This document shows positions 1-47,058 of a stretch of DNA of 47,058 bases, one piece after another (positions within the stretch are counted from its first letter, which is position 1; every line of letters starts with the position of its first letter). This DNA comes from a virus. Taxonomy: Duplodnaviria; Caudoviricetes. The notes below the pieces were generated by a model, which saw only the letters and a list, made by a program, of their open reading frames with translations, was not told where the DNA came from and ran no database searches. The DNA lies in IMG/VR virus record IMGVR_UViG_3300005805_000138, positions 1 to 47,058 of that record, one strand, 5' to 3'. The translations under genes and the position numbers were made by a program.

Positions 1-267
1 GCTATTACAGCGTATGGTGTTGTTCATGCCACTGGCGCTGATGGTACTAAGGGTGTGAAGCTCCCGGCTGCTGCGGCTGGCAAAGTTGTTGTTATCAAAA
101 ACTCTGACGCGGCTAACGCAGTTCTGAAGGTCTATCCCGCCACCGGCGATAAGATCAACTCAGGAACTGCTACGACCGGTTCGTTGAACATGGCTGCCAA
201 GACCAGTACGGTTTTGGTTGCTATTGATGCGACCGATTGGTTCAGCGTTCCGCTGTTACCGTCGTAA
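1..267 (+). CDS. Virion structural protein, 5'-truncated (head decoration/fibre-like)
   Basis: Frame 1 is open from base 1 (AITAYGVVHATGADGTKGVKLPAAAAG...). The Gly/Ala/Thr/Val-rich beta-type sequence ends in a triple stop TAA TAG TGA (265-273). Confidence 0.6.
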   Translation, partial: AITAYGVVHATGADGTKGVKLPAAAAGKVVVIKNSDAANAVLKVYPATGDKINSGTATTGSLNMAAKTSTVLVAIDATDWFSVPLLPS

Positions 268-276
268 TAGTGATAT

Positions 277-306
277 GGCGGGGGGCGTAAGCCCCCTTGC
301 CTCTTT
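277..306 (+). terminator. Probable intrinsic terminator
   Basis: GGGGGC-GTAA-GCCCCC hairpin (281-296, GNRA loop) with an extended stem, followed by a weak TCTTT tract, directly after the triple stop. Confidence 0.55.
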
Positions 307-317
307 GGAGATTACGA

Positions 318-1169
318 ATGCCTACCAATCTTACCGGCAACACAGTATCTAGCACTTACGATCAACTGTTGCATGTTGATGGTGGCCCGACTGCTACGGA
401 AAAAACCGTTTACGGCGGAACGGGCGTTGCAACTGCGCTGAAGGTAAGCACCGGCGCGGTATCTGTCGATAACATTAAGTTAGACGGTAATACGGTTTCG
501 TCTACTAATACGAATGGCAATATCGTTCTTTCTCCAAATGGAACCGGAACGGTAAGTTTCTCAAAGGCCGCAATTACTGGTGGCACTATTACTGGCGTTG
601 GTCTCTCGGGACTCAGCGCGGATCTTCCGATCGCCGATGGCGGCACTGGTGCATCAACTGCATCTGCTGCAAGAACTAATTTGGGAATTGGCACAAACGG
701 CACATTCGATTCTGCGTATGGACAATTCTACTCTACGCAAGATCAGACTCCTGCTGCCAACACTCCGACAGCCCTGACATTAAACAACTCCTCTGCGTTC
801 AACACGGGAGTATCTGTTGTATCAAATTCGCGTGTAACGTACACAGCAGCTGGCGTTTATTGGATTACCGTTAGCGTACAGTTTAATAACACTGACGCTG
901 CTGACCATGATGCCTACATTTGGTTTCGTAAAAACGGTACGGATATTGCGGATAGCAACTCGGTGACTACCGTCCCCAAAACTGGCGACGGCGGTAGAGC
1001 TCTTTTAGAAGTTTCGATTATGGAATCGTTGACCGCTGGTCAATATATCGAGGCTATTGTCATGGTCGAGAACGCCGGTGTTGACGTTGAGCACACCGCT
1101 GCTTCCGCTGGCCCTCCGGTTGTACCGGGTATTCCGTCAGTGATCTTCGTAACCAAGAGGCTTGGGTAA
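318..1169 (+). CDS. Fibre protein with C-terminal C1q/BclA-like (TNF-fold) head domain
   Basis: ATG at 318 follows GGAG. N-terminus MPTNLTGNTVSSTYDQLLHVDG, a Gly/Thr-rich shaft (DLPIADGGTGAS...ARTNLG), and a C-terminal AYGQFY...AGVYWITVSVQF pattern typical of trimeric jelly-roll heads. Confidence 0.65.
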   Translation: MPTNLTGNTVSSTYDQLLHVDGGPTATEKTVYGGTGVATALKVSTGAVSVDNIKLDGNTVSSTNTNGNIVLSPNGTGTVSFSKAAITGGTITGVGLSGLSADLPIADGGTGASTASAARTNLGIGTNGTFDSAYGQFYSTQDQTPAANTPTALTLNNSSAFNTGVSVVSNSRVTYTAAGVYWITVSVQFNNTDAADHDAYIWFRKNGTDIADSNSVTTVPKTGDGGRALLEVSIMESLTAGQYIEAIVMVENAGVDVEHTAASAGPPVVPGIPSVIFVTKRLG

Positions 1170-1429
1170 TGGCTAAGTCACCAGCATGGCAACGTAAAGA
1201 AGGCAAAGATCCAAAAGGCGGACTTAACGCCAAAGGTCGTGCTTCCTATAACCGCGCTAATCCCGGCAAGCCGGGACTCAAACCTCCCGCGCCGAATCCA
1301 AAAAATGCGAAGGACGCTGGTCGACGTAAGTCGTTCTGTGCCCGAATGTCCGGAATGCCCGGTCCGATGAAAGACGAAAAGGGGCGACCGACGCGAAAAG
1401 CGTTGTCGTTGAAAGCATGGAATTGCTGA
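1169..1429 (+). CDS. Small basic conserved phage protein (DUF6321-like)
   Basis: KSPAWQRKEGK..GGLNAKGRASY...RRKSFCARM motif, very K/R-rich, TAATG coupling to the upstream gene. Confidence 0.75.
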   Translation: MAKSPAWQRKEGKDPKGGLNAKGRASYNRANPGKPGLKPPAPNPKNAKDAGRRKSFCARMSGMPGPMKDEKGRPTRKALSLKAWNC

Positions 1430-1821
1430 CCTGCACACGATGCGACATAGGAAAGCCAGCCACGCTGGAGTATTTCCCACCGCATAACAAAAAGCGGAAT
1501 GGGTTTGACAGTTGGTGTCGCAGCTGTCGCGCTACGTACAGAAACGGTATCAATCGAGGAAAATTTAGAAGTGTAATTTCAGATTCTGCATTGTTAGAAC
1601 TGAAGGCTTCTACTAAAGAATGTGTAATTTGCGGTGATACTGGCCCGCTTGTAGTAGACCATGACCATGCAAGTGGGGAGGTACGTGGATTGTTGTGTAA
1701 TCACTGCAACCGTGGACTAGGACATTTCCGAGATAACCCGGAACTGTTAGAGTTTGCACGTATGTATCTTCTTGCGTCTAAAGATTCCCCAGAGTGGGAT
1801 AAATACGCAGAGGTAGCCTGA
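1417..1821 (+). CDS. Endonuclease VII-family (His-Me finger) nuclease, likely a free-standing homing endonuclease
   Basis: CVIC...VVDHDH..GEVRGLLCNHCNRGLG motif plus an N-terminal CxxC...CxxC zinc module. Confidence 0.85.
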   Translation: MELLTCTRCDIGKPATLEYFPPHNKKRNGFDSWCRSCRATYRNGINRGKFRSVISDSALLELKASTKECVICGDTGPLVVDHDHASGEVRGLLCNHCNRGLGHFRDNPELLEFARMYLLASKDSPEWDKYAEVA

Positions 1822-1822
1822 T

Positions 1823-1996
1823 ATGGCTAAGTCAGTACCGAACAACAAGGCTTTGTGGTCGAAAGTTAAGTCTGCGGCCCGAAGTAAGTTTGATGTTTAT
1901 CCCAGCGCATACGCTAATGCGTGGGCAGCGAAAGAGTACAAGAAGCGAGGGGGCAGTTGGTCTGGAGCGGATAACCGGGTGAAGCGTGGCAAGTAA
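1823..1996 (+). CDS. Small basic conserved phage protein (57 aa, absent from ORF track)
   Basis: Hand-translated: MAKSVPNNKALWSKVKSAARSKFDVYPSAYANAWAAKEYKKRGGSW...; GAGG RBS upstream; YPSAYA/YKKRGG motif; fills the gap between neighbours. Confidence 0.8.
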   Translation: MAKSVPNNKALWSKVKSAARSKFDVYPSAYANAWAAKEYKKRGGSWSGADNRVKRGK

Positions 1997-2219
1997 GGGC
2001 GGACTCGGTAAATGGTTTGGCGAGAAGTGGGTCGATATTAAGACTGGTAAACCGTGCGGGCGTTCTGGTTCTGAGAAGTCCAAGCGTAGTTATCCAGCGT
2101 GTCGGCCAGCCAAAGCCGCGAGCAGAATGACGACCGCAGAGAAGCGGTCGATGGCTAGTAGAAAGACCAGTCCGGCAAGGCAGTCTTGGCCGGTGTCTCC
2201 GTCAGGGAAGCGAAAATAA
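1986..2219 (+). CDS. Small basic conserved phage protein (DUF5872-like)
   Basis: GLGKWFGEKWVDIKTGKPCGR...YPACRP motif. Confidence 0.7.
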   Translation: MASKGGLGKWFGEKWVDIKTGKPCGRSGSEKSKRSYPACRPAKAASRMTTAEKRSMASRKTSPARQSWPVSPSGKRK

Positions 2220-2392
2220 TGGCGATGACCAAACAGCAAAAGAAGATTTCCAAGGTGATGCGGGAATACAAGTCCGGCACTCTTCACGCTGGACGTGATC
2301 CCAAAGGGCCTAAGCGGGCGCCCCTCGTAAAGAACCGCAAGCAAGCCATAGCTATCGCACTGAGCGAAGCAGGCGTAAAGAGGAAGAAGTAA
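2219..2392 (+). CDS. Small basic protein (DUF6496-like)
   Basis: Starts at a TAATG overlap; KVMREYKSGTLH...KNRKQAIAIALSEA motif. Confidence 0.75.
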   Translation: MAMTKQQKKISKVMREYKSGTLHAGRDPKGPKRAPLVKNRKQAIAIALSEAGVKRKK

Positions 2393-2393
2393 C

Positions 2394-2504
2394 ATGAAAA
2401 TGAAAAGCAAACAAAGTAAGCCCATGCACCGTATGCCGGATGGCTCGATGATGCCGGGTAAGAAGCATATGACCAAGAAAGCCATGCCGAAAAGGAAGAA
2501 GTAA
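2394..2504 (+). CDS. Lys/Met-rich micropeptide (36 aa, absent from ORF track)
   Basis: Hand-translated: MKMKSKQSKPMHRMPDGSMMPGKKHMTKKAMPKRKK; fits exactly between neighbouring genes; HRMPDG motif. Confidence 0.6.
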   Translation: MKMKSKQSKPMHRMPDGSMMPGKKHMTKKAMPKRKK

Positions 2505-2506
2505 TC

Positions 2507-2689
2507 ATGGCTGAGAAGTGGATTCAGAAGGCAATTAAGAAGCCGGGCGCTCTGCGTCAGGCAATGGGCGTTAAGAAAGGCGAGAACATTCCTGCCGGTA
2601 AGTTGGCTAAAGCTGCCAAGGCTCCGGGTAAGATGGGTCAGCGCGCTCGTTTGGCTATGACTCTGAAGAAGATGAACAAGGGTAAGTAA
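2507..2689 (+). CDS. Small basic conserved phage protein
   Basis: KWIQKAIKKPGAL...GQRARLA motif; K-rich. Confidence 0.75.
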   Translation: MAEKWIQKAIKKPGALRQAMGVKKGENIPAGKLAKAAKAPGKMGQRARLAMTLKKMNKGK

Positions 2690-2690
2690 G

Positions 2691-2948
2691 ATGCCCCGAT
2701 ATCTTCGCCATCGCCTTGACGGTTGGATCTACGAATGGGACGCAATCTTAGCGGCTAATCCTGTATGCGAGGAGGTCAGCGAGGAGGAGGCGTACCCTGA
2801 GCGTTTTGTGAAACCGGAAGTTGTTGAGAAGGCCAAGCGGGGTCGCAAGCGTAAAGGAACCCTTGACTTATCAACAGATGACATTCCGGAAGAGCCTACG
2901 TATACTCCGCCTGAGTTGGCGGCTGACGCATCGAGGCGCTTACCGTAA
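2691..2948 (+). CDS. Hypothetical protein
   Basis: Fits the operon tightly, with TAATG coupling to the next gene. Confidence 0.65.
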   Translation: MPRYLRHRLDGWIYEWDAILAANPVCEEVSEEEAYPERFVKPEVVEKAKRGRKRKGTLDLSTDDIPEEPTYTPPELAADASRRLP

Positions 2949-3592
2949 TGACTCCACAGGACGTAATCACGGAAGTTCGTAGGCTGATTCAAGATGAGTC
3001 GGCCCCGTTGCGTTATAGCGACACCGTGCTGCTTGGGTTCGTCAACCAGACTCTCAAGCGGATGGCTATCCTGCGTCCTGACCTTTTCTCGCTTATTACT
3101 AATATCCCGACTACTGCTAATTCGGTAGTGCAGAATTGTCCGTCTGATTCAGTAAGACTGGTAGAGATATTTCAAGTTGTTGGTGGTAATGCTATCACAG
3201 AAGTTTCGCGGGATACTCTAGACCAGTCTACTCCGAGTTGGGTAGCCGAGGCTGCTGGTACACCGGTGAACTACGTCCGGCATGTCAGAAACCCTAATCG
3301 GTTTTTCCTATACCCGGCTCCGACCACCGGCACGCAACTGGTTGCAGAATACATTCAGTCGCCTCCTGCCTATACACTTGGGCAGACGGTTGCACTGCTA
3401 CCGGACTCGTACCTGTCGACCGTTGTGGATGGCACGGTTTATCTGGCTGAGTCGGTCGATAACGAGCATGTCAACTCTGGACGTGCGAAATTGTTTTTCG
3501 ATTCGTTTACGCAGAGTCTCGGGGTGGGGCTACAGTCCCGCGCTATTACGGATACTGAAGAAGGCGGACTTGATCCGAGGCAGGTGGTCTAA
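2948..3592 (+). CDS. Head-tail adaptor-like protein (DUF6682-like)
   Basis: VITEVRRLIQD...RYSD..LLGFVNQ...LRPD N-terminus and FFLYPAP motif typical of podophage adaptors; position before the tail genes. Confidence 0.65.
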   Translation: MTPQDVITEVRRLIQDESAPLRYSDTVLLGFVNQTLKRMAILRPDLFSLITNIPTTANSVVQNCPSDSVRLVEIFQVVGGNAITEVSRDTLDQSTPSWVAEAAGTPVNYVRHVRNPNRFFLYPAPTTGTQLVAEYIQSPPAYTLGQTVALLPDSYLSTVVDGTVYLAESVDNEHVNSGRAKLFFDSFTQSLGVGLQSRAITDTEEGGLDPRQVV

Positions 3593-4365
3593 TGGCCGAC
3601 CGTACATACGCATCGCTAGTGCCGAAGATCAGCCCGAGTGTTCCGGGTTGTCCGCAACCCACCATGATTCAGTACATTCGGGATGCGGCTATTCGCGCGT
3701 GCGAGCGCAGTCTGGCTTGGCGTTGGGTGCAGCCCACATATAACTTGACGCCGGGCGTGTATGAATACTTGTATAATAAGCCTACTAATACTGACGTGCA
3801 TGTTGTCTTCGACGCTATCGTAAATGATGCGCCGTTGCAGAAACTGACGTTGGAACAGGCGTTATACCAGTTTCCATACTGGGCTGACCTCTACAGCGGG
3901 GTTGATCCAAACGTTGTGTGGTTGAGTTCGCAGTCGAATTCGTTCAATTCTAACCAATACAACAACTCTCAGTACAACGGGAATGGGAGCAGTGTACTTC
4001 CAGATTCAGCCGTTGCTGAGGCTACTGATCCTCGAGCAATCTGTCAGTTGACACCGGATAAGTACATTATTTTACCGTTGCCGGATCAAGCCAAGGCGTA
4101 CACGATGCGTATGTTCTACGCATTAAAGCCGAAGCGTAATTCAACTGGTATGGATGAGATCATCTTCGATGAACTCGAGGATGTGATTACGCACAACGCG
4201 TTGCAGCATCTGCTTGTGCTGCCTAACACTAATTGGTCTGATCGTGAGCTAGCTGCGTATCACGCAAAGCAGTTTATCTTTCAACTTTCCGAACGCCGTG
4301 CCCGAGCTAACCTCGGTAATATGCGCGGTGTAATGACCGCGCAAATGCAGCGGTTTGGAGTTTGA
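3592..4365 (+). CDS. Second adaptor/tail-ring protein
   Basis: VPGCP....QYIRDAAIRACERSLAW motif and LPLPD...LKP; coupled to the previous adaptor. Confidence 0.6.
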   Translation: MADRTYASLVPKISPSVPGCPQPTMIQYIRDAAIRACERSLAWRWVQPTYNLTPGVYEYLYNKPTNTDVHVVFDAIVNDAPLQKLTLEQALYQFPYWADLYSGVDPNVVWLSSQSNSFNSNQYNNSQYNGNGSSVLPDSAVAEATDPRAICQLTPDKYIILPLPDQAKAYTMRMFYALKPKRNSTGMDEIIFDELEDVITHNALQHLLVLPNTNWSDRELAAYHAKQFIFQLSERRARANLGNMRGVMTAQMQRFGV

Positions 4366-4367
4366 TT

Positions 4368-6590
4368 ATGAGTGTTCTTCTTAAGAATAACGCGTTTGCT
4401 ACTACAGTTATAGCTGCTAGTTCTAGCGATACAGCTTTGGTACTAAAAGCCGGAACTGGCGCTAACTTCCCGACGATAACGGGAGGAGACTATTTCTATT
4501 TAACCGTAGCCAATGGTAGTAGTGCGCCTGAGATTGTTAAGTGTACTGCTAAGAGCGGAGACATTCTGACTGTTGTCCGTGCTCAAGAGGGAACGGCGGC
4601 TCAAGCGATCCCCGCTGGTAGTATTGTAGAACTGCGCGTAACTGCGCAGTCGGTTATCGACGCAATTAACGATCGGGTGCCTGCAGAAAATTTCTTAAAT
4701 GTTAAGGCATACGGCGCGGTAGGCGATGGAGTGACTGACGACACAGCTGCTATTCAAGCGGCTATTAACGCGGGCGCTACGCTTGGACGTACTGTTTACT
4801 TCCCCGCTGGCACCTACCGTATCGTCCCGGCGACGTTGAAGGACTGGGAGGGTACTCCACTTGGCGAAGGCCCTATGACGGTGGCTTTCGTCATTCCATC
4901 AAATATGTGTCTCTACGGAGACGTCGGTGCAGTTCTCAAGCTTGCCGATAATGTCTCGACGCTGGCTGCTCCGAAGCGGGTGGCGATGTTCTTCTCGAAT
5001 GTGCCTGTCTCGAATATCCGTTTCTACGGATTGACTATGGACATGAACGGGTTGAACAACCGCATTGCTCCAACCGCGCCTGTGTTTACTTTGTATCGGT
5101 ATAACCAAGCGCACATCCACATTACCGGAACGATCGGCGGTGTGGCTGCTCGAGCAGATGATGTGCATATTGATTCCTGTAAGTTCCTCAATACGGCAGG
5201 AAAGTCTTGCATTGTTACCCAGCAAACAAATACGGTCGGACTGACTCTCTCTAAAAACTGGGTTATTAAGAACTGCTTGTTCAAAAACAACGGTATCGAC
5301 ACCGATGACCACAGCAGTATCTACGCTTGGGCTGACAATGTTATTTGCGAAAATAACATTTTTACCGCAGACACGATGTTTCCAAACGGAATTTCTGGCA
5401 ACAGCGGAACTCTCGTTGCTTATGAGGTACACGGTGCTAATCAGCGCTTTACCAACAACCTTGTAAGCAATTACTGGCAAGGCATGTGGGTTGCGTCAAA
5501 TACCACGTCACAAGCCGCCAACATCATTATTTCCAATAACACGTTCTCTCCGGTCAAGTGGTATGCGATTGACTTCTTCCGCAGCAGCGCAGTTGAAACA
5601 GAGATTAACCGTGTGTTGATTGAAGGTAATACGGTTCTGATAGACGACACCACAACGACCGGCACGTTGCCGACATTCAAGGCTGCTTTCCAGATCGCAT
5701 CGTTCTATCGCATCCAGAACGTGCAGATCAGCAACAACCTTTGCTCAAAGTCTGGCGCAACGATTCCGTCTGTTGGAATCTTGATCACGCCGCAAGGCAA
5801 TGCCAGCAACGAGCATCGCAACATCACAATCCGCGATAACGCAATCACAGGCTTTGGTTCCGGTGTTGCAACGTTTATCAACTCGACGAACGGCATGGGT
5901 CCGCTGGAGATTAGCAACAACTACATCCGTAACTGCTCGGATGCGCCGGGGTATACGACCCCGCAAGGCGTATCTATTGGCCTCAGTGGCGTAGCTCCGT
6001 TGGCAACTGCCTACGAAGCGCTGTTCATTTCCAACAACACGTTTATCGACGACCGTTTGTCTAAGCAAATGGACTTCGGTATTCGCATTGACCAAGTAAC
6101 GGTGACTAACCTCAACGTCCAGCGCCAGAAGTATTTGGGCATGGTCACGGGCAACTATGCCGAAGCCTCGACGACTGTGACCAACCGCTTTGGGTACTAC
6201 GAGTACATCACGTTTACCCCGGTTTGGAAGGCGGGCGGCGTAGCGATCACGCTCGGTAACGGCGCGCGCAATGCGTCTTACACGGTTGATGAAAAGCAAG
6301 TCACTATCAATGCCACGCTAACGGTCGGGTCTACCACATCGTTTGGTGCGGGCATCATTACGCTGGACTTGCCGTTTACGACCAATGCCAATCCGATGGG
6401 TTACATTGGCAACTGGCGCATCTTTGACGACAACACTTCGACCTACTACTTTGGCGGCGCCGTTTCGGTTAACAACGACACGGGTGTTGGCTTGCAGTTA
6501 AATAACGGCAGCAACGTAACCGACACGTCGCCAATTACGTTTGCCGCAGGCGATACAATCTTCTTGCAACTGACGTACACCCGAGCCTAA
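4368..6590 (+). CDS. Tailspike 1: N-terminal anchor domain, right-handed beta-helix (pectate lyase-like) and C-terminal beta-sandwich
   Basis: NVKAYGAVGDGVTDDTAAIQAAI...VYFPAGTY motif followed by Asn-ladder repeats (ISNN, IEGN, IRDN). Confidence 0.85.
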   Translation: MSVLLKNNAFATTVIAASSSDTALVLKAGTGANFPTITGGDYFYLTVANGSSAPEIVKCTAKSGDILTVVRAQEGTAAQAIPAGSIVELRVTAQSVIDAINDRVPAENFLNVKAYGAVGDGVTDDTAAIQAAINAGATLGRTVYFPAGTYRIVPATLKDWEGTPLGEGPMTVAFVIPSNMCLYGDVGAVLKLADNVSTLAAPKRVAMFFSNVPVSNIRFYGLTMDMNGLNNRIAPTAPVFTLYRYNQAHIHITGTIGGVAARADDVHIDSCKFLNTAGKSCIVTQQTNTVGLTLSKNWVIKNCLFKNNGIDTDDHSSIYAWADNVICENNIFTADTMFPNGISGNSGTLVAYEVHGANQRFTNNLVSNYWQGMWVASNTTSQAANIIISNNTFSPVKWYAIDFFRSSAVETEINRVLIEGNTVLIDDTTTTGTLPTFKAAFQIASFYRIQNVQISNNLCSKSGATIPSVGILITPQGNASNEHRNITIRDNAITGFGSGVATFINSTNGMGPLEISNNYIRNCSDAPGYTTPQGVSIGLSGVAPLATAYEALFISNNTFIDDRLSKQMDFGIRIDQVTVTNLNVQRQKYLGMVTGNYAEASTTVTNRFGYYEYITFTPVWKAGGVAITLGNGARNASYTVDEKQVTINATLTVGSTTSFGAGIITLDLPFTTNANPMGYIGNWRIFDDNTSTYYFGGAVSVNNDTGVGLQLNNGSNVTDTSPITFAAGDTIFLQLTYTRA

Positions 6591-6601
6591 TAGGAAAACA
6601 T

Positions 6602-8275
6602 ATGGGCGTAGTATTAAAAAATAATGCCGTAGGTTATCTGCAGTCAGCAATTACTGCTTCGGATACTGGCATCGTATTGACAGTTGGCACTGGGGCTAAC
6701 TTCCCTAGTCTTGCCGCTGGTGAATATTTTTACGCGACGATATCTATAGGTAGTGTTCCTGTTGAGATTGTTAAAGTAACTGCACGTTCGGGCGATACCC
6801 TTACGGTTGTTCGCGGGCAAGAAGGAACATCTGCCTCAAACTTTTCTGCTGGTAGTGCAGTTGAGCTTCGGGTTACTGCGCAGTCAATTGTTGATTCCGT
6901 TGCCCAACTTCCAAAAGACGCTTCTACAGTTTCATATGTACCTAGCGGAACTGGAGCAGTTACTACTAACGTACAGGCAAAACTTCGACAGTTAGTAAGT
7001 GTAAAAGACTTTGGCGCAGTAGGTAACGGCGTTGCTAATGACACGGTGGCAATTCAAGCGGCGATTGATGCTGTTTACAATGCGGGCGGAGGAACCTTGT
7101 TCTTTCCGTCAGGTACTTACTTGGTGACGAGCGTAGTTCGCAACTGGGCAAATCCGATTACCGTCAACTTGCAGGGTGAAGGCAAACGATCGACGGTTAT
7201 CAAAAAGTTTGACGCTTCGACAACGCCATTATTTGATTTATCCGGCATTGCGTCCATGTTGGAGCCGTACAGCGAAATCTCCGAGATGACGCTTAATGCA
7301 AACAACGTCGGAGCTAACGGTATTCGCGCAACCAACTTTGGCCGCTGGGTGTTGCGTAATGTTTTCATCACCGGATGTAATCGTGGTCTCTATTGCCGTG
7401 GCGGTCTAGTGTTTGATGTGTATGACTGTACATTTCAAGCAAACCAATATGGTTATTATTGCGAGAAATCAGCCAATAACGTGTTTAGCAATCTGGTGTC
7501 TTTCTACGGCGGCCAGTTCAGCGGTAACACAACTTGGGGCTTATATATTACGCAAGCCTCCGGTGTGCATATCGTCGGCACCGACATCAGCTTCAACGGC
7601 ACCTCTGGCGACGTCAACACGGGCGGCATCTACTACGATGCTACGATGGACGACGAGATTGGCTATGCCATCGCGTCTATCAAGAACGCTTGGTTTGAGG
7701 GCAACTTTGGCAACGGTATCAAAACTGGCGCTGTTGGCGGCTTGCACTTCTCGATGCGCGACACGACGTTGGCCGGTAACTTTAATCCGGTAACGATTGG
7801 CGCGATTGCCATGAGCGAGATTATCAACTGCTTTGCCGGTTCGACTACAGACACGATTGTGGTCGGCGCGGGTCGCAGCATTATTGAAAACTGCATCTTT
7901 TACGCGCTTAACGATAACAGTACCTACTACCACCACCTCAACGTGGTCGGGAACGCCTACAACCATATCAATCAGACCAATGCTCGGCGTGATGTGATCT
8001 GCGGAACAGAGCGGTTCGTACAAGGCTCTGCCGCTGACTTGACTGCTGGCACACCAGAGGACTTTGTAAACTTCCTGTTCGGTACTGGCCAGCAGCAGTT
8101 CTGGTGCCAGAACGTTAAGAACTTGAGCCTTGGCCCTGCGGCAATCGGTTTCTATGGCACCTCGCCACAGACCAAGCAGACAATTACGGGGTCACGCGGT
8201 GGTAACGCTGCGCTTGCTTCTTTGCTTACTGGATTGGCGGCGCTTGGTCTAATTACCGATTCAACGACTGCATAA
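6602..8275 (+). CDS. Tailspike 2: same anchor domain plus beta-helix depolymerase-like body
   Basis: N-terminal ~100 aa are paralogous to tailspike 1; GTGAVTTNVQAKLRQLVSVKDFGAVGNG neck motif; C-terminal GSRGGNAALASLL..L..LGLI module. Confidence 0.85.
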   Translation: MGVVLKNNAVGYLQSAITASDTGIVLTVGTGANFPSLAAGEYFYATISIGSVPVEIVKVTARSGDTLTVVRGQEGTSASNFSAGSAVELRVTAQSIVDSVAQLPKDASTVSYVPSGTGAVTTNVQAKLRQLVSVKDFGAVGNGVANDTVAIQAAIDAVYNAGGGTLFFPSGTYLVTSVVRNWANPITVNLQGEGKRSTVIKKFDASTTPLFDLSGIASMLEPYSEISEMTLNANNVGANGIRATNFGRWVLRNVFITGCNRGLYCRGGLVFDVYDCTFQANQYGYYCEKSANNVFSNLVSFYGGQFSGNTTWGLYITQASGVHIVGTDISFNGTSGDVNTGGIYYDATMDDEIGYAIASIKNAWFEGNFGNGIKTGAVGGLHFSMRDTTLAGNFNPVTIGAIAMSEIINCFAGSTTDTIVVGAGRSIIENCIFYALNDNSTYYHHLNVVGNAYNHINQTNARRDVICGTERFVQGSAADLTAGTPEDFVNFLFGTGQQQFWCQNVKNLSLGPAAIGFYGTSPQTKQTITGSRGGNAALASLLTGLAALGLITDSTTA

Positions 8276-8295
8276 AGAATGTGAGGTTATAAATT

Positions 8296-8649
8296 ATGGC
8301 TACTGTGTCTCCTGAATTTTCACCGGTCTACGCTCAAGGGCAGACCATCATGCGAACTGTCTGGGCAGATTTAGCGACTGGAGATACGGTCGTTCAATTA
8401 GGCATCCCCGGACAAGCTGCCGTAGCTGGCGCTGTACAGTTTACTGGCACGTTTGGTGGTGCTACTGTTAAACTGCAAGTATCGAATGACAACTCTACGT
8501 ACTTCGATATGAAAGACCTACTTGGAAATGTTATCACCGCAACGGCAGCCGGGTATTTTGAGTTTACTACGGCTGGTGTATACCTCCGTCCCGCTATTAG
8601 CGGTGGAACTGGAGATGCGGTTGATGTAACTATAAGTTTGCGCGGATAG
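8296..8649 (+). CDS. Small virion beta-sandwich protein
   Basis: GAGG RBS; QFTGTFGGATVKLQVSND motif seen in small phage structural proteins. Confidence 0.6.
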   Translation: MATVSPEFSPVYAQGQTIMRTVWADLATGDTVVQLGIPGQAAVAGAVQFTGTFGGATVKLQVSNDNSTYFDMKDLLGNVITATAAGYFEFTTAGVYLRPAISGGTGDAVDVTISLRG

Positions 8650-8653
8650 CTAA

Positions 8654-8785
8654 ATGCGTAATTTAGTTGTATTTTTGCGACGGCGGCTACAGGCAGGTAC
8701 TCCCGATAGTCGTGCAGAAAATATCGAGTTAGAGAATGGATTTAACATTTTATTAGAGAACGGTTCGTTTCTCTTACTGGAGTAA
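8654..8785 (+). CDS. 43-aa micropeptide ending in three 8-residue xxLE repeats (absent from ORF track)
   Basis: Hand-translated: MRNLVVFLRRRLQAGTPDSRAENIELENGFNILLENGSFLLLE; fills the gap exactly, and its 3' end provides the GGAG RBS for the next gene. Confidence 0.7.
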   Translation: MRNLVVFLRRRLQAGTPDSRAENIELENGFNILLENGSFLLLE

Positions 8786-8791
8786 TTCCAC

Positions 8792-10141
8792 ATGGCTGAC
8801 CAAAAGATTTCGCAACTTTCTTCCGGCGCACCGGCACAGGCTGGCGATGAATATGTCGTAGCCCGCTCTGGCGCTAACTACAAACTTACCGGCTCAAACG
8901 TCGCTGCGTTAGTTGCAGGAACGGCAAACACGTTCTCGGCAACGCAGACTTTCAGCAACCCGGTTGAATTCGCAGACGGCTCTGCGTCGGCTCCTGCCGT
9001 CACGAACACGGGCGACACCAATACCGGCGTGTACTTCCCTGCTGCCGATGAAATGGCCGTTACGACGGGCGGCACGGTCGCTGCTGCGTTCAATAGCAAC
9101 GGCATCTTCTTCCGTAACCGCATCATCAACGGCGATATGCGGATCGCGCAGCGCGGTACTGCTGCGGTGACGACATCAAATGCGTTCCCAGTTGACCGAT
9201 TTAGAATTCCAAACGGTACGGATGGTGCATTTTCCGCTCAACAAGATTCATCTGCGCCGACTGGATTTATAAATTCGTTAAAATATACAGTTACTACTGC
9301 GGATACTAATTTAACAACTGTCCAAACGACTGGAATCGTTCATCCAATTGAAGGAACAAATATAGCAGATTTTGGATGGGGAACAGCCAATGCTCGAACA
9401 GTAACTTTATCATTTTGGGTGCGTTCTAGTTTAACTGGTACGTTTAGCGGTTCACTCCGCAATGGCAATGTTACAAGATCATATCCATTTACCTATTCAA
9501 TTTCCGTTGCTGACACGTGGGAATATAAAACAGTAATAATTACTGGCGACACTAGCGGCACTTGGACTACAGATACAAGTGCTGGGCTATACATATTTTT
9601 TAGTTGTGGTGGAGGACCAGATACAACAGGCACCGCAGGATCATGGGCAAGCGCAAACTACAGCACCGCAACAGGCACTGTCTCCGTGATTGGTACTCTT
9701 AATGCAACTTTTTATGTAACCGGAGTCCAACTAGAAACCGGCTCCGTCGCCACTCCGTTTGAGCGTAGACCGTATGGCACGGAGTTGATGCTGTGTCAGC
9801 GGTATTATTATCGCGCATTTCCCGGAGCCGTTACTAAACTTCTTGGAACAACTGGATATGTATCCAGCGCAACTAGTTACCGTGCGCTTGGAAATTTTCC
9901 TGTTCCGATGCGCGTTGCTCCTTCAGCGTTAGAAACAACGGGAACTGCAAATCAGTATCAAATTGTGACTGGTGTGTCTGCATTTACGCCAACCGCGCTT
10001 GCTCATGCTGGTTTGACTACTGACATGTATTGGATGGTTGACGTCACTAGTAGTGGGATGACGTCCGCAGATGCAGGTCATTTTAGAACCGACTCAACTA
10101 ACGGAGTCACCGCTTACCTCGGATGGAGTGCAGAACTGTGA
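8792..10141 (+). CDS. Tail fibre / receptor-binding protein
   Basis: MADQKISQL N-terminus; GSASAPA...DTNTG shaft repeat; FRNRIINGDMRIAQRG and GVQLETGSVATPFE.R....EL..CQRYY blocks characteristic of aquatic phage fibres. Confidence 0.75.
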   Translation: MADQKISQLSSGAPAQAGDEYVVARSGANYKLTGSNVAALVAGTANTFSATQTFSNPVEFADGSASAPAVTNTGDTNTGVYFPAADEMAVTTGGTVAAAFNSNGIFFRNRIINGDMRIAQRGTAAVTTSNAFPVDRFRIPNGTDGAFSAQQDSSAPTGFINSLKYTVTTADTNLTTVQTTGIVHPIEGTNIADFGWGTANARTVTLSFWVRSSLTGTFSGSLRNGNVTRSYPFTYSISVADTWEYKTVIITGDTSGTWTTDTSAGLYIFFSCGGGPDTTGTAGSWASANYSTATGTVSVIGTLNATFYVTGVQLETGSVATPFERRPYGTELMLCQRYYYRAFPGAVTKLLGTTGYVSSATSYRALGNFPVPMRVAPSALETTGTANQYQIVTGVSAFTPTALAHAGLTTDMYWMVDVTSSGMTSADAGHFRTDSTNGVTAYLGWSAEL

Positions 10142-10305
10142 CGTACAAAATGCTGCCGAAGAAAGAAGGCGAGCCACAAATCTACGCTCGCATCGACGAC
10201 GATGGCCTGTGCCGCCTGACCTGCACAGACGAATATCCGCCATTCAAGGAGTGGCTTGCAGAAGGCAACGAGCCGCTGCCTGCTGACGAACCGCCGAGCG
10301 CCTGA
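10138..10305 (+). CDS. Small fibre-associated protein (assembly chaperone-like)
   Basis: GTGA overlap with the fibre stop; C-terminal EWLAEGNEPLPAD motif commonly follows this fibre type. Confidence 0.6.
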   Translation: MTYKMLPKKEGEPQIYARIDDDGLCRLTCTDEYPPFKEWLAEGNEPLPADEPPSA

Positions 10306-10307
10306 CA

Positions 10308-10589
10308 ATGGCTAACTGGAAAGTGGAGGGGCTGTACGTCGCGCAGACCTCCGATCACGCTGATGTCGTGACGGATGTTGCGTGGGCTTGCTACGGCAAC
10401 AACACCATGCGCGGCAAACTGGCTCTCGGCGAACCCGGCAAGCCGTTTGTGTCGTATGCCGATCTGACGGAAGATGCCGTCCTGTCATGGGTCTGGGCGC
10501 GTGTAGACAAGGCGTTCGTTGAGAATGACGTAGACGCTGCTGCTTCCGCTGCATCACCTGTGACGCTCAAGCCGCTGCCTTGGAGTTAA
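10308..10589 (+). CDS. Fibre-associated small protein
   Basis: VVTDVAW...FVSYADLTEDAVLSWV...PLPW motif. Confidence 0.6.
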   Translation: MANWKVEGLYVAQTSDHADVVTDVAWACYGNNTMRGKLALGEPGKPFVSYADLTEDAVLSWVWARVDKAFVENDVDAAASAASPVTLKPLPWS

Positions 10590-10592
10590 ACC

Positions 10593-10901
10593 GTGAACGA
10601 TCCAGAGATCCTCGCCGTACGCTTGGAAGCACTTCACTCTGACATGAGTGAAATGAAGACAGTCTTAAACAAACTGTCGGATGCGCTTACTAAGTTGGCG
10701 TTAATTGAACAAACGCAGAGCCAAACCGCTGGATCTCTTGAACGTGCATTTAAGATGCTAGAGAAAATTGAATCACGCGTGACTGCACTGGAGTTGGCCC
10801 AACCAAAGAATGACTTCGCGTCCACATGGGTCGATCGTATCATCACCGGCACGGTTGGTTTTGCAGCGGCAATTATTGCTGCTAAGTTTGGCTTGATGTA
10901 A
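10593..10901 (+). CDS. Coiled-coil protein with C-terminal TM helix (holin/XhlA-like)
   Basis: GGAG RBS; heptad-rich body; hydrophobic IITGTVGFAAAIIAAKFGLM tail. Confidence 0.55.
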   Translation: MNDPEILAVRLEALHSDMSEMKTVLNKLSDALTKLALIEQTQSQTAGSLERAFKMLEKIESRVTALELAQPKNDFASTWVDRIITGTVGFAAAIIAAKFGLM

Positions 10902-13430
10902 GTGGCTGCACTGAAGATAACTAGTTTCCTTGGTATCGCACCGAAGATTGCCTCGGAGTTGCTGCCGGACACTGCTGCACAAGTTGCACTGAATACTAAA
11001 CTGTATTCGGGAGATCTAATCCCGTATCCGCAACCTGTTGCAGCCGGGGACACCGGACAAAACACAACTGTAAAAACTCTTTATGCCCTTCGTAACCCAA
11101 GTACTAGCGCAGTGGAGTGGCTGTCTTGGACTACTGATGTAAACATTGCGGTTGCCACTTCGAACGAGAATAACAACCAGCGGTTTTACTACACCGGTGA
11201 TGGAGTTCCTAAGGTCAGCGACTACACGTTGGCTACTAACGGATCACTTCCGTATCCTGTGGGATACTACGATCTTGGACTTCCGGTTCCGACTACTAAG
11301 CCAACTGTTTCGACTACTCCGTTTACTACCAAGACCTCCGCCAGTTTTGCGCGTGACGCGTCTGGTATCGCTACGATTGTCACTGGAACTCCGCATGGAT
11401 TACGCACCGGAACTATCGTAACTGTCTCCGGGTTTACTTTTATTTCGGGGACATACAATCAGCCCGGTACTACGACAATCACGGTCAACATCCCGAGCCA
11501 CGGTCTTCCAAACGGAGCTGTGGTTTCGCTGGACTTCACGACCGGTACTGCAGTCGACGGCACGTTTACGATTAGTAACGTAACTACAAATACGTTTGAC
11601 GTAACTGCTAGCGCATCGCTTACTACCTCTGGAGCAGTGCGTCTTAGCATTGGTAGCTTCAACGTTACCAACATTGAGATCAGCGTGGTAAATACCACCA
11701 CGTTTACGTATTCAAGTCCGGGTTTCCAGATTGCTACCTACGCTAGCACTGAAGGTCGGATTGACCTCGGCGGCTTTGATCAAGTTCGCACATATGCGTA
11801 CACTTGGTTCACCCCATGGGAAGAGGAGTCGATTGCTTCTGACCCATCGGATGAACTACTGCTGAAGGAAGGTCAAGTTGTTACGGTTACAAATCTTCCA
11901 AGCGCCAAACCTACGGGAAACAACTTTGTCCGTGGCATCCGCTTGTACAGAACCGTACCGTCGACAACTGGTACTCGTTATTTTCGACTTAACACTCTCT
12001 GGTTCCCACTTGCTCTCACTCGAGTAGAGCGGACTAGCAACGTCTCGCGTGTAACTACCGAGTTCCCACATAACCTGAGCATCGACGACCGCTTTAAGAT
12101 AAGTGGTTGCGGTGTGGCTTCGTTCGACATCACAGGCGGAATCGTCACCGATGTTATCGACAATTACACATTTGAATACGCTCAGGTCGCGGCTAATGAA
12201 CCGGATACTACTGTCGCCGTGGGTACGCTATTCTATGACGTATCGCAAACTCCCGGCACTAGCACTGCTCAATACTGGGGTGACGGCGGCGTTTATACTT
12301 TTACTGACAACTTTAACGTAGCCACTCTGCTTGACGTTCTTGAGTCGGATGACTACGACGCGCCGCCTTCGAATCTGAAAGGCTTGGTCGCCATGCAGAA
12401 CAACGTGCTGGCTGGGTTTGTAGCCAACGAGATTTACTTCTCTGAGCCAAACTTACCGCACGCATGGCCAGTTCCGTACAAGATCACTATTGAGCCGAAC
12501 GTTGTTGGGCTTGCACCTATTGGCGGGTCGCTTTTGGTTCTTACCGAATCGTTCCCGTACATCATCCAAGGATCTGATCCGGCTGCAGGATTCAGCACGC
12601 AACGTATTGACCTGCAATATCCGTGTCTGAATATAAAAAGTATCGTTACTTTAAGTGGTGGTGTTGTCTGGTCAACCTACGATGGTCTGGCTTACTACTC
12701 ACCGTTTGCAGGTGCACAACTTGTAACCAAGTTCAACTACAACAACGATACGTGGACAACTGAGTTAGATCCATCAACGATTGTCGCAACCTTCTATAGC
12801 GATATGTATTTTGCCTCGCATTCGAACGGAGCATTTACGTTTGAACGCGACGAAAGGCTTGGTGGTTTGTTTGTTGATCTTGGAGAAACTTCTCAATACT
12901 TGTTGTTGGAAAACAACGACAATCTTCTAAGTGAGTTAGATGGAAGTTTTCTGTTGGAGGATGCAAGCCTCGTCGGATTCACATCCACTTGGTATGACGC
13001 AATAACCAATAAGCTTTACTACACCGCCGGGTCTACTGGAAACGTTTACCAGTGGGATGACTTGACCCAAGCGCCGCTTACCATGCTGTGGAAGTCCAAG
13101 ACGTTTAAGACTAAGGATATGATCAATCTTGGAGCGGCACGCGTTATTGCTGACTACTCTCCAGTTGCCAGCACGGTTCTGGAAACTAACTGGGACGATG
13201 TAGATACGAACTGGGAGGCTACGTCTGGTACTTACGGTATTACCGATCAGGTAATTTTCCGCTTGTATGTAGACAAACAGCTTAAGTTTACAAAACAACT
13301 GGCTAATAGCGGCACGTTCCGTATGCCCAGCGGCTACCGGTCAGATACCTTTGAGTTTGAAGTGGAAGGCAATATCCGCATCCGTGAAGTCCACATGGCC
13401 GAAACTCCGATTGGGCTTAAGGAAGCCTGA
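10902..13430 (+). CDS. Tail nozzle / tail tubular protein with inserted small beta-barrel domains
   Basis: N-terminal FLGIAPK..ELLP...AQ.A.N; beta-propeller-like core (IYFSEP..PHAWP); C-terminal WKSK.F...FRMPSGYR; three PHGL/SHGL/PHNL-type barrel repeats inserted. Confidence 0.65.
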   Translation: MAALKITSFLGIAPKIASELLPDTAAQVALNTKLYSGDLIPYPQPVAAGDTGQNTTVKTLYALRNPSTSAVEWLSWTTDVNIAVATSNENNNQRFYYTGDGVPKVSDYTLATNGSLPYPVGYYDLGLPVPTTKPTVSTTPFTTKTSASFARDASGIATIVTGTPHGLRTGTIVTVSGFTFISGTYNQPGTTTITVNIPSHGLPNGAVVSLDFTTGTAVDGTFTISNVTTNTFDVTASASLTTSGAVRLSIGSFNVTNIEISVVNTTTFTYSSPGFQIATYASTEGRIDLGGFDQVRTYAYTWFTPWEEESIASDPSDELLLKEGQVVTVTNLPSAKPTGNNFVRGIRLYRTVPSTTGTRYFRLNTLWFPLALTRVERTSNVSRVTTEFPHNLSIDDRFKISGCGVASFDITGGIVTDVIDNYTFEYAQVAANEPDTTVAVGTLFYDVSQTPGTSTAQYWGDGGVYTFTDNFNVATLLDVLESDDYDAPPSNLKGLVAMQNNVLAGFVANEIYFSEPNLPHAWPVPYKITIEPNVVGLAPIGGSLLVLTESFPYIIQGSDPAAGFSTQRIDLQYPCLNIKSIVTLSGGVVWSTYDGLAYYSPFAGAQLVTKFNYNNDTWTTELDPSTIVATFYSDMYFASHSNGAFTFERDERLGGLFVDLGETSQYLLLENNDNLLSELDGSFLLEDASLVGFTSTWYDAITNKLYYTAGSTGNVYQWDDLTQAPLTMLWKSKTFKTKDMINLGAARVIADYSPVASTVLETNWDDVDTNWEATSGTYGITDQVIFRLYVDKQLKFTKQLANSGTFRMPSGYRSDTFEFEVEGNIRIREVHMAETPIGLKEA

Positions 13431-13789
13431 TGGCTACCCGTCAGGCAAGGTTCACAGCGATACCAGCAGTTCCGCAGGCTGGTCTTAACCCTGCTACATA
13501 CTCGACTTTGGTCGCCATCAAAGAGAACGTAGAACTTCTTGTTGGCTCGCGTGGCGAACTGGGAGCAGCAAACCGGGCTCTCACCAAGGGGCAATTAACG
13601 GTCACAGATGCACCGCCACAACAGATGCGACAGGTTACCGCTGAAGGACTTGGGTTCACAATAAGCGGTGTAACTGTGCCTAGTATCGACGACTACATTA
13701 AATTGTTGTCTAATGTGCAGCAACTTGCCAATGACGTAGCTGCTGTGCGTAACACCTTGAATGTACTGATAAATCAACTGAAGGCATAA
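13430..13789 (+). CDS. Hypothetical virion protein
   Basis: TGATG coupling; AIKENVELLVG.RG motif; C-terminal coiled coil. Confidence 0.6.
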   Translation: MATRQARFTAIPAVPQAGLNPATYSTLVAIKENVELLVGSRGELGAANRALTKGQLTVTDAPPQQMRQVTAEGLGFTISGVTVPSIDDYIKLLSNVQQLANDVAAVRNTLNVLINQLKA

Positions 13790-13791
13790 CC

Positions 13792-14949
13792 ATGGCTAAC
13801 GATATCAATACTACTTCACTTGACCTCCCCCCGGCGTTGGCCAGCATTCTCAATATGCAACTGCCTACAGTGCAGCAGCCCGCACAAGCCGCTCCGATGG
13901 TAGGACTTTCTTCAGCCGCTGGGATCGGGCCGCAACAGATTGGCGGGGGTATGCCGATGGGTATCCCTTCGTTTCAGGAAGGGGGGTATATAGGGGATAA
14001 CAGAATTCCGAACCCAGTCCGGTCTTTGAACGCGTTAGTTAATTTGCCGGGACAGTTAATGTCGTTGAAACGCGCTAGAGACGCTGGCCCGAAACCCAAC
14101 ATCCCGCTTAGTGAATCTGGCTATGGTAATGATCCGTTTAATATGGGCCCTGCTGGGTTCTATGCTGCCGGACGCCAAGAACAAGCCATGAATAAAGCAG
14201 GCGGTATGGCTCTAGGCAACCAATATCAGGGGTATCTGGATAACATGATCAACCCGCCTCGTGGCGGTGGTATCGCCCGTGACGAACGCTTGGGGGATCA
14301 GAGTTTGAGTATGGATATTCCGTCGTTCCAAGAGGGCGGCATGATTGGCGAGGGGGGTATGCCCGTTCCTCCGGGGGCTGTGCCGGGGATGCCGATGCCA
14401 ATGGCTGGTGTCAATCCTGCTATGGACTCTGAGACTCCGATGGATGCTCAGGCTATGCAGATGCAGATCAATCAGGTGGCCTCGCGCCACCCAGAGGCTA
14501 TGGCTGAGATCCGCAATGCTATCGTGGAAGAGATGCAGTCTGGAGATCTGACTCAGCAAGAGTTGAACATGATCGTTCAGCTTGCGCAGTTGGCTGCAAA
14601 CAATCCAGAAATGTATCCGTACGTGAAGCAGTTCGCCATGCAGCAGGGTATCGCTGCCGCTGGGGATTTACCGGAACAGTACGACCAAGGTCTGGTCATG
14701 GTGCTTCTGCTTGCGGCTCGGGCGGTTCAGCAGGACTTGGGTGGAGCCCCGGCAGGTGAGATGCCTGCAAACGCTGGCCCCGTAATCCCGTCCATGCAGA
14801 AGGGTGGTATGCTCCCGGCTAGCGGTAAAAGCGAACCTATCCTCATTGAGGCCCACACCGGCGAGTACGTTATCCCGAAACACGTCGTGGACATGAAGGG
14901 CAAAGAGTTCTTCGACTCGCTTGTAGAGAAGTACAAGGACAAGAAGTAA
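13792..14949 (+). CDS. Internal virion (ejection-type) protein
   Basis: Met/Gln/Pro/Gly-rich; three PS(F/M)Q(E/K)GG motifs; C-terminal GEYVIPKHVV...GKEFFDSL motif. Confidence 0.55.
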   Translation: MANDINTTSLDLPPALASILNMQLPTVQQPAQAAPMVGLSSAAGIGPQQIGGGMPMGIPSFQEGGYIGDNRIPNPVRSLNALVNLPGQLMSLKRARDAGPKPNIPLSESGYGNDPFNMGPAGFYAAGRQEQAMNKAGGMALGNQYQGYLDNMINPPRGGGIARDERLGDQSLSMDIPSFQEGGMIGEGGMPVPPGAVPGMPMPMAGVNPAMDSETPMDAQAMQMQINQVASRHPEAMAEIRNAIVEEMQSGDLTQQELNMIVQLAQLAANNPEMYPYVKQFAMQQGIAAAGDLPEQYDQGLVMVLLLAARAVQQDLGGAPAGEMPANAGPVIPSMQKGGMLPASGKSEPILIEAHTGEYVIPKHVVDMKGKEFFDSLVEKYKDKK

Positions 14950-15389
14950 TGGGAATGATGTCGATTGAGATGTTAACTCCTGAGCGGGTGGAGCAGTTAG
15001 AGCCCCACCTTGAACCTTTGTTTCAGGAAGCTTGTGAGAGTCACGAAGTCGTTCGTGACGAGATGAAAGGTAAGGATGTGGTCGATCTGGGTAAGACCGG
15101 TATGGCTGCTATCTTTGTCTGCTATTTCGAAGGACAACCGTCCTGTGCGCTTGCTTTCCAGTTCTATGAAGTCAACGGTCACAAGGGTGCTGACTTGATC
15201 GCACTGGCTGGCAAGGGAAAAAGATTAGTTAAGTTCAAGAACGCATACTGGCAGTCGATCATTGAGTGGCTTAAGGCAAACAACGTTGAGTTTCTTGACG
15301 CCTATACGCCGCAATCCAGAGCGTTGGTTTACCAGAAGAAATTTGGTTTTGATAAGTCGTGCGCTTATGTTCGCATGACTCTCCACTAG
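14949..15389 (+). CDS. GNAT-fold-like virion assembly protein
   Basis: 146 aa alpha/beta pattern ending YQKKFGF, at the position where podophages usually carry a GNAT-like gene before the ejection proteins. Confidence 0.45.
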   Translation: MGMMSIEMLTPERVEQLEPHLEPLFQEACESHEVVRDEMKGKDVVDLGKTGMAAIFVCYFEGQPSCALAFQFYEVNGHKGADLIALAGKGKRLVKFKNAYWQSIIEWLKANNVEFLDAYTPQSRALVYQKKFGFDKSCAYVRMTLH

Positions 15390-15398
15390 GAGTTAGAT

Positions 15399-16628
15399 AT
15401 GAGCAAGGCTGTCAAGAAAGTTCTCACGGTTGCTGCGGCAGTTGCTGTGGCTTATTTCGCTCCTCAAGTAGCGGCTTCGCTTCTTACCAAAGCAGGTACA
15501 GCAGCGGCTGCTTCTACTGCGGCTAAGGTTGTTGCAACGGCTGCGGTCAATGCCGCAGGTAACGCAGCGATAGCAGCGGCAACAGGAGGAGATGTAGGAA
15601 AAGCAGCGATAGTAGGCGCAGTTACAGGTGGCGTTAGTGGCTATCTGACCGCGCCTACGGCTGCGGCTACAAGTGCGGCTCCTACTGCGGCAACGGGTGC
15701 GCCTACTCTGACTGGTGGGCCTACGCTTGCTAACGCGGGTGTGACTGCTACGGGTCAACAAATTCTTACGGGAGCAACTCCCGGCCTTGGTGTGGCTACG
15801 GCTCCGGGTGTGACTACTACGGGTGCGTTTGCTCCGGTCGGCTCTACTATTCTTGGTGCTACCTCGGTAACTGGCGTGGCTCCTTCTGCTGTAAGTGCTG
15901 CTGCTACTCCGACACTCTCATTTGGCCAACGTGCCATGGGTGCGTTAAGAGAAGCAGGTGAGGAAGTAGTTACCAAGTTCACCGACCCTCGCGCCATTGC
16001 GGATATGACCTTGCGTGCGGCTGGCCAGTTGGCTGGTTCTGCGATTGCGGGTTCGGGCTTGTCGCCCGCTGAAGAAAAACTTCTGGCTGCTCAGGCTGCT
16101 GACTTGGAAGAACTGAAGCGTACGAACCAAGATCTCTACAACCTGCGACTTGAGCAAGCCAAGGCTATGCTTGGTGAGGCTGCTCGTGACTACGGCTTCG
16201 AAGAAGAATCACGCGCCCGCGTGCGCGGTGCTGGCCTGACAACGGCTGCTGTGCGTGGCCTCACGGGTGAACGTCGGCGTGCTGAACTTGCGCGTCAGCG
16301 TCGTGCTCGTGCTGAGGAAGTGGCCACCGGTCGTGCTCGTGGTGAGTTGATGACTGCTGAGAATACTCGTGCTGCTCGACAGGCTGGACTTGCTGCACTT
16401 CCGGGTGCGGCTCCGCAGGCTTCGACGATGTTTGCTCGTTCTGGTCTGATGGGTGATTACGCTGAGGCAGAGCGCCGTCGTCGTGAAGCATCTGAGCAGA
16501 GTGGTCAGTTCTTCGGTGGCCTCACCGGTCGTCGTCAGGCTGGCTTGCTTGGCACTGAGGATTTGGAAGCAGAGCGTGACCGCAACATAGGCGCACGCGT
16601 ACGAAATATGTTCGGCACCATCGCCTGA
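15399..16628 (+). CDS. Internal virion/ejection protein
   Basis: AGGAG RBS; Ala/Gly/Thr-rich hydrophobic N-half and Arg/Glu coiled-coil C-half. Confidence 0.6.
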   Translation: MSKAVKKVLTVAAAVAVAYFAPQVAASLLTKAGTAAAASTAAKVVATAAVNAAGNAAIAAATGGDVGKAAIVGAVTGGVSGYLTAPTAAATSAAPTAATGAPTLTGGPTLANAGVTATGQQILTGATPGLGVATAPGVTTTGAFAPVGSTILGATSVTGVAPSAVSAAATPTLSFGQRAMGALREAGEEVVTKFTDPRAIADMTLRAAGQLAGSAIAGSGLSPAEEKLLAAQAADLEELKRTNQDLYNLRLEQAKAMLGEAARDYGFEEESRARVRGAGLTTAAVRGLTGERRRAELARQRRARAEEVATGRARGELMTAENTRAARQAGLAALPGAAPQASTMFARSGLMGDYAEAERRRREASEQSGQFFGGLTGRRQAGLLGTEDLEAERDRNIGARVRNMFGTIA

Positions 16629-16638
16629 GGAGTAGACC

Positions 16639-18597
16639 ATGGCACTTAGTCTTGGACAACTTGTTACAGGCGGCGCTGCCTTTTCTCGTGGACAACGAGA
16701 GGCTGAACAAGCCGAACGTACAGCACGACTGAATCAACTGCAGATCGAAGAAGCCAACCGACAGAATCAACTCCGTCGTGAAATGCTTCAGGCTCCGATT
16801 GGTGAGCCGATGGGCGGTCTGCGCATGGGGCCTGCGCTTGAAACTGTTCTTCCTCCGATGGATGGAACTCTTGCTCCGTCTCGCCCACGTCCTACTCCTC
16901 CGCCTGCACCGGCTGCTGCGCCTACCGGCTTTGTAGATACAGAAATTAAAAGTGAAGAGGAGATGTTGTACGAGCGGCTTAAGCCGCGTTTGTCGTCTTG
17001 GAATCTTTCGCGTGCGCAAGGAATCGTAGGTGCCATTCCTGAGGAAACTCAGAAAACAATCGCACTTCTCAAAGATCCGAAGAACTTCTCAACGGAAGAA
17101 CTGATTGGAGTTTATCAGTACGCTAGTTATTTCGATGATTCAAACACGGCTTCTTGGTTGCGTGATGTTCTTTTGAACCGTGGCGTTCCTGACGCGCAGT
17201 TGCGCTCCATGGCTGCTCAGAGAAAGAGCGCCCGTGAAGAAGTCATGCGAATCGAAAGCGCAGAAGCAGCGCGTAAGGCCGAGGCTCAGAGACTCGCGGA
17301 ACTCCGTGGTCGTAAGACTGAGGCGGGTGTGCCTGCTGCTGGCCTTAAGGCTCAGGATGCCATCAGTCGTGTCATCCAGCGTGAAGGCGGTTACGTCAAC
17401 GATCCTGATGATATTGGTGGCGAGACTAAGTTCGGTATCAGCAAGGCAGCGTATCCCAAGTTGGATATCGCCAACCTGACCGAAGCGGAAGCGGCTCGCA
17501 TCTACAAGCGTGACTACTGGGATCGCATCAACGCAGACAAACTTCCTGCCAACATCCGTGAGATGGCGTTCGATGCTGCCGTCAATCAGGGCGTGGCTTG
17601 GACGCGTAAGGCTTTGCAGGATTCAAACAACGATCCGCAGACCTTCTTGCAGTTACGTGCGCAGCGATACCAAGACATTGCGGCTGCTAACCCGAGCCAA
17701 GAAAAGTTCTTGCAGGGCTGGCTGAACCGCCTTGGTGAGTTCGCTGGCGGTGTAATGGAGGCTGTGGTTCCTGCTGCTGTTGCGGCTCCCGCCGCTGTTG
17801 CTCCAACTGCTGAGGCTCCTGCTGCACCTGCTCCGACCGCTGGAGTTCGTCAGGCTCCGGCTGTACCTGCTGTGCTTAGCGACACGCAGAATATTCCGTT
17901 TGAGATGCAGCGCAGTATGCAGCAGCGTGAGGAGGCAGTCCGTCTTGCACGTATGTACCAGCGTGCTGGTATGGGTCAGGAGTTCATGCAGGCTCGCGCT
18001 AAAGTCATGGAACTCGACAACAACATGTACTACATGCAGGGTATGCAGGGCATCCAAGAGTTCTCGCTGACTGGAGATCCACGTCGCTTGGCGGCAGTTT
18101 GGAGCCAGTACTACGGTGCTCAGATCGGTGTTCAGCCTCGCGCCGATGGGCGCTATAACATCCTTGTGGGTGATCAGGTTGCTCGTGAAGGTCTGTCTCC
18201 GACCGAAGTTACCAGCATGGCGCGTCTGTCGTTCGATACTGGCTATCGTCAGGCTCAGCAGCAGGCCAGTGCCGAGATGAGTACGGAAGCGTTCAAGGCT
18301 CAGTTGGAAATCCAAAAGGATCAGGCCAAGCAACTTACGCAAATGATCCGTGAGATCAAGGTTGCAGAAGCTCAGGGCAACATCTCGCAGAAACTTGAGT
18401 GGTTCAAGGCCAACGCTGGTTGGGACATCAAGCCCTCGGGTGGCGGTGACGGAACTGTTATTATTCGTCCTCCGGGTGGTGCGCCGTATCTCTTTAACCC
18501 GACTCCGCGCACTATAGAAATTGACGGAGTTAAGGTGCAAACTAACTCGGCGTATCCGATTGCGGGTCTGCCGTCGCTTGGTGGACAGCCGAGGTAA
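16639..18597 (+). CDS. Ejection protein with glycoside hydrolase family 108 lysozyme domain
   Basis: EGGYVNDPDDIGGETKFGIS...IYKRDYW...FDAAVNQG and F..GWLNRL (about 17360-17735), embedded in a helical Gln/Ala-rich protein. Confidence 0.85.
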   Translation: MALSLGQLVTGGAAFSRGQREAEQAERTARLNQLQIEEANRQNQLRREMLQAPIGEPMGGLRMGPALETVLPPMDGTLAPSRPRPTPPPAPAAAPTGFVDTEIKSEEEMLYERLKPRLSSWNLSRAQGIVGAIPEETQKTIALLKDPKNFSTEELIGVYQYASYFDDSNTASWLRDVLLNRGVPDAQLRSMAAQRKSAREEVMRIESAEAARKAEAQRLAELRGRKTEAGVPAAGLKAQDAISRVIQREGGYVNDPDDIGGETKFGISKAAYPKLDIANLTEAEAARIYKRDYWDRINADKLPANIREMAFDAAVNQGVAWTRKALQDSNNDPQTFLQLRAQRYQDIAAANPSQEKFLQGWLNRLGEFAGGVMEAVVPAAVAAPAAVAPTAEAPAAPAPTAGVRQAPAVPAVLSDTQNIPFEMQRSMQQREEAVRLARMYQRAGMGQEFMQARAKVMELDNNMYYMQGMQGIQEFSLTGDPRRLAAVWSQYYGAQIGVQPRADGRYNILVGDQVAREGLSPTEVTSMARLSFDTGYRQAQQQASAEMSTEAFKAQLEIQKDQAKQLTQMIREIKVAEAQGNISQKLEWFKANAGWDIKPSGGGDGTVIIRPPGGAPYLFNPTPRTIEIDGVKVQTNSAYPIAGLPSLGGQPR

Positions 18598-18600
18598 ATC

Positions 18601-21600
18601 ATGGCTAAGGCAGGATTGTCGTTTGCTGACCCTTTCATGGATAAGGTCGGCGTAGGCCCAGCGCCCAATCCGTATGCACCACTGTCACCGACCTCAAGCA
18701 TTGGCCTTGGGAATCTCGGTCAGTCTGCTGCAGATATTGCGCTCGTTGGTGAGCGTATGGCGCGTGGCACTCAGTTCACTTTGCCTGAGATGCGACGGCC
18801 TCCTGACATTGGTATCAGCGAAACGACTGGCGAGTTGTTTGTCCAAGGTCGCAGATTTGCTGCCGATGATGCACCTGCTGCATTGCAAGCCGAAGGGTTG
18901 TTAGGTCAACCCGGAAGTGGGCAACTGCCCGCTGGCTTTACTCCGCTTGATCAGCAAGCGTACCAGCAGTACCTCCAGTCCATCCGTGAACCTTCGTTAG
19001 GTCGCCTTGCTTCCAAGTCATTTGGCCGTGGCGTTGACGTATCACAGGCTTTGTTTGGTCGTGGGTTGCAACTCGCTGGTGCTGAAGAACTGGGCGGTCG
19101 GATTGTTTCTGCTCAGGAAGAACAACTGCGGCAGACTTCTCCGTTCGAGCGTCAATTTACTGACATTGAATCTGGGCGTGATGCCGTCGAGTGGTTCGTA
19201 GCCAACTTCGCCCAGCAAGGCCCGAACATGATTGAGTCAGTCGTAACGGCTGGCCTTGGCTTTTTGGCGGGTACTGCTGCTGGTGGCCCACTTGGTGGCG
19301 CTGGCGGTGCGCTTGCTGGACTTATGGGCAAGACTGCTTTCAAGGAAAGCGTCAAGGCCGCTGCCAAAAAGAAAGCCGCAGGTGAAGCACTGTCGGCTGC
19401 TGAGAACAAACTTCTGCGTGAGGCCGCTGGTCTTGCTGGTGCAGTTAGTGCGTCGTATGCACAGAACATTGCCACGGGTGCTGCAGATATTTACGGAGAA
19501 CTTCGGGACTCCGGTGCTGACGCTGATGATATCGACGCTCGCATTAAAGCCCTCGCGGGATCGTTACCATATGCTGCACTTGAGACGCTTCCAGAATTCT
19601 TACTCGCTTCGCGATTACTGTCTGGCGCTGGTGCGCCTAGGGCGATACCTGCTGGTACTTCCGTTGGCCGTCGTGGGGCTGAGCTTCTGCGCCGTGGGCT
19701 TGTTGGCGGTGGTGTTGGCGGCTTGGCTGAGGGAACAACCGAAGCAAGTCAAGAAGCCCTCCTCCTTGGAATCTCAGGACAAGACTTAACTAGCGACGAG
19801 GGTATCAACCGCCTCATCAATTCGTTTGCCGCAGGCTTTGGTGTCGGTGGCCCAATTGGTACTGTCGCTAACCTGCGTGGTAAAGAACCGGCGAACTTAC
19901 TTGATCCGGGTAAGACCACTGAACCACCGGCTAGTACTGCGATTATTCCGTTTACTCCGCCGCAAGCACCTCCGGGGCCGGGTACTGGATTCACAATGGT
20001 TCCGGGTACAGGGATCATTCCGCAACCTGTCGGACAATATATTCCTGCAGGGGCTGGAGTTGCTGCTCCGTTGGCGTTGCCTGCACCCAGACGCGTGTTG
20101 CAGGTTCAGAGTCGTCCGGGCTTTGTGGTTGACTCGCAAGGTAACGTCCGCCCGGCTGATGCCGATGATGTGATTGTTGGTGTTACCGAAAACATCCCGC
20201 CAGTATTCCCCGGACAGCAGGGCGTGTTGGATATCTTTGGTGGTGAACCTGTCACTGCTGGAGAGATTGCTGCTCGTATGCAGCCACCGGCTGCTGCTCC
20301 TGAGGCTGTAGCGCCTAGCGCCACACCGGCTTTGAATGTTATCCCCGGACAGGGGGCGCTTCAGTTTGGTCCTGCAGCCCCAGAGGTTGCGCCGTTATCT
20401 GCGTTTGGTCAGCAGGTCGCACAAGTATCCGGTCAGTTGCAGCGTCAACGTGAGTTTGAAGCGGCACAACAACAACGTGCGGAACAAGAAGCCGCGCAGC
20501 GTGAAGCAGATTTCAACCGTGCGCTTGCTCAACAGCAACTTCAACTTGGTCAGGTCGGTGCTGCTGCACCTACGGGTGTTGTTCCTGCGCTTCCGCCTCG
20601 TCAATTTGGCCCGACTGAACCGCAACAGTTACCACTCTTTGGTGCGCGTGGATTGCCTCGCCCGTCCGGTGCTGAGCGTTTACGCCGTGGTGCTACGCCA
20701 CTGCCTGAGACTGGTCCGACTGTACCGGTTACGCCACGCGAGAGCCTGCAGGTTGCTGGCCAGTTGCCGCTCTTTACTCGAGAAGGACAGCCGTCAGTTG
20801 CTGCTCTGCGTGGTGCTGGCAAACGTCGCAAGGTTCGTCCGCAGTTGCAGAAGGGTGGTCGTCAGCGTCCGCCTGAGCCAGCGGCTAAGGTTCGTGCCGT
20901 TGCTGAGAAAGTACGCAAGCGTCAACGTGTTGATGCCACGTTGGAAGACGGCTCCCGTTATGTAGGCATCATTGATGCCAATGGTAATTTTGTCAGCGGT
21001 AAGGTTACTTACGCCGATGGTACGTCCTTCGAAGGTACGTTTGAGAATGACGCTCCTAAGAACGGTGTGTACACGGATGAGGCTGGCGAAAAACTTCAAG
21101 TAAGGAACGGAAACTATGCCATTCAAGAGCGAGGCACAGAGAAAGTACCTGCACGCGAACCAGCCGAAACTGGCGCAAAAGTGGGAGCAACAGTATCCGG
21201 TCAGCGGGAAACTCCCAGAAAGGGTGAAGCCCTCAAGAAAGGTGAGCAAAAGCCGCCCGTTCGGGAAACTGGTAAGAAAGTAGAGGAAACCAAACGCCCA
21301 AAAGTAGGGGCGGCTCCGGCCGCCTACGCAACCCCTGAGGAAGCATGGGAGGATTTAGGTCCGGATGACATTACGTACTCCGACCTTCCTGCCAAACTCA
21401 AGGCTACGTGGGATGAGAAGTTCCGAAGCAATCAACGAAATCTGACTCAAGCGTATGCGCTTAGTATCGCGGCCGATGCCCGTGACGTTATTGCCGATCA
21501 AGAAGCAGGTATCACTGAGGAAGATCAGACTGTCCGTCAAGCATTGGAAGAAGAAATTAACGTAGCGGAAACCAGTCCTAACCTCCGTACGTTTAAGGAC

Positions 21601-24600
21601 GCAATGGCTACGGTAATGTTCCATGCGTTATTCGATACTGATTCCAACAATCGTAAGACCGGTGTGATCGAACGCGCTCAGTCTTTCTTTGCCAATACGC
21701 AGTTCTCACCGCAGCAGCAAACCGCTATTGACGATGTGGTGATGATGCTGGCTAACGACCGCCTGCAGATGGAAGCCGTGTTCACTCGCGGAAACATGAA
21801 GGGGCAATACACCCCAGCGTTCTCATACTTGCGTGGTCGCGCACTGCTTCCGAACGTGACTAGTCGCATCGTGGGTTTGCCGGTTGAGGAGGCCAAACTT
21901 CTTGTTGAGGCGGGTGAGATTAAACTTACCCAGTTACCTGAGGACACGGTTGGCAAGATTACTAAGATTGCTACTACCACTGGTCGTCCGAGCGTTGGTG
22001 AGAAGATCACTAACCTCAATAAGACTACTTCGCTTACCAGTATTGTCCGCACTCCGCAGGCTGTACTTGCTAACTTCTTGGATGAACTGTTCAAGAACTA
22101 CAGACTTATCCGTGGTCTGAACTCCGAGATGGAGGTTGAGGGTAAGAAGTATCCGGGTCTGGCTGCTGCGGCCAAGGCTTTGTATTCCCGTCTTGATGAA
22201 GCAGGACGCAACTACTTCTATCGTGGCAAGCGCCTCAAGGATTTCTTCAACGAGAACGGTGAGCCTAACCTGCTCAAGTCGCAAGGTCGTTACGTCATTG
22301 TCCCCGAGGTAATTACTGCGGAGCGACAGGCTGAGATCGACAGGCTTGCCCGTGAAGAAGCACGGATGGCTGCAGAAGAACGCGCCAAGGAGCGTGAGGA
22401 ACGGCTTGAGGAGTTCAATAGAACCAAGGCAGACAAAGAAGCCTTCCCGGTTGAGGATGATTACGACAAGCCTGACGGTATGTTCTACCGTGACGATGGC
22501 ACTGACATTGGTAAAGCCATCCCTGCTGGCCGCGTGAAGATTCTGGTCACTAACTTCCTGCGAAAGCTGCGGATCAAACCGCGTACATATATTTACAGGA
22601 ATGTGGCTGATCTAAAACGAAACAATCCTGAGTTGTACAGTCGTGCAGCCGCTTCCCGTCCGAAGGGTGACTTCGATACCACGCAAGCAATGGGTTATTC
22701 GTTTGGTCCGAACGTCATCATCTTCTCTGACTTCATCCGTAGCGAACGGCAACTGAAGTTTGTACTGGCTCACGAAACCCTTGGCCACTTTGGATTCAAG
22801 GGCGTGATGTCAAAGGCTGAGTTAAATCGTGCATTAAACGATATATACGAGGCAGACTCCGACGTACGAGCTGCAGTTAACGACATGATGGCTGCGCGTA
22901 ATATATCCAAACTTGAGGCTTTGGAAGAATACGTTGCGGACTTTGCTGCCGAGATCGACGTATCCATCCTCAACCGTATCTGGAATGCACTCAAGAATGC
23001 GTTGAACAAGATCGGTCTGAAGTTCGAGGACGACGCTGCCCGCTACCTTGTGAACCTATCACGCAAGTACGTGCGCCGTGGAGACGCTGGCAACTTCCTC
23101 AGTGCAAAGACCATCGCTCAAGACTTTGAGATGATTAACTCTGCTCAGTACGAAGGCCGCTACGCTGTGTTCTCTAACGCAGACCTTGGCTCCAAAGCGT
23201 TTGCTGCCAATGCCTTGAACTATCGGTATGGCCCGATGGGCGGCTTGATGGGTGCGTACGAGAGTTTCCGCAACCGCGTGTTTGGTACGCAGAAGGATGT
23301 ACCGGGTACGGTTGCACGCATACTGGAAGAAGTTCAGACGCTGGACAACAAGGCCCGACGCAGCGAAGGCTTGAGTCTTATCTATAAGATGTTTGAGAAG
23401 CAGCAGCAGTTTGCTCGCTCGCTCTTGTCAAAGTACCAGCGCATGACCTCCTACAGCCACACTCCGGACTACGGTGTGTTCGGTGAAATCGGTGGTGTGC
23501 CGGGAGTTACGGAGGAGGAGAAGGAGAAGGCTGGTGAGTTGCTTGCATATGCCGCGCTGTTGCGTGGTACTGAAGCCACTGACCAACTGATCCGATCCTT
23601 CGACAGCCTTGTGTTCATGGATGACATGGGCAACATCACTGTTGACCCGAAGGTTCGTGACCAACTTGAGAAGGCTGGCTACGTATCTGCAGAGGAGTTC
23701 CGCAAAGGATTCCAAGTCACTCTGGCCAACGGTAGCAAGGTTAAGTATCAGTTCGACGTAGACGAAGATAGCGATATCTGGAAGGTCTACAACGAGATGC
23801 GTGCTGCCGTTAACGAGTCGGCCATCGACCTGATGCTGTCTAACTTTGAAGCATCGCAGGCTGAAGGCAAGCGCGTTATCAACCGGCTGAATGATCTGCG
23901 CCGTGGTAATAACGTATTTACTGATGATGACTTGACTGCTATCCGCAAGGCTGCAGAAACCTACAAGCGTATGCGTTACGCTGGTCAAGACGTTGCCAGT
24001 GCTGCGGTTGCGTTGGATAAAGATGCGCTCAAGCGTTCGGAAGAATTCGTCATCGCCTTTGGTCGCGCTCTGTTTAACGACAGCGTGTACAAGGTTTGGA
24101 TGAAGGAAGCGGATGCTGACCCGAGAATCGTCGAAGACCTGAAGGAATTCCAGAAGGCAGAGTACGACGACTTGCGTGCTGCACTTCCAAGTCTGCGCCA
24201 GAAGATCACTGGTAGTAAGGAAGCCAAGGAAGGTCAGTCCTTCTCAATGCAGAAAGCCATCCGAGACTTGTTCTTGTTTGACCTGCAGTCGAGGAACGCT
24301 GACTACTACGCCAAGCGTACGATCCTTGGTTCTTACGTTCCGTTTACCCGCCGTGGTACTGAGCAAGTACGTCTTGCTGCTTATGACTCCAAGGGTAATG
24401 CGGTTCGATTGGATGAGGCGACACGCGCCACACTGCCGTACTTCCAGTTCGATAGCCGTAGCGAAGCACTCAAGACTGCTGAGGATTTAGAGAAGGAGTT
24501 CGGCGGCGATAACACATGGACATTCTTGGATGACGACGGTAAGGAAGTCACCGTTAAGTTGCGTCCGGAGATATCCCGAGTTCGCCAGTCGTCTGACCTG

Positions 24601-26748
24601 ACTGAAGCCGTGAACTTTAACGAGTTCATCTACGTGCTGAACCGGCTCAACGTGAACATCACTCCGGAAGTCCGCGAGCGGATTGTTACCACGCTAACTA
24701 ACCAGAACGAACGCGCTCGTAAGAACCTGCAACGCTCTGGTACTCCGGGCTGGGATAAAGATGTTATCCGGTCTGTGTCGGAACATCTGGAAACTACTTC
24801 CCACGTAGCAGCGAAGAAACTATTCAAGCACCGTCTTGACGATATCCTGTTAAACAACAGCCTGTGGCTTGGCGATCCGCAGAAACTTGAGTCATTGAAG
24901 GCTGCAGTAGATAGCGCACGTAATGATCTGGAGCGCGCCCGCGCACAACGCGAGTACGACCAGTATGCTTATATGTATAGGTATATGCGTGCGACGGCTG
25001 GAGAGAACACCGTCGAGATTGATGGTAAGAAAGTACCGACCCTTGGTCGTGGTGAAGACTACCGCGAGGAAGCCAAGCAAGTACTCCGTTGGTATAGCGA
25101 AGCTGGAAATATTACGGACAGCACAGAAGATTTACTGTCTGGAGAGACCGGCTCAACTATCAAAATGGCCACCGTGCTTATGCAGTTGGGTGGTTCTGTC
25201 GCTACAGCGTTCATTAACTTGGCGTCACTTGCGTCGAACACCATCCCATATCTTTCCTTCTACAACCCGAAAACGGGTGTGGGTGGTGGCTACGGGTTCT
25301 CCAAGGCAAGCACTCAACTATCGAATGCTATCAAGGACATTGGTAACCCCAGCTTTGCCGATGGTGAATTTATCCAGAACCTTTTGTCCGAGGGAACCTA
25401 TGACCGGTACGGTCTGACCAGAGACGAAGCAGAGTTCCTGTTCCAGCAGACGGAAGAAGGCACACTGCAGGCGGCTCAGTTCAATGCGCTTGTAGGTACG
25501 GCACGCGGTAAGGTCTTCTCCAACCGAGCGCAAGCAGCCATTAAGTTGTGGATGGGAATGTTCTCTTATACGGAACAGATCAACCGTCGTGCCACGGCTC
25601 TGGCTGCATACCGCTTGGAAAAGGAGCGACTGCAGGCTGAAGGGATTACGGATCAGAACCGTATCGAACGTGAAGCAGCGGAGGCTGCACGCACAGCGGT
25701 GAACACCTCGCAAGGCGAGTACGCCATGTTCAACCGCCCTGAGATGGCACGCGGTAACGTGCTGCAGTACGTCTTTATGTACAAGCAGTTCGTGATCATC
25801 ACCGTGCAGTTGCTCAAGGCCATGCCTGCAGAAGGTCGGCTGTTGATGCTGGGCTTCTTGCTGCTGGTCAGCGGTATTAAGGGACTTCCGTTTGCAGAAG
25901 ACTTGATGGATGTTCTGGATACTATCCTGCAGAAACTTGGGTTGCGTACGCCAAGCGTAGAGAAACAACTCTCCGAGTGGATTGACGCTGTGGCTCCGGG
26001 CATGACCCCGTACCTGATGCGTGGTGTGCTGGATAGAACCACAGGTGCTACGTTGTCGAGCCGCTTGGGTATGGGTGACTTGCTGCCACTGACTGGAGCG
26101 TTCCGCGCTGGTGCAGACCCGATCCGAGAACTGGAGAACTTTGCTGGCCCGGTGGTCGGTGGTATCAGCGGTCTTGTTGGTATGGCCGGTGGTCTAGCCA
26201 AGTACGGTGCAGAGACTGTCGGGTTGCGGGATGACACCACATCACTTAACTCGTTGCTGCGTGACTCTCCGATTGCACTGATGCGTGCGGTGGGTGATGG
26301 CACTGCGTACCTGAGTGACGGTCGTATCACTAACACTCGCGGTCAGGTGGTGTCAGAAGATGTCGGCACGCATGTGGCTCTGGCAAGGTTCCTTGGTTTC
26401 TATCCTGCCATTGCTACTCAGCAGAACGATATCGTGCGCTTGTCCAAGTACGTGAGCGATTACGCTAAGGCGATCAAGGCTGACTACACAGCGGCATACG
26501 TTAAGGCGCGTTTGGCTGGTGACACTGATGCCATGCAGCAGACGCTAGAGAACGTACGTAACTGGAACGAAGCGGCTGCGGGTACTGGGTTGGAGATCAA
26601 CAACTTCATCCGGTCTGCTAACCGTGCTGCCCGAGAAGCCGAGCGTCCAACTGCCATGCGTTTCCTCAAGGCTGCACCCAAGAACGTGCGTCCTGAGACT
26701 TTGGAACTGCTGGAAATCTACGGTATTGAACCGGGAGAACTGCAATGA
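18601..26748 (+). CDS. Giant internal virion / large polyvalent protein (2715 aa)
   Basis: Gly/Ala-rich hydrophobic N-terminus, Pro-rich linker, MORN-like repeats (about 20930-21100), zincin-like HETLGH...EEYVA (from 22771), and a helical C-terminal region with YVPFTRRG (PLxRFG-like). Confidence 0.75.
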   Translation: MAKAGLSFADPFMDKVGVGPAPNPYAPLSPTSSIGLGNLGQSAADIALVGERMARGTQFTLPEMRRPPDIGISETTGELFVQGRRFAADDAPAALQAEGLLGQPGSGQLPAGFTPLDQQAYQQYLQSIREPSLGRLASKSFGRGVDVSQALFGRGLQLAGAEELGGRIVSAQEEQLRQTSPFERQFTDIESGRDAVEWFVANFAQQGPNMIESVVTAGLGFLAGTAAGGPLGGAGGALAGLMGKTAFKESVKAAAKKKAAGEALSAAENKLLREAAGLAGAVSASYAQNIATGAADIYGELRDSGADADDIDARIKALAGSLPYAALETLPEFLLASRLLSGAGAPRAIPAGTSVGRRGAELLRRGLVGGGVGGLAEGTTEASQEALLLGISGQDLTSDEGINRLINSFAAGFGVGGPIGTVANLRGKEPANLLDPGKTTEPPASTAIIPFTPPQAPPGPGTGFTMVPGTGIIPQPVGQYIPAGAGVAAPLALPAPRRVLQVQSRPGFVVDSQGNVRPADADDVIVGVTENIPPVFPGQQGVLDIFGGEPVTAGEIAARMQPPAAAPEAVAPSATPALNVIPGQGALQFGPAAPEVAPLSAFGQQVAQVSGQLQRQREFEAAQQQRAEQEAAQREADFNRALAQQQLQLGQVGAAAPTGVVPALPPRQFGPTEPQQLPLFGARGLPRPSGAERLRRGATPLPETGPTVPVTPRESLQVAGQLPLFTREGQPSVAALRGAGKRRKVRPQLQKGGRQRPPEPAAKVRAVAEKVRKRQRVDATLEDGSRYVGIIDANGNFVSGKVTYADGTSFEGTFENDAPKNGVYTDEAGEKLQVRNGNYAIQERGTEKVPAREPAETGAKVGATVSGQRETPRKGEALKKGEQKPPVRETGKKVEETKRPKVGAAPAAYATPEEAWEDLGPDDITYSDLPAKLKATWDEKFRSNQRNLTQAYALSIAADARDVIADQEAGITEEDQTVRQALEEEINVAETSPNLRTFKDAMATVMFHALFDTDSNNRKTGVIERAQSFFANTQFSPQQQTAIDDVVMMLANDRLQMEAVFTRGNMKGQYTPAFSYLRGRALLPNVTSRIVGLPVEEAKLLVEAGEIKLTQLPEDTVGKITKIATTTGRPSVGEKITNLNKTTSLTSIVRTPQAVLANFLDELFKNYRLIRGLNSEMEVEGKKYPGLAAAAKALYSRLDEAGRNYFYRGKRLKDFFNENGEPNLLKSQGRYVIVPEVITAERQAEIDRLAREEARMAAEERAKEREERLEEFNRTKADKEAFPVEDDYDKPDGMFYRDDGTDIGKAIPAGRVKILVTNFLRKLRIKPRTYIYRNVADLKRNNPELYSRAAASRPKGDFDTTQAMGYSFGPNVIIFSDFIRSERQLKFVLAHETLGHFGFKGVMSKAELNRALNDIYEADSDVRAAVNDMMAARNISKLEALEEYVADFAAEIDVSILNRIWNALKNALNKIGLKFEDDAARYLVNLSRKYVRRGDAGNFLSAKTIAQDFEMINSAQYEGRYAVFSNADLGSKAFAANALNYRYGPMGGLMGAYESFRNRVFGTQKDVPGTVARILEEVQTLDNKARRSEGLSLIYKMFEKQQQFARSLLSKYQRMTSYSHTPDYGVFGEIGGVPGVTEEEKEKAGELLAYAALLRGTEATDQLIRSFDSLVFMDDMGNITVDPKVRDQLEKAGYVSAEEFRKGFQVTLANGSKVKYQFDVDEDSDIWKVYNEMRAAVNESAIDLMLSNFEASQAEGKRVINRLNDLRRGNNVFTDDDLTAIRKAAETYKRMRYAGQDVASAAVALDKDALKRSEEFVIAFGRALFNDSVYKVWMKEADADPRIVEDLKEFQKAEYDDLRAALPSLRQKITGSKEAKEGQSFSMQKAIRDLFLFDLQSRNADYYAKRTILGSYVPFTRRGTEQVRLAAYDSKGNAVRLDEATRATLPYFQFDSRSEALKTAEDLEKEFGGDNTWTFLDDDGKEVTVKLRPEISRVRQSSDLTEAVNFNEFIYVLNRLNVNITPEVRERIVTTLTNQNERARKNLQRSGTPGWDKDVIRSVSEHLETTSHVAAKKLFKHRLDDILLNNSLWLGDPQKLESLKAAVDSARNDLERARAQREYDQYAYMYRYMRATAGENTVEIDGKKVPTLGRGEDYREEAKQVLRWYSEAGNITDSTEDLLSGETGSTIKMATVLMQLGGSVATAFINLASLASNTIPYLSFYNPKTGVGGGYGFSKASTQLSNAIKDIGNPSFADGEFIQNLLSEGTYDRYGLTRDEAEFLFQQTEEGTLQAAQFNALVGTARGKVFSNRAQAAIKLWMGMFSYTEQINRRATALAAYRLEKERLQAEGITDQNRIEREAAEAARTAVNTSQGEYAMFNRPEMARGNVLQYVFMYKQFVIITVQLLKAMPAEGRLLMLGFLLLVSGIKGLPFAEDLMDVLDTILQKLGLRTPSVEKQLSEWIDAVAPGMTPYLMRGVLDRTTGATLSSRLGMGDLLPLTGAFRAGADPIRELENFAGPVVGGISGLVGMAGGLAKYGAETVGLRDDTTSLNSLLRDSPIALMRAVGDGTAYLSDGRITNTRGQVVSEDVGTHVALARFLGFYPAIATQQNDIVRLSKYVSDYAKAIKADYTAAYVKARLAGDTDAMQQTLENVRNWNEAAAGTGLEINNFIRSANRAAREAERPTAMRFLKAAPKNVRPETLELLEIYGIEPGELQ
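21116..21283 (+). CDS. Nested (+1 frame) small basic protein inside the giant gene
   Basis: Hand-translated: MPFKSEAQRKYLHANQPKLAQKWEQQYPVSGKLPERVKPSRKVSKSRPFGKLVRK; TAAGGA SD at 21101-21106, 9 nt before the ATG; resembles the stand-alone MPFKS.AQR...W....KLPERV small phage proteins. Confidence 0.7.
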   Translation: MPFKSEAQRKYLHANQPKLAQKWEQQYPVSGKLPERVKPSRKVSKSRPFGKLVRK

Positions 26749-27212
26749 TTGAGACGTTATTAGGTGGCGTATTTGGTGGGCTGTTACGCCTAGCACCTGA
26801 GGCACTTAAGTTCTTTGATCAGAAGAACGAACGCAAGCATGAGCTTGCCATGCTTCAAGCCGAGATGGAGTTTGCCAAGGTTCGAGGTGAGATTGCCATG
26901 CGCCAGACCGAGGCGCAGATGACTATGGCTGAGGTAGATGCCATTGGTGAGGCTTTTAAGGAGCAATCTGCTACGGCCCGTGCCGCAGGTAAGTGGGTGG
27001 CGGCTATCTCTGCACTAGTCCGACCGTTCGTCACGTATCTATTTGTTATTGCGTACGCTACGGTAAAGGTTGCCAGCTTCCTGATCGCGCTAGAACAGAA
27101 CGGCGACTGGCGGCAGGTGCTGACCTCCATGTGGGGCGTAGATGATATGGCCGTGTTGAATATGATCTTGTCGTTCTGGTTTGTTGGGCGCGTGTATGAG
27201 CGCATTAGATGA
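26745..27212 (+). CDS. Holin-like membrane protein (3-TM/GTA-holin-like)
   Basis: ALVRPFVTY...ILSFWFVGR motif, hydrophobic segments, directly upstream of the endolysin. Confidence 0.7.
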   Translation: MIETLLGGVFGGLLRLAPEALKFFDQKNERKHELAMLQAEMEFAKVRGEIAMRQTEAQMTMAEVDAIGEAFKEQSATARAAGKWVAAISALVRPFVTYLFVIAYATVKVASFLIALEQNGDWRQVLTSMWGVDDMAVLNMILSFWFVGRVYERIR

Positions 27213-27651
27213 GGCCATCCCGTTAACGGCAGACTTGTGTCGGCACTTTGAAGGCTTCAGATCAAAGCCGTATATCTGTCCTGCTGGGTATCCGACCATT
27301 GGCTATGGCACGGTATGGAAACCAGACGGAACTAAGGTGACTATGGATCACCCGCCAATCACACGGGAAGTTGCTAATGATTGGTTGATGCGAGAACTTA
27401 GAGGAACCTACGCCACTGGCGTACTTAAAGCGTCCCCCGGTTTAGTTAGTAACCCACGCGCCTTGGCTGCGATGATCGATTTTGCTTATAACTTAGGCGT
27501 GGGTAGATACCGGGCCAGTACATTGCGTAGGAGAGTGGACGCACAAGACTGGGAAGGTGCTAAGGATCAACTTAGCCGATGGGTGCGGGGCGGCGGCATC
27601 GTTCTTCCCGGTCTTGTGCGAAGGCGTAAAGCAGAAGCGGCGCTGTTCTAA
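27196..27651 (+). CDS. Endolysin, GH24 phage lysozyme
   Basis: HFEGFRSKPYICPAGYPTIGYG...FAYNLG...LPGLVRRRKAEAALF. Confidence 0.92.
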   Translation: MSALDEAIPLTADLCRHFEGFRSKPYICPAGYPTIGYGTVWKPDGTKVTMDHPPITREVANDWLMRELRGTYATGVLKASPGLVSNPRALAAMIDFAYNLGVGRYRASTLRRRVDAQDWEGAKDQLSRWVRGGGIVLPGLVRRRKAEAALF

Positions 27652-30479
27652 AGCGCCTTCAACTGACCTAGGGCTAGGTCTTCCGCGTTCTGGCTTTCTT
27701 TATCTAAGATACCTTGGAGTCTGGGGTGATTGAGGTTGACACCGATGACATAGGTCTGCCCGAGTTTGATGGGCGAGTCCTTACCCAAATACGCCTTCTG
27801 GGACTTGGGCGTAGCGACAATGCCTTCCTCAGTAAGTTCTTGTATGAACGACTTGTAGTCGCTGCCTCTAACAGACAACCACTTGCGGAAGTGCGCCCTG
27901 TCGAGCATGACAACACCGTGGTCGAAGTGATCCCCAACAGTCTTGCGGTGCAGGTCGAACCGGACGTAGATGCTTGATCGTGGCAGTCGGCTGTAGTCCA
28001 CGGTTGCCTTCTGTCCGTCTTGATGGAATACGGTAAGCGCACTGGAGGCAGTATCGTTAAGGTACTCACCAAGTAGATCGAACGCATCTACCTTGCTTTC
28101 CTGTGCTGTCTTACGGATAGCACCCATCTGATCAAGCACCCACGTAATACCTCTAGCGTGGTCGAACTTAATAAGTCCCCAATCTTTGGCTAACTTACCG
28201 GCCAAATCTGCAAGGATAATGGCTTGCTCCCAGTACCGTTCCTCACCCGCAAACTTGCAGTCGTATCGGCTGGCGAACGTAGCGTTTGCATCCGCGATGA
28301 TGGTCTTCAGGGCAGAAGGTCCAAGTTCCAATAGGTTCTTAATGAATGCTCGACCTACGTGCCCATACGTACTATTGAGGAAGTCATAGACCTTACGTCC
28401 TGCATCGCTGTCTTTGGTGAACAACGGGCTAGGTTTGACCGTAACCTCAAGTAGTCGTGCCATCTGCGCGTCTGTATCCATACCGGATGAGACAAGTTTC
28501 GCAGCCATAGATTTATTTGTGGATACCGTCACTGGCATGGCGAACGTCTTAGCATCACGCTCCTCTGCATTGCGATTCAGTCTGGCCTTGTCTCGACCTT
28601 GGCTTACCCAGTAGAGGAAGTCACCAACGTCTTTGTCTTGCATCATGGTGGCTTCATCAATCGTCATGGGCATATTCGAATACAGTCCCATGCGGCTGAA
28701 CAAAGTGTTCTGCGTGAACTTGGCAGCAAAGTGCAACTTGTCAGGGTTGCCCCATACAGATTGCATCCACAACTGTGCCAGTGTCTTACCACCGCCGGTC
28801 GGGCCGTAGAGCGAGATGGTTAATCCCTTCAGACCTGTGAACGCATACAGTGGTGATGACAGGCTGACACATAGCGCAAACATATGCGTGTCCAAGTTGG
28901 CCTTCTCTGCCAGTCGGGTGAACTCAACCCAACTATCCATGTCACCAGAGACACCATACAAGTCATGGCTCAACTTACTGTTAATAGATGCCAGAGTGAT
29001 TGAGTCTTCCATCACGCTACCGTCTGGGTTACGGCGCATGATCGTGTCGCCAATAACGAACTGGTTGTAGTTCTCCTTCCAACCCATCGTGGCATAGAGG
29101 TTCGTCATGGTGCGGCGCTGCCGCAGTTCTTCCATGTAAGCACGGAGCATATGCTGGAAATATCCTGTCTGGTGTTTACCGTTTAGGACGATGCCTTGGT
29201 CTGCGATTGCAGCGGGGAACTCTCGGCTACCCTCAGCAAGGTACGCCTGTCTTAGGACAAGTTCTTGCCACCCAATATGCGGACGCTTCCAGTGGTAGCG
29301 CACAGTCTCATAACCAAGAGATTCATCCCGACCATACGAAACTGGATACAAGTCAAACTTACATACGTCCACATCCGTGTCGTCGATGGTCAACTTGATA
29401 CCGTCTGCTGTGCGCTTGTAGGGTTTCGGCACGGGGATATCGGTGGATACTGGATCAATAGCGTCGGTCGGCGCAGCCACCTCTTGGTACTGGATGCCAA
29501 GCCTAGCCGGTGAACCGATCTTGTCTTTGAACTTGCACCCCTTACAGCCATCCGGTCTATCAGTGCTGAACTTGGCACAAGTAGTCGGGCCAGTGGTTAC
29601 GCGCTTCCATTGCTCCAACTTACGGAGCGTGTTGTCTACGTCGAACGATGGATGCTGTTCACTCCATGTAATAGCCGTGGCCTCTGGGTCTTGGCAGTAC
29701 GCAGCCACACCCAATAGGGAATACCACATGGGTTCTGAAACATCTGCTTGGTTCTTTATAGCCCATCCGATCTGTTGGCACTTTGCAGCCACAGCCATGG
29801 GGTTAGACGGCGGCAGTGTGTTCTCGACAACAAGGGCTTGTGATAACTTACTTGTGAGTGTGTGATGTCTCCGGATCAAAACATGATCCGCTAGTGCAAC
29901 TTGCATCGTAGCAACAGTAGTCGGCTCGGCATCCAGAAGTAAGGAGACTTCCTTACCATTCTTCGGGTTGTGTGTTCCAATAGGACGCAGCACCAGTGCG
30001 CTGTTCGCAGTCAGCCCGGTATCAACCTCAAACTTCTTGGCGATTGTTGCGGCCTTGAGTGCCTCAGCCAGTGGCTTCCATTCGTCGGGTGGCAACTCAC
30101 GGTCTAGTACCCAGTAAACGTGCAAGCCGTTACCGGAGTGAATGATCATAGGTTTGGGTAAGCCAACATCCTTGACGAACTTACCCAAGGCTACGAGTCC
30201 CTCCTTCCATGAAGGGAACGGTTTGGTTTCGCCGCAGTCAATGTCTAGGGCAAGCACCTTCGTAGCACGGACATTATCCTGCTTACGGCTACCCTTCTCA
30301 ATGAATGCAGAGATAGCAAAATATGTGTTGTTACCCCGTTGGTCTAATGCGACCACGGTTTTGGCGAGTTCTTCTACAGTCGAAAAGAATCCCTGCTTGT
30401 TACCGTCAGGGTTAATGACAGTCGTAACAAAGAAACCTTCCGATGGTAGAACCCGCTGAAGAAAACTCAACGTGTCCAT
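27648..30479 (-). CDS. Primase-helicase (N-terminal primase-polymerase-like domain, Zn finger, DUF927-type helicase)
   Basis: LDID...SGNGLHVYW primase motifs; C...CKGC; Walker A GPTGGGKT; Walker B TIDE. Confidence 0.85.
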   Translation of the reverse strand: MDTLSFLQRVLPSEGFFVTTVINPDGNKQGFFSTVEELAKTVVALDQRGNNTYFAISAFIEKGSRKQDNVRATKVLALDIDCGETKPFPSWKEGLVALGKFVKDVGLPKPMIIHSGNGLHVYWVLDRELPPDEWKPLAEALKAATIAKKFEVDTGLTANSALVLRPIGTHNPKNGKEVSLLLDAEPTTVATMQVALADHVLIRRHHTLTSKLSQALVVENTLPPSNPMAVAAKCQQIGWAIKNQADVSEPMWYSLLGVAAYCQDPEATAITWSEQHPSFDVDNTLRKLEQWKRVTTGPTTCAKFSTDRPDGCKGCKFKDKIGSPARLGIQYQEVAAPTDAIDPVSTDIPVPKPYKRTADGIKLTIDDTDVDVCKFDLYPVSYGRDESLGYETVRYHWKRPHIGWQELVLRQAYLAEGSREFPAAIADQGIVLNGKHQTGYFQHMLRAYMEELRQRRTMTNLYATMGWKENYNQFVIGDTIMRRNPDGSVMEDSITLASINSKLSHDLYGVSGDMDSWVEFTRLAEKANLDTHMFALCVSLSSPLYAFTGLKGLTISLYGPTGGGKTLAQLWMQSVWGNPDKLHFAAKFTQNTLFSRMGLYSNMPMTIDEATMMQDKDVGDFLYWVSQGRDKARLNRNAEERDAKTFAMPVTVSTNKSMAAKLVSSGMDTDAQMARLLEVTVKPSPLFTKDSDAGRKVYDFLNSTYGHVGRAFIKNLLELGPSALKTIIADANATFASRYDCKFAGEERYWEQAIILADLAGKLAKDWGLIKFDHARGITWVLDQMGAIRKTAQESKVDAFDLLGEYLNDTASSALTVFHQDGQKATVDYSRLPRSSIYVRFDLHRKTVGDHFDHGVVMLDRAHFRKWLSVRGSDYKSFIQELTEEGIVATPKSQKAYLGKDSPIKLGQTYVIGVNLNHPRLQGILDKESQNAEDLALGQLKAL

Positions 30480-30483
30480 AGCG

Positions 30484-30515
30484 CCCCGCTATAGCGGGGG
30501 GATTTCTCCCCCCGC
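30484..30515 (-). promoter_or_regulatory. Overlapping alternative hairpins before the primase-helicase start
   Basis: A 9-bp stem with GAAA loop (30494-30515) overlaps a perfect 16-bp palindrome CCCCGCTATAGCGGGG (30484-30499). Confidence 0.45.
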
Positions 30516-30521
30516 CACCAT

Positions 30522-30803
30522 TCAAGTATTAAGCAATTCCTGTAAGCGTGAAAACCTTTCTCGCTGATCTGACGCAATCACTTCTGGCATAGGCCATTGG
30601 TGATTCTTCATTATGTCGAGAAGTTGTCGTAGCACACGCCTAACCGTAACGTCATTGGATTTGCGGAGGGGCTTGCCCTTCACCCAACCATGGTACGTCA
30701 TGCGGGAAACGCCAAACAATGTGGACATATTCCCAGTGGTCAGAAGCATATGCCTACGTAAAGTTTCCACCTTTGCAAAGTCCAGCGGTGGTTGATCAGT
30801 CAT
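30522..30803 (-). CDS. Helix-turn-helix DNA-binding protein
   Basis: LTTGNMSTLFGVSRMTYHGWVKG matches an XRE/Cro-type HTH. Confidence 0.65.
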   Translation of the reverse strand: MTDQPPLDFAKVETLRRHMLLTTGNMSTLFGVSRMTYHGWVKGKPLRKSNDVTVRRVLRQLLDIMKNHQWPMPEVIASDQRERFSRLQELLNT

Positions 30804-31770
30804 CCGCAACCTCGCCTACAAGGGCTGCAATCTCGTCAGCCAGTGAGTTAGCAGCGGCAGGGGTAGGAGCAGGGGTCGCCTTAGGAGCAGCCGCCTTGGG
30901 CTTAGCCTCAGGTTTAGCAGCACCGAAACCACGCTTCACAGGGGCAGGGGCAGCGGCTGGGATGGGGGCTTCAACCTCCTCTACCTCTGCAACTGCTACA
31001 GCGGGTTTCGGCGCAACGGGGGCAGGAGCAGCAATCTTCGGCACTGCAACTGCGGTTCGGGGAGTCTCACCAGTAATATCTTTAACCTTGGTAGACCCAA
31101 ACAGTTCGTCAACGATAGCCTGAGTATCCTCTTCCAAGAAGCCGCCGAAACTAAACTTCAACTTCGGGAAGGATGCGTCGGTGTCGAATGATACCTTGGT
31201 CTTGACGATCTCAGGCGGGATGCCACGCACAGAAAGTTCTTTCTGGTACTGGTTCAATCCCTTCAGTGCAGCAGGTGTGACCTGCAACAAATACACAGGG
31301 CCGTTAGGATCGTCAGCCGCAACCACAGCAAGACGCTTCTGGTCAGCACAGGCTTTGATCTGTTGACCTTGCGGAGTCACCTTGGAACCCCATGCGTTCT
31401 GCGGACAGGAAGCACAGAGATCATTCTGCGGGTTGGTAGCCTGAGGATCGGGGCCGATACCATCAAGCGAGTAGCAGTCTGGTGCGCTCGGCTCAGCGTC
31501 AGGAGTCCACTGCTTGGCGTACCAAATCTTGGACAGTCGCGGGTTAGCACCAACGATAACAACTTCCAGCGTGGTGGAATCCAATACGGTTTCGGTATCG
31601 CCGTCGATGATACGGAACCGCGCACCCTTGATGCTGATGCGTGGATAGGACTCACCCGTACCGCCACTAGACAGACCGCCCGTCAACGACTGAGCAAGTG
31701 CTGATTGGACGCCTACCCGTGCGGCAAGGTGAGCAGGAACTTTGATGTTTGCAGGAACGATATTAGTCAT
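30796..31770 (-). CDS. Putative single-stranded DNA-binding protein
   Basis: RISIKGARFR...PDCYS.DG..P...C.SCP.N..GS motif, Pro/Ala linker and acidic C-terminus, within the replication module. Confidence 0.6.
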   Translation of the reverse strand: MTNIVPANIKVPAHLAARVGVQSALAQSLTGGLSSGGTGESYPRISIKGARFRIIDGDTETVLDSTTLEVVIVGANPRLSKIWYAKQWTPDAEPSAPDCYSLDGIGPDPQATNPQNDLCASCPQNAWGSKVTPQGQQIKACADQKRLAVVAADDPNGPVYLLQVTPAALKGLNQYQKELSVRGIPPEIVKTKVSFDTDASFPKLKFSFGGFLEEDTQAIVDELFGSTKVKDITGETPRTAVAVPKIAAPAPVAPKPAVAVAEVEEVEAPIPAAAPAPVKRGFGAAKPEAKPKAAAPKATPAPTPAAANSLADEIAALVGEVADD

Positions 31771-31774
31771 CTGA

Positions 31775-32176
31775 TTACTCCACTGATGCAGTCGGCTTAC
31801 GAATGTTCACATCCAGTCGTGTTCCATAATTCACACCGGGCGGAACGGTTTTGGTCTGTTCAATATATCCACGCACAGCGACCTTACTGACGCGCTTCTC
31901 AAAGAGATCATACGCTTCGTTTTCTTTGACGAACGAAAGCATAGCATCCCAGTCAGCCACGTTCGCGTAGTCACTAGTGGTAAGGAATGCAGTGCCATGC
32001 TTGGTCTTGAAACTGGTGACGCCTTGTACGTCCGCTTGTTCCTTGATCCAAGACTCTAACTTCTCCATCTTCGCTTTGATAGCAGCAGTCTGCTCTTTCA
32101 TCTGCGCTTCGATGGCTTCCTTCTGACCACGTAACTTCATGTACGTAGCGATAACATCATCTACCTTTACACTCAT
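31775..32176 (-). CDS. Conserved replication-module protein
   Basis: Coiled coil followed by SFKTKHGT...DWD...EKRVSK...PPGVN. Confidence 0.65.
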   Translation of the reverse strand: MSVKVDDVIATYMKLRGQKEAIEAQMKEQTAAIKAKMEKLESWIKEQADVQGVTSFKTKHGTAFLTTSDYANVADWDAMLSFVKENEAYDLFEKRVSKVAVRGYIEQTKTVPPGVNYGTRLDVNIRKPTASVE

Positions 32177-32178
32177 AG

Positions 32179-33741
32179 TTACCTCTCAGTTTCTTCTTTA
32201 ATTAAATCTAGCAGCAAGCCTTGTAACTTCTGCTTGTTCTTCAGTCTCTCGTACATCTTATGCTCTAACTCGGTCGCCTCAATGTGTATCACGTTGGATA
32301 CGTGCCGCTTACCAATACGCTCAATGCGACCGTTCGCTTGAACATACTGCTCGTTCTGATTGATCGGCCCGTACCAAATGATGGTTGATGCACTGGTCAA
32401 TGTAAGACCATGCGCCATCGTGCCGGGATGTGCAATCAAAACGTGCGGCTCTTTCAAATGTTGGAAGTCGTGAAAGATTTGATTCCGTCTGCTTGCAGGT
32501 ACTTCGCCATTCACCACGCCGACAGGCCAGTGCTTCTCTAGTTCGCGGCTCAGCATATGCAACGTGCCAGTCAGTGGCACGAACAGAATCACTTTCTCTC
32601 CCGCTTCCTCAATCAACTCTTTGACTAAGTTTACACGCGGCGATGCGTCAATTTCAAGGTTTTGTCCGTTGTCGTCATACGCTACACCGCAAGATATTTG
32701 TACCAGTTTCTGAATCTTCACCGCCTCATTGACGGCAGTGATTGTCCCCTGCTTTCTATCCGCAGCCAGTTCAGTTACGAAATGTTTGAGCATGGCTTGG
32801 TAGTGTTTCTTCTGTACTGGTGTCAGTTCCACACTACGGGTTTGGATGACAGTATCAGGTAGGTCAAAGCATTCTTCTCGAGTGTACCGCACAGCAGGTG
32901 TGAGAATATGTTTGACTGTCTCAATCGCCTCTGGCCGTGGAACGTATTTCCATTGACCAACTTTCATCATCACCTGATCACGAAACGCAGTGTATGTCTT
33001 GGTGCAGTACGGGCTGTTAACCAACTTGGCCAGTGACCATGCGTCCGTTGGTAGGTTCGGCGTCGGTGTGCCAGTCATCAACCACAAACGTGTTGTGGGA
33101 TTCTGTTCCATGAACTTGCGGAATACCTTGAACCGTGTAGTCGATGGGTTACGCAGGACTGCCGCCTCGTCCACGATGATCAGGTCGAACACCCCGTTGC
33201 AGTGTGGGGATATGATCTGAAACCCATCATGGTTGATGATGTAGAAATCATTATCAGTCTTCAGCAGTTTGAGTCTGCGTTCGGCCGTACCATGCAGAGT
33301 GACGAACGATCTGTTGACTAGGCCAGTGAAAATGCCGTCACCCCATACCCGCTCAAGTGTAGAGAGCGGGGACAAGATGAGAACCTTTCTCACTTGCTTG
33401 GTCTTGATCAGATAGTCAGCAGCCCACAGTGCCGATTGCGTCTTGCCTGTACCGATCTCGTTGAGTACTAGCCCACGAGTATTGAGCGTCAAGAACGCAG
33501 CAGTTTCTTTCTGGTGGTTGTACGGTTGATGCGGGCCGGGCCAGTCGTAGTAATGCAGGATGGGGGAGGGAGCCTTGATGCCAAGGTTCCGCAGTATGCG
33601 TACCTCATCCAGTCGGTGGGGTGTAACCACCAACTTCACACCGTCCTTGACCAATGGCTTCGCTGTTGGGATGCACTCCAACACACGGTCAGGGTTGTTT
33701 AACTTAAGTGCTAGTGCTCTAGCACTCTCGACAATAAGCAT
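32179..33741 (-). CDS. SNF2-family (SF2) helicase
   Basis: EIGTGKT, IIVDEA, MTGTP, HGLTL and QANGRIERIG motifs. Confidence 0.9.
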   Translation of the reverse strand: MLIVESARALALKLNNPDRVLECIPTAKPLVKDGVKLVVTPHRLDEVRILRNLGIKAPSPILHYYDWPGPHQPYNHQKETAAFLTLNTRGLVLNEIGTGKTQSALWAADYLIKTKQVRKVLILSPLSTLERVWGDGIFTGLVNRSFVTLHGTAERRLKLLKTDNDFYIINHDGFQIISPHCNGVFDLIIVDEAAVLRNPSTTRFKVFRKFMEQNPTTRLWLMTGTPTPNLPTDAWSLAKLVNSPYCTKTYTAFRDQVMMKVGQWKYVPRPEAIETVKHILTPAVRYTREECFDLPDTVIQTRSVELTPVQKKHYQAMLKHFVTELAADRKQGTITAVNEAVKIQKLVQISCGVAYDDNGQNLEIDASPRVNLVKELIEEAGEKVILFVPLTGTLHMLSRELEKHWPVGVVNGEVPASRRNQIFHDFQHLKEPHVLIAHPGTMAHGLTLTSASTIIWYGPINQNEQYVQANGRIERIGKRHVSNVIHIEATELEHKMYERLKNKQKLQGLLLDLIKEETER

Positions 33742-34013
33742 TGTTCAACCTCGTTAATATCTTCAACACTCCGCACCAAGAACCATCTACCACCGGCGGC
33801 TTTTATTTCTTCTCCGCATCTACGTTGTAACTCGGTGGGCTTTTTACTTGGGTCGGCCTTACATTCGATACCTACAAACCTACCGCCAACGATGGCGATA
33901 ATGTCGGGGATGCCTGACTTTCCAAACCCGTTGTTGCCGGGAAAGAAATACCAAACATCATGCTTCCGTAATACCTCAACAACTTTACGTTTGATCTTGC
34001 CTTCGGGTGTCAT
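33711..34013 (-). CDS. VRR-NUC domain nuclease
   Basis: TPEGKIK...GIPDII...FVGIECKA...PTELQ. Confidence 0.85.
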   Translation of the reverse strand: MTPEGKIKRKVVEVLRKHDVWYFFPGNNGFGKSGIPDIIAIVGGRFVGIECKADPSKKPTELQRRCGEEIKAAGGRWFLVRSVEDINEVEQCLLSRVLEH

Positions 34014-34252
34014 AGCGCAGCAACTACAACTACTAACCCACCCGCAATGGTGGCAGTCGCATCCCAGATATCAGGGGTAGCACTACCGGGATTAGTCTTG
34101 TGTCTCCATATGTCGTATACCTCTTTGCCTATACCAACCACCGTGGCTAGTAACGCCCCAAGAATCGGGGACACGATGCAACCCAGTGCTGCAATCACAC
34201 ACCCATAAACAAAGTGGTTAGCCTTATCTTGCGGAAGTATTGGTAGTTTCAT
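34010..34252 (-). CDS. Small membrane protein (VanZ-like DKxxH motif)
   Basis: QDKANHF...GKEVYD...WDATAT..GG with hydrophobic helices. Confidence 0.6.
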   Translation of the reverse strand: MKLPILPQDKANHFVYGCVIAALGCIVSPILGALLATVVGIGKEVYDIWRHKTNPGSATPDIWDATATIAGGLVVVVAAL

Positions 34253-34908
34253 AGCGCAGCGTAGTCACAGTCGTGTCGTGCAGGACAGAAGCGGCACAAT
34301 CCACTCGGTCGGGCTGGCCACTTATCATGTTCCAACGAATTATAGATACGTCGTATCTTCCCCATGATCACAGCCCACATCTCATTGGACTGCTCCCTTG
34401 TGTACTCCTCGGTATCCATCTGCAAGTGTTTCAGCCATACGAGACTGGTCTTACATTTGTTTACGTTTGGGTAGTGCTTGAATACTTGGCAAGCAAACAT
34501 CTGCATCTGAAAGAAGTCAGGGTTGCGCTTACCAGTTTTCCAATCCATTACGTAGGCAGTATCGTCACGCAGTACCAGTACGTCCAACTTACTACGTAGC
34601 CATGCGTCTGGTTCCCACCACCCCGTAGGTTTCAGTTCCTCCGTAAGAACCAATTCCTTTTCGATGTGGAGTTCTCCTCCGTTAGCAATCTTCTCGACCG
34701 TGGTACAGAGGACTTCGTAATGTGCAATGTCCTGCGGTAACTCGGCGTCCTCCTTAAGCCTGCGCTCAAGGTACTCATGGATACGTTCCCCGTACTTACT
34801 CGCTTCACCACCATCATCAGTAACATCCTTGAGGATACGTTGACGGTAGTATCGTAACGGGCAATTCTCATACAACTTTATTGCAGAATATGAATGTGAC
34901 AAACGCAT
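34249..34908 (-). CDS. PD-(D/E)XK exonuclease (Cas4/RecB-like)
   Basis: SYS....YENCP, G..IH, LD...DWKTG, Q, and C-terminal C.FC....C. Confidence 0.88.
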   Translation of the reverse strand: MRLSHSYSAIKLYENCPLRYYRQRILKDVTDDGGEASKYGERIHEYLERRLKEDAELPQDIAHYEVLCTTVEKIANGGELHIEKELVLTEELKPTGWWEPDAWLRSKLDVLVLRDDTAYVMDWKTGKRNPDFFQMQMFACQVFKHYPNVNKCKTSLVWLKHLQMDTEEYTREQSNEMWAVIMGKIRRIYNSLEHDKWPARPSGLCRFCPARHDCDYAAL

Positions 34909-34916
34909 AGATTGTT

Positions 34917-34939
34917 GCCCCGGAGGGTTAGTCCGGGGC
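34917..34939 (-). promoter_or_regulatory. GC-rich hairpin with CUAACCC loop
   Basis: 8-bp perfect stem in an intergenic gap; no U tract. Confidence 0.4.
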
Positions 34940-34966
34940 GGTAGTCATTGGAAGCCTGAGTCTATC

Positions 34967-35197
34967 TCACTCATTCATCCGTTTCAAGCAATCAAATTTT
35001 GATAGTTCTAGGATTGAGACTAGGGACATCATGTCCTTCATATTGGTAGAAAACCTGTGGTAATCCGTGCCTATCTTGACTAATGCAAATAACTCAGTGG
35101 CGTTCTCGTTGGTCTTGACGTAATCCACCAGAGCCTCGGCTAGTTGCAGGGCGTCTTGGTTACGGGGGGCAAACTTAACTTCGCTGATGTTAGTCAT
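34967..35197 (-). CDS. Hypothetical protein
   Basis: GAGG RBS; coupled to the upstream gene. Confidence 0.6.
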   Translation of the reverse strand: MTNISEVKFAPRNQDALQLAEALVDYVKTNENATELFALVKIGTDYHRFSTNMKDMMSLVSILELSKFDCLKRMNE

Positions 35198-35483
35198 TGG
35201 TGTCCTCTGAGATTATCTTTAGGTTATTGAATACGACGTATGTATATACAAGATTGGCTACGACCAGTATGAACGTGGGGATATCCTCCAAGTAATGCCA
35301 AATAAAAAGAATCATAAATCCCTTAATGAATAGTAACGCATACGTTACTCCGACCTTATCGAACAACCATGCGAGTAGTGGGTTCTTCTCTCCGTACCCT
35401 AGGTTAGTCCCATAGATAGTCGAGATGGCATCGGTCACCTGTAGCACTACGAACGCAGCGAACACGGCTTCGTGAAACATCAT
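35190..35483 (-). CDS. Membrane protein (DUF5658-like)
   Basis: LQVTDAISTIYG....GEKNPLL...K...NN motif with three hydrophobic helices. Confidence 0.65.
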   Translation of the reverse strand: MMFHEAVFAAFVVLQVTDAISTIYGTNLGYGEKNPLLAWLFDKVGVTYALLFIKGFMILFIWHYLEDIPTFILVVANLVYTYVVFNNLKIISEDTND

Positions 35484-37345
35484 GTATCTCCATAGTTATC
35501 AGCCTGTCCAGACTCACAGGCTACTGGCAAATCAGCAGCCCACGCTGGAGGGGTAGACATACACTCAACCAGATATCTTTCTGCATGGTCGGCATCCGCA
35601 GCACCGGCGGTAATGATGATCTCGTCGTGTACTTGGAAGGCGACCTTGTACTTCTGTCCGACCTTGGCCATCTGCTCACGGATAACCAGTGCGGCTAGGG
35701 CTTGGACGATATTCTCTACGACCTTGCCACCGTATATCTTCGTCCAATCTAACTTGACCGCAGGGCCACCACCTAACTTGTTAGCGAGATACTTCTTATA
35801 TGTACGTGCGTCGGCTATGTATTCGAACCCATTACCGTTGGCACGCAGGGCGGTGTATCGCAGTTTGAATCCGTTGGGTAGGATTATTCCTTCGCAGTCG
35901 TAGTCGATAGATTTGTTAATGGTTCCTGAACCTCCGTTCAAGATCCCCTGCAGTGCGTAGCCACATCGCTGCCATAACTCCACGATCTTCCAGTTCTTCT
36001 GGCGGTAGAGCCTGACGATACGTTCGGCCTCGTTAATATCTATCTTTACGGATATGCCAGCCTGTCCTATCTCAAGGGTGCGTCGGAACTTCTCGGCTCC
36101 CATGCCGTAGCCCAGACCCAACACACAGGTCTTACCTACGAACCTCTCCACCTTGTCTGCCTTGGTGATGGTGCGACCGTAGACCTCCGTTGCAAACTCG
36201 GAGTACACATCCCGCTTCTCACGGAATGCTTGAACCAAATCCTCTTGTCCTGCAAGCCACGCAACCATACGTGCTTCGATCTGACTAGAGTCACAGGCAA
36301 TTATCTTGTGGTATTCGGGTGCGCGTAACGCTTGTCTAATCTTGTTGTTCCCACGGGCAGGAAGATTTTGTAGGTTGATCTTGTCGCCGCCGCTGAAACG
36401 GCCAGTGTGTGCGCCATAGTAATTAAGCATGATCGGCAGTCGGCCACGTTCGGCTATACCTATGAACGCTTGCGTCCGTGTCTCCTCAATGGTGGACTTG
36501 ACGCCTAATCTGGCTGCCGCTAGTGCTTGCACACTCTCATTAGGATGTTCTAGTAAGTCGGTCATCCCCTTGTCTGTCTTGCTGAATGCCCACGTTGACT
36601 TGCCAGTTCTCGGGCTGATCTTGGTAGGTGGATCGACACCTAGCATCTGCAATCGTTGTGCAAACTTATCGTTGCTCATCAACAATTCGATTGCGTTACT
36701 CCCATCGGGCAGAGACACAACCAAATTATTCTTACGCTTGACCACATCGTTGTAGTGTTCTTCAAGCAGGTCTTTATTGAGTTCGATGGTAGGCTCGGTG
36801 TACATCCGTATCGTCTGGTCGATGACCATGAGTTCGGACACGGGGAAACCCTGCTTTAGTTTCTTGAATAACTTGTACGTTAGTTCAACGTCGTTGGTGC
36901 AGTACGCACCGTAGTCCATGAGTTCTTGTTGGGTGAACTCTGATCGCCGCTTACCCATTGCATTGACGACCTCGTTACCCTTCTTACCCAACCCATAGTA
37001 AGTTGTCAGTGCATCAAGCGAACCGCCAACCACAGCCCCATGCAGGGGACGCGCCATAGATAATGTGTCGAGCCACAGTTTAGGTTTGATCCCGTACTTC
37101 CATGACAGGATCGCACCGTCGAACATAGTGTTGTGGCAAAGAATCGCGCACTTGCTGTAATCCAAAGACTTAAGAAACCGCTCGGGGTTATCCCCGCAGT
37201 ACCAATCGGCAGGATGATTGTTGATCTTTATGCCCACGCCGATGACTTGGAACAACGGGTTGCGAATGTACGCTTCCGTCGTCATCTTCTTGAGACTGTA
37301 GTCCTTGTCGTAATAGGTCTCAAAGTCTATGGTTACGATGTTCAC
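35480..37345 (-). CDS. DNA polymerase, family A, with 3'-5' exonuclease domain
   Basis: ExoI DFETYY, ExoII HNTMFD, ExoIII YCTND; HTGRFSG..INLQNLP; motif A DSSQIEAR; motif B RFVGKTCVLGLGYG; motif C QVHDE. Confidence 0.95.
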   Translation of the reverse strand: MNIVTIDFETYYDKDYSLKKMTTEAYIRNPLFQVIGVGIKINNHPADWYCGDNPERFLKSLDYSKCAILCHNTMFDGAILSWKYGIKPKLWLDTLSMARPLHGAVVGGSLDALTTYYGLGKKGNEVVNAMGKRRSEFTQQELMDYGAYCTNDVELTYKLFKKLKQGFPVSELMVIDQTIRMYTEPTIELNKDLLEEHYNDVVKRKNNLVVSLPDGSNAIELLMSNDKFAQRLQMLGVDPPTKISPRTGKSTWAFSKTDKGMTDLLEHPNESVQALAAARLGVKSTIEETRTQAFIGIAERGRLPIMLNYYGAHTGRFSGGDKINLQNLPARGNNKIRQALRAPEYHKIIACDSSQIEARMVAWLAGQEDLVQAFREKRDVYSEFATEVYGRTITKADKVERFVGKTCVLGLGYGMGAEKFRRTLEIGQAGISVKIDINEAERIVRLYRQKNWKIVELWQRCGYALQGILNGGSGTINKSIDYDCEGIILPNGFKLRYTALRANGNGFEYIADARTYKKYLANKLGGGPAVKLDWTKIYGGKVVENIVQALAALVIREQMAKVGQKYKVAFQVHDEIIITAGAADADHAERYLVECMSTPPAWAADLPVACESGQADNYGDT

Positions 37346-37533
37346 TACTTAGTAATCCTTTTGAACGCCTTGAACGCTACCCACTGGCGTTTCAGTTCCG
37401 TGTCGCTCCCTTCTAGCCACTCAAGGAATGCAGCGGCAAGTTTCATCCGCTCAAAATCTTCCTCGTATAAATCTACTTTCCCAATGCGTACATGGTTTGC
37501 GTATTCAATCGGGTTGTACTCTGTCTGGTTCAT
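37345..37533 (-). CDS. Hypothetical protein
   Basis: GGAG RBS; fits the operon tightly. Confidence 0.55.
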   Translation of the reverse strand: MNQTEYNPIEYANHVRIGKVDLYEEDFERMKLAAAFLEWLEGSDTELKRQWVAFKAFKRITK

Positions 37534-37534
37534 A

Positions 37535-37744
37535 TCAATCTCCCGTGTAGTACTTGAGTACTAATTCAAACGCATCGATGTGTCGCTTCAGTTCGGCAAC
37601 ATCTTTGGCTTTGTCCATATCGAATATGGCTATCTTCACCCCTGCCTTGCGCTTCTTGTGATCCTCTTTCAAGGAAGCAACGGTGCGCTTGAGTTCGGCT
37701 GCTGCAATTTCTTCTAATAACCTGTTGTCGATTTCGATTTTCAT
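37535..37744 (-). CDS. Hypothetical protein
   Basis: ATGA overlap with the upstream gene; helical and charged. Confidence 0.55.
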   Translation of the reverse strand: MKIEIDNRLLEEIAAAELKRTVASLKEDHKKRKAGVKIAIFDMDKAKDVAELKRHIDAFELVLKYYTGD

Positions 37745-37923
37745 GTTCCAGTTTTCCAAGGTCGTTGTTGTTTGTACCCCTTCGGTGTCTCGGCAAACCC
37801 CGCTGCCTTCAATGCTTCTTCAGACCGACAACTCATGCCTATAATACGGTGCTGTCTGAATGACTCGGCTCCGACAAACGTGCGCTTGCACTCGGTACAC
37901 CTGCGTATCTGACTAACCTTCAC
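37741..37923 (-). CDS. Small zinc-finger protein
   Basis: CTEC..TF....SF..HR...C pattern (C2HC-like). Confidence 0.6.
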   Translation of the reverse strand: MKVSQIRRCTECKRTFVGAESFRQHRIIGMSCRSEEALKAAGFAETPKGYKQQRPWKTGT

Positions 37924-38107
37924 GGTGCAGCCACTCGCGTTCTGAAATGTACTGCTCCATCGTCTGTCTCTCAGAAAGAAACTTATCGATGATGGCTGCT
38001 GCCTCGGCCATACAATCAGCCATAGGGCTAGCAGGATGTATCTTCACCCACCCGCGCAGTTCACGTACTAGGTTGGCGGCATCTATGGTGTCTTGTTTCT
38101 CAAGCAT
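37913..38107 (-). CDS. Hypothetical protein
   Basis: Overlapping operon packing; EAAAII motif. Confidence 0.5.
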   Translation of the reverse strand: MLEKQDTIDAANLVRELRGWVKIHPASPMADCMAEAAAIIDKFLSERQTMEQYISEREWLHREG

Positions 38108-38291
38108 TGATGCACCACAGAGATAGAAGCGCAGCCGTCAATGCTGAACCAATGAAGAACCACATGAGAGACATGATGAATGACTCACCCTCACGCTTGG
38201 CAAGTGTGTGCTCCAGTTCTGCAACCTCCTGCTTGAGTAGATTGATCTCGGCTTGCATACGGTCAGACTTGTATTCGTATTTTCTAATCAC
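38100..38291 (-). CDS. Coiled-coil plus C-terminal TM protein
   Basis: Heptad region followed by a hydrophobic tail; GGAGG upstream. Confidence 0.55.
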   Translation of the reverse strand: MIRKYEYKSDRMQAEINLLKQEVAELEHTLAKREGESFIMSLMWFFIGSALTAALLSLWCINA

Positions 38292-38502
38292 GGCTCTCGC
38301 CTCCGTAAATATGTTTGTGAACGATGGCTAATTCTTCCTCAAGTTCTGCGATCAAACTACGTAGCCGATATATCTCTACGGCATAGTCACGGTTGCGATC
38401 GCGCAGTTCCCTAATCTTCTCTCGGTATTCTTTATCGGTGTGTGATCTAGCATCCCACTCCTTACGCCACGCACCGGCAGGGGATATGTCATCTAGTGTC
38501 AC
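38284..38502 (-). CDS. Hypothetical coiled-coil protein
   Basis: Likely GTG start overlapping the upstream stop (GTGA) after GGAGG; DISPAGAW motif. Confidence 0.55.
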   Translation of the reverse strand: MTLDDISPAGAWRKEWDARSHTDKEYREKIRELRDRNRDYAVEIYRLRSLIAELEEELAIVHKHIYGGESRD

Positions 38503-38612
38503 CAGTAATCCCTCCATCCTCGCTTTGCTGCCCACTCTGGGTTAGGTACTCGCCGCCACTCATCATGGCGTTTTTGCATTACCCTTTGGTACAACCCAAT
38601 GAGCCACTTCAA
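38499..38612 (-). CDS. 37-aa Trp-rich micropeptide (absent from ORF track)
   Basis: Hand-translated: MKWLIGLYQRVMQKRHDEWRRVPNPEWAAKRGWRDYW; TTGA and GTGA overlaps with both neighbours. Confidence 0.45.
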   Translation of the reverse strand: MKWLIGLYQRVMQKRHDEWRRVPNPEWAAKRGWRDYW

Positions 38613-38998
38613 AAGGCAACTTCGCCACCTTCACGGCGTGCGATCTCCCGATCCAAGAATTGTCGTGCCTTCTTAAGGTCTTGAATATCGTGGCCTTTGT
38701 AGTCTGCGCGGCTGATATATTTGACCACGCTGCCAAGGTTGTAGTTCAAACGCTTCGCTTCGATGAAGTCCCACGTTTCGATACCACCTATGGTGTAGTG
38801 ACTCGGGTGTTCAATGACAGATTTCTCTCTCATTTCATCGGTGTAGTCCACGAACTCTGGTTCAGATGCTTTCTTTTTCTTACGCTGTATCCACATGGAA
38901 TGGTAAACATAATTAGGTTTGACCTTAACCATCTTGGCTACGTCATGTACTGAATAGCCTTGGCTGATTAGATCAACAATCTTTTCTTGCTTCGTCAT
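38609..38998 (-). CDS. HTH plus DUF3310 (T7 gp1.7-like nucleotide kinase) protein
   Basis: HPSHYT.GGIETWDFI....LG.VVKYISRA..K...QDLKKA..FL; N-terminal HTH-like segment. Confidence 0.8.
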   Translation of the reverse strand: MTKQEKIVDLISQGYSVHDVAKMVKVKPNYVYHSMWIQRKKKKASEPEFVDYTDEMREKSVIEHPSHYTIGGIETWDFIEAKRLNYNLGSVVKYISRADYKGHDIQDLKKARQFLDREIARREGGEVAF

Positions 38999-39840
38999 GC
39001 TGCTTTACCTCTCGGTTGAATATCAAACACACCAAACTTCTCACGTAACGCAATGCTTAACTGATTCAAAAGGGTATCGCTCAAGCCCACCACATGATTA
39101 GAGGTAGGCGTGGACATATACCACGTTGCGTATGAAGTACTTGCAATCAGTCCTCGGAGTAGTTCCGTGGAGCATTCTTCGTTGGAGATTGAATTATACA
39201 GTAGATCAAACCAAGGCGGGGAGTTCCAGTCTGGCCTGTGATACCCGCCGTTCTTGGTATCTCGCTCCTCTTTCATCTGTTTAATCAAGCCATCAACCAC
39301 ACCCATCTTGGCGCGTACCTTGATGTTGCGTTTGAACACACGCAGTTTGCGTAGCCACTCCTTGCGTATCTCGGGGCGGATAGATTCCTTAAGATCTTTA
39401 CGTGCGTTGACACACTCACCTGTTGTCAAGTCAAAGGTAATACCATCGAACAACTCGGGTGCAGTCTTGAGTGACTGCCACAAAGGCTTACCTGTTTTCT
39501 CTGAGGCAAGTAGGTGGATCACACGATAGCGGTTGGTGCTAACCCGCATCCATGCAACAGGGACGGCACGATATAGGCTAGATGCTAGTGTATGCCCAAT
39601 CGTTCGACCCTGCACACCGTCAATAAGAAACGTCAACTTATTATCAGGTGTTATCTTTAGTACATCGACACCATCACAGCAGATAACGTAGTCATCACCA
39701 CGCTTAAAGATACGTGCCCATGATTTAAGGGGCTTGCCTTTCTCTGGATTGCGACAGGTTGCAAAGTATTTCTTTACACCCTCATAAGAATGTATCTGTG
39801 AATCGTTGAACAATCGTCTTGTGTATTCTGTGTAGTCCAT
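38995..39840 (-). CDS. Hypothetical protein (281 aa)
   Basis: Long ORF with GAGG RBS; coupled on both sides. Confidence 0.7.
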   Translation of the reverse strand: MDYTEYTRRLFNDSQIHSYEGVKKYFATCRNPEKGKPLKSWARIFKRGDDYVICCDGVDVLKITPDNKLTFLIDGVQGRTIGHTLASSLYRAVPVAWMRVSTNRYRVIHLLASEKTGKPLWQSLKTAPELFDGITFDLTTGECVNARKDLKESIRPEIRKEWLRKLRVFKRNIKVRAKMGVVDGLIKQMKEERDTKNGGYHRPDWNSPPWFDLLYNSISNEECSTELLRGLIASTSYATWYMSTPTSNHVVGLSDTLLNQLSIALREKFGVFDIQPRGKAA

Positions 39841-39995
39841 CAGTCTTTCCTCTTAAAGAATTCAGACATAACTTCTTCTAGTTGCAACTCAAGCAACTTC
39901 CACTTGTCTCCATGTAACTCACGCTCCAACTCCTCCTTGAGTCGGAGTTCTTGTTGTCTCTGCTCATGGTGAGCAGCAGTATCATCCTCGTCCAC
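39840..39995 (-). CDS. 51-aa acidic protein (absent from ORF track)
   Basis: Hand-translated: (V)DEDDTAAHHEQRQQELRLKEELERELHGDKWKLLELQLEEVMSEFFKRKD; TAGTG and TGATG junctions fill the gap exactly. Confidence 0.5.
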   Translation of the reverse strand: MDEDDTAAHHEQRQQELRLKEELERELHGDKWKLLELQLEEVMSEFFKRKD

Positions 39996-40663
39996 TAGCG
40001 CACCATCTTGTTGACCACCACAGTTGCAGTCATGGAAGCCAAGTCCAGTTGTTCGATGACTGCCTTCTTCTCCTGCGCTGCAGACTTCTCCTTCACCTCA
40101 AGATGTTTGTCTTTGGTTGATTGCGGCAGCAAGTCCCAGAGTGCAGGCCACGCCTTGAGTGCAGGTGCAAGGGTGGTGTGAGTCTCCATCAGGGTAGTCA
40201 CACCATTCACAAACTTCTCCTTGCGCTCCTGATTCTGTCGGAGCAACTCGTTCATGTGACAAAAGACATTGTGGATACGCGCATCGTCCTCGTTGTTAAG
40301 GTCAACGATGTATTTGAAGTTACCGCTATTCCATCCATCTTGCACCGCTCGGTCGCTGATACCCGTGTAGTTCTGCACCCAACGAACAGGCTGCGATAAC
40401 TGAAACGTGAAATGCACAGGGATGTCAGGATGGTTTGGAACAACCACGCGGGTCAAAGTGAACTGCTGAAATGTTTCCATGAAACCATCGGGCAAGTTCT
40501 GGACAGGTGCAAACCAATCCCCAAGCGTACGCTTGTAGATAAGATCAAACAAACCTTCCTCGACAGGTATCTTTTTGATTTCGATATTGCGCTTATCAAA
40601 CGGCGTTTTAGCCTGTTCAAGAATTCGTTCTTTCAACTCGTTACTAAATCGTACAGTAGCCAT
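39995..40663 (-). CDS. Nmad5-like (nucleotide-modification associated domain 5) protein
   Basis: N-terminal RFSNELKERIL and C-terminal TTLAPALKAWPALWDLLP pattern; GGAGG RBS. Confidence 0.5.
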   Translation of the reverse strand: MATVRFSNELKERILEQAKTPFDKRNIEIKKIPVEEGLFDLIYKRTLGDWFAPVQNLPDGFMETFQQFTLTRVVVPNHPDIPVHFTFQLSQPVRWVQNYTGISDRAVQDGWNSGNFKYIVDLNNEDDARIHNVFCHMNELLRQNQERKEKFVNGVTTLMETHTTLAPALKAWPALWDLLPQSTKDKHLEVKEKSAAQEKKAVIEQLDLASMTATVVVNKMVR

Positions 40664-40683
40664 TGTTGTTACCTCCGTAATAA

Positions 40684-41841
40684 TTACATCAACACCACTT
40701 CACCAAAGGGCGCAGTACTCTCGTCAGTACTAACCCACAGCACCGGATAGTCCGGCTGATTTCCAAAGTCATCACAGCACAAGTCAGTCAAGAAGATACA
40801 AGCGACAGGGTTGATGTCGTTGTCCTGCATATACTTGAAGCATGGGCTGAATGCTGTACCACCACCGCCGCGAGGGTTGAATACAAAGTCACCTTCACGT
40901 TCGATCAAGTCGTACGCACATACCTCATGGCTGAAGAAAATAATATGCAACTTGGATGGCCGTGCATCCTCGAACACATTACGCACCTCGGCAGCAAACT
41001 GATTAGCCGTAGCCTCGTCAATAGAACCAGACATATCTACGCAGAAGGCAACCTCGCCCATCACCTCGCCGGTAATAGTTGGCAGATACATACCCTGCTG
41101 CACAAACCTACGGTTAGGTCTAGCGAAACTACGCTCATCGTTCTTGGCCTTCTCAATAAACCGGCGTAGCACATCACGCCAGTCAACCTTGGGTTGCAGT
41201 ACCTCACCCACTAGCCGCTGCATATTGGCAGACAACTTGCCCATCATCTTGGCCGCTTGTGCGGCTTGTGCAACCTTAACCTTCCACTCGTTACGGGCTT
41301 GCTCCTTCTCGGCAGGAGTACCCTCGCCATCCTCACAGTCATCAAGCGGATCATCACCCTCGTTTGGCATATCTGGCAGGATGTTATAGATTCCATCCGT
41401 AGTACCGCCGCCAGCCTGATAGATACCATCGTTGAGCAATCCACCGTCAGGCATCTTGCCAATCTTCTCATCGGTCAGATGCTTGTTGATTACGTAGTCA
41501 CCGGCTTGGTTCCACTTGCGATGATCACGCTCACCTCGACGGAAGTTGTGTTCAAACATTGGGTGGAAGCACTCATGTGCTACCAAGAATTTCAATTCCT
41601 CATCCGTCAGTCGGTCAACAAAGTCAGGATTAAACTTGATGCACTTACCGTTGGTTGCTGCAGTCGGTATCGACTGGTCGATGTAATAAGGCAAGCCCAA
41701 TGCAATAGAGCCAACGAATGGATGCTCAAGCACAAGGTTAGTCTTGGCTTTAGCCAGTCGCATTTTGATCTTGGCTTCACGCTGTGGGGTAAGCGGAGCA
41801 GGGGTTACCTGCTCCTTCCGTCGTGGCATTACGCTAGTCAT
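40684..41841 (-). CDS. Metallopeptidase-like plus vWA domain protein (DUF2201-type)
   Basis: TAATNG...LVAHECFH...WNQAGDYVIN; MIDAS-like VDMSGSI, GGGT.F and FLTD. Confidence 0.88.
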   Translation of the reverse strand: MTSVMPRRKEQVTPAPLTPQREAKIKMRLAKAKTNLVLEHPFVGSIALGLPYYIDQSIPTAATNGKCIKFNPDFVDRLTDEELKFLVAHECFHPMFEHNFRRGERDHRKWNQAGDYVINKHLTDEKIGKMPDGGLLNDGIYQAGGGTTDGIYNILPDMPNEGDDPLDDCEDGEGTPAEKEQARNEWKVKVAQAAQAAKMMGKLSANMQRLVGEVLQPKVDWRDVLRRFIEKAKNDERSFARPNRRFVQQGMYLPTITGEVMGEVAFCVDMSGSIDEATANQFAAEVRNVFEDARPSKLHIIFFSHEVCAYDLIEREGDFVFNPRGGGGTAFSPCFKYMQDNDINPVACIFLTDLCCDDFGNQPDYPVLWVSTDESTAPFGEVVLM

Positions 41842-42101
41842 TGTGACTTCTCCTGTTGTGATTCAATCACCTTGCCTATTAACTCGTTTACCTTTGCTTC
41901 AAATTCTTCTGCACCTCGCTGTCCTCCATTGACAACGTAGGTATTGCGATCCTTCACCCATATCAGGTAATGATCAAACAGCAGATGGACACTCCACTTG
42001 GAAGTAGCAATCGGGTCTTTCTTCAACTCTTCCAAGTACTTCATGTCGCTGAGACGCTTGGCATCGTCAGCATCACGCTTCCACTGTTCTTCGTCCATCA
42101 C
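41838..42101 (-). CDS. Hypothetical protein
   Basis: GGAGG RBS; overlapping junctions on both sides. Confidence 0.55.
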   Translation of the reverse strand: MMDEEQWKRDADDAKRLSDMKYLEELKKDPIATSKWSVHLLFDHYLIWVKDRNTYVVNGGQRGAEEFEAKVNELIGKVIESQQEKSQ

Positions 42102-42946
42102 ATACCTCCCATAAGAGCGGACATCTTGTCCATGATGGCCTTGGCATCGGCCGCTGTGTCTCGTCGAATCTCTGGATGCAATCGCAGAATCTCAGGATTC
42201 TTAAGCAACTTGCTTTCGATCTCCTGTCGCATGGCTTCCAGTCGTGGGTCATCAGCGAAGTTCAGTCTCGGCAGCAACTCACACAAGTCACGGGCATTGT
42301 CGATCATGCTGTCTCGGAAGATCGCCTTGGGATCAGCACACTTCTCTGCAATATGTTTCACCTTGTCGTAGACCCTAGCCCACAAGTCCTGCATGGCAGC
42401 AGATTGGGCAGACTTCACTTGCTCCTCAACCTGCAAGCGGATACGTGCTACCTCATCGGATGACAACTGCACACGGAAGTCAGCACTTGGCATGGGCATA
42501 ACGCTGATATCCATGTAGAACTTGCTACGCATATCCTCTTGGCTTGGATAATCAGAGTCACAATACAAAGGGCCAAGATCGCTCTGTGCTTTAGCCCGTA
42601 GTGCAGGGTAGTCATCCACGAACTGATCGACCAATGATTCCCAGTCAGTCCTATTGCGTCGGAACTGCGTCATAAACCCAAGGTAGTTACTGGTTGGAAG
42701 CAACTGCACACCCTCAAGATTCCAAGGCAGAGTGTTCTCGTAGAACTCAGTACGTATGAGTCCTGCTTTGCTCTGTATGTTCTCGAGCATGGTGCAGTTA
42801 GGAAGCAGAGACTTGTTATAGCGTCCTGCACTAGTGGATACACCGTTAGCCACGGCTACATCCTTGGTCACTCGCTTGTCTAACTTACGTCCTGCCCATC
42901 CGCCGATATTCAGCGAGACAAGCAGAGCCTTGTCGTTCAGATTCAT
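42098..42946 (-). CDS. Conserved helical protein (DUF3150-like)
   Basis: LVSLNI..WAGRKLDK...TLPW...LLP...DYPS pattern; GAGGAG RBS; located between the AAA and vWA genes. Confidence 0.55.
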   Translation of the reverse strand: MNLNDKALLVSLNIGGWAGRKLDKRVTKDVAVANGVSTSAGRYNKSLLPNCTMLENIQSKAGLIRTEFYENTLPWNLEGVQLLPTSNYLGFMTQFRRNRTDWESLVDQFVDDYPALRAKAQSDLGPLYCDSDYPSQEDMRSKFYMDISVMPMPSADFRVQLSSDEVARIRLQVEEQVKSAQSAAMQDLWARVYDKVKHIAEKCADPKAIFRDSMIDNARDLCELLPRLNFADDPRLEAMRQEIESKLLKNPEILRLHPEIRRDTAADAKAIMDKMSALMGGM

Positions 42947-42971
42947 CGTCGTTACTCCTCTGTCGTTGTTG

Positions 42972-43970
42972 TTAGAACAGCACCGTCTGGTGCTTCACAC
43001 TCCACTTAATAAATGCTTGCGTGTTAGCAAGGTCAGGGTTGCGTCGTACCGCATGAGATACTGCAAGCACACTAAACTCTGGCGGCATACGCTCGAAGTA
43101 CGTGCAAGCCCTATCGAAGTTGGCCTCAGTACAACGCTGTGCAAGCGAACCACTCAAGGCATACAACGTCGCAGGATCAGTCGGCACTTCACCCTTGTCA
43201 GGATTCAGCAAGATGCCATCGGGGTTAGGAAGTTTGCGATAGATACGCAAGTAGCCGGTGAACTCTGCAGCAGCACCATCACCTACAGCACCCTTGAAAG
43301 TCTCGTACTCAGCCTCCGGTGGAACCAGTCCCATCACATCGCTAACACCCTCGACCCATGATCGCGGCGTAGGATTCTTGTCACGCTGTGCATCGAAGTC
43401 ATGCAACAACCCACTACGGAAACGGATGAATGAAATAACCTCGGGCTGTACGTTGTGATCAATAGCCCACGCAGTCCAGTCATCAAGGTGAGTCTCATAT
43501 TCATACACAGTCTCACGATCACGAAGGTGAGACAGCACACGATTAGCACCCGCTCTATCAGACTGGCGATTGCCAGTACCAATAACCTGCCACCCATCGG
43601 CCATTGGAACACCGTGCAAGTTACGTGCTTGTTGAATGTTAGCGATTACCTTCTGGATATCGGCACTCGCTTGGTTGCGATCATCGAAGCACAGGATACC
43701 GCCGCGTCCATCATCCCACTTGCTACCCTTGGCAGGGAACCATTCTGGAATCTTGTACCCAAAGGACTGTGCAGCACTCATCATATCGGGAACACCAAAG
43801 TCCTCGACAAGCATCGTCGGTACGTGCCGTTCGATATAGTGCTTATCCAGTTCCTTGGCAGTCTCTCGTACTACAGTAGTCTTGCCACCCCCAGGTGGGC
43901 CTTCAATAGCCACCGTACGTAACTTGGCGTGTAAAGACTTGAGAGTATCTTTAAGTAATGTCGGTCGCAT
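42972..43970 (-). CDS. MoxR-like AAA+ ATPase
   Basis: Walker A GPPGGGKT, Walker B ILCFDD, sensor GTGNR..DRAG, HLRDR, PTPRSW. Confidence 0.9.
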   Translation of the reverse strand: MRPTLLKDTLKSLHAKLRTVAIEGPPGGGKTTVVRETAKELDKHYIERHVPTMLVEDFGVPDMMSAAQSFGYKIPEWFPAKGSKWDDGRGGILCFDDRNQASADIQKVIANIQQARNLHGVPMADGWQVIGTGNRQSDRAGANRVLSHLRDRETVYEYETHLDDWTAWAIDHNVQPEVISFIRFRSGLLHDFDAQRDKNPTPRSWVEGVSDVMGLVPPEAEYETFKGAVGDGAAAEFTGYLRIYRKLPNPDGILLNPDKGEVPTDPATLYALSGSLAQRCTEANFDRACTYFERMPPEFSVLAVSHAVRRNPDLANTQAFIKWSVKHQTVLF

Positions 43971-43971
43971 T

Positions 43972-44157
43972 TCACTTCACTCCATGCTGTTGATTAAACT
44001 TGTTGTGATCAGGGCCGAATGAAACTACGGCATCCTTGATCGTGTCTCTTATCCTCTTGGCTTCAGTCTTGCTGCCGAAATACAACGGCGTACCGTCGTC
44101 ATCACGTACCAGACTTCCACCTTTGCCGTACCTCAGTACGAATAAACGCTTCATCAA
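43972..44157 (-). CDS. Hypothetical protein
   Basis: AAGGAG RBS; YFGSK.EAK..RD...VSFGPDH. Confidence 0.65.
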   Translation of the reverse strand: MMKRLFVLRYGKGGSLVRDDDGTPLYFGSKTEAKRIRDTIKDAVVSFGPDHNKFNQQHGVK

Positions 44158-44164
44158 TATCTCC

Positions 44165-44275
44165 TTATCTAACGAACAACCAGACTGCAGCGGTCGCTAC
44201 AGCCACCATCCCCCCATGGATAACCCCACGGCGGTAGATTCTCCAAAGCAGCGATTCAAACTCTTGTGCGGTCAT
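44165..44275 (-). CDS. 36-aa membrane micropeptide (absent from ORF track)
   Basis: Hand-translated: MTAQEFESLLWRIYRRGVIHGGMVAVATAAVWLFVR; ATGA overlap with GGAG upstream. Confidence 0.5.
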   Translation of the reverse strand: MTAQEFESLLWRIYRRGVIHGGMVAVATAAVWLFVR

Positions 44276-44448
44276 AACTCACTCCCATCGTGTTCAACTA
44301 CCTCACCATCCCTCTCGGCTAGGCATACCGTTACATCCCAAGAGCGTTTGGCCTTGAGCAGTCGAGCAGCCTTCTGTTGAGCCACGTATGAAGTCTCGGC
44401 GTAGACCTCAATCCGCGTGCCTTTGTAAAAGCAGATATAACCGTTCAT
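44272..44448 (-). CDS. Small early protein
   Basis: Start re-set to MNGYICFYKG..IEVYAETSY.AQQKAA at an ATGA overlap. Confidence 0.65.
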   Translation of the reverse strand: MNGYICFYKGTRIEVYAETSYVAQQKAARLLKAKRSWDVTVCLAERDGEVVEHDGSEL

Positions 44449-44669
44449 CGCACTAACCCCCCTTTGTTCAACTGCTTGAGCAGCGACATATCGGTAATAA
44501 CCATCGCGTTGGACTTGTGGAACTGACCGATAGTCCATTTGTGTTTACGGGCTACGATCTCGGCACAGTCATCGCACAGGTATTGCCCCCCATCAGTACG
44601 CCTTTGCCTTGGTGCAGATACTTCCGTGAAGATTCCACGGGACTTGCATGGTTTGCAGTACATGGTCAT
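44445..44669 (-). CDS. Small zinc-finger protein
   Basis: GGAGG RBS; CKPC...CDDC. Confidence 0.65.
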   Translation of the reverse strand: MTMYCKPCKSRGIFTEVSAPRQRRTDGGQYLCDDCAEIVARKHKWTIGQFHKSNAMVITDMSLLKQLNKGGLVR

Positions 44670-44674
44670 ACCTC

Positions 44675-44911
44675 CTAAAAGCCAGACCAATCTTCGCCAG
44701 ATGAACACTCACGGCATTGCATTTCAGCCAACTCCCAGTCGCGTTTGATATAGCCCTTGGTCTTATCCAGATCAAAGCCATTACGCTCAAACGCTTCTAG
44801 GTAGTCCTTACGACCATAAGTCTCATACACCCAATGACCACCCTGCTGGTAATGGGAAAGGGCATACTGCTCAAGGGCAGCAACAAGGGTATCCAGAGAT
44901 TTAGTGTTCAT
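44675..44911 (-). CDS. Small early protein
   Basis: GGAG RBS before MNTKSL; YALSHY..GG.WVYE. Confidence 0.6.
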   Translation of the reverse strand: MNTKSLDTLVAALEQYALSHYQQGGHWVYETYGRKDYLEAFERNGFDLDKTKGYIKRDWELAEMQCRECSSGEDWSGF

Positions 44912-45039
44912 CACACACTCCGTACGTAGTACCAATTACCAATCAGGCGGATTGCACAGACTGAATCACGACCTATCCTGCAAAGACTCCAACGCCAGTA
45001 TTGACGAGGGCCATATCGCAATTGCTTAACCATTGTCAT
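44911..45039 (-). CDS. 42-aa basic micropeptide (absent from ORF track)
   Basis: AGGAGG RBS; hand-translated MTMVKQLRYGPRQYWRWSLCRIGRDSVCAIRLIGNWYYVRSV; TGATG junction. Confidence 0.5.
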   Translation of the reverse strand: MTMVKQLRYGPRQYWRWSLCRIGRDSVCAIRLIGNWYYVRSV

Positions 45040-45044
45040 ACCTC

Positions 45045-45317
45045 CTAGCATGTATAGTTACTGAGGACGTTATCGACAGCATCGTGGTCTACGCTATCGT
45101 CAAGAATCCATCTGATAGCAGCGTGATGACTGGCAAATACCAAGCGCATATCACCAACGGCAGTTGCGCTAGTCACAACGCAACCATCTACGTAGTACTG
45201 ATAAACCAATTGACCATCGTCATAACGAGCAATCTGAGTGATGTTGCCATCACCGTCGTAATGGGTAGTTGTACCGTTCTTGGGATGTATAGTTGTAAAC
45301 AAATCAGCGAAAGACAT
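45045..45317 (-). CDS. Small early protein
   Basis: GAGGT RBS; 90 aa. Confidence 0.55.
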   Translation of the reverse strand: MSFADLFTTIHPKNGTTTHYDGDGNITQIARYDDGQLVYQYYVDGCVVTSATAVGDMRLVFASHHAAIRWILDDSVDHDAVDNVLSNYTC

Positions 45318-45331
45318 GATTACACCTCGGG

Positions 45332-45358
45332 AAAAAGGGGGGCAGGATTACCTGCCCC
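45332..45358 (-). terminator. Intrinsic terminator
   Basis: GGGGCAGG-TAAT-CCTGCCCC followed by CCTTTTT on the - strand. Confidence 0.7.
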
Positions 45359-45371
45359 AAACGCCTAGCAA

Positions 45372-45659
45372 TTAAGCCAACTTAGTAACCTTGATCACAG
45401 GGCCAGCAACCTTCTGTTGTGGAAGCAGAGCCAGATACGGATTACCCCAACGGTCAGCCATAAGCACTGGTGTATCACCGGCAGCCTCAGGCTTGAACAC
45501 TCGGGGTGTCAACTCGTTGTCCTTAGCGACTTTGACAAGAGTTGTGTAAAGTTCTGCTGCAGTTTCAAATGTAAACTGGCCATTGGGATCAGCCTTTACA
45601 ACAGCCTCACCCTTGGTGTTTGCGAAGATAGAAACTTGACCTTTGTAAATCTTAGCCAT
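45372..45659 (-). CDS. Early protein, paralog A (95 aa)
   Basis: TAAGGAG RBS; paralogous to 46580-46876. Confidence 0.8.
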   Translation of the reverse strand: MAKIYKGQVSIFANTKGEAVVKADPNGQFTFETAAELYTTLVKVAKDNELTPRVFKPEAAGDTPVLMADRWGNPYLALLPQQKVAGPVIKVTKLA

Positions 45660-45709
45660 GTGTAGACTCCTTAGAAAAGGTTGTATACGTCCCAAATCGG
45701 GACACCCCC

Positions 45710-45738
45710 AGCCTCGCCGCGCCGCCGCCGAGCGTCAA
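45710..45738 (-). promoter_or_regulatory. Sigma70-type early promoter
   Basis: TTGACG-N17-GAGGCT; the -35 context is identical (15 bp) to the promoter at 46949-46977. Confidence 0.6.
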
Positions 45739-45774
45739 GTACGCCCCCCAGACCCCCAAAAATCTATAAACTGA

Positions 45775-46250
45775 GATACGATCTATGTAAAGTTAGTGTC
45801 GTAGATCAAATATTTAGATCGTAAAACCGGTAATAAAATCAAACACTTACGGACAACGATCTAAATAATCTACGTTTTTGAAGGTAATGTGGCGCTACAA
45901 TTGTGGGGCGTTGCTATACAACTTTACATGTAAAGTATCAAGTATAAAAACTGTAAAAGGGTAGTAGGTGATTACTTTAAAAACGTAGATTATTTAGATT
46001 ATTTATATCAATCTTTTCAGTCAGTATCTGGATTCCCCCATGGAATCAAGCACTTACAGAACTTTACATGTAAAGTAAGGTCACGATCTAAAACGCCCAA
46101 CATCAAAGAAATAAAATAGATCGTTAGATTGTTGTTATAAATCAAGCACTTACGAAACTTTACACCAGGCAGTTAACCACAACTTTACAATCGCGCGATT
46201 TAAAGGGCGAGCCGTGACCCCCCGACGTATAGGAGCTAAGACTTTACAAA
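45775..46250. repeat. AT-rich non-coding region with palindromes, inverted repeats and IHF-consensus sites (candidate origin or packaging region)
   Basis: ACTTTACATGTAAAGT at 45921 and 46061; 21-bp inverted repeat 45859-45879/45979-45999; WATCAANNNNTTR at 45837, 46044 and 46140. Confidence 0.75.
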
Positions 46251-46279
46251 AACGCCACGCGTGTGGCTGCATACAGGCA

Positions 46280-46308
46280 ATAAAAAACCCGCCGGGTTAG
46301 GGCGGGTT
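46280..46308 (-). terminator. Intrinsic terminator
   Basis: AACCCGCC-CTAACCC-GGCGGGTT followed by TTTTATT on the - strand. Confidence 0.8.
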
Positions 46309-46313
46309 AGTGG

Positions 46314-46520
46314 TTAGACAAATTCTTTAACTTTGATTTTTTCCAAAGTATCAACTTTCACGAAAACTGCACCACTAATCGTCGGTGCAAGCACTGCCCT
46401 GCAGGTGCTGTTCGGCCCTTTCACACTCTTGATTGTGAATCCTGAGAGCGTGCCGTTTTCGTTCACCATAGAAGCCGTCATCTTTACGGTGATGGTCACC
46501 GGTTTGATCAACCTTTTCAT
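46314..46520 (-). CDS. Small early protein
   Basis: GAGGA RBS; 68 aa, beta-rich; followed by a terminator. Confidence 0.65.
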   Translation of the reverse strand: MKRLIKPVTITVKMTASMVNENGTLSGFTIKSVKGPNSTCRAVLAPTISGAVFVKVDTLEKIKVKEFV

Positions 46521-46533
46521 TGTCGTTCCTCTT

Positions 46534-46566
46534 AAAAGATCCGGCAGGTTGGAAGTCCCTGCCGGA
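46534..46566 (-). terminator. Probable intrinsic terminator
   Basis: 9-bp stem TCCGGCAGG/CCTGCCGGA followed by TCTTTT on the - strand. Confidence 0.55.
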
Positions 46567-46579
46567 GTGAGTGGCTACA

Positions 46580-46876
46580 TCAGGCTAACTTGGTCACCTT
46601 CGCTTTCGGGCTTGAGCCGTCTCGCTTGGGCAGTAGCGCGATGTAGGGGTTGCCGTATCGGTTGGCGAGGAGCACTGGTTCCGTACCGTTGTCTGCTTTC
46701 CAGAAACTGTACTGGTTGATGCCAGTATTTCGCTGCTTCGAGAGCTCCATCAACTTCGTGTAGAGTTGGGGAGCCTGACTCGCGTCCCATGCACCTTCGG
46801 AATCTCGCTTTAGGGCGATCTCACCCTTGGTGTTAAGGACGACCGATACCTTTCCTTCAAACGTCTTGCTAGACAT
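46580..46876 (-). CDS. Early protein, paralog B (98 aa)
   Basis: AAGGT RBS before MSSKTF; paralogous to 45372-45659. Confidence 0.8.
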   Translation of the reverse strand: MSSKTFEGKVSVVLNTKGEIALKRDSEGAWDASQAPQLYTKLMELSKQRNTGINQYSFWKADNGTEPVLLANRYGNPYIALLPKRDGSSPKAKVTKLA

Positions 46877-46948
46877 TGTTATTACCTTCTTGTTAAACAA
46901 CCCCAGAACCGCTGGGGCTCCGGCGTCGGCATCGCTGCCGACAAATCC

Positions 46949-46977
46949 AGACTGGCTCGGGGCGGGGCGAGCGTCAA
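46949..46977 (-). promoter_or_regulatory. Sigma70-type early promoter
   Basis: TTGACG-N17-CAGTCT followed by 5'-leader hairpins (46925-46942, 46901-46917). Confidence 0.6.
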
Positions 46978-47009
46978 GTACGGCCGTCGTGGGGGTCGCG
47001 GATGATGAA

Positions 47010-47056
47010 GCGCGTGATGCGCGTGTGCGTCAGGCGTGTGCGTGTGTGCGTGCGCG
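47010..47056. repeat. Alternating purine-pyrimidine (GC/GT) low-complexity tract
   Basis: GCGCGTGATGCGCGTGTGCGTCAGGCGTGTGCGTGTGTGCGTGCGCG. Confidence 0.6.
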
Positions 47057-47058
47057 AT

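Follow-up and report, generated by a model that had tools for sequence, protein, structure and literature searches.

Short segments of a single chain are known to hold oligomeric partners in several systems. In the T6SS, loops 1 and 2 of TssG hold TssK trimers; as the accessible text of the source describes it, one chain inserts three hydrophobic residues into the cavity of the trimer N-termini, and mutating these residues abolishes TssK binding (PMC6300606). For Pam3 gp23, E217 gp45 and AlgoCIS Alg12, the accessible sections of the reports describe a loop or triangular platform of a single hub subunit that contacts all three fibre protomers (PMC9942802, PMC10329688, bioRxiv 10.1101/2025.10.08.681156). 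In the RcGTA head spike, a short repeat of one chain (the Rcc01080 N-terminus) binds every subunit of a jelly-roll oligomer, and the spike base is an Rcc01079 pentamer according to the same kind of partial source text (PMC7296036). Extended segments of nozzle or rope proteins also dock fibre subunits: the accessible part of PMC13730344 reports that the A1002 nozzle-rope binds 11 fibre dimers through beta-sheet augmentation and that a GP4 rope serves five dimers.

The window, i.e. the whole 47,058-nucleotide stretch of viral DNA analysed here, holds a podophage tail module of the GP4 type, from a freshwater phage. Two tandem adaptors, a nozzle and an LKNNA-type fibre were found, all homologous to GP4 proteins. 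An earlier note on this DNA had described four segments of three evenly spaced repeats and fibre starts at 318, 4368, 6602 and 8792; all four segments translate as claimed, and the fibre starts were located at these positions. The protein it called "the adaptor" does carry the FN/YN repeat and is the second of two adaptors. The features are as follows.

318..1169, + strand: LTG/STY-start fibre, 283 aa (PHROG tail-fibre matches; co-occurrence with the W repeat)
2948..3592, + strand: adaptor I, SU10_adaptor family (Pfam PF24175, E = 4.6e-24)
3592..4365, + strand: adaptor II, homologue of GP4 gp81 (E = 2.3e-13 and alignment)
3943..3978, + strand: three-unit FN/YN repeat, period 5, in adaptor II (translation and alignment)
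4368..6590, + strand: tailspike 1, with an LKNNA start domain and a pectate-lyase-like body
6602..8275, + strand: tailspike 2, whose LKNNA start domain has a homologue in the start of GP4 fibre 8jov_1
8296..8649, + strand: predicted 117-aa jelly-roll protein (structure model, pLDDT 91)
8654..8785, + strand: putative 43-aa linker peptide (homologues in the same gene order; cassette in other phages)
8723..8782, + strand: three LLE units at the C-terminus of the 43-aa peptide
8792..10141, + strand: KISQL-start fibre, 449 aa (phrog_4492 tail fibre, E = 9e-55)
10902..13430, + strand: nozzle, homologue of GP4 8jov_A (6 chains; E = 1.1e-50)
12900..12959, + strand: three-unit LLE insert in the nozzle, present in 3 of 29 nozzles whose alignment spans this position
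13191..13235, + strand: three-unit W repeat, period 7, in a swappable nozzle slot (nozzle alignment and co-occurrence)

Adaptor I has no repeat. Adaptor II had no match in the GenBank phage set, and its GP4 homologue gp81 is present as 12 chains in 8JOV. The start of tailspike 2 matches GP4 fibre 8jov_1 with E = 7e-16 (single sequence) and 1e-30 (profile). Pfam returned no named family for any of the three fibre starts (LTG, LKNNA, KISQL).

The GP4 tail (PDB 8JOV; Gervaisevirus) and Bcep22-like tails have a nozzle, an adaptor II and an LKNNA fibre start homologous to those of the window, and both GP4 and Bcep22 have a three-unit hydrophobic-N repeat (at about residues 495–510 of 577 in the GP4 nozzle) where the window has the W repeat. 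In 8JOV the LKNNA-type fibre accompanies an FN/YN-type repeat in the nozzle and is present as 18 chains per 6 nozzles, i.e. three chains per nozzle, an indirect structural indication that FN/YN pairs with LKNNA. The trimeric fibre of GP4 is reportedly attached to the nozzle. GP4 has two LKNNA genes, one of them among the PDB matches listed, and gave no LTG match. The window differs in that its nozzle slot holds the W repeat, its FN/YN repeat is in adaptor II instead, and two further fibre classes are present with repeats of their own. These LTG and KISQL fibres may also be trimers, judging from tail-fibre family matches and from one relative (G002) in which a KISQL-like start is followed by a collagen-like body.

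Strict patterns for the repeat classes match just these four segments among the 8,183 residues of 18 plus-strand tail-region ORFs. Mean matches over 2,000 within-ORF shuffles were 0.011 for W, 0.019 for LLE (2 observed) and 0.08 for FN/YN, figures that are not p-values because the patterns were composed after the motifs were known. The unit count is three in all three classes and in all carriers; segments are 12–21 residues long, with units of 5–8 residues. A loose FN/YN pattern was replaced by the strict one on account of its high background (16 same-strand versus 13 opposite-strand matches in the LTG set), and a profile built from the LLE repeat fell short of the LLE pattern in sensitivity.

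The repeats in the adaptor and nozzle are optional insertions and not fixed core, as the earlier note had predicted and as alignments of homologues bear out. The FN/YN repeat sits inside a 34–40 aa insert of adaptor II that is present at 31 of 72 adaptor loci and absent from 41. At the nozzle W site (n = 58), a W repeat was found in 35 sequences, an FN/YN-type repeat in 18 and nothing in 3, with 2 unreadable; part of the family has a stretched nozzle FN/YN form with ~17 extra residues between units 1 and 2. Going by these alignments, the adaptor II and nozzle repeats are loops that the core fold can evidently dispense with. The adaptor insert alone failed as a predictor of LKNNA genes, which also occur without it; phages that have LKNNA genes but lack the insert carry the repeat in the nozzle.

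Each repeat class co-occurs specifically with one fibre start. Locus sets of at least 6 kb per locus were fetched separately, dereplicated and scored for each repeat (counts are same strand/opposite strand). The KISQL set (n = 47) gave LLE 34/0, the LLE pattern having been widened after this set had been viewed, with W 1/0 and FN/YN 1/0. Counts in the LTG set (n = 55) were W 34/0, LLE 2/0 and FN/YN 1/0, and in the LKNNA set (n = 62) FN/YN 31/2, W 2/2 and LLE 1/0. The matrix is thus diagonal for the pairings guessed beforehand (LLE with KISQL, W with LTG/STY, FN/YN with LKNNA), and all off-diagonal cells are 2 or fewer; Fisher tests on it treat loci without kinship correction. A GP4-type nozzle is absent from the KISQL and LTG sets, and the 38 LKNNA loci without one gave FN/YN 16/1.

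For 60 of 77 KISQL genes, the ORF immediately before the gene closes with three LLE units, and 33 of 88 distinct LTG starts have a three-unit W repeat in the 150 nt that precede them. Among relatives at least 90% complete (n = 19), the W loop is present in 9/9 with an LTG gene and 0/10 without. Four of the 29 contigs read whole have no FN/YN repeat in the tail module, and none of the four has an LKNNA gene; in the LKNNA-positive whole contigs the FN/YN pattern matched in 22/24 and a degenerate form was present in 2/24. One relative (G001) has the LLE repeat in the nozzle only, together with a KISQL gene, and the myophages Chronis and YenM 29.18 have two FN/YN-type repeats in a baseplate-region protein.

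The cognate motif was missing within the fetched flanks at 13/47 KISQL, 21/55 LTG and 31/62 LKNNA loci, and 15/77 KISQL loci were without LLE. One contig (G012), which begins inside adaptor I, has the FN/YN insert and no LKNNA gene in 25.8 kb, and its LLE peptide is paired only with a divergent head, MAAKRIPQL. Another (G021) has a related head, MPGKRISEL, and LLE was not found there; phage Mansfield has an LKNNA-like fibre with a degenerate repeat only. Tree-corrected family tests were underpowered, with only 2, 3 and 3 independent pairs (p 0.25–0.5). None of these pairs was discordant in direction, and one LLE pair was uninformative in half of the pairings.

The gene for the 43-aa peptide takes the middle position in a cassette that recurs in other phages, between a small jelly-roll protein and a fibre; the peptide has a conserved N-terminal segment followed by the LLE units. 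It is likely a pentamer-to-trimer linker, with the 117-aa jelly-roll protein as its likely pentameric base. This role is suggested by the structure model, whose best matches are YomS (Z 10.4, rmsd 3.4, 101 aligned) and XepA (Z 9.9, rmsd 2.5, 98 aligned), both pentamers according to the accessible parts of their descriptions; Foldseek returned generic jelly-roll matches only. The 117-aa family could be aligned to the type i small protein (hhalign 79%, E = 1.5e-5) and not to the type ii small protein (hhalign 0.7%), the model of which was poor (pLDDT 61) and had no Foldseek match at E ≤ 0.001. PDB sequence searches gave no match for the LTG start, the 117-aa protein or the type ii small protein. 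An RcGTA-like I/L/V-A/S-I/L/V-GLG start is present in 21/21 LLE linkers that follow a type ii small protein versus 0/18 others. The window's 43-aa peptide has a different N-terminal segment that lacks the RcGTA-type (I/L)xLGLG repeat; no homology of the 117-aa protein to Rcc01079 was found, and the RcGTA base was not among the matches listed.

Since each repeat class travels with its own fibre start across phages, the repeats are likely plug-and-socket joints that decide fibre position. We assign a probability of roughly 80% to the reading that these optional and portable peptides fall into three classes, each acting as a plug whose three units bind the three subunits where a fibre trimer begins. 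The motifs, their optional and swappable character and their specific co-occurrence were observed directly, and known structures show that one loop can dock a trimer; direct binding, three-fold geometry, the trimer state of the LTG and KISQL fibres, the copy numbers and the site of the jelly-roll protein are what we infer beyond this. FN/YN loops on 12 adaptor II copies would hold the two LKNNA tailspikes. Each of 6 nozzle subunits would offer a W loop for the LTG fibre and an LLE loop for the KISQL fibre, the latter a second KISQL site. The 43-aa peptide would join further KISQL fibres to a 117-aa jelly-roll oligomer, possibly at capsid vertices.

Chance or low-complexity loop sequence without a partner might be suspected for segments this short and for patterns defined after being seen. 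However, the spacing is conserved in dozens of homologues, opposite-strand counts are near zero and the diagonal partner matrix largely refutes it, so that this explanation is scarcely credible. Alternatively, the repeats might bind the fibres in the manner of a rope, every unit contributing one strand to its own fibre subunit or dimer as happens in the chain-like GP4 and A1002 fibres, with no three-fold plug. Both ropes do dock fibre dimers (PMC13730344), and the sequences of the LLE units resemble beta-strands with turns; against this stand the invariable count of three, the shortness of the segments and the three chains per nozzle of the GP4 LKNNA fibre, and we consider it very unlikely.

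The peptides could also help assembly by nucleating or capping fibre trimers, or could be modules inherited with the fibre genes, and fibre position would then not be set by them. LLE and W repeats often terminate a small gene just before the fibre gene, as chaperone genes do, and the tree-corrected support is weak. Yet the same motifs lie inside core tail proteins 4–13 kb away from the gene of their partner, replace one another at a single nozzle site and shift among adaptor, nozzle and baseplate carriers while keeping their partner, a pattern that linkage alone does not predict. This makes an assembly or inheritance role improbable, and three-subunit plugs remain the preferred reading.

On balance, it is somewhat more likely than not that a small set of orthogonal plug-socket pairs, recognisable in sequence, is common to tailed phages. 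A new fibre position would then be made by a 12–21 residue insertion into any hub protein, or by a 40–60 residue linker between a five-fold base and a three-fold fibre, and the layout would be readable from podophage, myophage and prophage genomes. Knowledge of how phages add or reposition receptor-binding fibres usually comes from single cryo-EM structures, one after another. If the pairs do bind in this way, attachment sites and partners in uncultured phages could be deduced from their sequence, many unannotated 40–60 aa genes would acquire a linker role, and protein assembly would gain three small orthogonal peptide-trimer pairs as parts. Synthetic peptides and 55–105 aa domains offer inexpensive material for testing the pairs.

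Docking of a trimer by a single loop is already known from TssG-TssK, Pam3, E217 and AlgoCIS, and because such loops have been published the docking principle is less new than the earlier note implied. The comparison with TssG is one of description, and no homology is claimed; in the accessible text each TssG loop is characterised by three residues, the two loops engage one and the same type of trimer, and they form a fixed part of a contractile baseplate. The accessible sections on Pam3, E217 and AlgoCIS describe one socket type per particle and contain no description of repeat classes, hub-to-hub swapping or a free linker. RcGTA differs in being five-fold, with the repeat fused to a single-chain fibre in the part of the report available (PMC7296036). 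The A1002 and GP4 ropes, as partially described, are long and serve many dimers, whereas the window's segments have only three short units. A literature search for a repeat code, covering mainly the main texts of open-access papers, listed single-loop precedents and none on these three classes. What is new here is a set of three classes that are sequence-readable, portable and apparently orthogonal.

The motifs, their optional insertion, the swapping of the nozzle slot and partner specificity, seen as co-occurrence, are established by the comparisons described here. The observation in the earlier note was real, and its first reading, that the repeats are optional insertions co-occurring with specific fibre starts, is supported. 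Four triple repeats and four fibre starts lie in the tail module exactly where that note had placed them, and are listed here with the proteins around them:

318: LTG/STY-type fibre start
2948-3592: adaptor I, SU10-type
3592-4365: adaptor II (gp81 homologue), matching gp81 of Ralstonia podophage GP4 (12 chains, E=2e-13)
3943-3978: FN/YN repeat in adaptor II
4368 and 6602: LKNNA fibre starts
8723-8782: LLE repeat ending the 43-aa peptide
8792: KISQL fibre start
10902-13430: read as the nozzle, matching the six-chain GP4 protein 8jov_A (E=1e-50)
12900-12959: LLE repeat in the nozzle
13191-13235: W repeat in the nozzle slot

Across 8,183 residues in 18 tail-region ORFs, strict patterns matched only these four repeats, with mean matches in shuffled sequences of 0.011 (W), 0.019 (LLE), and 0.08 (FN/YN) for patterns written after the motifs were known. 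The LKNNA domain has its GP4 match at the start of fibre 8jov_1 (18 chains). In the GP4 structure study, gp81 is reportedly named adaptor II and 8jov_1 fibre III, and fibre III is reportedly attached to the nozzle. The window is a linear virus record of 47 kb, and DNA sequencing runs containing it are mostly freshwater and aquatic. The stretch separating the LTG fibre from adaptor I (1169-2689) holds a series of small Lys/Arg-rich ORFs with an endonuclease VII gene (1417-1821), and a 385-aa ORF at 13792-14949 carries the segment IPSFQEGG / IPSMQKGG three times, far apart.

Presence and absence across adaptor and nozzle relatives bear out the repeats as optional insertions. The adaptor FN/YN repeat sits within an insert of 34–40 aa that is found in 31 of 72 adaptor loci, and the LLE insert occurs in 3 of the 29 nozzles that cover the site. 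Of 58 nozzles, 35 have a W repeat in the slot and 18 (GP4 and Bcep22 among them) have one of FN/YN type; the slot is empty in three and unreadable in two. It is empty in Vibrio phage 252E42.2 and Skulduggery, and no LKNNA gene was found in the fetched regions of either. Adaptor I is duplicated in four relatives (L085, L031, L017, L316), which suggests tails made longer by additional rings.

Within the family, each repeat co-occurs with the fibre start predicted for it (LLE with KISQL, W with LTG, FN/YN with LKNNA). A profile search over 50 records gave a full LTG match in 23, all with the W loop; five contigs (G012, G015, G017, G018, G020) have the loop without a full match, and all are truncated short of the LTG gene position. 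No W loop was seen in the remaining 22, one of which has the slot cut off. Of 19 records at least 90% complete, nine have both LTG gene and W loop and 10 have neither. The G029 nozzle has an empty slot and is nested among W-positive nozzles; no LTG gene was found within 9 kb upstream of its adaptor I. Among 29 contigs read whole, G005, G006, G014, and G019 lack both the FN/YN repeat and an LKNNA gene. The pattern fits 22 of 24 LKNNA-positive contigs, the repeat being degenerate in G009 and G038; the fragment G012 has the repeat, with no LKNNA gene found. Both LLE and KISQL are carried by G000, G001, G010, G011, G017, G031, and G032 and, in degenerate form, by G002; the fit is poorer in G012 and G021. 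Tree-aware tests, with hand-coded traits and uninformative fragments excluded, yielded 2, 3, and 3 independent pairs and none in the opposite direction (P = 0.25–0.5), consistent with the pairing but underpowered. A related start, MPGKRIS.L / MAAKRIPQL (L080:1049, L317:636, L211:7945, L239:4806, L249:1271), could be a divergent form of KISQL or else a fourth class of socket.

Outside the family, the fibre start was the sole criterion for fetching three locus sets: 80 KISQL loci (the best of 137), 120 LTG pattern loci from an estimated 700 (flanks for 80), and 78 LKNNA loci on contigs of bacterial genomes. In dereplicated loci of at least 6 kb, the repeat-by-start matrix is diagonal: LLE 34, W 1, and FN/YN 1 for KISQL (n = 47); W 34, LLE 2, and FN/YN 1 for LTG (n = 55); and FN/YN 31, W 2, and LLE 1 for LKNNA (n = 62). 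Opposite-strand counts are 0–2, and Fisher P values are ≤1e-13 with kinship ignored and the LLE pattern widened after its set had been viewed. A GP4-type nozzle is absent from all loci of the KISQL and LTG sets, and FN/YN is present in 16 of the 38 LKNNA loci that lack one. Before 77 KISQL genes (not dereplicated), LLE ends the ORF directly upstream in 60, lies 1.7 kb off in two, and is missing in 15; 33 of 88 distinct LTG starts have a W repeat no more than 150 nt upstream. Clear hydrophobic-N repeats occur in four of five unrelated named phages with LKNNA fibres (Chronis, YenM 29.18, ct2os315, PhiXhv-12), and Mansfield has only a degenerate one. The repeats thus co-occur with the cognate start whether the carrier is an adaptor, a nozzle, a baseplate-region protein, or a free peptide, pointing to the same plug and the same partner throughout. 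Hydrophobic-N repeats at the N-terminus of GP4 and Bcep22 proteins (L326:2206-3183, L329:6523-7263), and similar ones in many LKNNA prophage loci, suggest by their sequence further docking sites. Lone LKNNA domains of ~108 aa encoded beside full fibres (L025:10780, L029:3364, L016:3215, and others) are possibly caps occupying spare plugs.

The 43-aa peptide gene is the centre of a cassette of small protein, linker, and KISQL fibre. A 94–117 aa protein of one of three types lies directly upstream of 39 of 40 distinct linkers, and the linker N-terminus changes with the type of this protein. Among ORFs upstream of the KISQL gene (L104-L177), a GLG segment like that of the RcGTA head fibre is present at the start of 21 of 21 linkers after the 100-aa type ii protein versus 0 of 18 others. 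In RcGTA (PMC7296036), a GLG-like segment attaches to a pentameric jelly-roll protein on the capsid vertices; type ii linkers are sequence-based candidates for head-spike linkers that go from five-fold to three-fold symmetry. For the 117-aa protein of the window, a jelly-roll is predicted (pLDDT 91), with YomS (Z 10.4) and XepA (Z 9.9) as nearest structures (next, Z 8.0), and an ESM Atlas lead was to a cluster, 30% XepA. YomS and XepA are pentamers (PMC6834076), and the 43-aa peptide is likely a pentamer-to-trimer linker. The window has both linker and nozzle LLE; G001 has no linker and LLE in the nozzle only. In G002 the cassette directly follows the terminase gene (L335:17757-18819), its linker has 136 aa and a degenerate LLE repeat, and collagen-like GPT repeats follow the fibre start. 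At L003:13321-14700 the linker peptide continues beyond the LLE repeat into a 459-aa protein, of which it is the N-terminal part.

The three units of each repeat would bind the three protomers of the cognate fibre start, so that adaptor II could carry up to 12 LKNNA trimers and the nozzle six LTG and six KISQL trimers, with further KISQL trimers on the jelly-roll protein. A rope model for the repeats (PMC13730344) and a chaperone or linkage model are minor alternatives to this docking. A literature search covering mainly non-subscription papers turned up no podophage that combines three orthogonal, sequence-defined, portable classes with slot swapping and free linkers. The docking principle itself is known: a single-chain loop docks a trimer via three contacts in TssG-TssK (PMC6300606), Pam3 (PMC9942802), E217 (PMC10329688), and AlgoCIS (bioRxiv 10.1101/2025.10.08.681156).

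Follow-up and report, generated by a model that had tools for sequence, protein, structure and literature searches.

The window, the whole 47,058-base virus record in whose numbering all positions are given, contains a real 55-codon gene that is nested in the +1 frame of a giant ORF, is conserved and is under purifying selection. Near-identical giant genes carried different cargo at this site, a point absent from the earlier, sequence-only reading of the same DNA. The nested gene (family A, phrog_1375-like; 21116-21283, + strand) lies entirely within the 2715-aa ORF at 18601-26748 (+ strand), with ATG at 21116, TAG at 21281-21283 and a 9-nt spacer after a Shine-Dalgarno (SD)-like TAAGGA (21101-21106, + strand; anti-SD duplex of -6.7 kcal/mol). 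The sequence-only reading had proposed this SD, gap, start and 55-aa ORF wholly inside the giant gene in a shifted frame, and each particular proved exact, including the translation. The peptide of 6.5 kDa has a pI of 10.9 (15 K+R, 3 D+E) and was modeled as two predicted helices (residues 6-15 and 17-26) followed by a basic tail.

The arrangement is not easily obtained by chance. An SD as good as that of the nested gene preceded 3.5% of 2259 control +1-frame ATGs, and one other out-of-frame ORF of at least 40 aa wholly within the giant gene (at 19514) had an SD of -6.5 kcal/mol or stronger. Of 20000 random recodings of the peptide with synonymous codons, 33 left the host frame free of stops; the average recoding introduced 4.9. 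An assembly slip was dismissed because a contig from a freshwater run of another study (X14), which covers 20483-21394, had no indel listed within the nested gene and because the peptide of the closest relative, L001, is identical to that of the window. The window sequence was present in lake and drinking-water runs. An RNA-library contig of a relative covered 21117-21245 at a depth of 2.9, a kind of record that reveals neither strand nor transcription.

The nested peptide is one of a large family. Of 9 candidates from a single-sequence search, 5 were relatives, and a profile of 71 members matched 4390 clusters at 50% identity (E 0.001 or better). The peptide-seeded set used for comparison consisted of the best 80 of 300 viral stretches encoding a relative; these loci were picked largely on the first eight residues, so the conservation of those residues is circular. 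The gene was nested in the +1 frame of a long ORF in 35 of the 80 loci, with host ORFs mostly of 1700-3000 aa (some clipped by the locus edge), and stood alone in 45, which bears out the earlier suggestion that the peptide represents a widespread stand-alone small phage protein. Of the best 150 relatives, 135 had a family-A domain that started at residue 1-3. The window peptide matched phrog_1375 weakly, at E 0.006, as did 60 of the 71 family members at E 0.1 or better (best 2.7e-6). Family A shares with PHROG 1375, a family without an assigned function whose core includes Patience gp10 and which also contains Barnyard gp9, an F-x-S-x-x-Q...W...LP pattern, and it is likely, from these profile matches, to be a distant branch of the same superfamily. 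It differs in that the window peptide has no basic N-terminal extension and in that the PHROG-core copies examined stand alone. Patience gp10 itself scored 5.9 bits on the family-A profile, a value reached by 4 of 1000 shuffles, and its link to family A runs via phrog_1375 and Barnyard gp9 (24 bits).

Selection acts on the frame of the peptide. The peptide-frame dN/dS was 0.19 in nested family-A copies (12 disjoint pairs, first 38 codons), 0.18 in nested copies of family B, the alternative cargo described below (6 disjoint pairs), and 0.10 in stand-alone family-A copies (11 disjoint pairs); the giant's own conserved region gave 0.23. Host-frame values were 2.3 and 2.6 over nested A and B, like the 2.6 of the untranslated shadow frame of stand-alone copies. 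This frame-specific comparison had been named as a check in the sequence-only reading, and it places purifying selection in the peptide frame. Substitutions within the nested gene were concentrated at peptide codon position 3, and the window and L001 had 1 difference, silent in the peptide, in 183 nt here vs. 85 in 1782 outside (p 0.004). An origin of the ORF as an accidental by-product of a conserved linker motif in the host frame, or as a relic in decay, is hardly credible. The second SD-led out-of-frame ORF of the giant gene and the existence of empty slots would suit such an origin; however, selection on the peptide frame and none on the host frame contradict it, as do the size of the family and a stop within 40 codons of the host-equivalent frame in 44 of the 45 non-nested copies.

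Initiation signals of the nested gene were also conserved in relatives, another point that had been left for checking. The first codon was always ATG or GTG (16 and 16 in family A, window included; 12 and 5 in family B), and 32 of 36 nested copies had an SD below -4 kcal/mol. The median anti-SD energy was -9.0 kcal/mol for nested copies vs. -2.2 kcal/mol for the 2259 control ATGs. The four copies without a strong SD had A-rich leaders, as in the Flavobacterium phage copy, a kind of leader associated with Bacteroidota-type initiation. In 43 of 44 cases the start window had weaker folding than the giant-gene median; the start region was the least-folded stretch of its surroundings (-6.8 vs. about -11.7 kcal/mol), a difference that is partly one of base make-up. 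Two properties expected of an embedded gene, initiation signals of its own and purifying selection in its own frame, were both found, and translation very likely starts at 21116, with the giant gene's late mRNA as template and the nested gene's own SD and ATG as signals. Shifting stimulated by an SD is known from prfB, and the constant +1 relation of the frames with an SD just upstream would also fit a +1 ribosomal frameshift that joins the N-terminal 838 aa of the giant to the basic peptide, with the SD as stimulator. Such a product is very improbable: no first codon other than ATG or GTG occurs, the preceding bases vary and include no conserved slippery run, the family domain begins at the first residues of its members, and the peptide frame of the window is open for only 4 codons upstream.

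The content of the site was compared in a second, host-seeded set of 80 loci, taken from 375 relatives of a stretch of the giant protein that lies about 450 aa downstream of the slot. The seed, which does not depend on the peptide, was the 240 aa surrounding an invariant H-E-x-x-G-H motif (22771-22788, + strand), and the seed alignment was built from nested hosts. The slot held family A in 34 loci, family B in 17 and neither in 23, and 6 loci were too short upstream; A and B were together in one slot in none of the 80. The family-A profile found 31 of the A loci, 7 of them contigs already found by peptide, and the three further A loci were L104 (cut by the contig start), L165 (divergent) and L145, whose host ORF has single-base frameshifts further downstream. 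Closely related giants differed in cargo. The flanks of L106 (A) and L107 (B) were about 90% identical, and the break lay about 12 nt into the small gene; L145 (A) and L144 (B) encode giants with 90-98% protein identity; and L091, L092 and L097 had A, B and an empty site, the last a clean loss. A and B labels were scattered over a quick tree of 63 hosts, with 13 changes each and, on well-supported branches, at least 10 changes for A and 11 for B. Swapping of cargo by recombination in the shared flanks is, on this evidence, highly probable.

Whole records were examined for 50 of the 80 host-seeded loci. Family A occurred in 24, once each, and family B in 17 (12 nested, 5 elsewhere); among these 50, no record with a nested B had A anywhere. 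The window and 4 other records had a nested A together with B elsewhere, so the two are not strict substitutes. No nested gene was detected in 23 of 74 adequately long relatives, and neither family was present in 7 of 30 records that were at least 90% complete, suggesting that the nested gene is dispensable or has been replaced by something undetected. A search of the empty loci for a third cargo family, as SD-led or Lys-rich out-of-frame ORFs, gave none that recurred, although a diverged one could escape it. None of the 45 stand-alone loci was flanked by both halves of a giant gene, as an un-fused precursor would be. A single origin of the nested copies was weakly rejected (p-AU 0.03, from 45 columns with long branches), and the well-supported branches of the nested-copy tree were compatible with one origin.

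Family B is DUF6496 (PF20106), or phrog_2423. Its nested members are small basic genes in the +1 frame, with an SD and an ATG or GTG start, at the same site as A. DUF6496 occupies the same slot in 17 relatives, yet its predicted fold, with helices at residues 9-26 and 38-52, differs from that of A; similarity between the families was weak (31 N-terminal columns, probability 25.7%), the nested 55-aa peptide had no match at the Pfam cut-off for DUF6496, and a fold search of the PDB with the family-B model returned none. Most family-B copies are not nested (78 of 80 sampled viral copies). One of them is in the window (2186-2392, + strand; 47.6 bits for PF20106, whose cut-off is 24; 28.8 bits with the profile of nested B; E 0.011 for phrog_2423), within a cassette of basic genes at 1169-2689. 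The sequence-only reading had likened the nested peptide to this cassette, and the likeness holds in one respect, that family B stands alone there and fills the slot elsewhere. The cassette comprises genes for DUF6321 (1169-1429), endonuclease VII (1417-1821), DUF5872 and DUF6496; the DUF5872 gene is split into 1823-1996 (profile positions 1-39) and 1986-2219 (positions 53-98), and two more Lys-rich ORFs are present (2394-2504 and 2507-2689). A short family-B gene at L243:1083-1211 lies in the +1 frame of a host ORF that had no BLAST match to the other hosts, and this ORF may represent a second family of hosts for nested B. No paper on DUF6496 was found in the literature searched.

The host frame across the nested gene reads YAIQERGTEKVPAREPAETGAKVG from aa 839. 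Residues F, W, Y and C made up 0.1% of host residues over the nested gene vs. 5.8% just downstream. Peptide codons ending in T, which are host codons starting with T, numbered 27 of 578 (4.7%) at junctions without stop risk vs. 1042 of 3669 (28%) in the same genomes, and this depletion removes the aromatic residues and Cys from the linker. At junctions with stop risk T was absent (0 of 271), a count that is partly circular because nested copies were defined by an open host frame. Stop avoidance and the depletion of T-initial codons are the host-frame constraint expected around an embedded gene. The host frame is constrained in kind only, as a stop-free, hydrophilic stretch whose sequence is not conserved. 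Maintenance of both frames, as proposed in the sequence-only reading, is asymmetric: it extends to the sequence in the peptide frame and only to openness and hydrophilicity in the host frame. A regular expression for the AIQE..TE-like host motif, drawn from nested hosts and run on the host-seeded set, matched 18 of 31 hosts with A, 0 of 17 with B and 0 of 32 others, which bears out the suggestion that the motif is a shadow of the nested gene.

An SD with an in-frame start followed the nested stop in only 3 of 49 loci. Because no restart is conserved, the C-terminal half of the giant most likely needs read-through, and the giant is very probably made as one continuous polypeptide through the slot. 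Directly before the slot, at 20923-21114, the giant has a Gly/Thr/aromatic repeat segment that resembles MORN repeats; it had no Pfam match. Because a segment like it was present in L145 and absent from a number of other relatives, a second variable module may lie here.

The giant gene is likely to encode an internal-virion or ejection protein, a role suggested by its position and size. Tail, internal-virion and GH108 lysozyme genes precede it on the + strand, and replication genes are on the - strand. The 652-aa ORF before it (16639-18597) has a central GH108 lysozyme domain and may encode a muralytic internal-virion protein for ejection rather than a lysis protein. The C-terminus of the giant matched phrog_11358 and phrog_21376, families with no function assigned in PHROG; the whole protein and three parts of it had no Pfam domain at E 0.1. 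The HExxGH motif was invariant, with a downstream Glu-Glu, and its region had no Pfam match and nothing under E 0.28 by sequence in the PDB. Polyvalent phage proteins (PMC5512222) are similarly very large, multidomain, likely virion-delivered and endowed with a conserved His-Glu metallopeptidase-like motif; the giant differs from the proteins described there in having HExxGH rather than HEXXH and no Pfam match, and the main text of that paper holds no nested gene and no word starting with "overlap." The two or more recognizable effector domains expected of a polyvalent protein were absent from the Pfam results for the giant.

The nested product itself has an even chance of being a late, head-associated nucleic-acid-binding protein. 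Stand-alone copies adjoined terminase, portal, scaffold, tail-fibre and giant genes. Neighbors were scanned for matches in 62 of 78 cases, giving 14 head, packaging or tail, 2 protease and 5 unknown assignments and 41 without a match; no DNA-metabolism family was among these 62. Patience gp10 is expressed and labelled a virion protein, with stringent spectra numbering 1 in particles, 4 at 30 min and 2 at 2.5 h (PMC4324244). Behind its portal gene, Patience has a series of small basic genes that resembles the 1169-2689 cassette, and several of these were detected in particles. Counting against the head role are the lone gp10 spectrum from particles, the indirect tie of gp10 to family A, the many relatives that do without the nested gene and the family members found amid cellular genes of Acidobacteria-type MAGs. 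By sequence, neither Patience gp10 (no match) nor family A (best E 0.055) had a convincing counterpart in the PDB. The family-A model gave no PDB fold match at E 0.001, only unnamed small phage proteins in BFVD and a best Z of 2.4 VIA-wide.

The peptide could instead act on the host, as an effector that is produced late or ejected together with the giant and binds a defence protein or machine of the cell, with swapping as arms-race turnover. The mutually exclusive and rapidly swapped cargo, the larger number of Patience gp10 spectra from infected cells than from particles, the cellular copies of the family (3 of 10 scanned Acidobacteria-type loci lie near Ku, LigD or SRAP genes) and an invariant N-terminal motif with fixed hydrophobic positions, which suggests a specific partner, all fit an effector. 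We consider this unlikely, since the neighbors are morphogenesis genes rather than early genes and the motif is nearly unchanged from Bacteroidota to actinobacterial and cyanobacterial phages, which would be unusual for host-matched effectors. Less likely still is that the small protein serves the giant as a dedicated partner (a packaging adaptor, chaperone or inhibitor) and is nested so that the two are co-expressed, like Rz1 within Rz. Linkage to giants is strong, as 35 of 80 loci are nested and an ORF of at least 1750 aa immediately precedes 8 of the 45 stand-alone copies. However, the nested hosts form 5 clusters that share no BLAST similarity (8 with stricter linkage) in addition to an unrelated Elemovirus giant, the same giant takes A, B or nothing, and many family-A copies are away from any giant. 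A complex prediction that paired the peptide with a 624-aa stretch of the giant, taken downstream of the slot, scored 0.00 ("no answer") and was counted neither way.

The reading we prefer as a whole, somewhat better than even in our judgment, is that of a translated nested gene with a nucleic-acid-binding head product, a read-through linker and an exchangeable slot. Internal initiation on the giant's late mRNA would yield the 6.5-kDa protein of pI 10.9, and the giant would pass the same bases as a disordered linker that needs only a stop-free, hydrophilic frame. The tolerance of such a linker would turn the site into an exchangeable slot, where recombination in shared flanks may swap A for B or drop the cargo. 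More tentatively, and with rather less than an even chance for its parts jointly, the slot may be a programmed feature of giant internal-virion genes in unrelated podovirus-like phages, combining a permissive linker, a fixed ribosome-binding site and interchangeable small genes in the +1 frame. Under that extension, a very large class of unannotated genes would use A and B as N-terminal modules, for loading into the head or as nucleic-acid clamps, phages would be tuned by swapping them much as with receptor-binding modules, and nesting would have more than one origin among unrelated giants.

Genes embedded in the +1 frame are known already, and what is added here is swapping between near-identical giants, clean loss and a cultured phage-host pair. 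Embedded genes are skipped by gene callers. The Rz/Rz1 spanins of lambda and T7 are alike in that a small gene, mostly missed by callers, is embedded in the +1 frame of a larger phage gene. Embedded spanins are cognate partners with membrane signals, and PMC6139136 reports no family that mixes embedded and separated architecture. Family A, unlike spanins, is nested, stand-alone or fused, has unrelated hosts and can be replaced by another family; an Rz1-type o-spanin was rejected as an identity for the peptide, which has a 2715-aa host, no Cys and no hydrophobic signal stretch. Bacillus comS within srfA is also a tiny out-of-frame gene with its own start in a giant gene, differing in being one fixed regulator of one lineage and not an exchangeable slot. 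No account of the nested gene or slot was found in the literature searched at the level of listings and abstract openings, and the available part of PMC7077304 does not mention elemo phages. Annotated genomes of dsDNA viruses reportedly contain few long overlaps (10.1101/2021.06.10.447953).

The direction of the overlap is unusual, in that the small gene is constrained and exchangeable and the giant adapts around it; the locus thereby offers a natural case in which to study how genes that already existed come to overlap. The linker is likely to be an exchangeable slot for small, probably capsid-packaged proteins that annotations have missed. A family of thousands of clusters is hidden inside giant virion genes, one of them in a cultured phage that has a RefSeq entry. 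Records of cultured Flavobacterium phages matching a family member numbered 68, and the one examined, NC_055852.1 (Elemovirus elemoA_7-9A, which infects Flavobacterium sp. BAL314), contains an unannotated 42-codon copy that begins at 54224 in the +1 frame of KNV10_gp21, a 3694-aa "structural protein" that had no BLAST match to the 36 other hosts. The nested-gene claim is testable because cultured Elemoviruses carry a nested copy, and in this system two large function-unassigned families can be probed by a single silent base change. No cultured phage was found that matches the window's own giant or has a nested B.

Beyond the viral loci, 22 of 28 matches in bacterial MAGs were Acidobacteria-type copies whose scanned neighbors were cellular genes, so family A works without a capsid. 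These 22 mostly Acidobacteriaceae loci (L172-L191, L193 and L194) form a distinct branch. A divergent nested sub-branch (L148, L154, L157, L159, L162 and L165) has GTG starts and an acidic middle, and four of its records have a DUF6496 gene elsewhere. Pfam gave no consistent family for the nested peptide and the 71 members. Identity with DUF3008, an Atlas lead only (0.83, for 15% of that cluster), was rejected because no family member had a Pfam match to it. Family A is the N-terminal module of 114-670-aa proteins in L009, L013, L018, L036 and L070. Among 70 mostly longer relatives scanned of the 150 listed, the fusion partner was DUF5661 in 6, with single cases of AAA, cupin, SAM-lyase or ParB-like domains and no common theme.

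Stand-alone copies were annotated in 023Pt_psg01 and FlowerPower and unannotated in C75C1, S-CBS2 and P-RSP2, where they begin at L082:6001, L084:5001 and L085:5001 and have 22, 36 and 40 codons, respectively. The 22-codon copy suggests that the first helix alone may be the functional core. Two nested copies, L195:8001-8129 (Flavobacterium phage) and L197:6001-6132 (Manatee Spring podovirus), had two Cys at conserved positions, a variant absent from the other members of family A.
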